Positions 1 through 35,344 of a stretch of DNA of 35,344 nt are shown piece by piece. The stretch is from the IMG/VR virus record IMGVR_UViG_3300045988_151333, one strand, 5' to 3'. Source of the DNA: a virus. The stretch's first letter is position 1. Each line of letters begins with the position of its first letter. A model generated the notes under the pieces. The model was not told the origin of the DNA and did not search any database. It saw nothing but the letters and a program-made list of their open reading frames with translations. A program made the translations under genes and the position numbers.

Positions 1-119
1 GAGGACTACACCGAGGACGACTCCGTAGCGGGAGCGGAAAAAGATAAAATCAAAATCCCAAAACCCGGCGAGCAATTCGAGTATAACGGCGTTAAGTTTA
101 CCGCTCTCGGAGAGGAGCA
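1..119. repeat. Left copy of the 119-nt terminal overlap (identical to 35226-35344)
   Basis: Read directly. Both copies lie inside the same reading frame of one CDS. Confidence 0.97.
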
Positions 120-543
120 GGGCGGCGTGCTTGCCATTGTTTCGGAACTGCTCAAGGAGGAAATGCCGCTCGATAAAAGCAATAAAAACGACTGGCGCAC
201 CTCCTCGCTCCGTAAATACCTTAACGGAGAATACCTCGAACAATTCAACCGCGGCGACCTCCTCCCGTTTGTATCGGACTTGACAGCCGATGACGGTATA
301 AAAAACTACGGCACCGCCGAGGATTACGTTTTTCTCCTCTCGTGCGAACTTTACCGCAAATACAGAGAGTCCGTACCGCGCTTTAATAATTGGTGGTGGA
401 CTCTTACTTCTTGGACTTGCGCCCCGGCCAGCGAGAGCATCGCGCGGGTTGTCAACTCCGCGGGCGGAGTGAACGAAAATTATGCGTACATCGGTTACGG
501 CGTAGCCCCCGCTTGTCTGTTCAATCACAAAATCTTTAAGTAA
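1..543 (+). CDS. 3' part of a wrap-around gene that starts at 35076; DUF6273-like protein (about 230 aa in total)
   Basis: Frame 1 is open from nt 1 and in frame with ATG 35076 across the overlap. Motifs WRTSSLRKYLNGEYL, VFLLSCELY and WWWTLTSW ... GVAPACLF resemble DUF6273. Confidence 0.6.
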   Translation, partial: EDYTEDDSVAGAEKDKIKIPKPGEQFEYNGVKFTALGEEQGGVLAIVSELLKEEMPLDKSNKNDWRTSSLRKYLNGEYLEQFNRGDLLPFVSDLTADDGIKNYGTAEDYVFLLSCELYRKYRESVPRFNNWWWTLTSWTCAPASESIARVVNSAGGVNENYAYIGYGVAPACLFNHKIFK

Positions 544-576
544 TCTGCGCCGATAGGCGCGTATGGAGGCGGCAAT

Positions 577-1140
577 ATGGAAAAACACATTTTAACATAC
601 ACGAGCGACGGCACCGATAAAACCGCCGTCGCAATTACAAAAATAAGAAACTCAGGCACCGACATTATAGGCGAGATTGTTTATACGGGTACCGACGAGG
701 GCGCAGTTATCCTTGAGGACTTAATAGAGCACCCAGGTTATAACGCTCTTGCTAAAGAGGTTAAGGAACTCCGCGACGCAGCAGAACGGCGCAGAGAGCG
801 CACAATACGAAAAGTAGAGCAAGCTCTCGGGTTAAAGCTCTACGATTGGCAAAAAGCATTTATTTTCTACAATAAACCCTACAATTACTATGTAAGCGGT
901 TATAGAGGAACGGGAAAAACCCTTGCTCATTGCCTCCGCCTTTGCTTATCCGAGGGCGAGCCGATTATAGCGGCACTCACACCTCCCACAAGGGCGAAAA
1001 ACGAATTTTTGCGCTATCTCGGCGAGGACGGCTGCTCCATACACCACTCGCAATTCTTTATAAATGAGTTGCGACAAGTTTATAACAAGCTCCTCGCGGC
1101 GGGAAATATCGACCTCCGCGAGATAACCTTTAAGAGGTAA
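577..1140 (+). CDS. Hypothetical protein with a Walker A motif (GYRGTGKT)
   Basis: 187-aa ORF. LYDWQKAFIF followed by G-x4-GKT resembles the N-terminus of terminase or helicase-type ATPases. Confidence 0.6.
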   Translation: MEKHILTYTSDGTDKTAVAITKIRNSGTDIIGEIVYTGTDEGAVILEDLIEHPGYNALAKEVKELRDAAERRRERTIRKVEQALGLKLYDWQKAFIFYNKPYNYYVSGYRGTGKTLAHCLRLCLSEGEPIIAALTPPTRAKNEFLRYLGEDGCSIHHSQFFINELRQVYNKLLAAGNIDLREITFKR

Positions 1141-1142
1141 AT

Positions 1143-1268
1143 ATGGAAAGTATCAAAATCGAAAAAGACGGCTCTGTATCTAAAATTACGGTAGAAATGA
1201 CCGAGGGACTCTTTGAGGAGTTTTTGCAATTCCGAAAAAGCAAAGACGAGTACGACAACCGAGCCTAG
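1143..1268 (+). CDS. Small hypothetical protein (41 aa)
   Basis: AAGAGGT RBS 4-5 nt upstream of the ATG. Fills an otherwise empty gap. Below the ORF-track cutoff. Confidence 0.35.
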   Translation: MESIKIEKDGSVSKITVEMTEGLFEEFLQFRKSKDEYDNRA

Positions 1269-1369
1269 AAAGAAATCGAGGGCTTGCGCCGCCGTATAGG
1301 ATTTTAGTAAAGGCAATTATTAACTTGACAGGTGGCAAAATGCCAAAATGAAAAGAAGAGGAGTAAAAG

Positions 1370-1735
1370 ATGTACAAAGAAAAGGCAATCGAAAAAATAC
1401 AAAAGGAATTAAAAGCTTTTACCGGTGGGAACAAAGAAAAAGCCGTGTCGAAGCCCGTCGCAGAAACGCTTGAAATGTTTTGCAAACAAAACGAAGAATT
1501 CGCGCAAGCTATATACGAGAGTGACAAGACCCTTTCGAATTGCTGCAAAACGATAATGGAAAAAAGCGGAAATGCGATATCTGATATCGAAGTTTATAAA
1601 CGGGCCGTCAAATACTACTTTTCGACAGCCGACATTGAAATGTCAATGAAAATCAATTTGTGCGGCGACCTCTCCGCCGGAGAAAGCGATAAAGGCGGTA
1701 AGGTAATATCGCTTTCGTTTGATGATTTGTTCTAA
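1370..1735 (+). CDS. PcfK-like protein
   Basis: Strong RBS (GAGGAG). Sequence pattern ETLEMFCKQNEEFAQAI ... SDIEVYKRAVKYYF. Sits immediately upstream of a PcfJ-like gene, as on conjugative plasmids. Confidence 0.5.
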   Translation: MYKEKAIEKIQKELKAFTGGNKEKAVSKPVAETLEMFCKQNEEFAQAIYESDKTLSNCCKTIMEKSGNAISDIEVYKRAVKYYFSTADIEMSMKINLCGDLSAGESDKGGKVISLSFDDLF

Positions 1736-1746
1736 GGAGCGGGAAA

Positions 1747-3423
1747 ATGAAAGTTTATAAAACAAAAGACGCAATACTGCGCCACGCTCCGAATCTTGAC
1801 GCCGAAGACGAAAAGCTGCTTAACAGCGAGTGCTTCACGCCGTATATATTTTACAAAGATGACAGAAAAAATAAAAGGCGTGAGTGCTACTGCACCGCCT
1901 GCGGAGCGGAGTTTAACGAGGACTTTGTTAAACGAACAATGACCCAGGACGACAGAAGATTTTTAGATGCGGAGCATAACCAAATCGTGAAATGTCCGAA
2001 GTGCGGCAGACGAGTTATGCTGAAAAACGAGGGCCGCGTTCGAGACTGCAAGAGCCTTGAAGAATGGCGCCGTTTTGTGGCTGTTAAACCTGTGGGGCGA
2101 AACACTGTATATCTGATATGTGGGTGGGCGAATAAGGACTACACCGGGCGATACATTAAAACAAAACCGATATATGACATTTCGGCGATATATTACTTAA
2201 CACCCGGGTATGTCCGAGTTTTCAAAAATGCAAATCCGAATTGGTATGCAAAATATTGGTATGCAAAATATTGGTATGAACCAAAAAGCATTATTGAGCC
2301 GTTTATTAAAACGTTCAGTTACAACAATGCTTATGCTGAAAACAGGGGGTACAGATGGATAGGCTTTGACCGACTGAAAAAGACCTTTTTAAAATATGCG
2401 CCGATTGAGAATTTTTCTGTCGCGTATGAAAAATATTTCTACAACAAGCCATACGTCTGTGTCGGCGAAGTGCCCGAGGTGAAGTTCTTCGCTTATTCGG
2501 CGATATATCCGAATGTTGAAAAGTTATTAAAGCTCGATCTTGGAGAATTCGTATGCAGCCTTGTAGACGGCAAGCCGATGAAGAGATTTATAAACTGGAA
2601 TGCTCCGACCGTGCAGAGCATGTTCAATATGACGCGCGGCGAATTTAAACGTTTTCGTGAACAATTTTACAATTTTGACGATTTTAAGGTTTATAAAATC
2701 CTGAAATCGGCAAATCCGAACATTCAATATGCTGTGGCTGTTGACCTTTGCAAAGCTTATAGCGGCGAAGCGGCTGAAAAAATAGCGTGGACGGTAAAAA
2801 AACAAAAACTCAGCTTGACAAAAACATTGAACTATCTCATAAAGGCCGAAAGAAAGAATTTCAAAAGCCAATATGAAAAAAGCACGTCATTCAGCCGCAG
2901 CACAACTGCGATATGGTGGAAAGACTACATATATTTTGCCGAAAAACTTAAATATGACCTTACAAGAAGTGATGTCATATATCCGAAAAACTTAAAACAA
3001 GCACATGACAATGCTTCGGGCGCGTTTGTGATAAAAAAGAACCAAGACGCCTATGCAAAATATCAGAAAAGATATGCCGCCCTCGAAAAGCGATATGCCT
3101 TTTCTAACGGTGAATATCAAATCGTAATTCCAATAGGCGTAAATGACATAATCGAAGAAGGCAAGATTCTTTCCCATTGCGTAGGCGGATATGCCGAACG
3201 CCATATGAAGGGAAAAACTACGATTTTGTTTATGAGAAAATGCAACGCGCCTGCGGAGCGGCTTGTCACAATCGAAGTCAAGGACGATAGAATTTGTCAA
3301 AATTACGGATTCCACGACCGGCAAGTCTCGCCCGCCGAACAAAAATTCATAAATACATGGATTGAATGGGTGCGTGCCGGTTCTCACAAATTGGAAAACA
3401 AAAAAACTGCCGGAGCGGCTTAA
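1747..3423 (+). CDS. PcfJ-like domain protein with an N-terminal Zn-ribbon
   Basis: 558 aa. CxxC...CxxC near the N-terminus. C-terminal LSHCVGGYAERHMKGKTTILFMRK is typical of the PcfJ-like family. Confidence 0.6.
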   Translation: MKVYKTKDAILRHAPNLDAEDEKLLNSECFTPYIFYKDDRKNKRRECYCTACGAEFNEDFVKRTMTQDDRRFLDAEHNQIVKCPKCGRRVMLKNEGRVRDCKSLEEWRRFVAVKPVGRNTVYLICGWANKDYTGRYIKTKPIYDISAIYYLTPGYVRVFKNANPNWYAKYWYAKYWYEPKSIIEPFIKTFSYNNAYAENRGYRWIGFDRLKKTFLKYAPIENFSVAYEKYFYNKPYVCVGEVPEVKFFAYSAIYPNVEKLLKLDLGEFVCSLVDGKPMKRFINWNAPTVQSMFNMTRGEFKRFREQFYNFDDFKVYKILKSANPNIQYAVAVDLCKAYSGEAAEKIAWTVKKQKLSLTKTLNYLIKAERKNFKSQYEKSTSFSRSTTAIWWKDYIYFAEKLKYDLTRSDVIYPKNLKQAHDNASGAFVIKKNQDAYAKYQKRYAALEKRYAFSNGEYQIVIPIGVNDIIEEGKILSHCVGGYAERHMKGKTTILFMRKCNAPAERLVTIEVKDDRICQNYGFHDRQVSPAEQKFINTWIEWVRAGSHKLENKKTAGAA

Positions 3424-3441
3424 AAGAAAGGACGTTTTAAA

Positions 3442-4371
3442 ATGGAAAAACTGATAATAAATCAAACATCAACTGAAGTCAGCGAGATATACAGAGAAGC
3501 TGTTCAAACGCATCAGCGAATCTTGGCGAACGGCGAGATTTGTGCGCAGTCCCTTTTAGAAATTTGCAAAGATCTAAAAAAGATGCGTGACCAAAAACTT
3601 TATGAAGAATTCGGGTACTCTTCTTTCGATGAATACACGGAAAAGGCAGTAAGCATTAAGCCAAGACAAGCTTACACGTACATATCGACGTATGAACGCT
3701 TAGGAAGTACGGTTTTGCAGTCGAATGCAAATTTGGGAATCACCAAGCTTGACCTTATAGCGCAGATGAACCCGGTTGAACGCACGGAAAAGCTTGCTGA
3801 AAATGCCTTTGACGGAATGTCCGTATCTGAAATAAAGACTCTTGTTCAAAAGTCAAAAAATCAGGGAGAACAAATAAGCTTGCTTCAGACTGCACTTGAA
3901 GAGGCTAAGGCGCAGAACAAGGCGGCGGAAGAACCCGACGAAGAAAAAGAAACGCTGCGGGCACAAATCGTTGCCCTAAAAAAAGAAATCACCGACAGCG
4001 CATCAAAGCTTGAGTCCGAAAAAAGGGATATTGTCGAAAAAGCAAAAAGCGAGGGTATAAAAGCAGCGAAAAAAGAGGCTCTTATTGAAGCGACAAAATC
4101 AGTCAAAGAAAATACGGAGCGGCTCACTCAAAAAATTAAGGACCTTGAAACAGCTTTGACCGAAGCCGGCGTCGAGCGCGATAAACTTGAAAAGCAATTA
4201 TCCCTTGCCGACAGCGAGTCGGCCAAAGCAATGGTGTACATTCAAAATATTCAGGACAACTTCAATTCTTTATTTGCCGCAATAGGAAAAATGCCGGATG
4301 AGCAAAAAAGCAAATTCAACAGTGCTTGCCTAAAGCTGTTAGAAGCAATGCGCCGACAGGTCGAAGAATAA
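3442..4371 (+). CDS. ParB/KorB-like or DUF3102-like DNA-binding protein with a long C-terminal coiled coil
   Basis: N-terminal EICKDLKKMRDQKLYEEFGYSSFDEYTEKAVSIKPRQAYTYI. The C-terminal half is E/K-rich with heptad character. Confidence 0.45.
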   Translation: MEKLIINQTSTEVSEIYREAVQTHQRILANGEICAQSLLEICKDLKKMRDQKLYEEFGYSSFDEYTEKAVSIKPRQAYTYISTYERLGSTVLQSNANLGITKLDLIAQMNPVERTEKLAENAFDGMSVSEIKTLVQKSKNQGEQISLLQTALEEAKAQNKAAEEPDEEKETLRAQIVALKKEITDSASKLESEKRDIVEKAKSEGIKAAKKEALIEATKSVKENTERLTQKIKDLETALTEAGVERDKLEKQLSLADSESAKAMVYIQNIQDNFNSLFAAIGKMPDEQKSKFNSACLKLLEAMRRQVEE

Positions 4372-4384
4372 GGGAAGTTAAAAA

Positions 4385-4579
4385 ATGATTATCACAGCTA
4401 AAATAAAAGTTGATGTTCCGATGGGATTTTATTGTAAGAAATGTCAGAGAAAAGAGCGCGACGAGAAACATTTTATGTTTTGCACTCTTTTCAATCGTTA
4501 TCTTTACATACGAAAAGGCGAGTACCTTAAATGTCGAGAGTGTGTGAATGCACTCTATGATGAAATAGACAGCAGGTAA
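4385..4579 (+). CDS. Small Zn-ribbon protein (CKKC ... CREC)
   Basis: 64-aa ORF with an RBS and two CxxC pairs. Confidence 0.5.
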   Translation: MIITAKIKVDVPMGFYCKKCQRKERDEKHFMFCTLFNRYLYIRKGEYLKCRECVNALYDEIDSR

Positions 4580-4589
4580 AGGAGAAAAA

Positions 4590-4808
4590 ATGCAATACAT
4601 ACCATATGCCGTTACGGCGGCGGCGATAATCGGAACAATCGGAAACAGCTATAAAAAAGTTTGGAGCTTCTACATTTGGATTTTCACAAACGCTTTTTGG
4701 TGCGTCTTCAATCTAAAAAATCACAGCTACGCACAGGCGATCTTATACGCTGTTTATTTTGTCTTGGCAATAATCGGAATCGCACAGTGGAGGAAAAAAG
4801 AAAAATGA
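4590..4808 (+). CDS. 72-aa three-TM protein resembling the N-terminal repeat of the PnuC nicotinamide riboside transporter
   Basis: AAGGAG RBS. AVTAAAIIGTIGNSYKKVWSFYIWIFTNAFWCVFN...YAQAILYAVYFVLAIIGIAQW aligns by eye with the first 3-TM bundle of PnuC. Confidence 0.5.
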   Translation: MQYIPYAVTAAAIIGTIGNSYKKVWSFYIWIFTNAFWCVFNLKNHSYAQAILYAVYFVLAIIGIAQWRKKEK

Positions 4809-5200
4809 CACTTATTGAGCTTAACAATCTTCGCTACATAGAAAAAGAAATAATATTGCTTCAGCTCAGAATACGAGAGCTTGAAAATGAAACCGAGCGC
4901 ATAACTCCGATTTTAACAAATCTGCCCGGCAGCGGAGATGTGAAAAGCTCAATTGTCGAACAGCTGATTGACGAAAAAGAAAAACTCGGAGCGGCCCTGC
5001 GAACGCGGCAGGAAGAGCGAAGGAAAGCCATGCGCTTTATAAACGGAATCCCTGATTGTCAGCTTCGAATAATTTTCATTTTGCGTTTTATTTCCGGCAA
5101 GAGTTGGAACGAGGTTGCCGACTATATCGGCGGCGGCAACACAGAACAAGGCGTGTGCATGCGCGCACTTCGGTATCTTCGAAAATTCGAAAGTTGTTAA
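4805..5200 (+). CDS. Sigma-70 region-4-type late transcription regulator (DUF1492/RinA-like class)
   Basis: ATG 4805 overlaps the upstream stop (ATGA). An N-terminal coiled coil is followed by RIIFILRFISGKSWNEVADYIG...MRALRYLRKF. The 4661 start in the ORF track is an overlapping extension. Confidence 0.6.
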   Translation: MTLIELNNLRYIEKEIILLQLRIRELENETERITPILTNLPGSGDVKSSIVEQLIDEKEKLGAALRTRQEERRKAMRFINGIPDCQLRIIFILRFISGKSWNEVADYIGGGNTEQGVCMRALRYLRKFESC

Positions 5201-5227
5201 ATATGTTAAACGCCTTTTTGATAATAT

Positions 5228-5251
5228 AAAATCAGAGAGAAACCTGATTTT
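5228..5251 (+). promoter_or_regulatory. Hairpin (8-bp stem AAAATCAG/CTGATTTT, 8-nt loop) between the late regulator and the late genes
   Basis: Read directly. The stem is AT-rich and weak, so the function is uncertain. Confidence 0.3.
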
Positions 5252-5269
5252 AAAACAAAGAGGTGCGAT

Positions 5270-5761
5270 ATGGCTAAGACGGGCAGAAAATCCAAATACG
5301 ACGCCGAAATTAAGCCGCATCTTGCCGAAATTGAAAAAGCGGTTAAAAACGGCGCGACAATAACAGAAATCGCAACGGCGCTGAATATTGCTGAAAGCAC
5401 CATTTACAAATACAAGAAAGAGAAAAAGGAGTTTTCGGCGATATTTGCGCGCGGGCGCGCGTCTATAATTATAGACATTCGAGGAGCTTTGCTAAAAAAA
5501 GCCCTTGGGTATGATTACGAAGAAGAAAAAAAGGTCGGAAGGAAAGACCGAAACGGCGAAAACATAATGATTGTTGAAAAATACAGAAGGCATCAGCCGC
5601 CGAGCGAAACAGCCGCCGCAATGCTCCTTCGAAATTACGATGCGAAATGGATTGACAAAGATAATGCGACGACCGAACTTAAAAAACAAGAGTTTGAGCT
5701 ACGAAAAACGATTTCTGAAAGTAACAATTTTGATTTAGATTGGGATGAAAAAAATGGCTGA
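5270..5761 (+). CDS. Terminase small subunit-like HTH protein
   Basis: GRKSKYDAEI...GATITEIATALNIAESTIYKYKK...FS...LLKKALGYDYEEEKKV...PPSETAAAMLLRNYDAKWIDK matches the common Firmicutes-phage TerS pattern. Confidence 0.6.
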   Translation: MAKTGRKSKYDAEIKPHLAEIEKAVKNGATITEIATALNIAESTIYKYKKEKKEFSAIFARGRASIIIDIRGALLKKALGYDYEEEKKVGRKDRNGENIMIVEKYRRHQPPSETAAAMLLRNYDAKWIDKDNATTELKKQEFELRKTISESNNFDLDWDEKNG

Positions 5762-6407
5762 TAGCGAGAGAAATTATTTTGTTTTTAGTGAAAACAACTG
5801 TAAATTTGAAAGCTTAACAAAAGAGCAAATTTTATCGGCAATTGAGCAGGCGGTTGACTCCGGAAAAATAAAGGATGTTGACACAGGATTTGTGACGAAA
5901 ATTAAAGAGCAAAACAAAAACGCCGGCTTAATGTTTTGGGTTGGCAATCAAGCCGAATATAATGCGCTTGAAAGCAAAAAAAACAACTGTCTTTATATAA
6001 TTACCGATGACAGAAAAAACGAAAGTATAGATCTTATTTGGAACAATCTGGGGCAGCTCAACGACATAGCAGACGGGGCAATGCAATGCGTCTACGAAAG
6101 TAATGACTCGATTCCATTTGATGTTAATTTCACAGGCGACGGACAATTTAAAGAATTCGACCTCTCCTTCGGCGATTATAAATACGATCCGACAAGAGAT
6201 GTTGTTGTTGCTGAGATTTCGAACAAGCAAACAATACCGCTTGTCGAACATTGCTTTTTTGCGCTAACACTTAAGAAAAGGGGATATAATAACGGCACTT
6301 ACGGCATGAAACTTGGTATTTGCATCGTAAGTGGGCTTGGCAATTCACAGTGTCCGCATCTGCACGTATCGTACAAACTTCTCAGAAAATCATACGGGGT
6401 GTCATAA
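5745..6407 (+). CDS. Tail-fibre-associated-like protein
   Basis: LTKEQILSAIEQAV..GKIKDVDTGFVTKIKEQN...MFWVGNQAEYNAL...LYIITDD is a motif seen in Gram-positive phage fibre proteins. Confidence 0.45.
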   Translation: MKKMADSERNYFVFSENNCKFESLTKEQILSAIEQAVDSGKIKDVDTGFVTKIKEQNKNAGLMFWVGNQAEYNALESKKNNCLYIITDDRKNESIDLIWNNLGQLNDIADGAMQCVYESNDSIPFDVNFTGDGQFKEFDLSFGDYKYDPTRDVVVAEISNKQTIPLVEHCFFALTLKKRGYNNGTYGMKLGICIVSGLGNSQCPHLHVSYKLLRKSYGVS

Positions 6408-7036
6408 TGGCTTACATAAACGGAAAAGAGATACTGTTATCAGCTCAACTAACCGGGCTTGTAAACATCGACAGCGAAATATCGGACACAAGCGAAAACC
6501 CGGTGCAGAACAAGGCTGTTAAAGCTTATGCCGACGGCTTGTCAAAGTACAGAATTATAAGCGATGTGACTATAACTGAAGACATCGGTACATATTCAAT
6601 ATCGCAAGATAGCAACGGCAATGCGTTCGATTTGCGGAAAATGTTTTTCTTATTTATCGGAAAATTTAACGCGGCTTTAAGCAATAAAGCGTTGTCACTG
6701 CGAACAAACGGCGGGTATCACTACCTTGCATATATGGGTTACACACTTGCTGAAGATCACGAGTGCGCTTTTTGGCTTGAAGCAGAAAACTTTTTGCGGA
6801 CGAATGAAAACAGCGGAATTAAAAGCACATATTCGGCTACATTGCTTCAACAATTCACAAATGGACTTGCTCAAGGCTTGAGCGGAAATAATGTTGCTGT
6901 AAATTCAGACATCTCGTTCCAAAAAAGACACCCAAATTACCCGCACCCAATGAGCGAGATTAAATTCGGCGTCCACGACAGTACTATAAAAATGAAATCG
7001 GGAAGTCGTTTTATACTTCTCGGCATTGATTATTGA
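6407..7036 (+). CDS. Hypothetical structural/fibre-like protein
   Basis: ATG 6407 overlaps the upstream TAA. The N-terminal SENPVQNKAVKAY motif is common in fibre proteins. The 6320 start in the ORF track is an overlapping extension. Confidence 0.45.
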   Translation: MAYINGKEILLSAQLTGLVNIDSEISDTSENPVQNKAVKAYADGLSKYRIISDVTITEDIGTYSISQDSNGNAFDLRKMFFLFIGKFNAALSNKALSLRTNGGYHYLAYMGYTLAEDHECAFWLEAENFLRTNENSGIKSTYSATLLQQFTNGLAQGLSGNNVAVNSDISFQKRHPNYPHPMSEIKFGVHDSTIKMKSGSRFILLGIDY

Positions 7037-7049
7037 GGAGGGCTGAATT

Positions 7050-7256
7050 ATGCGAATGTACGACAACGGCATATACAGAGATATGACCGAGGAAGAAGAA
7101 GCCGCTGTAATGGCGGTCACAGAGCAGGAAGAAACAGCAAACAAAGACGGTTTAACGTCTCTTGCCGAGGGTTTAAGCACGGCGACATCACTCGCACAGG
7201 TGCGGTCGGCGGCTAAGTCCGTTCTTGCAGATGAAAGCGAGGGAACAAATGAGTGA
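7050..7256 (+). CDS. Small acidic hypothetical protein
   Basis: GAGGAGGG RBS. 68 aa. Confidence 0.5.
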   Translation: MRMYDNGIYRDMTEEEEAAVMAVTEQEETANKDGLTSLAEGLSTATSLAQVRSAAKSVLADESEGTNE

Positions 7257-7509
7257 TGCGGTAGCGGTCGCGCTTATATCGGGCGGACTTGCCCTTGTAG
7301 GCGTGATAATAACTTCAATAAGCACTTCTCGCAGAATGACCGCACAACTTGAACGTAACCAGGCTGTGACGGACACTAAGATTGAAGAGCTTACACGCGA
7401 AGTAAGGCTTCACAACAACTTCGCGCAGCGTATTCCCGTTATAGAAAGAGACATAAAAGTCATAAATCATCGAATAGACGATTTAGAAAAATATCACAAA
7501 GGAGATTAA
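7249..7509 (+). CDS. Membrane-anchored coiled-coil protein (XhlA-like lysis accessory)
   Basis: N-terminal TM segment (AVAVALISGGLALVGVIITSI) followed by a coiled coil. Lies directly upstream of the endolysin. Confidence 0.5.
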   Translation: MSDAVAVALISGGLALVGVIITSISTSRRMTAQLERNQAVTDTKIEELTREVRLHNNFAQRIPVIERDIKVINHRIDDLEKYHKGD

Positions 7510-7513
7510 AATT

Positions 7514-8506
7514 ATGAAAACACAGCAAATAATAAGCACTATTGTTTATTTATTCACCGTTTTAAACGGCATACTTACGGCCGTTGGCAAAAACCCTCTG
7601 CCCTTCTCCGAATCAGACGTTTATACGTGGGGAACAATTGTTTTATCAGTTGTGGTTTTTGCTTATGGCGTTTGGAAAAATTACCCGACAAGCAAAGAAG
7701 GTAAAACGGCGGACAAAGTTTTACACGCAATGAAGTCCGGAATTATAGCAGCTCAGGATGTGTTAAATCTCATTGATTTAAAAGAAGCTCAGGACGCGAT
7801 AAACAAATTTAGCGACAGTAAAGATGAAAATGAGGACGAAACGGGTGGATATACAGCAGGTATGCTCTTCTCCGGTCGTAACCGCGTAACTCAGCCGTAC
7901 ACCTACAACGTGAACACCAAAAAGGGACACGGCGGGATTGATATTGTCGGAGACGATGATAAAACCGTTCACGCGGTTGAGGGTGGCACGGTATCGATGA
8001 TTTCGGTTTGGGACGGCAAGACCAAAACGGGCACGCAGAGCTACGGCAACCTTGTAGTTATTACCGACGCCACCGGTAAGCGACACTTTTACGCGCACCT
8101 TTCCTCTATCTCTATGCGTAAGGGTCAGAGAGTGTCTGCCGGTGATGTTGTCGGCATAATGGGTAACACGGGTAACAGCTTAGGAGCACACACTCATTAC
8201 GAGGTTCGCACCGGTCAGGGCACGGTTACGCGCATAAATCCTGCCGAGTTTTGCGGCGTTCAGAACGCCAAAGGTACATATGTGAACAATGTATCTGCTG
8301 CTTCACCTGCTCCGTCACACAGAGGTACAGCTTACACAATGACGTGCAAGATGTTGTACGTCCGCAAGGGACCGTCCACGATGTATCGCCGTGCCGGGAA
8401 ATACTCAAGGGGCGAGATATTCTATGTTGTGGCTCGTCAGGGTAATTGGTGTCAGCTCGAAAGCGGCAACTGGATGTGTGCTGGCAAATATCTTAAGAGA
8501 GTGTAA
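7514..8506 (+). CDS. Holin-like N-terminal domain fused to an M23 peptidase and an SH3 domain (endolysin)
   Basis: Two TM segments plus GVWKNYPTSKEG (SPP1-type holin pattern). M23 motifs HGGIDI and HTHYEV. C-terminal SH3-like YVRKGPS...GNWCQLESGNW. Confidence 0.7.
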   Translation: MKTQQIISTIVYLFTVLNGILTAVGKNPLPFSESDVYTWGTIVLSVVVFAYGVWKNYPTSKEGKTADKVLHAMKSGIIAAQDVLNLIDLKEAQDAINKFSDSKDENEDETGGYTAGMLFSGRNRVTQPYTYNVNTKKGHGGIDIVGDDDKTVHAVEGGTVSMISVWDGKTKTGTQSYGNLVVITDATGKRHFYAHLSSISMRKGQRVSAGDVVGIMGNTGNSLGAHTHYEVRTGQGTVTRINPAEFCGVQNAKGTYVNNVSAASPAPSHRGTAYTMTCKMLYVRKGPSTMYRRAGKYSRGEIFYVVARQGNWCQLESGNWMCAGKYLKRV

Positions 8507-9204
8507 TGTTTACAAATTTATCGCAGTTTTATAACTCTGAAATCTGGAAAGCAACGCGCGCAAAAATCATAGAAGAGCGCAAGGACAAATACGGCATTGT
8601 GCATTGTGAATACAGCGGCGTGGCACTGATTAACGGATATGACATAATCGCGCATCACAAAATACCGTTAACGCTTGACAATGTTAACGATTATTCCGTT
8701 TCATTAAATCCCGAAAACATAATGCTTGTCTCACATAAAGCCCATAATGAAATACACAAACGCTTCGGGTATGGCTCGGGGCGCAAGGTGTATTACGTTT
8801 ACGGTGCTCCGTGTTCGGGGAAAACAACATTTGTGAATAACATTAAAGGCAACAGCGATATTGTTTGTGATATTGACAACATATGGCAGTGCTTGACGGG
8901 CGGCGAGCGATACGACAAGCCGACCGCTTTAAAACAAAATGTATTCGAAGTGCAGCGCACAATTTTAGATATGATTAAAAACCGCTTCGGCAATTGGGAA
9001 CGCGCATACATAATCGACGGCGGCGCGGCCAAAACTCCGCGCAACAATCGCATTAAGGATTTAGGCGCGGAGCCTATATTCATTGACACGGACAAAGATA
9101 CGTGTTTGAAACATTTGGCATCTGACAAAACAAAAACGCAAACACAGCGTGCGGAGTGGCAGAGTTATATTGATAAATGGTTTTCCGATTATCAAGAAGC
9201 GTAA
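8506..9204 (+). CDS. HNH endonuclease fused to a P-loop NTPase/kinase-like domain
   Basis: HCEYSG...AHHKIPL...SHKAHNEIH gives the HNH domain. The C-terminal half has Walker A GAPCSGKTT and an IIDGG Walker B-like motif. Confidence 0.65.
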   Translation: MFTNLSQFYNSEIWKATRAKIIEERKDKYGIVHCEYSGVALINGYDIIAHHKIPLTLDNVNDYSVSLNPENIMLVSHKAHNEIHKRFGYGSGRKVYYVYGAPCSGKTTFVNNIKGNSDIVCDIDNIWQCLTGGERYDKPTALKQNVFEVQRTILDMIKNRFGNWERAYIIDGGAAKTPRNNRIKDLGAEPIFIDTDKDTCLKHLASDKTKTQTQRAEWQSYIDKWFSDYQEA

Positions 9205-9459
9205 TGCTTTTTTTGATAAATAAAATCTCCTTTTCTTTTGTGCCGATAACGCGGCGGCAAACAATACCGCGTTTCCTCCCGGAGATACCCCCCGGTCACG
9301 CCGGAAAGTGGTTGTCTTCCATACTGTGCGCCCCTCCTACTTTTCACGCGGGGCAATTTTTTGGAAATCGGGAAGTTTTTGGCAAAACTTTTGAAAAAAT
9401 AGGACCTTTTGAAAACTCTAAAAACAACATTAAAGAAGATTATAACTGGGGGCCGGAAA
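9205..9459. promoter_or_regulatory. Putative cos/packaging-initiation region
   Basis: 255-bp non-coding gap between the HNH and terminase genes. A GC-rich block sits at 9245-9350, followed by four TTTTGRAAA-like repeats at 9357-9420. Confidence 0.45.
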
Positions 9460-9738
9460 ATGACTCGTTTTGAAGAATTGAAAAGTTACATTTCGGCCTT
9501 GCCGGATGACATACAAGCTATATTGACTCCTGCGCTGAAGGATATTGTTTACGAAGAAGAAATGCTGCGTAAATTCCGCGATAATCCAAAGACGAAAACA
9601 AACGCGGCGATGTATAAGGCTTACAGGCAGACAAAACAAATATATCAGGCTGATTTGAAAATGATATTGTGGCAGCTGCGGCAAAACGAAACATCGGCGG
9701 CTGATGATTTGTTATCAAGATTGGCAGAATTTGAATGA
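9460..9738 (+). CDS. Putative terminase small subunit (position-based, P27-like)
   Basis: 92 aa, helical. The stop overlaps the terL start (ATGA). Follows the classic HNH-TerS-TerL order. Confidence 0.45.
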   Translation: MTRFEELKSYISALPDDIQAILTPALKDIVYEEEMLRKFRDNPKTKTNAAMYKAYRQTKQIYQADLKMILWQLRQNETSAADDLLSRLAEFE

Positions 9739-11393
9739 CATATCTTGAAGAATACAATTACTTGATACAAGGCAGACACGTTATTGCCGGCTATTGGATA
9801 AAAAAAGAGATCGAAAATCTTATCGAAGATTTGCAAAACCCGGCTTATGTTTACGATACGGCCGAAGCGCATAAAAGAATTAAATTTATGCAGACTTTAT
9901 GTCTCCAAAGCAAGCATCCGTATTTCGGAAAGCCTCTTGAGCTTATGCCGTGGCAGCTTGCTTTTTGGGAAGTTGTTTATTCATTTAAAATGAGTGATAC
10001 AAATCTACGCCGATTTATAGAGGTGCTGCTCGAAATCGCAAGAAAAAACGGCAAAAGCACAATGTTAGCCGGCGACGGAAATACCGACTTGTTTATCGGC
10101 AACGGCGGTTCGGAAATTTGTTGCGCATCAAACGAAGATAAACAGGCCAAATACATATGGCGAGAAATCGCCGGAATGCGTGACCGGTTGGATCCACAAA
10201 AGGCAATAACGAGCAAAAACCTAATTGAAATTCGAAACGACCGAAAGAACATCATTATTTCGCGAATGTCGAGCAAAACGCAAAACAAGGATGGCGGAAA
10301 CTATACAAAAACGTACCTTGACGAAGCGGAAGATATAGATGAGGAAAACGGAAATAGCGAACTTGCAGAGTCATGCTGGCGCGGAATGTCAACAAAAGAC
10401 GATCCTATATTTATAACTTGCACAACGCAAGGTTTCAGCCGTGATGGCTGCTTTTTGGATAAAAAAATCGCGCACGCAAAAGCGGTTATCGAAGGCGAAA
10501 AAGAAGACATACACTTTTTGTCTTTCCTTTATGAACAAGACAATGAACAAGAAATATGGCAAGACGAGAGCAGCTGGGAAAAGGCGAATCCGTCTTTGCG
10601 ATACGGCGTTAAGAAAATGTCGAAACTCCGCCGAGACGTAAACCTTGCCCGGACAGATAAAGAAGCACGAATACATCTGCTTTGCAAAGACTTCAATATT
10701 AAACAAAACAGTGCGCAGGCGTGGCTTCGCTCTGAAGACTTTATGTATTTACAAGAGAAAAAAAGCCTTGAAGATTTTCGCGGCTGTTTTTGCTTGGGTG
10801 CGCTTGACTGTTCGCAGACAACAGACCTTACGAATTTAAAGCTTTTATTCATGCGACCAAACGATAACACAAAATATGTTTTTTCACATTATTGGATTCC
10901 GGAAAGCAAGTTGACCGACAGCTCAGACAAGAGCGCGGGTGCTCGTTATGAAGAATGGGCGCAAGCAGGATATATAACGATAAGTAAAGGAAGTATCATC
11001 GATTTAACGGACGTAACACGCTACATCTCGGAGCTTAAAGACCTTTACAACATCCGCGTTTTAAAATGCGGATACGACAAAGCCTATGCTCGCGAATTTG
11101 AAAAGAGCATCGACGATTTAAGCTCGACTATGCGCGAGCCCATAAATCAAAAAGTGATGTCAACTCCGATGAAATGGGTTGAGCGTGATTTTGAAAATCA
11201 CGTTATAAATTACGGGAACAATCCCGTCGACGCTTGGTGTTTGGGCAATGCTTGCTGCTATATCGACCGGCACGAAAATTACAGCTGTAAGAAATCACAG
11301 GCAAGCAAACGAATTGACGGAGCTGTCGTTTTTATAATTCTTTACGCAACGCTCTTAAAGTTTAATTCTGAATTTCAAAACGCAATAAAATAG
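9735..11393 (+). CDS. terL: Terminase large subunit
   Basis: 552 aa. PWQLAFW, Walker A-like ARKNGKST and Walker B YLDEAED. Confidence 0.9.
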   Translation: MTYLEEYNYLIQGRHVIAGYWIKKEIENLIEDLQNPAYVYDTAEAHKRIKFMQTLCLQSKHPYFGKPLELMPWQLAFWEVVYSFKMSDTNLRRFIEVLLEIARKNGKSTMLAGDGNTDLFIGNGGSEICCASNEDKQAKYIWREIAGMRDRLDPQKAITSKNLIEIRNDRKNIIISRMSSKTQNKDGGNYTKTYLDEAEDIDEENGNSELAESCWRGMSTKDDPIFITCTTQGFSRDGCFLDKKIAHAKAVIEGEKEDIHFLSFLYEQDNEQEIWQDESSWEKANPSLRYGVKKMSKLRRDVNLARTDKEARIHLLCKDFNIKQNSAQAWLRSEDFMYLQEKKSLEDFRGCFCLGALDCSQTTDLTNLKLLFMRPNDNTKYVFSHYWIPESKLTDSSDKSAGARYEEWAQAGYITISKGSIIDLTDVTRYISELKDLYNIRVLKCGYDKAYAREFEKSIDDLSSTMREPINQKVMSTPMKWVERDFENHVINYGNNPVDAWCLGNACCYIDRHENYSCKKSQASKRIDGAVVFIILYATLLKFNSEFQNAIK

Positions 11394-11395
11394 GA

Positions 11396-12610
11396 GTGAT
11401 TCACACGGGATTATTTGATTTGTTCAAATCGAAAAAGAAAAAACAAAGCGGGCTGACATATGCGCCGACGATGACCGGACATGCACCGTTTTATTCTTCT
11501 TTCGGAGAAAGCGTTTACGCTTCGGACATAATAGTTCAATCAATCCGCTGTAAAGCGAATGAGTTCAAAAAACTCGACCCGCGACATATTCGGACAACTA
11601 ACGGTGAACAATCGGTAGTGAGCGATAGCAGCATCGCAAAGGTCCTGAAAAGGCCGAATGGGTACATGACCACGGCTGACTTTTTGGAAAAAATAACAAT
11701 TTTGCTTGAGCTTACAAAAAACGTGTTTATTTATCCGACATTTTATAAAACAAACGGCGGCGAAAAATATTACACGGGGTTTTATCCGCTGAAGCCGTCT
11801 GAAGTTCAATATATGATCGACGCAGCAGGCAATTTGTATTTGAATTTGAGATTTGCAAACGGTTATGAAATAACGCTTCCTTCAGATAGCGTTATACATT
11901 GGAGGAAAGATTACGGAGTCAATGATTATTTCGGCGGCGGAATGTTCGGCGGCGATGACAACTCCGGGCTCTTAACAATGCTTCAACGCTACGACCAATT
12001 GACGCAGAGCATCGCAAAAGCGGTTAAATGTTCTTGCCAAGTGAATGCGGCGGTAAAGGTAAATACATATGCTGAAACGGATGAGCTTAAGCAGAAACGC
12101 GAAGAATTTGAGGCTGATATTATAGACAATAAGAGCGGACTACTTGTCATGGATCAATCAAGCGAATTTGTGAGCATTCCGCGAGATGTAAAGCTTGTTG
12201 ATGCCGACACGCTCAAATTTTTTTATGACACAATTTTGCGCGCTAACGGGTGCAGCCTTGCAATACTTAACGGCGATTATACTAAGGCACAAAAAGAAGC
12301 TTATTACGAGCACGCACTCGAAGCTGATATAAAAGGCTTGGGACAGGCTATGTCGCGAGTGCTTTTTACTGAACGCGAGGCGGCATTCGGTAATGAGATA
12401 ATCCTATATCCTAACGACATATCATTTATGTCGATGGAAAACAAATTGACAGCATTACAATTAGGGCTGCCTGCTGGCATATTCACAAAAAACGAAGCCC
12501 GCGAATTGCTGGGATATGCCCCTATCGAGGGCGGCGACGTAATGCCGAGAGGCTATAACGAAGTAGACGCGACAGGTACAGGCGAAAGCGAGGAAAAAAA
12601 CGATGAGTAA
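11396..12610 (+). CDS. Portal protein (HK97 family)
   Basis: 404 aa, in the position between terL and the prohead protease. GTG start, so the exact start is uncertain. Confidence 0.8.
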   Translation: MIHTGLFDLFKSKKKKQSGLTYAPTMTGHAPFYSSFGESVYASDIIVQSIRCKANEFKKLDPRHIRTTNGEQSVVSDSSIAKVLKRPNGYMTTADFLEKITILLELTKNVFIYPTFYKTNGGEKYYTGFYPLKPSEVQYMIDAAGNLYLNLRFANGYEITLPSDSVIHWRKDYGVNDYFGGGMFGGDDNSGLLTMLQRYDQLTQSIAKAVKCSCQVNAAVKVNTYAETDELKQKREEFEADIIDNKSGLLVMDQSSEFVSIPRDVKLVDADTLKFFYDTILRANGCSLAILNGDYTKAQKEAYYEHALEADIKGLGQAMSRVLFTEREAAFGNEIILYPNDISFMSMENKLTALQLGLPAGIFTKNEARELLGYAPIEGGDVMPRGYNEVDATGTGESEEKNDE

Positions 12611-13271
12611 AAAAAGAAATGATTATTTTTTGCAGCGCGGTTTTACCGCCGAATTTAGAGCTGCGGGAGCTGATGACGGCAACACAGGACATATCGTCGA
12701 GGGCGTCGCGGCTGTCTGTGAGCAAGAAACATGCATACAAGATTTTTCCGGCGAATTTATTGAGGTTATTCGAAAAGGCGCGTTTGACGAAACAAACTTT
12801 GATGACGTGCGCTTCTTAGTGAATCACGATTTCAACGGCATTGCTCTTGCCCGAAGCCGGCGAAATAATAAGAGTGATAAGCCTAACACAATGCAGCTTT
12901 TCGTAGACGATAACGGCGATGTAAATATTAAGGCTGATCTTGACACAGCAAACAACGAACAGGCCCGTGCTCTCTATTCGGCCATAAGCCGCGGCGATTT
13001 GGACGGAATGAGCTTTTGCTTTTACGTTTCGGAATATAATCAGAAATGGAGTGAGCGCGACGGAGTAATTGTTCGTGAAATATTAAAGGTCGATAAAGTT
13101 ATCGAAGTTTCAGCTGTTAACTTCCCGGCATATGGGGGAACTAACATAGATAGCCGGTCGCTGGATAGTGACCGCCGAGCACTGGATAGGGCTCGTATCG
13201 CGTTGGATAACGCAAAAAAAACGAAGCCTGATTACAAGGCAAAAACTTTAATTACAATGTACAAAAAGTGA
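12603..13271 (+). CDS. Prohead protease (HK97 family, S78)
   Basis: FLVNHDFNGIALARS motif. Lies between the portal and capsid genes. Confidence 0.8.
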   Translation: MSKKRNDYFLQRGFTAEFRAAGADDGNTGHIVEGVAAVCEQETCIQDFSGEFIEVIRKGAFDETNFDDVRFLVNHDFNGIALARSRRNNKSDKPNTMQLFVDDNGDVNIKADLDTANNEQARALYSAISRGDLDGMSFCFYVSEYNQKWSERDGVIVREILKVDKVIEVSAVNFPAYGGTNIDSRSLDSDRRALDRARIALDNAKKTKPDYKAKTLITMYKK

Positions 13272-13275
13272 GGTA

Positions 13276-14541
13276 ATGAACATGAAAGAAAAACTCTTAA
13301 AGCTTTTAAACGCAAAAAAAGAGCAGCGAGACGCTCTTAACAAATCAATGATTGAGAGCGAGAACAAAGAAGAGCGCGCCGCTATCGGCGAAACTCTTAA
13401 AGCTCTTGGCGAAGAAATCAACGAAGTTGAAGAAATGCTCGCACAGGTTGACGAGCCCGCACCCGATGGGCCCGACGCAGGTGATAAGGGCGACAACTCT
13501 CGACAGCTTGACCCAATTGCAACGTTTAAAATGAGGGATCAAAAACCGGCTGCTGTTAAAGACCGTTATGATACGGAGGAATACCGCAGCGCGTTTATGG
13601 ACTTTGTTTGCAGGGGCATTAAAATTCCTGCTGAAATGCGCAAGGATGACGTGACCAAAACAACAGATGCAAGCGCAGTTATCCCCACGACAATTCTTAA
13701 TGAAATGGTTGTCGGACTTAAAAATTACGGCAATTTGTATGCAAAGGTTAGTAAACTTAACGTACAGGGCGGCGTGCAAATTCCGATTTTGTCGCTAAAA
13801 CCGGAGGCTAAGTGGATTTCTGCCAATACCGCAACAAGCGAAAGTGACAAACAGAAGATAGCGTCTAATACAGCTGTTACATTTAATTATTATGGTTTGG
13901 AATGCAAAATTTCGCAGACTTTGCTCACAAATGTTACAACGCTTGACATGTTCCAGCAGATGTTTATTCCGCTTGCAATGGAGGCTATTGCGAAAGCTTG
14001 GGATATTGCAATAATCTCCGGCAGCGGTACGGGCGAACCCTTAGGAATCACCAAGGATAGCCGAGTACCTATATCACAAGTAGTTACACTTGCTGCTGCT
14101 GACGTCGTTAAATGGGATGCGTGGAAGAAGAAAGTTTTTGCAAAAATTCCCTCCGCTTATCGTAGCGGTTCGTTCATTATGGCTCAGGGTACCTTTGACG
14201 GGTATATAGATGGAATGGTCGACAGCAACGGACAGCCGATTGCACGCGTTAATTACGGAATTGAAAATGGCGAATCATACCGTTTTGGCGGCAAGGAGGT
14301 TGAAATTGTTGAACCAGAAGTAATAAAAGACTGGGATAGTGCAACGGGTAACGCTACGACTGGTGATGTTATTGCCGTCTTTGCAAACCTGAACGATTAT
14401 GCAATTAACAGTAATCTTGAAATGAAAGTCGTAAAATGGGAAGACAATGACAACAACGAAATCAAAAACAAAGTCATTCTCATCGCCGACGGAAAGCTTG
14501 TCGACCCTAACGGTGTAGTTATCGTTAAGAAAGGCGTATAA
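13276..14541 (+). CDS. Major capsid protein (HK97 family) with an N-terminal delta domain
   Basis: 421 aa with a coiled-coil N-terminus. Follows the protease. Confidence 0.85.
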   Translation: MNMKEKLLKLLNAKKEQRDALNKSMIESENKEERAAIGETLKALGEEINEVEEMLAQVDEPAPDGPDAGDKGDNSRQLDPIATFKMRDQKPAAVKDRYDTEEYRSAFMDFVCRGIKIPAEMRKDDVTKTTDASAVIPTTILNEMVVGLKNYGNLYAKVSKLNVQGGVQIPILSLKPEAKWISANTATSESDKQKIASNTAVTFNYYGLECKISQTLLTNVTTLDMFQQMFIPLAMEAIAKAWDIAIISGSGTGEPLGITKDSRVPISQVVTLAAADVVKWDAWKKKVFAKIPSAYRSGSFIMAQGTFDGYIDGMVDSNGQPIARVNYGIENGESYRFGGKEVEIVEPEVIKDWDSATGNATTGDVIAVFANLNDYAINSNLEMKVVKWEDNDNNEIKNKVILIADGKLVDPNGVVIVKKGV

Positions 14542-14544
14542 ACA

Positions 14545-14697
14545 ATGAGAACTATTGACGCATTAAAAGCCCTTGCTGTTGCGCTCGGTTGCGCAGCAAG
14601 TGTCGCAAAAGTAACGGGAAACACCGTCGACGAGGTTGTTAATTTTATCGCAGCAAATTTGCCCGACACCTACAAGGGCAAGGTTGCTGGAACTTAA
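14545..14697 (+). CDS. Small hypothetical protein (50 aa)
   Basis: ATG lies 3 nt after the capsid stop and the ORF fills the gap. Below the ORF-track cutoff. Confidence 0.4.
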   Translation: MRTIDALKALAVALGCAASVAKVTGNTVDEVVNFIAANLPDTYKGKVAGT

Positions 14698-14718
14698 TTT
14701 AAACAAGGAAGGTTTTAT

Positions 14719-15012
14719 GTGATGCAATTGACAGAAGCCGAAAGGCTGGCAAAAGTGAAATATGCTTTATACGGCAACGCAACGCAGAGTTATAACGACG
14801 AGCAGCTTAAATTATACATCGAAGAAGTGCTCGACGAAATGATTCATGCCGGCGTTAAGGAAAATGTTGCAAAAAGCGCGGCGGCTGTCGGTTGTATCGC
14901 ATGCGGCATTAACGACATCTGGAATTTCTCAAGCGGCACTGTCAAGCATAGCGAATATTACGATCGAAGGCTGGTTCAACTCACTTTGAGAAGAGGCGAC
15001 GAAGATGTATAG
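14719..15012 (+). CDS. Head-tail connector (gp6-like)
   Basis: Size, position and N-terminal pattern. The start is GTG 14719 or ATG 14722. Confidence 0.6.
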   Translation: MMQLTEAERLAKVKYALYGNATQSYNDEQLKLYIEEVLDEMIHAGVKENVAKSAAAVGCIACGINDIWNFSSGTVKHSEYYDRRLVQLTLRRGDEDV

Positions 15013-15373
15013 ACCGTCGGAAGCCGCACAAATGACGACTGCAATTCAATTGCAGCAACCGATTAAAACGAAGTCGTCCGGCGTTAGTCAAAAGTCTTAC
15101 GGCGTTAGTCAAAAGTCATACAAGGATGTTGACGGCATTGTTATGGCGAATTTCAAAACATACGGCGGAACAGAAAAAACCGACAATGGGATTTTGTCGA
15201 TTGAAGAAACAGCGCAAATCGTATGCCGGTATCGCCCGGATATTAAAAGCGATACCCGAGTAGTCCTTTTGCAGACGGGTGCGATTTATGAAATCTTGGG
15301 CGAGCCGGAGAACATCGAAATGCGAAATATGTTTTTGAAATTCAAAATTCGCAGAATAAAAGGCGGTGCTTGA
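15005..15373 (+). CDS. Head closure / head-tail adaptor (SPP1 gp16-like)
   Basis: CRYRPDIKSDTRVVL...IYEILGEPENI pattern and position. Contains a 21-nt in-frame tandem duplication. Confidence 0.6.
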   Translation: MYRPSEAAQMTTAIQLQQPIKTKSSGVSQKSYGVSQKSYKDVDGIVMANFKTYGGTEKTDNGILSIEETAQIVCRYRPDIKSDTRVVLLQTGAIYEILGEPENIEMRNMFLKFKIRRIKGGA

Positions 15374-15806
15374 TTTGGCAAAATCGGGAATCACTTTAAA
15401 GCTTGACGGTTTCGAGGAAATGTTGAAAGACATTGAAGCGGCAGGCGGTACGATTAACAAGGCTGTCGATAGTACAATGAAGCAGTCGGCGCAGATTGTC
15501 CAAGCTGAATTAAAAAAGCAAATGCAGGGCGCAAGCCCTAAAGCAGTTGACAGCGGATTGATAAATCGAATGTCGTCGTCCGTTAAATGGGAAGGTAATG
15601 TATGCACGGCAGAAGTAGGATATGAAAAAGGCAGCTATAATCCGAAAAAACTCGATGACGGGTACAAGGCAGTTTTTATAAACTACGGGACACCGAGAAT
15701 TGCGCCGAGGGGATTTATAGGCAAGGCAAAGAAAAAAGCAAAACAGCCTGTTAAAAAGGCGCAGGAGCAAACATTTAAAAAGATTTTAGAGAGGTTGCAA
15801 AAATGA
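15366..15806 (+). CDS. HK97 gp10-family tail component
   Basis: Position, plus the C-terminal FINYGTPRIAPRGFI pattern. GTG start. Confidence 0.55.
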   Translation: MLDLAKSGITLKLDGFEEMLKDIEAAGGTINKAVDSTMKQSAQIVQAELKKQMQGASPKAVDSGLINRMSSSVKWEGNVCTAEVGYEKGSYNPKKLDDGYKAVFINYGTPRIAPRGFIGKAKKKAKQPVKKAQEQTFKKILERLQK

Positions 15807-16150
15807 AAAGGTTGTTGATAAGTGAATTAAATAAATTCGGTTATCCTGTCTATTTGCAAGGCTCTTTAAACGCTGACAAAGCTTATCCCGACACCTTTAT
15901 AACATTTTTCACTGATTATACAACGGACGGTTCGCATTATGAAAACAATGTTAATTCTATCGAATGGAATTTCAGCGTTATTCTTTATTCAAACAATCCG
16001 CAAATTGTAAATGAAAAGCCGATTGAAATTATTAACGCATTAAAGAAAGCGGGATTTATTCCGCAAGGCAAAGGACAGGATGTTTTTAGCGATGAACCGA
16101 CACACACGGGGTGGGCTATGGACTTCAAATATCTTGAATATCAAAATTAA
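15803..16150 (+). CDS. Tail completion/terminator-like protein
   Basis: Lies immediately upstream of the major tail protein. ATGA overlap with the upstream gene. Confidence 0.45.
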   Translation: MKRLLISELNKFGYPVYLQGSLNADKAYPDTFITFFTDYTTDGSHYENNVNSIEWNFSVILYSNNPQIVNEKPIEIINALKKAGFIPQGKGQDVFSDEPTHTGWAMDFKYLEYQN

Positions 16151-16166
16151 AAAAGGTGGTTAGACT

Positions 16167-16796
16167 ATGGCACAGGAATACAGAGGTTGCAGAAAACTTG
16201 TTTATGCAGAGGTAAAGACCGATACAGCCGAGGGTATGACTTTTGGCGAAGTTAAGCCGTTCGCGCCCGTTCAGACTATAAGCAAGAATGTTGAATATTC
16301 AACGGCAACAAGCTATTACGATAATGTCGCACACAACACAAGAAAATCAGAGGGCGCAGACGAAACAGAGTTTACACACGCTGTACCGTCTGACGAAGTT
16401 ATGGCAGATATTGAGGGCAAATATTACGATCCGACTACAGGAATTTATTCCGACAGCCCTATATCAAATAAAACCTTTGCAGTAGGTTATATTTTTGATG
16501 AAGAGGGCGATAGCGAGGAAGAAAATTTCTGTTGGAAGCTTAAGGGTAATTTTAAAGTCGGAAACGTTGAACATCAGACGATAGATGACGGCACAGATGT
16601 AACAAATGTTACAACTACATTCGCCGCGATATATCCGAAGGCTACCTTTACTCACGGCGGTGCAGACGGAACAGGAGGCAAGTCAAAGGGTGTACGCATT
16701 AAGAAATCTAAGGGAATTATGACCGAAGAGGAATTTTTCAAGACACCGCAGACTGTAGATACCGTTTTTACAGCCGCGAATAAAGGTAAAGGATAA
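16167..16796 (+). CDS. Major tail protein (phi13-like)
   Basis: 209 aa with a strong RBS. Lies directly upstream of the G/GT chaperones. Confidence 0.7.
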   Translation: MAQEYRGCRKLVYAEVKTDTAEGMTFGEVKPFAPVQTISKNVEYSTATSYYDNVAHNTRKSEGADETEFTHAVPSDEVMADIEGKYYDPTTGIYSDSPISNKTFAVGYIFDEEGDSEEENFCWKLKGNFKVGNVEHQTIDDGTDVTNVTTTFAAIYPKATFTHGGADGTGGKSKGVRIKKSKGIMTEEEFFKTPQTVDTVFTAANKGKG

Positions 16797-16879
16797 AAGG
16801 GGCGATATAAATGAAACTTGATAATTATATAAAGCCCGAAGCTGAGGACAAAAACACAGAACCGAAAGGATAAAAAATT

Positions 16880-17176
16880 ATGGCTAAATTTGAATTGCCG
16901 ATTTATGGCGAAAATGACGAACTTGTTAAAACCTATACAACAGATCATATCCGTTGGAAGCTTTTTATTAAAGCCGCAGAAATTCAAGAAAGCGCAAAAT
17001 TAAACGGCGATGATACAGCGGATAAAATCGAACAAATATCCGATTTGCTTAAAAATGTTTTCAGCGGCATAACCGACGAAGACCTTGAAAACGCTGATGT
17101 GGTAGATATATTCAGCACCTTTAAGCAGATTGCAAACATCGGCAATTCAATTAAAGGCGGTAAAGCAAAAAACTGA
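16880..17176 (+). CDS. Tail assembly chaperone (G)
   Basis: 98 aa, between the major tail and tape measure genes. Ends at a slippery heptamer. Confidence 0.8.
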   Translation: MAKFELPIYGENDELVKTYTTDHIRWKLFIKAAEIQESAKLNGDDTADKIEQISDLLKNVFSGITDEDLENADVVDIFSTFKQIANIGNSIKGGKAKN

Positions 17177-17448
17177 TAAAGGGCGAGGGGGCGGATTCCC
17201 CTTGCCCTCATTCTTTAGAATATGAACTGATGGATTTCACCGCCGAAGTTAGCAGGGCGTTTAACACAACACCGTTTTTTGTCTTTGAGCAAAACGCGGA
17301 AGATGTAATTATGCTTATCAATTACTTTATTGAAAAAGACGATAACGGCGAAAGTGTGAATGCTCAAAACTTCACAAATAACGAGCATAAGAAAAAGGTT
17401 GAACGAATTAAAGTTAATTCGCAGACGGCTACAGGCGGTTGGTGGTAA
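16880..17448 (+). CDS. Tail assembly chaperone G-T fusion made by a -1 frameshift at 17167-17173
   Basis: The -1 frame is open from 17173 and runs into the 17230..17448 ORF (frame 2 to frame 1). Confidence 0.75.
17167..17207 (+). promoter_or_regulatory. Programmed -1 frameshift signal: A_AAA_AAC heptamer, 7-nt spacer and a 10-bp stem-loop
   Basis: Heptamer 17167-17173 is in the correct zero-frame phase. Stem GGGCGAGGGG (17181-90) pairs with CCCCTTGCCC (17198-207), including one G.U pair. Confidence 0.75.
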
Positions 17449-17468
17449 TCAAAAGGTGGTGAACGTAT

Positions 17469-19715
17469 ATGAGCGAAACACTCGGTGCCAGTTTTCAAAT
17501 TGATGTATCTAATCTAAAGGCAGGACTTGCACAGGCAAACAGACTAATTAGAGAGAGCAACAGCGAATTTAAAGCGGCGGCGGCAGGAATGGGCGATTGG
17601 ACTAAATCGCAGGACGGCTTGACGGCTAAGATTAAGAATTTAAACGATGTTGCAAGCACTCAGCAAAAAAAGGTTAACGCCTTACAAAGCGAATATGATC
17701 GCCTTATTGCGGACGGCTTAGACCCTACGAGTGCGGCGGCTGTTAAGTTAAGAACACAAATTAACAACGAAAAAGCGGCACTCGCACAAACTCAGTCTGA
17801 AATTAAAAAATATAATTCTGCACTTGATGATATGAAAGCAAGTGCGAATGAAAATATTTCCGCAGGTCAAAAACTGAAAAATGAAATATCAAATCAGCAA
17901 GACAAGCTCAGCATGCTCAAAGCGAAGTATCAAGATGTTGTACTTGAGCAGGGAAAAAACTCACAGGCGGCTAAAGACTTAGCAAAGGAAATTAACGCCT
18001 TAAATTCTGATCTCAACAACAACAAACGCAAATTGAACGAAAGCGAAATTGCACTTGATGACACAGCGAAAGCCGCGAAAGATAGCGGAGACGGTTTCAC
18101 AATTGCAAAAGGTGCTATTGCGGATTTTATAGGCAATGGGTTAAGCAAGATTGTTAGCGCCGCAAAAAATGCAATATCAAGCATTATAGGGATTGCCGAT
18201 GAAACAAGAGAATTTAGGCAAGATTTAAACACGCTTACAACGGCTTACAATGAGGTAGGATTTTCGAACGAACAGGCAACGGACACTTGGAAAGAGCTTT
18301 ACGGCATTTTCGGTGAAGATGACAGAGCGGTTGAAGCTGCTAACAACATTTCGAGAATGTCAAAGAATCAGCAAGACTTGAATATGTGGACTAAGATAAC
18401 AACAGGCATATGGGGCACATATCAAGACGCGCTACCCGTTGAGGGCTTGGCAGAAGCCGCCGGCGAGACGGCAAAAGTCGGAAAAGTTACAGGCGTTATG
18501 GCTGACGCGCTCAACTGGAGCAGTGAAGCGGCACAAATGTTTTCAAAATATATGAGCGATGATGTCACAACCGCCGAAGACGCGTTCAATGTTGCATTGT
18601 CACAATGTACATCTGAGCAAGAGCGGCAAACATTAGTAACCGACACGCTAACGGCGTTATATGGCGATGCCGCCGATACATACCGAGATACCGCAGGCGG
18701 TATTATTGAAGCGAACAAAGCAACAGCCGATTTAACATTGTCTCAAGCTTCATTGGGTGACAAGATAGAGCCTATACAAACAGCGGTTAAAGACGGATTC
18801 GGGAAAATTCTTGATAAAATTCTTGAATTAACAGATACCGTTGATTTTTCCGCATTCGCTGATAAAGTAAGCGAGGGTTTCGATAATTTCATCAATGACG
18901 TTTTACCGAAAGTTGTTAACGGCTTTCAATGGATTATTGACAACAAAGAGGTTATCGGAGCTTTAGCAGGAGTTATAGGAACAGTAGCCGTTGCGCTCGG
19001 TGTACTTAATACTGTTCTTGCTATTCAGTCCGCTATAATGGCGGCAAATCCTACGACTTGGATTATAATGGCAATCGTTGCGGCAATCGCCGCCCTCATT
19101 GCAATAATTGTCCTTTGTGTTAAGCATTGGGACAAAATCAAGGAAGCAGGACAAAAGGCAGGCAACGCAATAAAAGAAGCGTTTTCAAAAGCCGCTGATT
19201 CCATAAAAAATGTGTGGAACAGTATTCCGGAATTTTTTTCGGGGATTTGGAAAAAAATAAAAGAAAAGGTTTCAAGCGTAGGTACAAAAACAGGTGAAGC
19301 AATAGGCGGAGCGTTTAAGAAAGCGATAAACTCAGTTATTGCAACGGTTGAAAAAGGAATTAATTTTATCCCCAACGCTGTTAACAAAATGGTTGGCAAA
19401 ATAAATCAATTGCCGGGCGTTAGTATTTCGCCCATTCAAACTGTGTCACTTCCGCGACTTGCAAAGGGCGGTGTTGTAAAAAGGGCTACAACCGCAATGA
19501 TAGGTGAGGACGGCGCAGAAGCTGTAATACCGCTTGAACGAAACAGAAAATGGATCAGAGAAGTTGCAAAAGAGTTTTTAGCACAGCAAAAGCAAGGCGA
19601 AAACGTTGTTATAAATCAAACTAACAACTATTCACAGGCTCATAGCCGTTATGAATTGTGGAAGTCGGAAAAAGCTACCGTTAGTGCTGTTAAATTAGCT
19701 TTGAAAGGGGTGTAA
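17469..19715 (+). CDS. Tape measure protein
   Basis: 748 aa with a coiled-coil N-terminal half and hydrophobic TM-like segments around aa 500-550. Position supports the call. Confidence 0.9.
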   Translation: MSETLGASFQIDVSNLKAGLAQANRLIRESNSEFKAAAAGMGDWTKSQDGLTAKIKNLNDVASTQQKKVNALQSEYDRLIADGLDPTSAAAVKLRTQINNEKAALAQTQSEIKKYNSALDDMKASANENISAGQKLKNEISNQQDKLSMLKAKYQDVVLEQGKNSQAAKDLAKEINALNSDLNNNKRKLNESEIALDDTAKAAKDSGDGFTIAKGAIADFIGNGLSKIVSAAKNAISSIIGIADETREFRQDLNTLTTAYNEVGFSNEQATDTWKELYGIFGEDDRAVEAANNISRMSKNQQDLNMWTKITTGIWGTYQDALPVEGLAEAAGETAKVGKVTGVMADALNWSSEAAQMFSKYMSDDVTTAEDAFNVALSQCTSEQERQTLVTDTLTALYGDAADTYRDTAGGIIEANKATADLTLSQASLGDKIEPIQTAVKDGFGKILDKILELTDTVDFSAFADKVSEGFDNFINDVLPKVVNGFQWIIDNKEVIGALAGVIGTVAVALGVLNTVLAIQSAIMAANPTTWIIMAIVAAIAALIAIIVLCVKHWDKIKEAGQKAGNAIKEAFSKAADSIKNVWNSIPEFFSGIWKKIKEKVSSVGTKTGEAIGGAFKKAINSVIATVEKGINFIPNAVNKMVGKINQLPGVSISPIQTVSLPRLAKGGVVKRATTAMIGEDGAEAVIPLERNRKWIREVAKEFLAQQKQGENVVINQTNNYSQAHSRYELWKSEKATVSAVKLALKGV

Positions 19716-19718
19716 AAT

Positions 19719-20582
19719 ATGACAGGCGAATTTACTATAATTTCACCCTTAGGCACAGAGCTTGAATTATTTGATAACAAATATTTCACGCTTGACGATA
19801 TAGAAGGTCAAACAGAGATTAACAATTCAATTTCAAGCTCAAAGATAAGCGGAGCGGACGGCGAAACGGTTAACAACGTTGCAACAGATGTTAGACCGCT
19901 TGTTTTTACTCTAACTATCAATGAGAATATAGATGTTGAAGAAGCAAAACGGTATATCTTGCAGTATGTCAAGTCAAAGCATAATCACACTATCAAGTGG
20001 AAAAGAAACAACAAAACGCTTGAAATCGTGGGCCTGTGTGAAAAAATCGTAATGGCACGATGGCAACAAGGCATTGCTATGCAGATAACATTTTTCTGCG
20101 GTCAAGCGTATTGGGAAGATGCCGAAAACATAGTTAATGAAATAAGCGCGATTAAAGATATGCACTACTTCGCAAAAGGGAAAGGCAAAATGCTTTATTT
20201 CGCGCTTGGAAGCCCTCGCCCTTTGGGTGTTTATGATACTATACGCACCCGAACGTTCAACAATACAGGTGATAGCGATGTAGGAATGATTATCGAGATA
20301 ACCGCTCTTGCAAAAGTTAAAAATCCTGCTATATATGCAAGCACCGATGAATTTATCGGAGTTGACAATGTAGAAATGAAATCGGGCGATGTTATCCGGA
20401 TTAACACCAACAAAGGCCAAAAAGATATAACATTAAACGGCGTTTCAATTTTGGATAAAATCAAAATCGGCAGTACATTTTTACAGCTTGAAATTGGAAA
20501 CAACACTTTTACAATTAAAAGCGATGATAACAATTTAACAAGCGTTTATTTTAATCTCATCTATAAGCAGAGGTATGTCTAA
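19719..20582 (+). CDS. Distal tail protein (Dit)
   Basis: Size, and position right after the tape measure gene. Confidence 0.7.
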   Translation: MTGEFTIISPLGTELELFDNKYFTLDDIEGQTEINNSISSSKISGADGETVNNVATDVRPLVFTLTINENIDVEEAKRYILQYVKSKHNHTIKWKRNNKTLEIVGLCEKIVMARWQQGIAMQITFFCGQAYWEDAENIVNEISAIKDMHYFAKGKGKMLYFALGSPRPLGVYDTIRTRTFNNTGDSDVGMIIEITALAKVKNPAIYASTDEFIGVDNVEMKSGDVIRINTNKGQKDITLNGVSILDKIKIGSTFLQLEIGNNTFTIKSDDNNLTSVYFNLIYKQRYV

Positions 20583-21716
20583 ATGATTGATTATGTAGAA
20601 GTAAGAAATGGAACAAGCCGAAAATTGATAGGCATTATTGACACCGCAAAATCTGTTATATGGGAAACGGTTTATTACGGCGTTGGGACGTTTGAGATAT
20701 ATGTTGAAGCAACAGAAAAAAACATTGAGCTGTTGAGCGTTGAAAATCTTGTCACTCGCCCAAATGATGTGAATTGTGGCATAATTTCTAAAATTAAAAT
20801 TACCGACAACGAACAAGACGGCACAATGATTGTTGCAAGCGGCAGTTTTGCAAAAATCATACTTGACCGCAGAATTATTTACAAATTCATTAAAACATAT
20901 AGCATAACACCTACAACATTAAGAGGGAATGTTGCAAATGCCGTTTGGACTGTTATAAATAATAATTGCGTTAATAGCTCAAATGCTGCCCGAAATTTCT
21001 CGAAATTCGCAAGGGGCGCAATTAACAATTTGCCGCAAACAATTGTTGATGAAAACGGCAACGCCGCCGACAAGCAAGTTACATATACAAACTTGCTTAC
21101 ATTCACCGATAGTTTGCTTCAAGAATACAAAATAGGCGCGTATGTGTGGCTTGACCCTTTAACTCTTGATTTCCTGTATGTAATGTATCAAGGCGCAGAG
21201 CGGTTCGTAAACAACCGCGCAGGAAACAAGCCTTTAATATTCGGCAATCAGTTTGATAATTTAACATCAAGTAGTTTTTCAAAAGATAACAGCGAACTGA
21301 GGACAACCGCAATTATAGGCGGTGAGGGCGAGGGTGCAGACCGCTTTGTTGCCAGAACGAATGACAATGTAACAGGCTTTGACCGCCGCGAATTATTTGT
21401 TGACAGCTCAAGCATTTCAAAGACGGTCAAAGACGAAACAACAGAGGATGAAACCGTTTTGCCCGACAGCGAATATGAAGCCTTGTTAATTCAAGAGGGC
21501 AGGGCAAAGATAACAGAAAACAAAGTTGTCGAGGGCTTTTCTTGCGAAGTAGATTTGACAAATTCAAAGCTGAAGTATTTGGCGGATTACAATATCGGCG
21601 ATCTTGTAACTATTGAAGATACGCACCTAAAGCAATTACACAATGCAAGAATTTTAAAAATAACCGAAGTGCAAGACGAAAACGGTTATGCGATTTCCGC
21701 AGAATTTGGATTTTAA
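20583..21716 (+). CDS. Tail/baseplate protein (ReqiPepy6 Gp37-like)
   Basis: N-terminal pattern ...IGIIDTAKSVIWETVYYGVGTFEIYV. Position supports the call. Confidence 0.55.
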   Translation: MIDYVEVRNGTSRKLIGIIDTAKSVIWETVYYGVGTFEIYVEATEKNIELLSVENLVTRPNDVNCGIISKIKITDNEQDGTMIVASGSFAKIILDRRIIYKFIKTYSITPTTLRGNVANAVWTVINNNCVNSSNAARNFSKFARGAINNLPQTIVDENGNAADKQVTYTNLLTFTDSLLQEYKIGAYVWLDPLTLDFLYVMYQGAERFVNNRAGNKPLIFGNQFDNLTSSSFSKDNSELRTTAIIGGEGEGADRFVARTNDNVTGFDRRELFVDSSSISKTVKDETTEDETVLPDSEYEALLIQEGRAKITENKVVEGFSCEVDLTNSKLKYLADYNIGDLVTIEDTHLKQLHNARILKITEVQDENGYAISAEFGF

Positions 21717-21731
21717 AGGGGGAAATTAAAA

Positions 21732-23420
21732 ATGGCAGAACATTTTGGATTTTTCGATGCCTTGGAAACGGCAGACGGACTATATGACCGTACATATTCG
21801 GCGCGTGACTATAGCGAAAACTTAGCAACGATTATAAGCAACGGCGTTTTACGTTCAACAAATGATGATTTGAAAGTTACGGTTAATGGCTTGACCGTAA
21901 CCGTAGGAATAGGCAGAGCGTGGATAAACGGCTGTTGGTATCATAACGATAACAATTATGTTTTCCCAGCCGTAACCGTTCCGACAGGCGGCGCACGGTA
22001 TGACCGTGTTATATTAAGGTACAGCAACGTACTTTCTGATCGAGATATTAAGCTTATGTATTTGCAAGGCGAAGCGGTGAGTAGTCCGAAAAAGCCTGCA
22101 ATAACAAGGAATGATGATGTTTATGACCTTGTTCTTGCCGATATATACGTCGGCACAAATGCAACAAGTCTTTCTGTTAAAGATACCCGAAGTGATGCAC
22201 AGCTGTGCGGCTGGGTGTATTCAACTTCCGGTGACAACTCGTTCTTCAAAAGTCTTGACGGAGCATTTAACGAATGGTTTGAAGAAACAAAAAACACGTT
22301 GTCAAGCGTAACGCTCTTTAAACGCTATAATTGGCGCACGACGATTGAAGCTGAAACAAACACAGTTTCGTTTGACATTCCCCAATATGATGCCGAGACA
22401 ACATTCATTGAAGTATATACAAATGGCGTTCTTGATTCCGAAGGCGTTGACTACACACTTGAAAACAGCGTGATAACGTTTAGTGGCTTGCCGCTTACGG
22501 CCGGTACAGAGGTTGAGGTTAAGTGCTACAAATCAATCGACGGTACTGGAATATTAAGCGTGGCAGATGAAATAACCGCGTTGCAAAATGCCGTTGCGAA
22601 ATTAAATGCAGCGGACGAATGCGTATATAAATGCAACGGAGCCGATGACAACGTGAAGCTTTCAGAACTTGCGCAAGAGTGGTTGAGCGACGATTTAGAT
22701 TATAGCTCGAAAACAATAAAGATATATGGAACATTTGGCGCGACTGCTGCCTGCGCAGGCGCAGGCACGGCGGCCAATCCGTATAAATGGTTTAATTTCG
22801 GACTTGCTGAAAGCGTAAAGAGGCGTATAACTTTTGACTTTTCAACCTGCTCGCAAATAACGCTGCCGATAGCAGCCGGCACATCAAATGTTGTTTTTTC
22901 CGGCTCAGATGTGCACGTTATCGGCGCAAATGTAATCGCAACGCAAAGTGCGACAAATACAAACATAAAAATGTTCGATTCAAACATCGGCTCTGTATCT
23001 GCTGAGGATTGCCGTTTTTGGATAACAGCTTACAGCGGAAGCTTTATATCACAAACGGGTAATTTCACAAACTGCCGCGCCAGCGTGGCGAATGCATCGG
23101 GCGATTCGTACTGTTTTCAGCCGACAACGGCAAGTTTGCTCAAAATTAACGGCGGCGAATACTACGGATACACCGGTGGAAGCGCCCACAAGAGTGCCGT
23201 AATCGGGCAAACAACAGGAAATGCCGTTTCTGTTTTGAACGGCGTTAACGCGCCCACAGTAGCACGTTCCGGATATTACCAAACACACGCAATCTTTCAG
23301 GATACAAACGGCGGACGTCTTAATTGTTCTGATTTAATCAGTGAACTCGCCGTATCGGTTGCTTCGAACATAAGCGATGTCCGAGGGACGATTGCAAAAA
23401 GCAAACCGGGCACTATATAA
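21732..23420 (+). CDS. Tail fibre / receptor-binding protein with a probable beta-helix C-terminal region
   Basis: 562 aa. N-terminal FGFFDA...DRTYSARDYSENLATIISNGV pattern. The C-terminus is repetitive and G/S/N/T-rich. Last gene of the tail module. Confidence 0.65.
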   Translation: MAEHFGFFDALETADGLYDRTYSARDYSENLATIISNGVLRSTNDDLKVTVNGLTVTVGIGRAWINGCWYHNDNNYVFPAVTVPTGGARYDRVILRYSNVLSDRDIKLMYLQGEAVSSPKKPAITRNDDVYDLVLADIYVGTNATSLSVKDTRSDAQLCGWVYSTSGDNSFFKSLDGAFNEWFEETKNTLSSVTLFKRYNWRTTIEAETNTVSFDIPQYDAETTFIEVYTNGVLDSEGVDYTLENSVITFSGLPLTAGTEVEVKCYKSIDGTGILSVADEITALQNAVAKLNAADECVYKCNGADDNVKLSELAQEWLSDDLDYSSKTIKIYGTFGATAACAGAGTAANPYKWFNFGLAESVKRRITFDFSTCSQITLPIAAGTSNVVFSGSDVHVIGANVIATQSATNTNIKMFDSNIGSVSAEDCRFWITAYSGSFISQTGNFTNCRASVANASGDSYCFQPTTASLLKINGGEYYGYTGGSAHKSAVIGQTTGNAVSVLNGVNAPTVARSGYYQTHAIFQDTNGGRLNCSDLISELAVSVASNISDVRGTIAKSKPGTI

Positions 23421-23460
23421 AGTGAATATTGCTTACCTACCATGTGTAGGCGGAGCGGAG

Positions 23461-23520
23461 AAAACGCCGACATTTATTTGTCGGCGTTTTTGTTTTAAAA
23501 AACTTCAGTTGAAGTTTTTT
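23461..23520 (+). terminator. Tandem rho-independent terminators ending the structural operon
   Basis: 12-bp stem AAAACGCCGACA/TGTCGGCGTTTT (23461-23490) plus a T-run, then AACTTCA..TGAAGTT plus a T-run (23499-23520). Confidence 0.8.
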
Positions 23521-23540
23521 TGCTTTTTTTAAAATTTCTG

Positions 23541-23569
23541 TTGATAATACCACGATAACGTGGTATTAT
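23541..23569 (+). promoter_or_regulatory. Promoter (TTGATA-17-TATTAT) overlapped by a 26-bp perfect palindrome
   Basis: -35 at 23541-46 and -10 at 23564-69. Palindrome arms ATAATACCACG (23544-54) and CGTGGTATTAT (23559-69). Confidence 0.6.
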
Positions 23570-23640
23570 ATAAGAGAACTAAGGGACACATTATGCACCG
23601 GCAGGATTTGCGAGATTGAAATAAAAGGAGCTTGTGGTTA

Positions 23641-24216
23641 GTGGCAATTAACATTTATATTGATAAGGGCGGACATTCCGCCCTTGAAAAATGGACCCCG
23701 ACGCACAAAGATACTGTTTTATATTACGCGACGGATGAATTCCGATTTTTTAACAAATTTGTTTTGATTTTCGAAAACGCTTATAAAGCGTTTTGCGAAG
23801 TAAAAAAGCAAGGATACAAAATAAATATCGTTAACGAAGAAGGCACCGCAATCAAGTTGTTTGTTGAATTTGATAAAAGTGAAAAAAACGATTTTAACGT
23901 AAAATATAAACTTATTAAACCATTGGAATATGAAATGTTAAACGAGGTTGTGAATACGGTCATCACAGTCGCATCTGATGTTAATGCCTTGTTTTTTGAA
24001 CTTCAAATTCTGAATCGAAAAGTTGATTTATATTCAAAGGACCAAAATTGGCTAATCAGAGAGTTGAACAATAACCCAATACTCGTTCCTGTCGGCTCGC
24101 ATTTGTCGCCGGAAGGTGTTTTCGGCGTAAAAGGTCATCTTCGCCACTATAAGAGCGGCAAAACGGTATGGATTGACGATTTTGTTAAAGGAGTTGACAA
24201 GAATGAAAATACTTAA
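23641..24216 (+). CDS. Hypothetical protein (moron cassette 1, gene 1)
   Basis: AAAAGGAG RBS lies 10 nt upstream of GTG 23641; the TTG at 23632 is too close to the RBS. The C-terminal GHLRHYKSGKTVWIDDFVKG motif was not identified. Confidence 0.6.
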   Translation: MAINIYIDKGGHSALEKWTPTHKDTVLYYATDEFRFFNKFVLIFENAYKAFCEVKKQGYKINIVNEEGTAIKLFVEFDKSEKNDFNVKYKLIKPLEYEMLNEVVNTVITVASDVNALFFELQILNRKVDLYSKDQNWLIRELNNNPILVPVGSHLSPEGVFGVKGHLRHYKSGKTVWIDDFVKGVDKNENT

Positions 24217-24655
24217 AAAAAACGGATTGCAAAATATCGGCTTTGACAAATTAACAATAAACGAACATTTTATTTATGCTGACGGAGCGTTCGAGTTTTT
24301 CGCAATTAAGGTTAGCAAGGATTATGCAGTTTTTATAAATGCGGACGAAAATTTTATTTGTGCCAAAGCGTTTAAAAATTGCTTATCAATAGGCGCAGGC
24401 GTTGTCTCAGAATTTCCAACCTTTGACGAAGCCGTCAAGGCTTGCGGAGCGGATATAGTCGAGCGCAGCGAAATTGCATTTTACGGACAACGAGATAAAA
24501 TGATGTCCGTGTCTGACTACGCTCGAAAGCACGGAGTCGACCCCTCGACCGTCCGCCACAAAATAAGTCGAGGTTTGTTACCGGCAGTTAAGATTGGGAA
24601 AATGTGGCTTGTTAAAGAAAGCGAGCCGTGGACCGACCAAAGAAGAAAAAAATAG
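24203..24655 (+). CDS. DNA-binding protein with a C-terminal excisionase/MerR-type HTH (moron cassette 1, gene 2)
   Basis: AAAGGAG RBS. Overlaps the upstream gene by 14 nt. MSVSDYARKHGVDPSTVRHKISRGLLPAVKIGKMWLV is HTH_17-like. Confidence 0.6.
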   Translation: MKILKKNGLQNIGFDKLTINEHFIYADGAFEFFAIKVSKDYAVFINADENFICAKAFKNCLSIGAGVVSEFPTFDEAVKACGADIVERSEIAFYGQRDKMMSVSDYARKHGVDPSTVRHKISRGLLPAVKIGKMWLVKESEPWTDQRRKK

Positions 24656-24682
24656 GAGAGCTGAAAAGCTCTCCTATTTTTT
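24651..24682 (+). terminator. Rho-independent terminator
   Basis: 11-bp stem AATAGGAGAGC/GCTCTCCTATT followed by TTTTT. Confidence 0.8.
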
Positions 24683-24764
24683 GTAGGGGCATTTGTTGCA
24701 GCGCATATTTGCGATAGACATTTACGTGATAAAAAATATATTGATAAAATGTTAAAAAAAGGTG

Positions 24765-24810
24765 TTGACATAATCGTACGTCTATGTTATAATATAGTCA
24801 CAGTTAAGGA
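24765..24810 (+). promoter_or_regulatory. Consensus sigma-70 promoter copy A (TTGACA-17-TATAAT) with an operator-like palindrome in the spacer
   Basis: 45 of 46 nt identical to 26101-26146. ACATAATCGTACGTCTATGT (24768-87) is palindromic at 16 of 20 positions. Confidence 0.7.
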
Positions 24811-24844
24811 AGATAACAAATCCAAAACAGAAGGACAAAGAAAA

Positions 24845-25243
24845 ATGAAAGTTTATATCAAAGAATGGTTTTTTAATAAAAATTGGTGCTCGATTATTAG
24901 AAACTATATGCTAAACGAACGCGCTGTTTACGTTATCGGCGAAACTGAAAAAGCATACAAAGTCGAGGGCGGCTTCACAACTCAGGACGGCGAACGTGAA
25001 AACACTTTTGATTTTTGGGTTCCGAAATCTTGCACAATGACTGAGGAAGAATACGCCGCCGAACAAAAGGCATTTGCCGAAAGACAAGAAGAAATTGAAA
25101 AACACTTCAAAGAAGGCTGCGAAGCTTACGAAGCGTTGCTCAAGTTTGCAAAAGAAAACAATGTTAAAGGCGTTCGCAAAGGAATGAAAAAAGAAACTAT
25201 ATTAAACAAAATTCACGATGCAGGGCTTGAGTACAACGCTTGA
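24845..25243 (+). CDS. Hypothetical protein (133 aa), first gene of moron cassette 2
   Basis: First ATG downstream of the promoter. The 24749 start in the ORF track lies upstream of the -35 element. Confidence 0.55.
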   Translation: MKVYIKEWFFNKNWCSIIRNYMLNERAVYVIGETEKAYKVEGGFTTQDGERENTFDFWVPKSCTMTEEEYAAEQKAFAERQEEIEKHFKEGCEAYEALLKFAKENNVKGVRKGMKKETILNKIHDAGLEYNA

Positions 25244-25278
25244 GTTTGCTTTAAAAAAACAAAGAAAGGTGATATTAA

Positions 25279-25464
25279 ATGGACAAACGAAAAATGACAC
25301 CGCAAGAACGGTACGCGGAGAAGTACCGCCGACAATACAAGATGGATTGTATAACGAGGACGGAACAAGATATAATCCAAAAGCTCGACAGTGTTCCAAA
25401 TAAAGCTGGTTATATCAAGCAGCTTATCCGAGCAGATATTGCGGCAAATAAAGGAAAGGAGTAA
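25279..25464 (+). CDS. Ribbon-helix-helix (CopG/Arc-like) small DNA-binding protein
   Basis: 61 aa. The pattern ...NKAGYIKQLIRADIA is typical of RHH C-terminal helices. Confidence 0.45.
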   Translation: MDKRKMTPQERYAEKYRRQYKMDCITRTEQDIIQKLDSVPNKAGYIKQLIRADIAANKGKE

Positions 25465-25470
25465 AACATT

Positions 25471-25644
25471 ATGAAAATTTACACAGCAGATAAAGAAACG
25501 GGCACATTCATAGATGAATGTAAGGATATACAAGAAGCAAAAAAATTGATACAACAATACGAAGAAGAAGACAGAAAAGAAAACATTTATACAGCCGATT
25601 TTTACGATATAGTCAACGAATTTCACGAGACGATAAAACAATAA
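25471..25644 (+). CDS. Small acidic hypothetical protein (57 aa)
   Basis: AAAGGAGTAA RBS. Below the ORF-track cutoff. Confidence 0.45.
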   Translation: MKIYTADKETGTFIDECKDIQEAKKLIQQYEEEDRKENIYTADFYDIVNEFHETIKQ

Positions 25645-25677
25645 ATCACAACAAATAAAGAAAAGGAGTTAACAAAA

Positions 25678-26019
25678 ATGAAATATTATGAAGTTGCGGA
25701 AATAACCTTAAATCTCAATTCTAAAGGGTACGAAATGGGAGACGAGGAGAGCTCGTATATGGGCCCGGATTACAAAAAAGCCATTTGTGTGTGCGATGAG
25801 GCCTTAAGTAATTGGGAGCGTCTTGATTACAGGGACAAAAAGGAAAGCGCAATAGAAGGTAGGATATACGAAATCCCCGATGATACAGATATAAACGATA
25901 AAGATGAAATAATTAACGCGATATGTGACGCGTGCGAATATGACACGTTTTTTTCACATTATCCGGAAGACGATTTTAAAAAAAGCCAAGAAAAAATAAA
26001 CGCTCTTATAAATGCGTGA
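25678..26019 (+). CDS. Acidic hypothetical protein (113 aa)
   Basis: AAAGGAG RBS. D/E-rich. Confidence 0.55.
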   Translation: MKYYEVAEITLNLNSKGYEMGDEESSYMGPDYKKAICVCDEALSNWERLDYRDKKESAIEGRIYEIPDDTDINDKDEIINAICDACEYDTFFSHYPEDDFKKSQEKINALINA

Positions 26020-26042
26020 AAATTAAATCATTAAATAACAGA

Positions 26043-26075
26043 CCCCACCGAAGGCATTTGCCGCGGTGGGGTTTT
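26043..26075 (+). terminator. Rho-independent terminator
   Basis: Stem CCCCACCG/CGGTGGGG followed by TTTT. Confidence 0.75.
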
Positions 26076-26100
26076 AATTACAAAAAATAGTAAAAAGCCC

Positions 26101-26146
26101 TTGACATAATCGTACGTCTATGTTATAATATAATCACAGTTAAGGA
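26101..26146 (+). promoter_or_regulatory. Consensus sigma-70 promoter copy B with the same spacer palindrome
   Basis: -35 TTGACA at 26101-06, 17-nt spacer, -10 TATAAT at 26124-29. AGGAGG RBS at 26143-48. Confidence 0.7.
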
Positions 26147-26156
26147 GGTGATAAGA

Positions 26157-26261
26157 ATGAAAAAGCAAAATCAAAAGCCTACCGCCTTTGAAATTGCATA
26201 TCTTGTTATCGAAGCAATCGTTGCAATCGCTACTTTGATAACGGCAATCAAATGGTGGTAG
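26157..26261 (+). CDS. 34-aa hydrophobic peptide (type I toxin / holin-like toxin candidate)
   Basis: MKKQNQKPTAFEIAYLVIEAIVAIATLITAIKWW. Has a perfect promoter and a perfect RBS, a single TM segment and a WW C-terminus. Confidence 0.5.
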   Translation: MKKQNQKPTAFEIAYLVIEAIVAIATLITAIKWW

Positions 26262-26336
26262 GCTACATAGAGGGGCTTTTGCCCCTCCCCCTTGCGGGAG
26301 TATATATAATATAACACATAGAAAGGAATTTTACAA

Positions 26337-26516
26337 GTGTTCAATAAAAACTTTTGGCTGATTACTCTTTGCGCATTGCTTATAATTTCGATATATACTG
26401 GGCTTAATATATTTTCGAGAATTGCACTCGGTGCAAACGGCTTGATTATATTAGCCGATGTAATTATAAGTGTTCGCAGATTGGCAAAAGAGAAAAAGTG
26501 CAAAGAGAGCGATTAA
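26337..26516 (+). CDS. 59-aa two-TM membrane protein
   Basis: GTG start with a GAAAGGAA RBS 8 nt upstream. Below the ORF-track cutoff. Confidence 0.4.
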   Translation: MFNKNFWLITLCALLIISIYTGLNIFSRIALGANGLIILADVIISVRRLAKEKKCKESD

Positions 26517-26540
26517 AAACTCTCAGCACATCGCAAGTTT

Positions 26541-26565
26541 TGACTTGCATTTGACTTGCATTTTT
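26541..26565 (+). repeat. 25-nt repeat TGACTTGCATTTGACTTGCATTTTT (two tandem 11-mers); candidate integrase arm-type site
   Basis: Exact second copy at 26774-26798. The two copies flank the tRNA-like core. Confidence 0.6.
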
Positions 26566-26625
26566 TCTTTTAAATAGCCGCAAATGGCACAAAATAGCGC
26601 AAAAACGGGTGACATTTTGATAATT

Positions 26626-26672
26626 AAAAAACGCCGAAAGCCCTTGATACACAAGGCTTTTCAGCGTTTTTT
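26626..26672. terminator. Bidirectional terminator hairpin flanked by an A-run and a T-run
   Basis: Outer stem AAAAAACGC/GCGTTTTTT with inner pairing. On the minus strand it directly follows the tRNA 3' end. Confidence 0.6.
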
Positions 26673-26697
26673 GCTGCCGCTTTCAAAAACGGCGTTT

Positions 26698-26735
26698 TGG
26701 AGCGGGTGATGGGAATCGAACCCACTATCTTACAT
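26698..26735 (-). other. attP core: 3' end of a tRNA (T-arm, acceptor 3' strand, discriminator U, CCA), probably tRNA-Gly; not a complete gene
   Basis: The minus strand reads GTGGGTTCGATTCCCATCACCCGCTCCA. No 5' acceptor strand (GCGGGTG) or D-arm within 100 nt. Confidence 0.7.
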
Positions 26736-26767
26736 CGCAAAATCGTTGATATATCAACGATTTTGCG
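26736..26767. repeat. 32-bp perfect palindrome (15-bp arms, 2-nt centre) abutting the attP core
   Basis: CGCAAAATCGTTGAT AT ATCAACGATTTTGCG, read directly. Confidence 0.9.
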
Positions 26768-26773
26768 GAATGC

Positions 26774-26798
26774 TGACTTGCATTTGACTTGCATTTTT
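26774..26798 (+). repeat. Second copy of the 25-nt arm-type repeat
   Basis: Identical to 26541-26565. Confidence 0.6.
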
Positions 26799-26876
26799 AT
26801 TTTTATTTCAAAGCTTCGCCTCAGAAGCACCCAATATCTCGCCCATATTTCAGCGAAGATTTTCGGAGCGGAAAAG

Positions 26877-28052
26877 TCAAAAAGCGGAGCGGATATCCGA
26901 AGCCGTTTTTGCAGTTGACTGCAAAAACTTGTTGAATTTATCAATATCGCTTGATTCTTTTTCCTTAGAAAGATGTGTGTAAATTGAAAGAGTTGTCTTA
27001 ATATCAGAATGTCCGAGTAATTCTTTTGCGGTTAAAACGTCTACGCCGGCATCGTACAGCATTGTTGCGTAAGTGTGGCGCAGGCAATGCGGCGTGAATG
27101 TGTCTATCGTCAAAGGCAGCGTTTTTCTACGGTCGGCAGCTGTGCCGATAAAGCACCCGTATTTCTTGTTAAGGCACAACATATAACTATGCCAAAGTTT
27201 ATCCCAAGCCGAATTTGACATATAACCGCCCACGGTGTTCGGGAAAACGAGCGTTGATTTTTTAGGCATATGTCGCATATAATCGGCAAGAATATCAGGC
27301 ATTTGTATTATGCGATTTCCGGCAGCGGTTTTTGTGGATTTTACGGCTTTAGTTGGCGCGCAATAACTTTTATTTATTGAAATAGTTTTACTATCAAAAT
27401 TCACATCCGACCAAAGAAGCGCGGTAAGCTCCCCGCGGCGAAGCCCTGCAAATAACATTATCATAGCCGCCGGTTGTGCTCGGTGCGGCGTGTCGAGAAT
27501 CCATGCCCGCTGTTCGGCGGTAAGTGCGGAGCGGCTCTTTGAAGGTGTGCCCGCCGGGACGTTCAAAAGTTCTTCAACCGGCGAGCGATCAATAATTCTG
27601 TTAGCTGCACAATATTTAAAAAACTGCTTGATAATCGATGTATATTCGATTAACGTTTTACGCGATGTAGGCTTACCCGAATACGGATTGCAGGCGGCGA
27701 ACGCATCAAGGACGGCTTGAACATCACAAAGCCGAATTTTTGAAATATCAAACTCGCCAAAATGCTGTACGAAGTGATCGAGCCTCTGACTAATGCACTT
27801 ATACCAGCTGGCGGATACGGTGTTTTTTTTCGAAATTAAAAATCGGTTTGCCCAAAAAGCAAAAGTGCGGTTTTCGGAAATCAAATCAACGCCACGATGT
27901 AGCTGTGCACGAAGCTCCGCCGCCTTTTGGTCGGCTTCTTTTTGAGTTTTGCCGTAAACCGATTTATATTTGCGTTTGCCGTCAACGCTGCCGACGTAAA
28001 CTTGAACGACTATTCGGCCGTCGGCGCGGCGGGGGTTTGTTTTCTTCGGCAT
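26877..28052 (-). CDS. int: Tyrosine integrase
   Basis: 391 aa. HCLRHTYATMLYDAG...LLGHSDIKTTLSIYTH. Adjacent to the tRNA-fragment attP. Confidence 0.92.
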   Translation of the reverse strand: MPKKTNPRRADGRIVVQVYVGSVDGKRKYKSVYGKTQKEADQKAAELRAQLHRGVDLISENRTFAFWANRFLISKKNTVSASWYKCISQRLDHFVQHFGEFDISKIRLCDVQAVLDAFAACNPYSGKPTSRKTLIEYTSIIKQFFKYCAANRIIDRSPVEELLNVPAGTPSKSRSALTAEQRAWILDTPHRAQPAAMIMLFAGLRRGELTALLWSDVNFDSKTISINKSYCAPTKAVKSTKTAAGNRIIQMPDILADYMRHMPKKSTLVFPNTVGGYMSNSAWDKLWHSYMLCLNKKYGCFIGTAADRRKTLPLTIDTFTPHCLRHTYATMLYDAGVDVLTAKELLGHSDIKTTLSIYTHLSKEKESSDIDKFNKFLQSTAKTASDIRSAF

Positions 28053-28054
28053 AT

Positions 28055-28204
28055 TTAATCACTTCCTTTTGTTTTTTGATTTACAAATTGAATAATCTCT
28101 TGTTTACCCTCTTCGCTTGCCGTTCTGTAAAAAGCGAGGAGGGCTTTTTCTTGTTCAGTTAATGAATTTGCAGTAGAATAGCGGGCATAAATTACGCCGT
28201 TCAT
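28055..28204 (-). CDS. 49-aa hypothetical protein; the N-terminus resembles the serine-recombinase YxRxST motif
   Basis: MNGVIYARYSTANS... The stop lies 2 nt before the int start. RBS-like GGCGGTG. Below the ORF-track cutoff. Confidence 0.35.
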   Translation of the reverse strand: MNGVIYARYSTANSLTEQEKALLAFYRTASEEGKQEIIQFVNQKTKGSD

Positions 28205-28245
28205 ATTTCACCGCCTTTCAGCCGTTCGATTCGTCGAGCGGCTTT

Positions 28246-29160
28246 TTATTTCACAAGATACACCGTAATTTGCGCTTTTGTTTTTCCGTCGTCATTTTCG
28301 CCGCAAGCGTCGAGAATACCAACGATCTTTTTATGCTCGTTTTCGTTTATGAAGTTTGCGGCAGACTTCGGCAATTCGCCGACTTCTTCGTAAATGTCAT
28401 TAAAAACGACGAAGCAATCGTCGGCGTCTTCGCATTCGATAGTTAGCACGTCGCCTTCGTCGCAATTTAACAAATTATCTTCACGCGTTGTATATTCATC
28501 AATTTTCTTTTTGATTTTCGAGAGGGAAAAACGCTTCGATTCGAATATATCGAGCGGCTTATAAAAGCCGATCTTGTATGTGGCTTTATTATTGCTGACC
28601 GAATATTTGTTGAGATAACCGTCCACGCGCCAGCCGCGCTTTGTGTAATCGTTGAACATATCTTGAACCGTTCCGCGATAGATATATCCGATTTTTGCCC
28701 CGTTAAGATACACGGCGACCGCTTTTTCGTCGTGGGGGTTTTCGGGTTCTTGCTTGAACGTCACCGCCTTTCCACCGTTACCGGGGATATGGTCGAACGC
28801 CCCGTCAAACAAACACAAAGATTCTTCATATTCATAGCAAAGCGCCGCACCGTCTGTAACGTCTTCAAATAAATTGTAATTCTTTTCGCCGTCCGGAACG
28901 CTTTTCTTTTCGGCCGCAGGAGCGGGCGCAACATTCGCGGCGGGAACGATCGCAGGAGCAGGAGCGGACACAGTATTTTTTGTGGCGGGCGCTGGGTTCT
29001 TTTTATCAAGATAAACAAGCGCCGCGCCGCCAGCAATTAAAAGGACGCTACCACCAGCCAACGCCGCTTTATCATCTGTATTTCCAAACAAGCCGAAAAG
29101 ACCGACAACGCCGAACGTGATTAAAACAATACCGATTATAAATTTCTTTCCCTTTTTCAT
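28246..29160 (-). CDS. Membrane-anchored HIRAN-domain protein (2 N-terminal TM segments, Pro/Ala linker, HIRAN)
   Basis: AAGGAG RBS 8 nt upstream of ATG 29160. TM segments FIIGIVLITFGVVGLFGLFG and AALAGGSVLLIAGGAALVYL. HIRAN motif FKQEPENPHDEKAVAVYLNGAKIGYI. Confidence 0.65.
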   Translation of the reverse strand: MKKGKKFIIGIVLITFGVVGLFGLFGNTDDKAALAGGSVLLIAGGAALVYLDKKNPAPATKNTVSAPAPAIVPAANVAPAPAAEKKSVPDGEKNYNLFEDVTDGAALCYEYEESLCLFDGAFDHIPGNGGKAVTFKQEPENPHDEKAVAVYLNGAKIGYIYRGTVQDMFNDYTKRGWRVDGYLNKYSVSNNKATYKIGFYKPLDIFESKRFSLSKIKKKIDEYTTREDNLLNCDEGDVLTIECEDADDCFVVFNDIYEEVGELPKSAANFINENEHKKIVGILDACGENDDGKTKAQITVYLVK

Positions 29161-29232
29161 AGTGGAAGCTCCTTTATGTGTAATAGATCGTAAAAATATA
29201 TACGTTCCCGCTGGGAGCGGGCAAAACAAACG

Positions 29233-29634
29233 TTATTTTGATTCGGTATGTACTGCACCGAAAATCTTTTCCCCTTCCGCAACAACGGAAGCGGCGTCGG
29301 CGGCAATGTTCGCGCCCACCTGAACCCCTAAAAGAGTATCGACCGCGCCTTGCATATCAGGCCGCGCGCGATACGCGAGAACACCCGCCTTTTCCTTTTC
29401 GGAAAGCGCGAACGGCGCTTCGGAAGATTCGTCGCGGAATTCCGCAAGAATATCACCTACATTATATATATCGCATAATTGCATTAAGATTTCGGCGTCA
29501 GGTTGACCGCGGTTATTTTCCCACGCATTGACCGTTTTTCCGCTTTTACCTACCATAGCGCCGACTTGATCGGCGGTCAATCCGCTTTGTTCTCTTAAAC
29601 GTTTTAACGCTTTTGCTATTGATTCACGCGACAT
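29233..29634 (-). CDS. XRE-family HTH protein
   Basis: IAKALKRLREQSGLTADQVGAMVGKSGKTVNAWENNRGQPD. The start is ATG 29634 or GTG 29643. Confidence 0.7.
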   Translation of the reverse strand: MSRESIAKALKRLREQSGLTADQVGAMVGKSGKTVNAWENNRGQPDAEILMQLCDIYNVGDILAEFRDESSEAPFALSEKEKAGVLAYRARPDMQGAVDTLLGVQVGANIAADAASVVAEGEKIFGAVHTESK

Positions 29635-29738
29635 TCTACACACCCCATTCTTTATTGATTGTTAACCCGTTTTCTTTTTTTCTCTGTTTTATACGGTTGT
29701 GAATTTCCATTTAATCACCCATTTTCCGCAGTAAAAAT

Positions 29739-30380
29739 TCAAAACTTGGCGCGAAGTTCAACGACCTTGCCTATAATGCTTACGGGAAGCAATTCAATAT
29801 CGTCGTTACTGTAAGTTTTAACTTCGTAAGCCGGATTCGACGGAACGAGGTTTATTCCGCCGTTGAATTTCTGCACTTTTTTTATTGTTGCTTCGTCGCC
29901 GTTAACAAGAACTATCGCAACCTCGCCGCTCTCGACATCCGGCTGTTTGCGAACAATAACAACATCACCCTCTTTTATGCGTGGCTCCATTGAATCGCCC
30001 TTGATTTGTAATGCGAAAAAATCACCTTGTCGTGCCATATCTTCGCTGATTTCTTCATAATCTAATATATTCTCGACGGCCTCCATCGGAAGCCCAGCGC
30101 GAACGGTACCGAGAACGGGAATTTGTAAAGATTTTGAAAGCTTCTTTGATTCCCTGCTGCAATCATATCCCATGAGCCAAAGTGGATTAACGTGAAAAAT
30201 ATTAGCCAATGAATAAACTGTTGGGAGCTTTGGAAGCATGTGCCCGTTCATATAACGACTTATGGTCGCAGCAGACATCCCGAGCCTTTTGGATATAGAA
30301 TATGTATTTTCGCCAAATTCGGACATTAAATCAGATAAACGCTGCGGGAATGTTTCTTTTTTTATAATTGTTTTTTCCAT
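29739..30380 (-). CDS. CI/LexA-like repressor (N-terminal HTH plus S24 peptidase)
   Basis: N-terminal HTH region. GDSMEP supplies the catalytic Ser and ATIKKV the Lys. Divergent from the cro-like gene. Confidence 0.88.
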   Translation of the reverse strand: MEKTIIKKETFPQRLSDLMSEFGENTYSISKRLGMSAATISRYMNGHMLPKLPTVYSLANIFHVNPLWLMGYDCSRESKKLSKSLQIPVLGTVRAGLPMEAVENILDYEEISEDMARQGDFFALQIKGDSMEPRIKEGDVVIVRKQPDVESGEVAIVLVNGDEATIKKVQKFNGGINLVPSNPAYEVKTYSNDDIELLPVSIIGKVVELRAKF

Positions 30381-30541
30381 TTAAAATCACCTTACCTTAT
30401 GGTAATATTATAACGAATTGTTGCAAAAGTCAACAACAAAAAACAGAAAAAGCAAAAAAATGTTGCAAAAAGCATTGACAAGTTATTTAAACAGTGATAA
30501 CATAAATATTGCGAAACGCAATAAAAGGGAGGCGAACGAAG
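30381..30541. promoter_or_regulatory. Genetic switch region with divergent promoters and operator-like repeats
   Basis: Plus strand: TTGACA (30475-80), 17-nt spacer, TGaTAACAT extended -10. Minus strand: TATAAT at 30412-30407. TGTTGCAAAA occurs twice (30419, 30461). Palindrome ATTGCGAAACGCAAT at 30508-22. Confidence 0.6.
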
Positions 30542-30766
30542 ATGAAAAGAAAATATCCTGAGCTTAAGAAAATAAAAGGGAGGATAACCGAAATGGGTGA
30601 AACTTATAGGTCTATAAGCGAAAAAACGGGAATACCGCTTAATTCTTTATCAAATAAGATAAACGGAAAATCGCTTTTTGACATTCTCGAAGTTTCGAAA
30701 ATATGCGCGGTATTGGATATTCCAGCAAATGAAATTCCGATTTTTTTTGAAGTAAATGTTGCATAA
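30542..30766 (+). CDS. Cro-like XRE HTH protein
   Basis: GGGAGG RBS. YRSISEKTGIPLNSLSNKINGK. The 30509 start in the ORF track lies upstream of the RBS. Confidence 0.7.
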   Translation: MKRKYPELKKIKGRITEMGETYRSISEKTGIPLNSLSNKINGKSLFDILEVSKICAVLDIPANEIPIFFEVNVA

Positions 30767-30784
30767 CGCAACAAAGGAGCTTTT

Positions 30785-30988
30785 ATGTCAGTTAAAATTT
30801 TTACAAAAAAAATAACCTCGTGGGAAAGCTTACCCGTGCTTTTAGACATCGAAACTGTGTGCTGCCTTTTGCAGTGTTCTGAAAATACGGCGATAAAGCT
30901 TTGTAAGAACGGGGAAATCAAAGGGAAAAAGCTCGGCAATATGTGGCGAGTAAGCAGAGACAGTCTGCGCGATTTCTTTATGAACTAA
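30785..30988 (+). CDS. Excisionase-family HTH (HTH_17) protein
   Basis: LLDIETVCCLLQCSENTAIKLCKNGEIKGKKLGNMWRVSRDSL. Confidence 0.6.
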   Translation: MSVKIFTKKITSWESLPVLLDIETVCCLLQCSENTAIKLCKNGEIKGKKLGNMWRVSRDSLRDFFMN

Positions 30989-31000
30989 AGGAGATTTAAA

Positions 31001-31183
31001 ATGATTATCAGCACAACACTTGAAGCGTTAGGCATTGCGGCGTTGATAGCCGCTTACTATCACGAAGACAAATTTATTAAATTTGAAAGCGACTGCCGCG
31101 AAATATATCGCGCGTGCAAGCGTCAGGGAATATCGGCTTGCGACTTGTTCAAGATGATTTGCCGCGAGGAGCTGAAAAAATGA
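31001..31183 (+). CDS. Small protein with an N-terminal TM segment
   Basis: 60-aa ORF with an AAGGAG RBS. Confidence 0.45.
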   Translation: MIISTTLEALGIAALIAAYYHEDKFIKFESDCREIYRACKRQGISACDLFKMICREELKK

Positions 31184-31440
31184 TTTCGAATAAACGAACA
31201 AAAAATCGCAGAATCATTGCTCGGCACAATGACGACCCGGAAAAGAAAGAGTATATCCCCGACCCGAATTTTCCGTACAGCATTTGCAAAACTTGCGCAT
31301 TCCTATACAAGCCGAATCAATGCATGCAAATACAAATGTGCGTAAGCCTCGCCGACCAAGGCAAGCCGCGAGACAGAAACGCGACAAACGAGCATTGCGA
31401 AACATACAAGCCGAAGAGACGAGAGGTTAAGCCGTGGTGA
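31180..31440 (+). CDS. Cys-rich hypothetical protein
   Basis: ATG 31180 overlaps the upstream stop (ATGA). 86 aa. Confidence 0.45.
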   Translation: MISNKRTKNRRIIARHNDDPEKKEYIPDPNFPYSICKTCAFLYKPNQCMQIQMCVSLADQGKPRDRNATNEHCETYKPKRREVKPW

Positions 31441-31760
31441 ATGAAGAAGAGCTGCGCCCGTTCCTTTATGAAAGCAAATACGGCTACCGAGTGAACATAA
31501 GGAATCCATATGTCGCAAAGCTGTTTACACGCTTCAGAGATAAGCTCGGGCTTCCGACATGGTGCCCGTGCAACGACATAGAAAGGCTCGAATTTGAGAC
31601 GGCGGTTATTCCGCTACTCGAAAAAAGATTCGGAACAAAAGCCCCGAAAGTCAATGTGCCGCAACATATCAGAGAGCGGCTGCCGGTTGAGCTTGTAGCG
31701 ACCCTCTACGGCTTAGACGAAGAATTTATGTTGAATTTAGAAAAAAACACAAAAAAATAG
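31434..31760 (+). CDS. Hypothetical protein
   Basis: 108-aa ORF with a GTG start overlapping the upstream stop. Confidence 0.45.
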   Translation: MVNEEELRPFLYESKYGYRVNIRNPYVAKLFTRFRDKLGLPTWCPCNDIERLEFETAVIPLLEKRFGTKAPKVNVPQHIRERLPVELVATLYGLDEEFMLNLEKNTKK

Positions 31761-31845
31761 CCGCCCTGCGCAGCAACGCAAGACGGCCGCCCGGTAAATA
31801 CCGAAGCAAAATCATGTATAAATATTATATCAAGAAATTCGGTAT

Positions 31846-32349
31846 TTGTCAAATTTTCAAAACGTCCGTTTGGGCGTTTGGCGGCCTTGTATTCTATCGT
31901 ATCTTTTCAAGCAAAAAGAAGACGCAAACGGCTACAATGCAAAAGAAAAGGAAGTGACAAATACTTTGTTTTTTAAAAATCAGTCAGTCAATCAGTCATT
32001 CGATGAAACGCTCGGAAAAATCAAAGCCCAAATTGAAATAGACAGTGTCCCTGTTGAGCTTCTATTACAAGCTGAAGAGCTTGCGGTTATCATCGCCGAG
32101 GTTATGAGGCTTCGGCAATCTGACGCGCTCAAGGTCGGAGGGGTTATACGCCCGGCCGGAGATGTTCAGGCTGTTTTCGCGAAAATCGAAAACGAGCACA
32201 TCATATACGTGCTTGAGCATTACAACGAAGTGCCGTATCGGATACGGAATCCGAAGCAGTACCTGCGCACGGCTCTTTATAACTCCGTTTTTGAAATCAA
32301 CAACGCCGCTGCGAACCTATACAGTGCCACGGAAGGCGGGCGGCCATGA
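31846..32349 (+). CDS. Replication-associated accessory protein (start uncertain; TTG 31966 with an AAGGAAGTG RBS is an alternative)
   Basis: Stop overlaps the Rep start (ATGA). The C-terminal IRNPKQYLRTALYNSVFE pattern resembles replisome-organiser-type C-termini. Confidence 0.45.
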   Translation: MSNFQNVRLGVWRPCILSYLFKQKEDANGYNAKEKEVTNTLFFKNQSVNQSFDETLGKIKAQIEIDSVPVELLLQAEELAVIIAEVMRLRQSDALKVGGVIRPAGDVQAVFAKIENEHIIYVLEHYNEVPYRIRNPKQYLRTALYNSVFEINNAAANLYSATEGGRP

Positions 32350-33257
32350 ACAGAGAGAAGCGAACCTACTCGGGCAAGCTCCTTGACGTGGATTTCTACC
32401 CGGTTTTTTCGGACGGTCGGCGAATGCCATCGCGAAAACCGAAAACAAAGCCATCTACTGCCGAACAAGAAAAATACAACCGAAACAAAGCCGTGCGGGA
32501 ATTCTGCCGGATTGTTAACGCAAATTTCGATGAAAAAGATTATTTTATGCATCCGACGTTTACGCCGCTTTCGGCACCCAAAAGCAGAGAGGAAGCAAAA
32601 AAAATCTTAGCGAATTACCGAGCGCGGGTTCAGCGACGACGAAAAAAAGAGTTAAAAAAAGCGAAGCTTGCATTATCGGTACTTCCGGAGCGGAAAGAGC
32701 TGAAAGAACAGCGAAAAGAGCTTGTCGAAAAAATCAACGTTCTGTCCCGTCCGTTCAAATATGCATACACGATTGAAGAGGTCACATATAAGACGGGAGT
32801 TCTAAAAGGGCGGACAAACTATCATTATCACTTATTCATCACCGGCGGCTTGGATGACAGGCTTATGGAGAGAATGTGGGATAAGGGCGTTCGGGTTAAC
32901 GTCAACAATTATCAGCCGGAGCGGTTCGGCCCGGAAACGGCGGCAAAATATATGCTTAAGAGCACGCCCGAAGCCGGAAAGAAAAAATACATCTGCTCGC
33001 GGAATATGACCCCGCCGCGAGTGCCGGATCCGTCAAGACGAGACGGCAAAACGTCGAATCGCCAGCTTGAGAAATGGGCTAAAGAGCGAGTAAATGACGC
33101 GGAGTTTTGGGAGCGGAAATACAAAGGCTACCGATTCGAGCGTTGCTTCGCTCGGAAAAACCCATATAACGGGCATTGGTACATATCAGTAATTATGTAT
33201 CGGGCGACAGCGGAAATGCCGCCGTGGACGCTCGACGATTGGGGGGTGTATGAGTAG
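32346..33257 (+). CDS. HUH-type rolling-circle replication initiator-like protein
   Basis: Motif I-like HPTFTP, HUH motif YHYHLFI and Y-motif AAKYMLKS, in the canonical order. Confidence 0.6.
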   Translation: MNREKRTYSGKLLDVDFYPVFSDGRRMPSRKPKTKPSTAEQEKYNRNKAVREFCRIVNANFDEKDYFMHPTFTPLSAPKSREEAKKILANYRARVQRRRKKELKKAKLALSVLPERKELKEQRKELVEKINVLSRPFKYAYTIEEVTYKTGVLKGRTNYHYHLFITGGLDDRLMERMWDKGVRVNVNNYQPERFGPETAAKYMLKSTPEAGKKKYICSRNMTPPRVPDPSRRDGKTSNRQLEKWAKERVNDAEFWERKYKGYRFERCFARKNPYNGHWYISVIMYRATAEMPPWTLDDWGVYE

Positions 33258-33289
33258 CAACAATTAACAAAATTTCGGAGGTATAAAAA

Positions 33290-33667
33290 ATGATAATTTC
33301 AGGAGAAGGCTCAAAAACAATGAGTGAGAGCGAAGAGCAAATATGCCTTTTTCGGTGGGCACAATGGGCTTGCGGCAAATATCCCGAGCTTAAATTGCTG
33401 TTCCACGTCCCGAATGAGGGAAAAAGAAGCGTCTATACGGGAGCACGTATGCGTTCGGAAGGACTAAGAGCCGGTGTCCCGGACATCTGCTTACCCGTGG
33501 CAAAAAAAAGATATCACGGTTTGTTTGTCGAAATGAAAGCAGGAAAAAACAAGCCGACCGCAAACCAAATTGAATGGCTTTCGTCTCTCGAAGAACAAGG
33601 ATATATGACGGCCATATGTTACGGCTGGGAAGCCGCGAAAGTTGTTATTGAAAATTATCTCAAGTAA
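33290..33667 (+). CDS. VRR-NUC nuclease
   Basis: FHVPNEG...GVPDICLP...GLFVEMKAGKNKPTANQIEWL. Confidence 0.75.
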   Translation: MIISGEGSKTMSESEEQICLFRWAQWACGKYPELKLLFHVPNEGKRSVYTGARMRSEGLRAGVPDICLPVAKKRYHGLFVEMKAGKNKPTANQIEWLSSLEEQGYMTAICYGWEAAKVVIENYLK

Positions 33668-33681
33668 AAAGGGTGGGAAAA

Positions 33682-33939
33682 ATGATACACGAACTAAAAA
33701 TCAAGCCTCAATATTACGAAGATATTAAAATCGGGCTTAAACCATTCGAAATAAGAAAAAACGACCGAGATTTCAAGCTCGGTGACATCCTTATTTTGAA
33801 TGAATATGACAGCGGAGCGGGAACATACAGCGGTCGTGCCCTCACAGTAAGGGTTACATATCTGTTGAACGACCCTGAATATTGCAAAGAAGGTTATGTA
33901 ATTCTCGGGATAATCCCGGTAGGAGAACGCCATGGATAA
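33682..33939 (+). CDS. ASCH-like DUF3850 protein
   Basis: MIHELKIKPQYYEDIKIGLKPFEIRKNDRDFKLGDILILNEY. ATG 33682 has a better RBS spacing than GTG 33673. Confidence 0.65.
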   Translation: MIHELKIKPQYYEDIKIGLKPFEIRKNDRDFKLGDILILNEYDSGAGTYSGRALTVRVTYLLNDPEYCKEGYVILGIIPVGERHG

Positions 33940-34060
33940 GATTTTATATTATGTCATAGCAATTTTTTTAATAATATCGGCCGTTGTGTTTTCAGCTGTC
34001 GCAATTAAAGCCATCATCAATTTTATTGTTTTTATCGCCGCGGCGGTAATAATGAGCTAA
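33932..34060 (+). CDS. 42-aa hydrophobic membrane peptide
   Basis: MDKILYYVIAIFLIISAVVFSAVAIKAIINFIVFIAAAVIMS. Overlaps the upstream stop. Below the ORF-track cutoff. Confidence 0.35.
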   Translation: MDKILYYVIAIFLIISAVVFSAVAIKAIINFIVFIAAAVIMS

Positions 34061-34073
34061 GGAGTACAAAAAA

Positions 34074-34613
34074 ATGAAATTAAAGAAAATAGAGCAAATC
34101 CTAAAACGTAACAAAACGATAATACTCTATCATGGACCGGATGATATACAGTTTTTGAGCGACGGAACGGCTCTTTACCCTATGTTTAATCTTCCGGAAT
34201 TAACCAAAGAAAGCATATTTACAATGTTTGACATTCCGGAGGAAAAAGCATCTAAATTTCTTTTCGAAATACGCGCACTTTCTCAGACGCTCGATGTAAA
34301 TGTAAAAGACATCGACCCCACCGAAAATTTGCTCGAAAGAAGTAAAATATCGATTTGTTTAAACGGAATCGAGCTCGAACCGTTAAAGACATCGCAAGGG
34401 ATTATGTACATAAACACGCGATATTTGGAGCCATTCGCGGATATAGAAACAGGATATGAGATATATGAAAGAACAAGAACAGACGGAATGTTGTATTTCG
34501 CAATTAAAAGTGGGCTCATATTGTGCGGCATCGTGCTTCCGAGTTTCGGAGACGAAAAGTTCATAAAAGAGCCGCTTAAAGAGATTTTGCAATATACTGC
34601 CGACGAAGAATAA
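34074..34613 (+). CDS. Hypothetical protein
   Basis: 179-aa ORF with an AAGGAG RBS. Confidence 0.55.
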   Translation: MKLKKIEQILKRNKTIILYHGPDDIQFLSDGTALYPMFNLPELTKESIFTMFDIPEEKASKFLFEIRALSQTLDVNVKDIDPTENLLERSKISICLNGIELEPLKTSQGIMYINTRYLEPFADIETGYEIYERTRTDGMLYFAIKSGLILCGIVLPSFGDEKFIKEPLKEILQYTADEE

Positions 34614-34731
34614 TAACATTCAAGAAAAGAGGAAAAGTTATGAACAACAATATTTTACGCGCTATTGCCCCGCTTTTTGCGGAGCTGCAAAAGTTAGTAG
34701 ATACATACGAAAATTTTTAGGAGGTGCCTAT

Positions 34732-35058
34732 ATGGACGAAAAGTTTTTAGGAAAAATCGACTTTGCAGAGTTTGGGAAAATTAGCGACTATCCCTTTTTA
34801 ATCGGGCTGCAATTAGGTTTTTCCTTTAATGGCTGCGGAGTTATGGACGGCGGAAAGTACACCGTAAACATTGACGACGCTTGCAAGTGGAGCACAGAGG
34901 AAAGACTACAAGGCATTACAAAGACAGTAGAAAAAGTAAACGAAATTTTGAAAGCGGCTAAATGTTGCTATGTTTCGGAGCTGATAAATAAGCCCGTCGA
35001 GGTAGTAATCGAAAACGGCGTATTTTCTGACTTTAGGATTTTAACAGAGGTTTTATAA
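34732..35058 (+). CDS. Hypothetical protein
   Basis: 108-aa ORF with a TAGGAGGTG RBS. Confidence 0.55.
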   Translation: MDEKFLGKIDFAEFGKISDYPFLIGLQLGFSFNGCGVMDGGKYTVNIDDACKWSTEERLQGITKTVEKVNEILKAAKCCYVSELINKPVEVVIENGVFSDFRILTEVL

Positions 35059-35075
35059 AACAAGGAGGTTACATT

Positions 35076-35344
35076 ATGAACAGCAGGATTTTAACCGCTA
35101 TCGAGTCGCTTTGCGATGACATAGCAACCAACACCAACCCCGAGGAAAACAAGAAAAGAGCCGAGGCGGTTGTTTCTCTTGCCTTTGTGGGCATTTTTAC
35201 TCCCGCAGAATATGACGACGAATACGAGGACTACACCGAGGACGACTCCGTAGCGGGAGCGGAAAAAGATAAAATCAAAATCCCAAAACCCGGCGAGCAA
35301 TTCGAGTATAACGGCGTTAAGTTTACCGCTCTCGGAGAGGAGCA
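35076..35344 (+). CDS. 5' part of the wrap-around DUF6273-like gene (continues at nt 120 of the circular map)
   Basis: AAGGAGG RBS and ATG 35076. The frame stays open to the window end and is in phase with frame 1 at nt 1. Confidence 0.6.
   Translation, partial: MNSRILTAIESLCDDIATNTNPEENKKRAEAVVSLAFVGIFTPAEYDDEYEDYTEDDSVAGAEKDKIKIPKPGEQFEYNGVKFTALGEE
35226..35344. repeat. Right copy of the 119-nt terminal overlap (identical to 1-119)
   Basis: Read directly. Confidence 0.97.

What the first reader, a model, noticed from the sequence alone, without database searches (positions are those of the whole stretch)
24765..26146. Identical consensus promoter with an embedded palindromic operator, duplicated in front of two different moron cassettes
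Seen: 24765-24810 and 26101-26146 are identical at 45 of 46 nt. Each copy is a perfect TTGACA-17-TATAAT promoter. Its spacer is almost entirely filled by a 20-nt near-palindrome, ACATAATCGTACGTCTATGT (16 of 20 symmetric, CGTACG core). One copy drives a 4-gene operon (24845-26019) and the other drives a 34-aa hydrophobic peptide (26157-26261). Each unit ends in its own hairpin.

Inference: the two cassettes form a regulon controlled by one dimeric DNA-binding protein. Candidates are the RHH protein at 25279-25464 or the HTH protein at 24203-24655. A maximal-strength promoter that needs built-in repression is the layout of anti-CRISPR/Aca loci and of toxin-antitoxin modules.
Basis: partly seen in the sequence, partly recalled or inferred. 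Interest (0 to 1): 0.7.

Follow-up and report, generated by a model that had tools for sequence, protein, structure and literature searches.

The report
Phage promoter pair sharing one repressor site
A gut-Clostridia prophage carries two copies of a maximal-strength promoter with a built-in palindromic operator, and comparison with related phages indicates that a small unannotated ribbon-helix-helix-type protein made by the first operon shuts both down, a known kind of self-limiting circuit (as in anti-CRISPR loci).

Summary
Positions 24765-24810 and 26101-26146 match at 45 of 46 nt. Both are TTGACA-17-TATAAT promoters with a TGn/TRTG extended -10 and an A-rich upstream tract. Each spacer holds ACATAATCGTACGTCTATGT.

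The palindrome alone is weak evidence, because its arms are partly promoter consensus. About 10% of unrelated consensus promoters are equally symmetric.

The 61-aa protein at 25279-25464 belongs to a large unannotated family. In about 50 related phage loci its gene lies 60-520 nt downstream of the same promoter chassis. The spacer core changes with the protein's predicted beta-strand, while its helices stay invariant. Some relatives have perfect palindromes.

The peptide-plus-59-aa unit behind box 2 occurs in other phages with its own CopG-type RHH gene and a different operator. Here it has no regulator of its own and carries the neighbour's operator.

The HTH_17 gene is absent from relatives that keep both boxes, so it is rejected as the regulator.

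Best explanation: an autorepressing RHH-like protein controls both promoters, giving a pulse on infection and low expression in lysogens. This resembles Arc/Pant, CopG/Pcr and Aca14. The function of the regulated genes is unknown. It is a new member of a known kind. Nothing has been tested experimentally.

The parts
24739..24764 (+). A-rich upstream tract of box 1 (UP-element-like); part of the 72-nt repeat
   Evidence: 72-nt direct repeat at 83% identity. An AAAAA-N3 tract directly upstream of TTGACA recurs in nearly all family promoters.
24765..24793 (+). Box 1 promoter: -35 TTGACA (24765-24770), 17-nt spacer, TATG -16 element (24783-24786), -10 TATAAT (24788-24793)
   Evidence: Scores 12/12 with TG. 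The 29-mer occurs exactly twice in the window.
24768..24787 (.). Operator 1: ACATAATCGTACGTCTATGT, 16/20 palindrome with CGTACG core
   Evidence: Perfect-palindrome versions occur in relatives: L158, L160, and an 18-mer in L172-176.
24794..24844 (+). Leader of operon 1; 24794-24810 repeats the box 2 leader up to GTTAAGGA, a vestigial ribosome-binding site
   Evidence: The AGTTAAGGA leader is shared with L001, L008 and L162.
24845..25243 (+). Cargo gene 1, 132 aa, no known family
   Evidence: No hits in Pfam, PHROGs, PADLOC, NCBIfam or PDB sequences.
25279..25464 (+). 61-aa RHH-like protein, the proposed autorepressor of both boxes
   Evidence: Family of 223 clusters at 90% identity and 2706 representatives at 50% identity, with no Pfam match. 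Helices are invariant and residues 19-27 are variable. AF2 monomer model: extended 18-28, helices 29-38 and 42-58. A natural tandem member folds as two beta-alpha-alpha units. The operator core co-varies with the strand.
25471..25644 (+). Cargo gene 3, 57 aa, acidic; replaced by a 167-aa ORF in L167, L168 and L171
25678..26019 (+). Cargo gene 4, 113 aa, acidic, no known family
26040..26074 (+). Intrinsic terminator of operon 1
   Evidence: Free energy -25 kcal/mol, z = -5.8, followed by a U-tract.
26075..26100 (+). A-rich upstream tract of box 2
26101..26129 (+). Box 2 promoter, identical 29-mer to box 1
26104..26123 (.). Operator 2, identical to operator 1
   Evidence: Variants in relatives change only positions 14 and 20 of the 20-mer.
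26157..26261 (+). 34-aa tail-anchored hydrophobic peptide (…ITAIKWW)
   Evidence: Homologues in L251, L272, L282 and L314 are the first gene of cassettes that end in a CopG-type RHH gene.
26270..26287 (+). GC hairpin without a U-tract, between the peptide gene and the 59-aa gene; conserved in relatives
26308..26336 (-). Candidate convergent promoter TTGTAA-17-TATATT with TGn; possible antisense RNA against the 3' end of the peptide gene
   Evidence: The TTGNAA-17-TAnnnT pattern is kept in five diverged lineages. The -35 part overlaps the start codon and ribosome-binding site of the 59-aa gene, so that conservation is confounded.
26337..26516 (+). 59-aa two-TM protein, co-cargo with the peptide
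   Evidence: Homologous and syntenic in L251, L272, L282 and L314, where the RHH gene follows it directly.

Best explanation
The window is a complete temperate siphovirus genome from a gut Clostridia host. At the prophage's right end, next to attR, are two transcription units. Each is driven by the same maximal sigma-A promoter: A-tract, TTGACA, a 17-nt spacer, TRTG and TATAAT.

The promoter spacer contains a 20-bp dyad, ACATA-NN-CGTACG-NN-TATGT. The 61-aa protein encoded as the second gene of the first unit (25279-25464) is an RHH-type dimeric DNA-binding protein. I propose that it binds this dyad, with its variable beta-strand reading the core. Its conserved N-terminal helix may contact the conserved arms. 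Bound between the -35 and -10, it would block RNA polymerase.

Because both promoters carry the same operator, the protein would repress its own operon (negative feedback) and, in trans, the peptide/59-aa unit. On entering a naive cell both promoters would fire at full strength, then shut down as the repressor accumulates. In lysogens both would idle at the feedback set-point.

Shown here:
- the sequence anatomy;
- co-occurrence of the gene and the promoter chassis;
- co-variation of the strand and the operator core;
- the natural cargo/operator swaps.

Inferred, not shown:
- DNA binding;
- repression;
- the kinetics;
- the RHH fold of this exact protein.
For: - **Genome context.** The window is a circular phage genome with a 119-nt terminal overlap. 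It encodes an integrase, a CI-like repressor, a Cro-like protein and terminase subunits. It is integrated into a tRNA gene in contigs of up to 2 Mb, and both boxes are present in 6 of 6 integrated prophages examined.
- **DNA-only scans.** Scanning for TTGACA-N4-CGTACG-N4-TGTTATAAT recovered 15 Clostridia or phage loci plus one chance hit. Every operon behind such a box encodes a small DNA-binding protein, either RHH-like or, in one case, AbrB/MazE-like. The exception is the box 2-type unit, which always sits beside a box 1 operon.
- **Perfect palindromes.** L158 and L160 carry perfect 20-bp palindromes. L172-176 carry the perfect 18-mer CATAGGCGTACGCCTATG.
- **Protein-first scan.** Of 65 viral loci encoding homologues, about 50 have an 11-12/12 TTGACA-17-TATAAT promoter 58-520 nt upstream. 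Their spacers are much more symmetric than those of 84 control promoters (4.6 vs 2.7 of 6 inner pairs; Mann-Whitney p = 2e-9).
- **Co-variation of strand and core.**
  - KQ[FY]K[IM]DC goes with CGTACG.
  - KQY[SL]LPC goes with TTATATAA.
  - xIR[LF]M goes with GTGCAnTAC.
  - KLLTIRL goes with GGTATATACC.
  - KVYRLKV goes with CGGGGCACCG.
  - YTIKV goes with odd-centred ATACGTAATACGTAT.
  - The Mantel correlation is r = 0.60, p = 2e-4. The helices are invariant while residues 19-27 vary.
- **Same backbone, different regulator allele.** L173, L184 and L194 share a homologous operon backbone. They differ at the operator core and at the strand codons together.
- **Natural swap.** The peptide-hairpin-59-aa unit is driven by the TACT-N6-AGTA operators of CopG-type RHHs in L251, L272, L282 and L314. 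In the window it is driven by the CGTACG operator, and there the only nearby RHH is the QYKMDC type.
- **Sister cassettes.** Their regulators are bona fide Pfam RHH_1 / RepB-RCR_reg proteins and use the same chassis.
- **Fold.** The monomer model has an extended segment followed by two helices. The natural tandem member P0131 is predicted as H-E-H-H / E-H-H (pLDDT 79, pTM 0.72). Its best PDB matches are the roughly 110-residue chains of the F relaxosome. That structure contains three TraY molecules, and TraY is a single-chain RHH dimer (PMC12117103).
- **Precedent.** Aca14, CopG and Arc work this way (PMC13551039; PMC2724298).
Against: - There is no experimental evidence for a transcription start, for binding or for repression.
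- The window protein has no Pfam, NCBIfam or PDB sequence match. Foldseek on its monomer model finds nothing.
- Profile-profile links to bona fide RHH proteins are weak (E = 6.5e-4 to 0.015), although always in the same register. The TraY match is also weak (E = 0.09, TM about 0.5).
- Regulator and operator are physically linked, so some co-variation would arise from shared descent alone.
- The CGTACG core also occurs with three other small regulators (L004/L160, L158 and the AbrB-like L006). One QFKIDC member, L180, has a degenerate half-site. In the sister family, one strand type goes with two different cores.
- The window operator is only 16/20 symmetric. About half of its symmetric positions are promoter consensus.
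Confidence: 0.72

Rival explanations
1. The two boxes are simply duplicated strong constitutive promoters ('moron' promoters). The palindrome is a by-product of promoter consensus (ACA of the -35, TATG of the -16 element) plus chance, and nothing binds it.
For: About 10% of unrelated examples reach 16/20 symmetry. The window copy is only 16/20 symmetric.
Against: Relatives have perfect 18-20-bp palindromes. RHH-linked spacers are far more symmetric than controls (p = 2e-9). The GC-rich core sits in an otherwise AT-rich spacer and is kept across different contexts while the adjacent NN positions drift. The core switches together with the regulator allele.
Confidence: 0.07
2. Another protein binds the dyad: the HTH_17 protein at 24203-24655, the phage CI/Cro pair, or a host factor.
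For: The HTH_17 gene lies immediately upstream. No binding data exist for any protein.
Against: The HTH_17 gene is on an indel (23506-24745) that is missing from L002, L003, L005, L009, L010 and the integrated prophage L231, all of which keep both boxes. No related dyad exists anywhere else in the genome, including the CI/Cro intergenic region, whose repeats are of the TTGCAA type. A host factor would not explain why the core changes with the phage's RHH allele.
Confidence: 0.06
3. The system is a toxin-antitoxin or abortive-infection module. The 34-aa membrane peptide would be the toxin. Either the RHH protein is its antitoxin (type II-like), or a convergent antisense RNA from 26336..26308 is (type I-like). 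RHH repression would be an extra safety layer.
For: The layout box, tail-anchored peptide, RHH recurs in L008, L158, L160, L004 and L251. An AbrB/MazE-like protein replaces the RHH in L006. A minus-strand TTGNAA-17-TAnnnT element is kept in five diverged lineages.
Against: The RHH has no C-terminal tail beyond the fold. Its operon partners are highly variable and often soluble: 65 cargo clusters were found. No toxin family is detected. No Rfam family is detected. The -35 of the antisense promoter overlaps the start of the 59-aa gene, so its conservation is confounded.
Confidence: 0.15

Closest known systems
Aca14, the RHH anti-CRISPR-associated regulator (Pasteurella; NAR 2026, PMC13551039)
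   Same: A small RHH protein encoded inside a mobile-element operon. An inverted repeat lies inside the operon's promoter. The protein represses its own operon and a neighbouring operon that carries the same motif. A helical extension next to the RHH core is predicted to touch DNA.
   Different: Its inverted repeat overlaps the -10 rather than filling the spacer. It comes from Proteobacteria. Its operons contain recognised acr genes or csx20, whereas the cargo here is unannotated.
Arc repressor and Pant in the immI region of phage P22
   Same: A phage RHH protein of about 53-61 aa, encoded in the operon it represses. The promoter is strong. By my own knowledge the operator lies between the -35 and -10. 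An N-terminal region also contacts DNA (PMC2724298).
   Different: Arc controls an antirepressor and an overlapping divergent promoter, Pmnt. Its 21-bp operator is bound by two dimers. No sequence similarity was detected. The host is enterobacterial.
CopG and Pcr of plasmid pMV158 (Pfam RHH_1 / RepB-RCR_reg)
   Same: An autoregulated RHH from a Gram-positive host that binds a pseudo-symmetric element inside its own promoter. The sister cassettes found here (L120, L251 and others) carry proteins matching exactly these Pfam families on the same promoter chassis.
   Different: CopG controls plasmid replication. Its element overlaps the -35. The window protein itself does not reach any Pfam RHH model.
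Type I and type II toxin-antitoxin modules (par/Fst; RHH antitoxins such as RelB and ParD)
   Same: A strong, autorepressed promoter. A small hydrophobic peptide. A possible convergent antisense promoter. RHH and AbrB domains that can replace each other.
   Different: There is no fixed toxin partner. The RHH has no toxin-binding tail. In the window the peptide is a separate transcription unit. No known toxin or RNA family matches.

Membership tests
Ribbon-helix-helix (Arc/MetJ/CopG) DNA-binding superfamily | A beta-strand, helix, helix unit that pairs into an intertwined dimer with a two-stranded antiparallel ribbon | tested here: inconclusive
   The AF2 monomer model has an extended segment at 18-28 and helices at 29-38 and 42-58. 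The natural tandem family member P0131 is predicted as E17-25/H/H plus E75-83/H/H (pTM 0.72). Its top PDB hits are chains in the size range of TraY, a single-chain RHH (prob 0.92, but E = 0.09). Against this, there is no Pfam or PDB sequence hit, the monomer gives no Foldseek hit, and hhalign gives only E = 6.5e-4 to 0.015.
Ribbon-helix-helix (Arc/MetJ/CopG) DNA-binding superfamily | A dyad or repeat operator overlapping the promoter of the regulator's own operon | tested here: met
   A 20-bp dyad fills the spacer of the promoter 514 nt upstream of the gene. The same arrangement is seen in about 50 homologous loci.
Ribbon-helix-helix (Arc/MetJ/CopG) DNA-binding superfamily | Base-specific recognition by beta-strand residues | tested here: inconclusive
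   The strand (residues 19-27) is the only variable part of the protein. It co-varies with the operator core. Linkage and shared descent are not fully controlled for. Direct binding cannot be tested with these tools.
acr-aca (anti-CRISPR / Aca) operons | The regulator is co-encoded with a recognised anti-CRISPR or anti-defence gene | tested here: not met
   No cargo gene of the window, and none of 29 cargo-cluster representatives, matches an Acr or anti-defence family. The only hint is a sub-threshold AcrIC5 match (18.9 bits against a cutoff of 27) in the C-terminal part of the fused homologue P0265.
acr-aca (anti-CRISPR / Aca) operons | A strong promoter with inverted-repeat operators, a regulator gene in the operon, and the same motif on neighbouring operons | tested here: met
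   Two 12/12 promoters carry identical dyads, and the RHH-like gene is in operon 1.
acr-aca (anti-CRISPR / Aca) operons | Sequence membership in a named Aca family (Aca1-14) | not testable with these tools
   No Aca profile library was available, and the Aca14 sequence is not in the held text. The protein has no HTH domain.
Type II toxin-antitoxin with an RHH antitoxin | The antitoxin has a toxin-neutralising extension and a fixed cognate toxin in a two-gene operon | tested here: not met
   The fold spans residues about 19-58 of 61. Partners fall into 65 unrelated clusters. No toxin family was found.
Type I toxin-antitoxin (hydrophobic peptide plus antisense RNA) | A small membrane peptide with an overlapping or convergent antisense RNA gene | tested here: inconclusive
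   The peptide is present. A convergent promoter-like element is kept in five lineages, but it overlaps a start codon and ribosome-binding site. There is no Rfam match and no expression data.

The most novel reading that the evidence does not exclude
The 61-aa protein may represent a very large, un-named RHH-like family: 2706 representatives at 50% identity and no Pfam model. Together with a CopG-type sister family, it could act as the 'Aca' of gut Clostridia phages.

The design is a constant maximal sigma-A promoter chassis whose spacer holds a swappable operator core matched to the regulator's beta-strand. That would give dozens of natural orthogonal repressor/operator pairs. These would flag islands of tiny, wholly unannotated early or lysogenic-conversion genes, such as anti-defence proteins or membrane effectors like the KWW peptide.

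The window phage would then be a case in which one regulator has captured a second cargo unit by operator replacement.
Probability: 0.3. Interest if true: 0.75.

Novelty: new member of a known kind. Interest (0 to 1): 0.5.

Why it matters
If the inference holds, three things follow.

1. It gives a name and a function to a large protein family that is currently 'hypothetical' and abundant in human and animal gut phages. The window's exact protein is indexed in 917 blocks of the assembly collection.
2. It provides a guilt-by-association handle, like aca genes, for finding anti-defence or lysogenic-conversion genes in Clostridia phages, where almost none are known.
3. It offers a ready-made set of repressor/operator pairs on one consensus Gram-positive promoter, which would be useful as orthogonal genetic parts.

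The mechanism itself, an RHH autorepressor with its operator inside a strong promoter, is well known from Arc, CopG and Aca14. The conceptual surprise is therefore limited.

Tried and rejected
- **HTH_17 protein as regulator.** Rejected, because its gene lies on an indel absent from relatives that keep both boxes.
- **CI/Cro operators.** There is no related dyad in the immunity region or anywhere else in the genome.
- **Annotation of the RHH-like protein.** Pfam, NCBIfam, PADLOC and PDB sequence searches found nothing.
- **Fold search on the monomer model.** Foldseek against PDB and BFVD found nothing. Only the natural tandem member gave RHH-like hits, and those were weak.
- **Annotation of the cargo genes.** Pfam, PHROGs, PADLOC, NCBIfam and PDB found nothing except an IS30-type transposase in relatives.
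- **GenBank phage collection, DNA search.** No match to 24700-26560. The protein search found only distant homologues, including the cultured Butyrivibrio phage Ceridwen.
- **Rfam on 23400-27000.** Only sub-threshold, terminator-like noise.
- **Mis-specified scan.** My first unconstrained scan used an 18-nt spacer by mistake. It returned only unrelated consensus promoters and served as an informal control.
- **L159 (Poribacteria).** This hit of the genome scan is a chance match with no small regulator downstream.
- **Aca14 sequence.** It could not be retrieved.
Full report
**Observation**

The two stretches 24765-24810 and 26101-26146 differ at one base. The repeat extends upstream to 72 nt at 83% identity (24739-24810 vs 26075-26146). 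The 29-mer TTGACATAATCGTACGTCTATGTTATAAT occurs exactly twice even with 3 mismatches allowed, with none expected by chance.

Both copies score 12/12 against TTGACA-17-TATAAT and have TG before the -10. Only one other 12/12 promoter exists in the whole window. The spacer holds ACATAATCGTACGTCTATGT, which is 16/20 self-complementary. CGTACG occurs nowhere else in the 35 kb, against about 5.7 expected.

Operon 1 ends in a strong intrinsic terminator (26040-26074, -25 kcal/mol). The hairpin after the peptide gene (26270-26287) has no U-tract.

**How much does the palindrome mean on its own?**

Not much. ACA belongs to the -35. TATG is the Gram-positive -16 'TRTG' element (my own knowledge: Voskuil and Chambliss 1998).

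A scan for the scaffold TTGACAT-N12-ATGTTATAATATA, with the core left free, hit more than 120 viral loci and was capped. About one in ten unrelated examples is at least 16/20 symmetric, mostly because their spacers are AT-rich. The case therefore rests on comparative evidence.

**Context**

The window is a complete circular phage genome with a 119-nt terminal overlap. It encodes:
- a tyrosine integrase (26877-28052, minus strand);
- a CI-like S24 repressor and a second XRE protein;
- a Cro-like protein;
- a holin-peptidase;
- small and large terminase subunits.

The exact RHH protein (56-aa form, P0003) is recorded on 630 contigs and is listed in 917 blocks of the assembly collection. These include contigs of up to 2 Mb in which the prophage is integrated.

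The phage/host junction is at window position 26725, inside the 3' end of a tRNA gene. Both boxes are present in 6 of 6 integrated copies examined. The cassettes are therefore the last genes before attR, the classical moron position. Hosts named by the genome scan are uncultured Clostridia and Cuneatibacter.

**DNA-first comparison**

I scanned for TTGACA-N4-CGTACG-N4-TGTTATAAT. This found 10 viral and 6 genomic loci. One of them, from a Poribacteria genome, is a chance hit.

Six of the viral loci are close relatives of the window. The other viral loci (L001, L004, L006, L008) and the genomic loci L158 and L160-L163 have different flanks and different genes. L158 (ACATACTCGTACGAGTATGT) and L160 (ACATATACGTACGTATATGT) are perfect 20-bp palindromes.

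Every operon behind such a box encodes a small DNA-binding protein within three genes:
- a homologue of the window's 61-aa protein (L001, L008, L162, L163);
- other RHH-like proteins (L004, L160, L158);
- an AbrB/MazE-like protein in one case (L006).

**Protein-first comparison**

The 61-aa protein has 223 homologous clusters at 90% identity. All are 'hypothetical' and none has a Pfam domain. An exhaustive profile search finds 2706 representatives at 50% identity.

In the alignment the two predicted helices are essentially invariant (TE.DII.KL.SVPNKAGYIK.LIRADIA). Residues 19-27 vary.

Of 65 viral loci encoding homologues, about 50 have an 11-12/12 TTGACA-17-TATAAT promoter 58-520 nt upstream. 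Their spacers are far more symmetric than those of 84 control promoters (4.6 vs 2.7 of 6 inner pairs; p = 2e-9).

The spacer core tracks the variable strand:

| Strand motif | Spacer core |
|---|---|
| KQ[FY]K[IM]DC | CGTACG (eight distinct contexts, including the perfect 18-mer CATAGGCGTACGCCTATG) |
| KQY[SL]LPC | CATAGTTATATAACTATG |
| xIR[LF]M | GTGCAnTAC |
| KLLTIRL | CATAGGTATATACCTATG |
| KVYRLKV | CATACGGGGCACCGTATG |
| YTIKV | odd-centred ATACGTAATACGTAT |

A Mantel test of strand distance against core distance gives r = 0.60, p = 2e-4. Physical linkage inflates such tests.

A control that is less sensitive to linkage comes from L173, L184 and L194. They share a homologous operon backbone (43-aa gene, hairpin, 55-aa gene, regulator). 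They differ at the operator core and at the strand codons together.

Within the window lineage, the substitutions between box copies fall only on positions 14 and 20 of the 20-mer. They never fall on the core or the CATA/TATG arms.

**A natural swap experiment**

The unit behind box 2 is the 34-aa ...ITAIKWW peptide, a GC hairpin and the 59-aa two-TM protein. It is homologous to the 5' part of cassettes in L251, L272/L281/L282 and L314.

In those phages the unit is followed directly by a CopG-type RHH gene (Pfam RHH_1 / RepB-RCR_reg). It is driven by the same promoter chassis with other operators: TACTCTTGATAGTA, TACTGCAAGCAGTA and TACTGCTTGCAGTA.

In the window the unit has no regulator of its own. 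It carries the CGTACG operator of the RHH-like protein encoded in the neighbouring operon. This is what trans-regulation predicts, and it is the strongest support for the 'regulon' reading.

**The other candidate**

The HTH_17/excisionase-like gene (24203-24655) lies on a 1.24-kb segment (23506-24745). That segment has its own promoter-like site and terminator. It is absent from five viral relatives and from the integrated prophage L231, all of which keep both boxes and the RHH gene. It is not the regulator.

No related dyad occurs in the CI/Cro region.

**Fold**

Evidence that this protein is an RHH is indirect.
- The AF2 monomer model has an N-terminal helix (8-17), an extended segment (18-28) and two helices.
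- Foldseek finds nothing for it.
- Profile-profile alignment to the bona fide RHH_1 sister family is weak (E = 6.5e-4 to 0.015), but it is full-length and always in the same register.
- The family contains natural tandem fusions. One of them, P0131, is predicted as H3-16, E17-25, H30-37, H42-55 followed by E75-83, H88-96, H100-118 (pLDDT 79, pTM 0.72).
- Its best PDB matches are chains E, F and G of the F-plasmid relaxosome entries (prob 0.92, E = 0.09, TM about 0.5).
- Those structures contain three TraY molecules. TraY carries the whole RHH dimer fold in one polypeptide (PMC12117103). I did not verify which chain is which protein.

I rate the RHH fold as likely, not proven. The functional inference rests on the co-variation, not on the fold.

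**Mechanism proposed**

The protein binds the dyad between the -35 and -10 of both promoters as a dimer, or as a dimer of dimers, and excludes or stalls RNA polymerase. Because it is encoded behind box 1, it sets its own level. Box 2 follows that level.

In a naive cell both units would fire at full strength and then shut off. In a lysogen both would idle.

The invariant N-terminal helix (PQERYAxKY) may read the conserved arms while the variable strand reads the variable core. That is inference. A helical extension contacting DNA was also modelled for Aca14.

**Comparison with known systems**

The closest are:
- Aca14, an RHH Aca that represses its own and a neighbouring operon through inverted repeats in the promoter (PMC13551039);
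- Arc/Pant of phage P22;
- CopG/Pcr of pMV158 (PMC2724298).

Membership in the acr-aca class fails on the defining point. No cargo gene is a recognised anti-defence gene. One sub-threshold AcrIC5 hit in a fused homologue is only a hint.

A type II toxin-antitoxin reading fails on the absence of a tail and on partner variability (65 cargo clusters).

A type I toxin-antitoxin layer for the peptide is not excluded. A convergent TTGNAA-17-TAnnnT element between the hairpin and the 59-aa start codon is kept in five diverged lineages. Its -35 overlaps a start codon and ribosome-binding site, and no RNA family matches.

**Verdict**

The system is a new, unannotated member of a well-known kind of circuit. 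It has an attractive modular promoter/operator design and cargo of unknown function. Interest is moderate (0.5). All functional statements remain untested experimentally.

Noticed in passing
window 26308-26336 (minus strand); L251, L272, L314, L250 at the equivalent place: A convergent promoter-like element, TTGNAA-17-TAnnnT (mostly with TGn), lies between the GC hairpin and the start of the 59-aa gene. It is kept in five diverged lineages. It could produce an antisense RNA against the 3' end of the 34-aa peptide gene, which is a type I TA-like layout. The -35 part overlaps the start codon and ribosome-binding site of the 59-aa gene.
   Followed up: partly
L173, L175, L176, L180, L181, L182 (= L001), L120 and others: In 39 of 112 RHH operons, an IS30-type transposase (about 345 aa; HTH_38 + rve; phrog_4646) follows the regulator gene directly. 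This holds for both RHH families. Serine recombinases follow in L212-L221. In the window a tyrosine integrase lies just downstream. The cassette may travel with recombinases, or may be a target for them.
   Followed up: partly
window 23506-24745: A 1.24-kb insertion carries a 194-aa ORF and a 150-aa HTH_17/excisionase-like protein (weak similarity to MADS MAD1). It has its own promoter-like site (23541) and a bidirectional terminator (24647-24682). It is present in some prophage copies and absent from others.
   Followed up: partly
window 26697-26725, 26541-26572 and 26774-26805: The attP core equals the 3' end of a host tRNA gene (junction at 26725). It is flanked by a 32-nt direct repeat, TGACTTGCATTTGACTTGCATTTTT (94% identity), which probably marks integrase arm-type sites.
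   Followed up: partly
whole window: CGTACG occurs only inside the two operators, against about 5.7 copies expected from base composition. This could reflect avoidance of stray operator cores or of a restriction site.
   Followed up: no
L229 (Butyrivibrio phage Ceridwen MN882553.2) 1510-1580: This cultured phage has a distant homologue of the regulator as the last gene of a 3-gene operon. The operon's promoter region carries two copies of the perfect 12-nt palindrome AAGTATATACTT, one over the -10 and one just downstream. It is a tractable model system.
   Followed up: partly
window 31824-31852 (minus strand): This is the third perfect TTGACA-17-TATAAT promoter in the genome. It points leftwards inside the rightward early region and has no palindromic spacer.
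   Followed up: no
L173, L176, L177, L184 (between the 43-aa and 55-aa genes) and window 26270-26300: A GC-rich hairpin without a U-tract, followed by a TATTATA-like motif, is a conserved feature after the first tiny ORF in many cassettes. It may be an attenuator, a processing site or an RNA-stabilising element.
   Followed up: no
P0121, P0130, P0131, P0229, P0230 (family members elsewhere): Natural tandem fusions of two or three copies of the domain exist. P0265 fuses the domain to a C-terminal region with a sub-threshold AcrIC5 match.
   Followed up: partly

Follow-up and report, generated by a model that had tools for sequence, protein, structure and literature searches.

A predicted membrane-anchored tandem-HIRAN protein in the lysogeny operon of a temperate gut-Clostridia siphovirus: a candidate for capturing DNA ends at the membrane

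The window examined here is the whole 35,344-nt stretch of viral DNA held in IMG/VR record IMGVR_UViG_3300045988_151333. The minus-strand open reading frames (ORFs) that run from an S24-type repressor to the integrase were confirmed in the sequence where a preliminary description had placed them, and its statement that they are packed with gaps of 100 nt or less is essentially right, since the intergenic gaps measure 104, 72, 41 and 2 nt. The motifs that it cited (MKKGKK, APAPAIVPAANVAPAPAA, EPENPHDEKAVAVYLNGAKIGYI and GDVLTIECEDADDCFVVFNDIYEEVGELP) were also all found. The features of the interval are:

30433-30405, minus strand: promoter-like site of the S24 repressor (promoter scan)
29739-30380, minus strand: S24 repressor, LexA/CI-type, with HTH_3 and Peptidase_S24 domains; first gene of the lysogeny operon
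29636-29710, minus strand: stub ORF of 24 codons, MEIHNRIKQRKKENGLTINKEWGV followed by a stop (read from the sequence)
28175-29655, minus strand: mosaic cassette common to the serine-recombinase phages L001-L003 (blastn and DNA alignments)
29233-29634, minus strand: XRE-family HTH protein, 133 aa from its ATG (Pfam HTH_3, 3e-11)
29195-29224, minus strand: promoter-like site TTGCCC-18-TATATT with RBS AAAGGAG, between the XRE and HIRAN genes
29160-28246, minus strand: HIRAN protein, 304 aa, with two transmembrane helices, a Pro/Ala linker and two HIRAN domains
28220-28243, no strand assigned: 10-bp hairpin in the gap that separates the 49-aa ORF from the HIRAN gene, conserved in L001-L003
28055-28204, minus strand: 49-aa chimeric scar ORF (BLASTP and DNA alignment to L001)
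26877-28052, minus strand: tyrosine integrase (Pfam Phage_integrase, 3.8e-23, and Arm-DNA-bind_4)
26698-26729, minus strand: end of the attP core, a tRNA 3' fragment ending in GGGTTCGATTCCCATCACCCGCTCCA (alignment with L026)

The region of the S24 repressor, whose Pfam matches are to Peptidase_S24 (3e-30) and HTH_3 (1.5e-7), is exchanged between sister phages, as seen by blastn. Position 29710, at which the preliminary description had placed the outer limit of the interval, is the ATG of the 24-codon stub, which lies in another frame, and not the start of the XRE gene; the XRE ORF itself opens at GTG 29643. This stub is what is left of the 5' end of an HTH gene coding for 129 aa. The sister phage L020 has that gene in intact form, as an ORF (6381-6770) that begins MEIHNRIKQRKKENGL; the junction of the stub, a BLAST boundary, falls at 29655. 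The mosaic cassette, with 88.8% nucleotide identity to L001-L003, takes in the XRE and HIRAN genes, the intergenic hairpin with the RBS, and the opening 29 nt of a gene for a serine recombinase.

The XRE protein of the window is 94% identical to an L001 protein whose gene is divergent from a Cro-like gene, an arrangement repeated in L016, and in both sister phages it is the sole repressor candidate. Judged from these sequences, XRE is the CI-type repressor of the sister phages, and in the window it stands as a second, promoter-less repressor gene (dN/dS 0.09). A dedicated regulator-effector or toxin-antitoxin pair formed by XRE and HIRAN was considered and rejected, as the HTH proteins upstream in diverged loci share only 19-24% identity with the window XRE. 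The HTH genes upstream of more distant HIRAN loci have no homology to the window XRE beyond the HTH, and some HIRAN loci are without an adjacent HTH gene in the same orientation.

Between the XRE and HIRAN genes, the promoter-like site is followed by the RBS of the HIRAN gene, which is strong, and is overlapped by a small hairpin (29221-29207); this region is almost invariant between the window and L001. The hairpin is weak because its fold z is -1.9 and, although it follows the XRE stop, it is not convincing as a terminator, having also been missed by the terminator scan. The hairpin downstream of the HIRAN gene has a T-run on the plus strand only, for which reason it looks like the terminator of an antisense transcript.

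The 49-aa ORF is made of two pieces. Codons 1-10 (28204-28175, MNGVIYARYS) correspond to the opening of a gene for a large serine recombinase, and codons 11-49 encode the C-terminal tail of an HTH protein whose gene lies just ahead of the tyrosine integrase in relatives; the DNA identity to L001 stops after 29 nt. Only those first ten codons match the large serine recombinase, and none of its resolvase catalytic, recombinase or zinc-ribbon domains is present in the ORF. The same tail is found in an 80-aa ORF of L019 and in many other in-frame fusions. By its sequence make-up, then, the 49-aa ORF is a recombination scar, and this chimeric serine-recombinase/HTH-tail composition rules out an excisionase or a small cargo gene. 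The proposal that XRE and the 49-aa ORF are cargo working together with the HIRAN protein thus falls on both counts, the one being the CI-type repressor of sister phages and the other a scar. Whatever the function of the HIRAN protein, the locus illustrates clearly how a lysogeny module can be rebuilt, with recombination at repeated HTH-gene tails leaving in-frame scar ORFs that gene callers list as genes.

The tyrosine integrase starts 2 nt past the stop of the scar ORF. Identity to integrated prophage copies ends exactly at the end of the attP core, with BLAST boundaries at 26698; ARAGORN found no complete tRNA in the window, nor one adjoining the integrase in L016, L025 or L026.

The 304-aa protein had been described as two transmembrane helices followed by a HIRAN-type motif and possibly a second, degenerate copy, held at the membrane with its domains facing the cytoplasm. 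Profile searches, structure prediction and the positive-inside rule bear this out, and the protein divides as follows:

28999-29160, minus strand: N-terminal anchor, with the MKKGKK tail, first transmembrane helix (aa 5-25), short acidic loop and second transmembrane helix (aa 31-54) (AF2 helices and positive-inside rule)
28879-28998, minus strand: Pro/Ala-rich disordered linker, aa 55-94 (pLDDT below 50 at aa 58-86)
28549-28878, minus strand: HIRAN domain 1, aa 95-204 (Pfam, Foldseek, alignment chain and conservation)
28249-28548, minus strand: HIRAN domain 2, aa 205-304 (AF2 model of the domain alone)

Pfam HIRAN (PF08797) matches aa 128-184 with E=3e-8 and 33.8 bits, against a gathering cut-off of 24.7; like the other Pfam assignments of the interval, this lies well above chance. 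The AF2 model of the 304-aa protein (pLDDT 86.5) consists of the transmembrane helices, a disordered stretch and two beta-rich domains, and as a whole it matches HLTF and lp_0118 with a Foldseek probability of 1.0 and TM-scores of 0.58-0.73. A profile search of PDB sequences matched lp_0118 only, HLTF being reached solely by way of a pneumococcal protein. The linker varies in length and sequence across the family and has a dN/dS of 0.39; for the folded domains, the values are 0.11-0.20.

When the motif of the first domain is aligned to HLTF DPNNPYD through lp_0118, Javan584 and IPP45, residues Y109, N141, H143 and D144 correspond to HLTF Y72, N91, Y93 and D94. Among 35 diverse family members, N141 and D144 are kept in 34, Y109 likewise in 34, and position 143 is Y or H in 31; it is Y in most relatives and H in the window. 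In HLTF, Y72 and Y93 flank a dinucleotide cavity (PMC4666394). It is therefore strongly predicted, from the alignment, that the first domain retains the 3'-end pocket residues of HLTF.

The second copy, which had been offered as a possibility, is real at the level of the fold, visible only through a separate structure model. For a model of this domain alone (pLDDT 87), every one of the ten best PDB matches is a HIRAN structure, with TM-scores of 0.54-0.67 and E about 1e-3. It has no Pfam profile match and lacks the EPxNxxD motif, and an hhalign comparison of the two domains is not significant (E=0.097). The net charge is -4 for the first domain and -10 for the second, which is the most constrained part of the protein (dN/dS 0.11). 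These values strongly point to a degenerate, very acidic copy kept under strong purifying selection.

The membrane tether and the cytoplasm-facing domains are supported by the positive-inside rule across the family. The C-terminus is predicted inside for 87 of 87 two-helix, 9 of 10 three-helix and 3 of 3 four-helix members, that is, cytoplasmic C-terminal domains in 99 of 100 members with several helices; a further 13 have no detectable transmembrane segment. The anchors of homologs vary, being a TM2 domain, one, three or four helices, or none, and since some members have no anchor, membrane proximity may not be essential. Between close relatives, the transmembrane region has a dN/dS of 0.16. 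For the window protein, the topology model strongly predicts that two helices and a basic N-terminal tail anchor it in the cytoplasmic membrane, with both HIRAN domains inside.

This is a large family, with 173 clusters (50% identity) that score below 1e-30, and the near-identical cluster holds 253 member sequences. Placement of the gene between repressor and integrase, as first described, recurs in many prophage lineages. In about ten gut-Clostridia prophage lineages the gene lies directly downstream of a repressor-like HTH gene, beside the integrase or at the prophage end, or else stands alone, flanked by the lysis cassette and an rve-type integrase; the integrated copies L025-L027 carry it in the repressor-integrase interval. 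Neighbours in this slot include HicAB modules and a weak AbiQ-like match, and the type of integrase has been swapped around the HIRAN gene, serine in L001 and tyrosine in the window. A scan of genome contigs returned three MAG loci only. By tblastn, the HIRAN protein had no match in 50,697 GenBank phages (E<=1e-3) or 72,556 plasmids, and at E<=10 generic HIRAN cores only. No superinfection-exclusion (Sie) or known defence family was matched in Pfam, PHROG or PADLOC, where the PHROG matches were to HIRAN-like groups of unknown function, and an NCBIfam search gave nothing useful. The 304-aa protein is best explained as the product of an accessory ('moron') gene of a temperate gut-Clostridia siphovirus. 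Gene order and the promoter-like sites suggest that this gene is co-transcribed with the repressor in the lysogen.

Tentatively, and with a probability that we place a little short of even, we propose by analogy with known HIRAN domains that the protein is a superinfection-exclusion or defence factor that traps DNA by its free 3' ends on the inside of the membrane. The flexible linker, of about 35 residues, would suspend the tandem HIRAN module at the inner face, where the first domain would capture the free 3'-OH end of linear DNA emerging at the membrane, such as the genome of a superinfecting phage. An end so tethered or capped would leave the genome unable to circularise, replicate or be expressed, and the resident prophage would be spared because it has no free ends. 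The second domain may serve not to bind DNA but to oligomerise or to bind a partner that is basic.

Domain identity, pocket conservation, cytoplasmic topology, purifying selection, family size and the recurrent prophage slot all speak for such trapping. The acidic soluble part, by contrast, is unusual for a DNA binder and counts against it, as do the members that lack an anchor and the failure of Pfam, PHROG and PADLOC to link the protein to a known Sie or defence family. A further point against is that the known Sie proteins of Gram-positives, among them the extracellular lipoprotein Ltp, work on the outer side of the membrane. In its favour, an independent streptococcal family that combines transmembrane helices with HIRAN occupies the same slot (thaL, PMC12637031). 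A broader version, possible but on balance unlikely, would make membrane-tethered 3'-end recognition a widespread means by which prophages distinguish linear DNA coming in from their own genome, which has no ends, evolved at least twice, in the tandem-HIRAN gut Clostridia phages and in streptococcal ThaL, with capture of the ends blocking circularisation of the superinfecting genome.

The co-transcription with repressors suggested by gene order also fits another role, which we consider unlikely, in which the tethered HIRAN module would be a sensor of DNA 3' ends, of ssDNA or of short oligonucleotides arising from DNA damage, competence or degradation, and would tune induction, burst timing or maintenance rather than excluding phages. 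The pneumococcal genes szaL and spaL, found in the same slot, modulate prophage activation through competence/DprA signals (PMC12637031), the HLTF HIRAN cavity fits just a dinucleotide (PMC4666394), and in bacteria, HIRAN genes are found clustered with those of dinucleotide-specific DNases and HipA kinases (PMC11706625). However, the protein has no domain for output or effector activity, comparison of the homologous loci revealed no partner gene that is conserved, and a membrane tether has no obvious role in the sensing of chromosomal damage.

The acidity of both domains raises a different doubt, namely that the HIRAN folds have been re-used for a ligand that is not a nucleic acid, for example a basic protein of phage or host located at the membrane, so that the analogy with DNA ends misleads. 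The second domain is the most constrained even though it lacks the pocket motif, and the family-invariant motifs KIGFY and EIGELPKSA are not canonical HIRAN residues. We regard this as quite unlikely. The retention of the pocket residues of the first domain in 31-34 of the 35 members would be difficult to account for if the ligand were not a nucleotide 3' end.

The predicted position of the domains at the cytoplasmic membrane face would likewise suit a protein that captures the 3' end of ssDNA leaving the ComEC channel and so keeps imported DNA from deleting the prophage through homologous recombination. In favour of this role, transforming ssDNA enters Gram-positives with its 3' end first. 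One study describes prophages as being selected to inhibit transformation-mediated curing (PMC12637031). Nevertheless, the phiRMV8 lysogen that carries thaL was picked as a model precisely for its transformable cells, and competence is not established in the Oscillospirales/Clostridia hosts, which makes this role improbable. Equally improbable is an abortive-infection sensor-effector, in which end binding by HIRAN would drive oligomerisation of the transmembrane helices, membrane depolarisation and death of the infected cell: many single-protein Abi and defence effectors do pair a sensor with transmembrane helices, the transmembrane region here is under purifying selection and the slot also carries toxin-antitoxin and Abi-like cargo, but the anchor is freely exchanged across the family, so that a passive tether fits better than a specific pore.

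If the capture of 3' ends holds true, it would represent a new mechanistic class of superinfection exclusion, whose targets would be DNA ends on the cytoplasmic side of the membrane, and the first function for bacterial and phage HIRAN domains. Because the family is common in prophages of human and animal gut Clostridia, with an analogous family in streptococcal pathogens, it could then shape phage susceptibility in the microbiome and affect host ranges in phage therapy.

Among known systems, lactococcal sie2009 and ltp of the Streptococcus thermophilus phage TP-J34 are also genes of the repressor-integrase interval. The window protein shares with them this slot, predicted expression in the lysogen and membrane association; it differs in having no sequence or family relationship to them and in domains that are predicted to be cytoplasmic and of the DNA-end-binding type. 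With the HIRAN domains of HLTF/Rad5 (PDB 4s0n, 4xzg, 5bnh) and with lp_0118 (3k2y), a HIRAN protein of L. plantarum that consists of this domain on its own, it has in common the fold, the N-x-(Y/H)-D motif and the upstream Tyr, but it is without SNF2 or RING domains, membrane-anchored, tandem, acidic and encoded in a prophage lysogeny operon. PADLOC PDC-M03 likewise includes a bacterial HIRAN protein predicted to be defence-related, and the window protein matches PDC-M03B weakly (E=6e-5, about 32 residues), over the generic HIRAN core only; this was its sole match in PADLOC. In descriptions of this two-gene system, PDC-M03B is the HIRAN protein paired with a HipA-domain kinase (PMC13245101, PMC11706625), and no HipA-like kinase was found in the window operon or its flanks, nor in the homologous HIRAN loci.

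The closest parallel lies in pneumococcal prophages, which, contrary to the earlier remark that no described system of this architecture was known, have an analogous gene for a transmembrane HIRAN protein between repressor and integrase; one such streptococcal gene was given the name thaL, and the name only, in 2025 (PMC12637031). The features compared here were read from the IPP45 and Javan584 proteins, and the ThaL of phiRMV8 may not be of the IPP45 type. In both families, two transmembrane helices precede a HIRAN domain that is C-terminal and cytoplasmic and has retained EPxNP(H/Y)D, and the genes of both lie in the same orientation in the repressor-integrase interval; phage IPP45, with the gene order S24 repressor, transmembrane HIRAN gene, integrase, also has an S24-type repressor upstream. 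Full-length homology to the streptococcal proteins was not detected (tblastn E<=1e-3; hhalign core only), and about 62 columns of the HIRAN core are all that can be aligned (hhalign probability 95.7%). Because only this core aligns, we regard the window protein as belonging to an analogous but separate family: the streptococcal proteins have a basic N-terminal module of about 100 aa and a single HIRAN domain, whereas in the family described here the anchor is minimal, a Pro/Ala linker follows it, and the first HIRAN domain is joined by a degenerate second one.

The gene positions agree with the preliminary description, which had placed the 304-aa protein in a minus-strand block running from repressor to integrase; successive genes are separated by 104, 72, 41 and 2 nt:

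30380-29739, minus strand, S24 repressor
29634-29233, minus strand, XRE regulator
29160-28246, minus strand, 304-aa HIRAN protein
28204-28055, minus strand, 49-aa ORF
28052-26877, minus strand, tyrosine integrase

Of the other genes in this block, neither XRE nor the 49-aa ORF is cargo. The cassette at window 28175-29655 has 88.8% DNA identity to the serine-recombinase phages L001-L003, and in these, as in L016, a sister phage that is near-identical, the XRE homologue (94% amino acid identity) is divergent from a 66-aa Cro-like gene, has a perfect TTGACA-17-TATAAT promoter upstream and is the only repressor candidate; in the window, the S24 repressor module replaces this promoter. The 49-aa ORF is a chimera whose first 29 nt (MNGVIYARYS) come from a large serine recombinase gene: DNA identity to L001 runs through a hairpin, the RBS and 29 nt of the recombinase gene and then ends, and the remaining 39 codons are an HTH-gene tail found ahead of the tyrosine integrase in sister phage L019 (9049-9291). 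The 24-codon ORF at 29710-29636 is a comparable stub, and in metagenomes the same tail occurs in many other in-frame N-terminal fusions (P0229-P0249), some of them with the N-terminus of the window's own S24 repressor. Up to four tandem HTH-family repressor-like ORFs, one of them partial, occur in sister phage L020 (5684-7667), and such tandem genes have a common C-terminal tail, "TEQEKALLAFYR…IIQF…". In this phage group the lysogeny operon gathers tandem HTH genes, and recombination or deletion at the repeats yields in-frame stub and chimera ORFs.

Among the IMG/VR sister phages L015-L021, otherwise 95-98% identical, the immunity region (29655-30784; S24 repressor and DUF739 Cro-like gene) is swapped or missing, and recombination breakpoints recur at 29655 and 28175-28188. 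A 10-bp GC-rich hairpin 3' of the HIRAN gene (28220-28243), kept in L001-L003, has a T-run on the plus strand only and would stop antisense transcripts arriving through the integrase gene.

The HIRAN fold was found both by profile (Pfam HIRAN, 33.8 bits against a gathering score of 24.7, E=3e-8) and by structure. The AF2 model, built with 35 homologs (pLDDT 86.5), has two TM helices (aa 5-25 and aa 31-54), then a disordered Pro/Ala linker (aa 58-86) and two beta-rich domains (approximately aa 105-202 and 207-303), and a Foldseek search of the PDB with the full model returned the HLTF HIRAN domain and lp_0118, a stand-alone HIRAN protein of L. plantarum, at probability 1.0 and TMt 0.58-0.73. 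The suspected second, degenerate copy is genuine at fold level, because when the C-terminal domain was modelled separately (pLDDT 87) its ten best PDB matches were all HIRAN, with TM-scores of 0.54-0.67; its sequence shows no detectable resemblance to that of copy 1, and it is without the EPxNxxD motif. In HLTF, D94 contacts the 3'-OH. An alignment chain through lp_0118, Javan584 and IPP45 equates the window's EPENPHDEKAV with HLTF DPNNPYDKNAI, so that N141, H143, D144 and Y109 of copy 1 correspond to N91, Y93, D94 and Y72, of which Y72 and Y93 lie at the edge of the dinucleotide cavity (PMC4666394). N141, D144 and Y109 are each kept in 34/35 family members, and position 143 is Y in 21 and H in 10 of 35 relatives; copy 1 is strongly predicted from this alignment to retain the residues lining the HLTF 3'-end pocket, with the pocket intact. 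Relative to L001, dN/dS is 0.20 for copy 1, 0.11 for copy 2 and 0.39 for the linker: both HIRAN domains are under purifying selection, and the linker is more relaxed.

Topology was assessed over 127 family members by scanning for hydrophobicity and applying the positive-inside rule. Cytoplasmic C-terminal domains were predicted for all 87 two-TM proteins, 9 of 10 three-TM proteins and all 3 four-TM proteins, while 13 members had no detectable TM segment; the tandem HIRAN module is thus strongly predicted to be membrane-tethered and to face the cytoplasm. The anchor of a relative may be a pair of plain helices, a TM2 domain (PF05154), or one, three or four helices, and some relatives have none; such exchangeability suggests that the tether is passive.

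Of the 1.84 billion representatives covered by a profile search, 1515 matched at E<=1e-3, 649 at E<=1e-10 and 173 at E<=1e-30; among the top matches listed, most extend over almost the full profile, with lengths of about 250-350 aa. The near-identical cluster comprises 253 sequences, each organism that is named is an Oscillospiraceae, Acutalibacteraceae or "Clostridia" MAG of gut or rumen origin, and BFVD holds a full-length relative annotated solely "HIRAN domain"; plasmids and cultured-phage GenBank records gave no match. The gene is present in about ten separate prophage lineages, and in many prophages purifying selection evidently maintains it within the lysogeny operon.

Gene order at homologous loci
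L001-3: Cro-like gene (divergent), XRE, HIRAN, serine recombinase
L009/10, L012: repressor, HTH, HIRAN, tyrosine integrase
L011, L031/32: HTH, HIRAN, HicAB or weak AbiQ-like gene, M78 peptidase (opposite strand), integrase
L013, L014, L022: HTH, HIRAN
L028-30: repressor, TM-less HIRAN, then lipoprotein (L028) or TM-anchored paralog (L029/L030)
L004-8: stand-alone HIRAN gene between lysis cassette and rve-type integrase

Among the neighbours in the cargo slot (L011:7309-7818; L028:8574-9194; L031:6146-6781) are HicA/HicB modules and a protein of 169 aa that matches AbiQ weakly (E=0.006). At L030:5001-6728, and also in L029, TM-less P0083 is followed by a two-TM paralog, which in L030 is 30% identical to the window protein (E=8e-19) and has a degenerate HIRAN-1 pocket motif; these tandem paralogs hint at hetero-oligomers. 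Prophages carrying P0040-type HIRAN genes also bear an RVT_1 reverse transcriptase between a BppU-type tail fibre gene and the lysis cassette (L004:9363-10430, L005, L006; L022:3637-4704), which may be a diversity-generating retroelement. A distant relative of 474 aa (L023:7098-8522; 29% identity over aa 137-301), with N-terminal hydrophobic segments seen by eye, lies among plus-strand ORFs before a 1070-aa ORF, followed by two small ORFs that by eye resemble a toxin-antitoxin pair.

The window is a complete temperate siphovirus-type genome, with TerL, portal, HK97-type capsid and Sipho_Gp37 tail protein genes. Identity with integrated chromosomal copies (L025-L027, among them a 2.43-Mb contig of GCA_027494335.1) ends exactly after a tRNA 3' fragment (…GGGTTCGATTCCCATCACCCGCTCCA), the attP core at 26729-26698 (compared with L026:6390-6600), and the window is therefore an excised, circularly permuted form; no complete tRNA was found in it. 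HD-domain and ClpB-like host genes adjoin the integrated copies. A 558-aa early-region protein (1747-3423) has a PcfJ-like domain (E=1.7e-35) that recurs early in the unrelated HIRAN-carrying prophages L028-L031.

The initial observation of a tethered HIRAN protein is upheld and extended, and its interpretation is supported in part. We tentatively favour, at somewhat less than an even chance, a protein expressed in the lysogen that would catch free 3' ends of entering linear DNA at the membrane, so that superinfecting phages would be excluded and the resident prophage, having no ends, spared. SzaL and SpaL, which occupy the same slot, suggest by analogy a sensor or modulator of prophage induction, which seems unlikely. 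Both domains are acidic (net charge -4 for copy 1, -10 for copy 2), which would suit a non-DNA ligand, a rather improbable alternative. A role against transformation is weakened because a lysogen carrying thaL, a streptococcal TM-HIRAN gene, is transformable, and we give it little credence; an Abi pore is just as improbable and is weakened by anchors that are interchangeable across the family. The function of the tethered HIRAN protein is open to a clear and cheap experimental test.

The preliminary description knew of no system with this architecture; a different group of phages has one that was noticed and named earlier (ThaL; PMC12637031, the one relevant paper that a literature search gave), and TM-HIRAN proteins are barely described as a kind. 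The match to PADLOC PDC-M03B, a HIRAN partner of HipA-like kinases, is generic, and no kinase gene accompanies the HIRAN gene here, unlike PDC-M03. Two GenBank phages share the architecture and slot: S. suis phage Javan584 (ImmA-like gene, TM-HIRAN, integrase) and S. pneumoniae phage IPP45 (S24 repressor, 304-aa TM-HIRAN, integrase). The basic N-terminal module of these streptococcal proteins (about 60-100 aa) is common to many Gram-positive phage proteins (L024:3024-3320; L033:2501-2800; H34-H55), from phages of Streptococcus, Enterococcus (phiEf11), Lactococcus, Lactobacillus (Lj928), Clostridium and Fusobacterium; Javan584, IPP45 and Lactococcus phage 98203 encode it among their lysogeny genes, several other matches are far from the record start, and this basic stretch looks like a widespread cargo-protein N-terminus with exchangeable C-terminal domains. 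The streptococcal proteins combine this long basic module with a single HIRAN domain, whereas the window family has tandem HIRAN domains; since the HIRAN core alone is common to both, the two are analogous, not orthologous.
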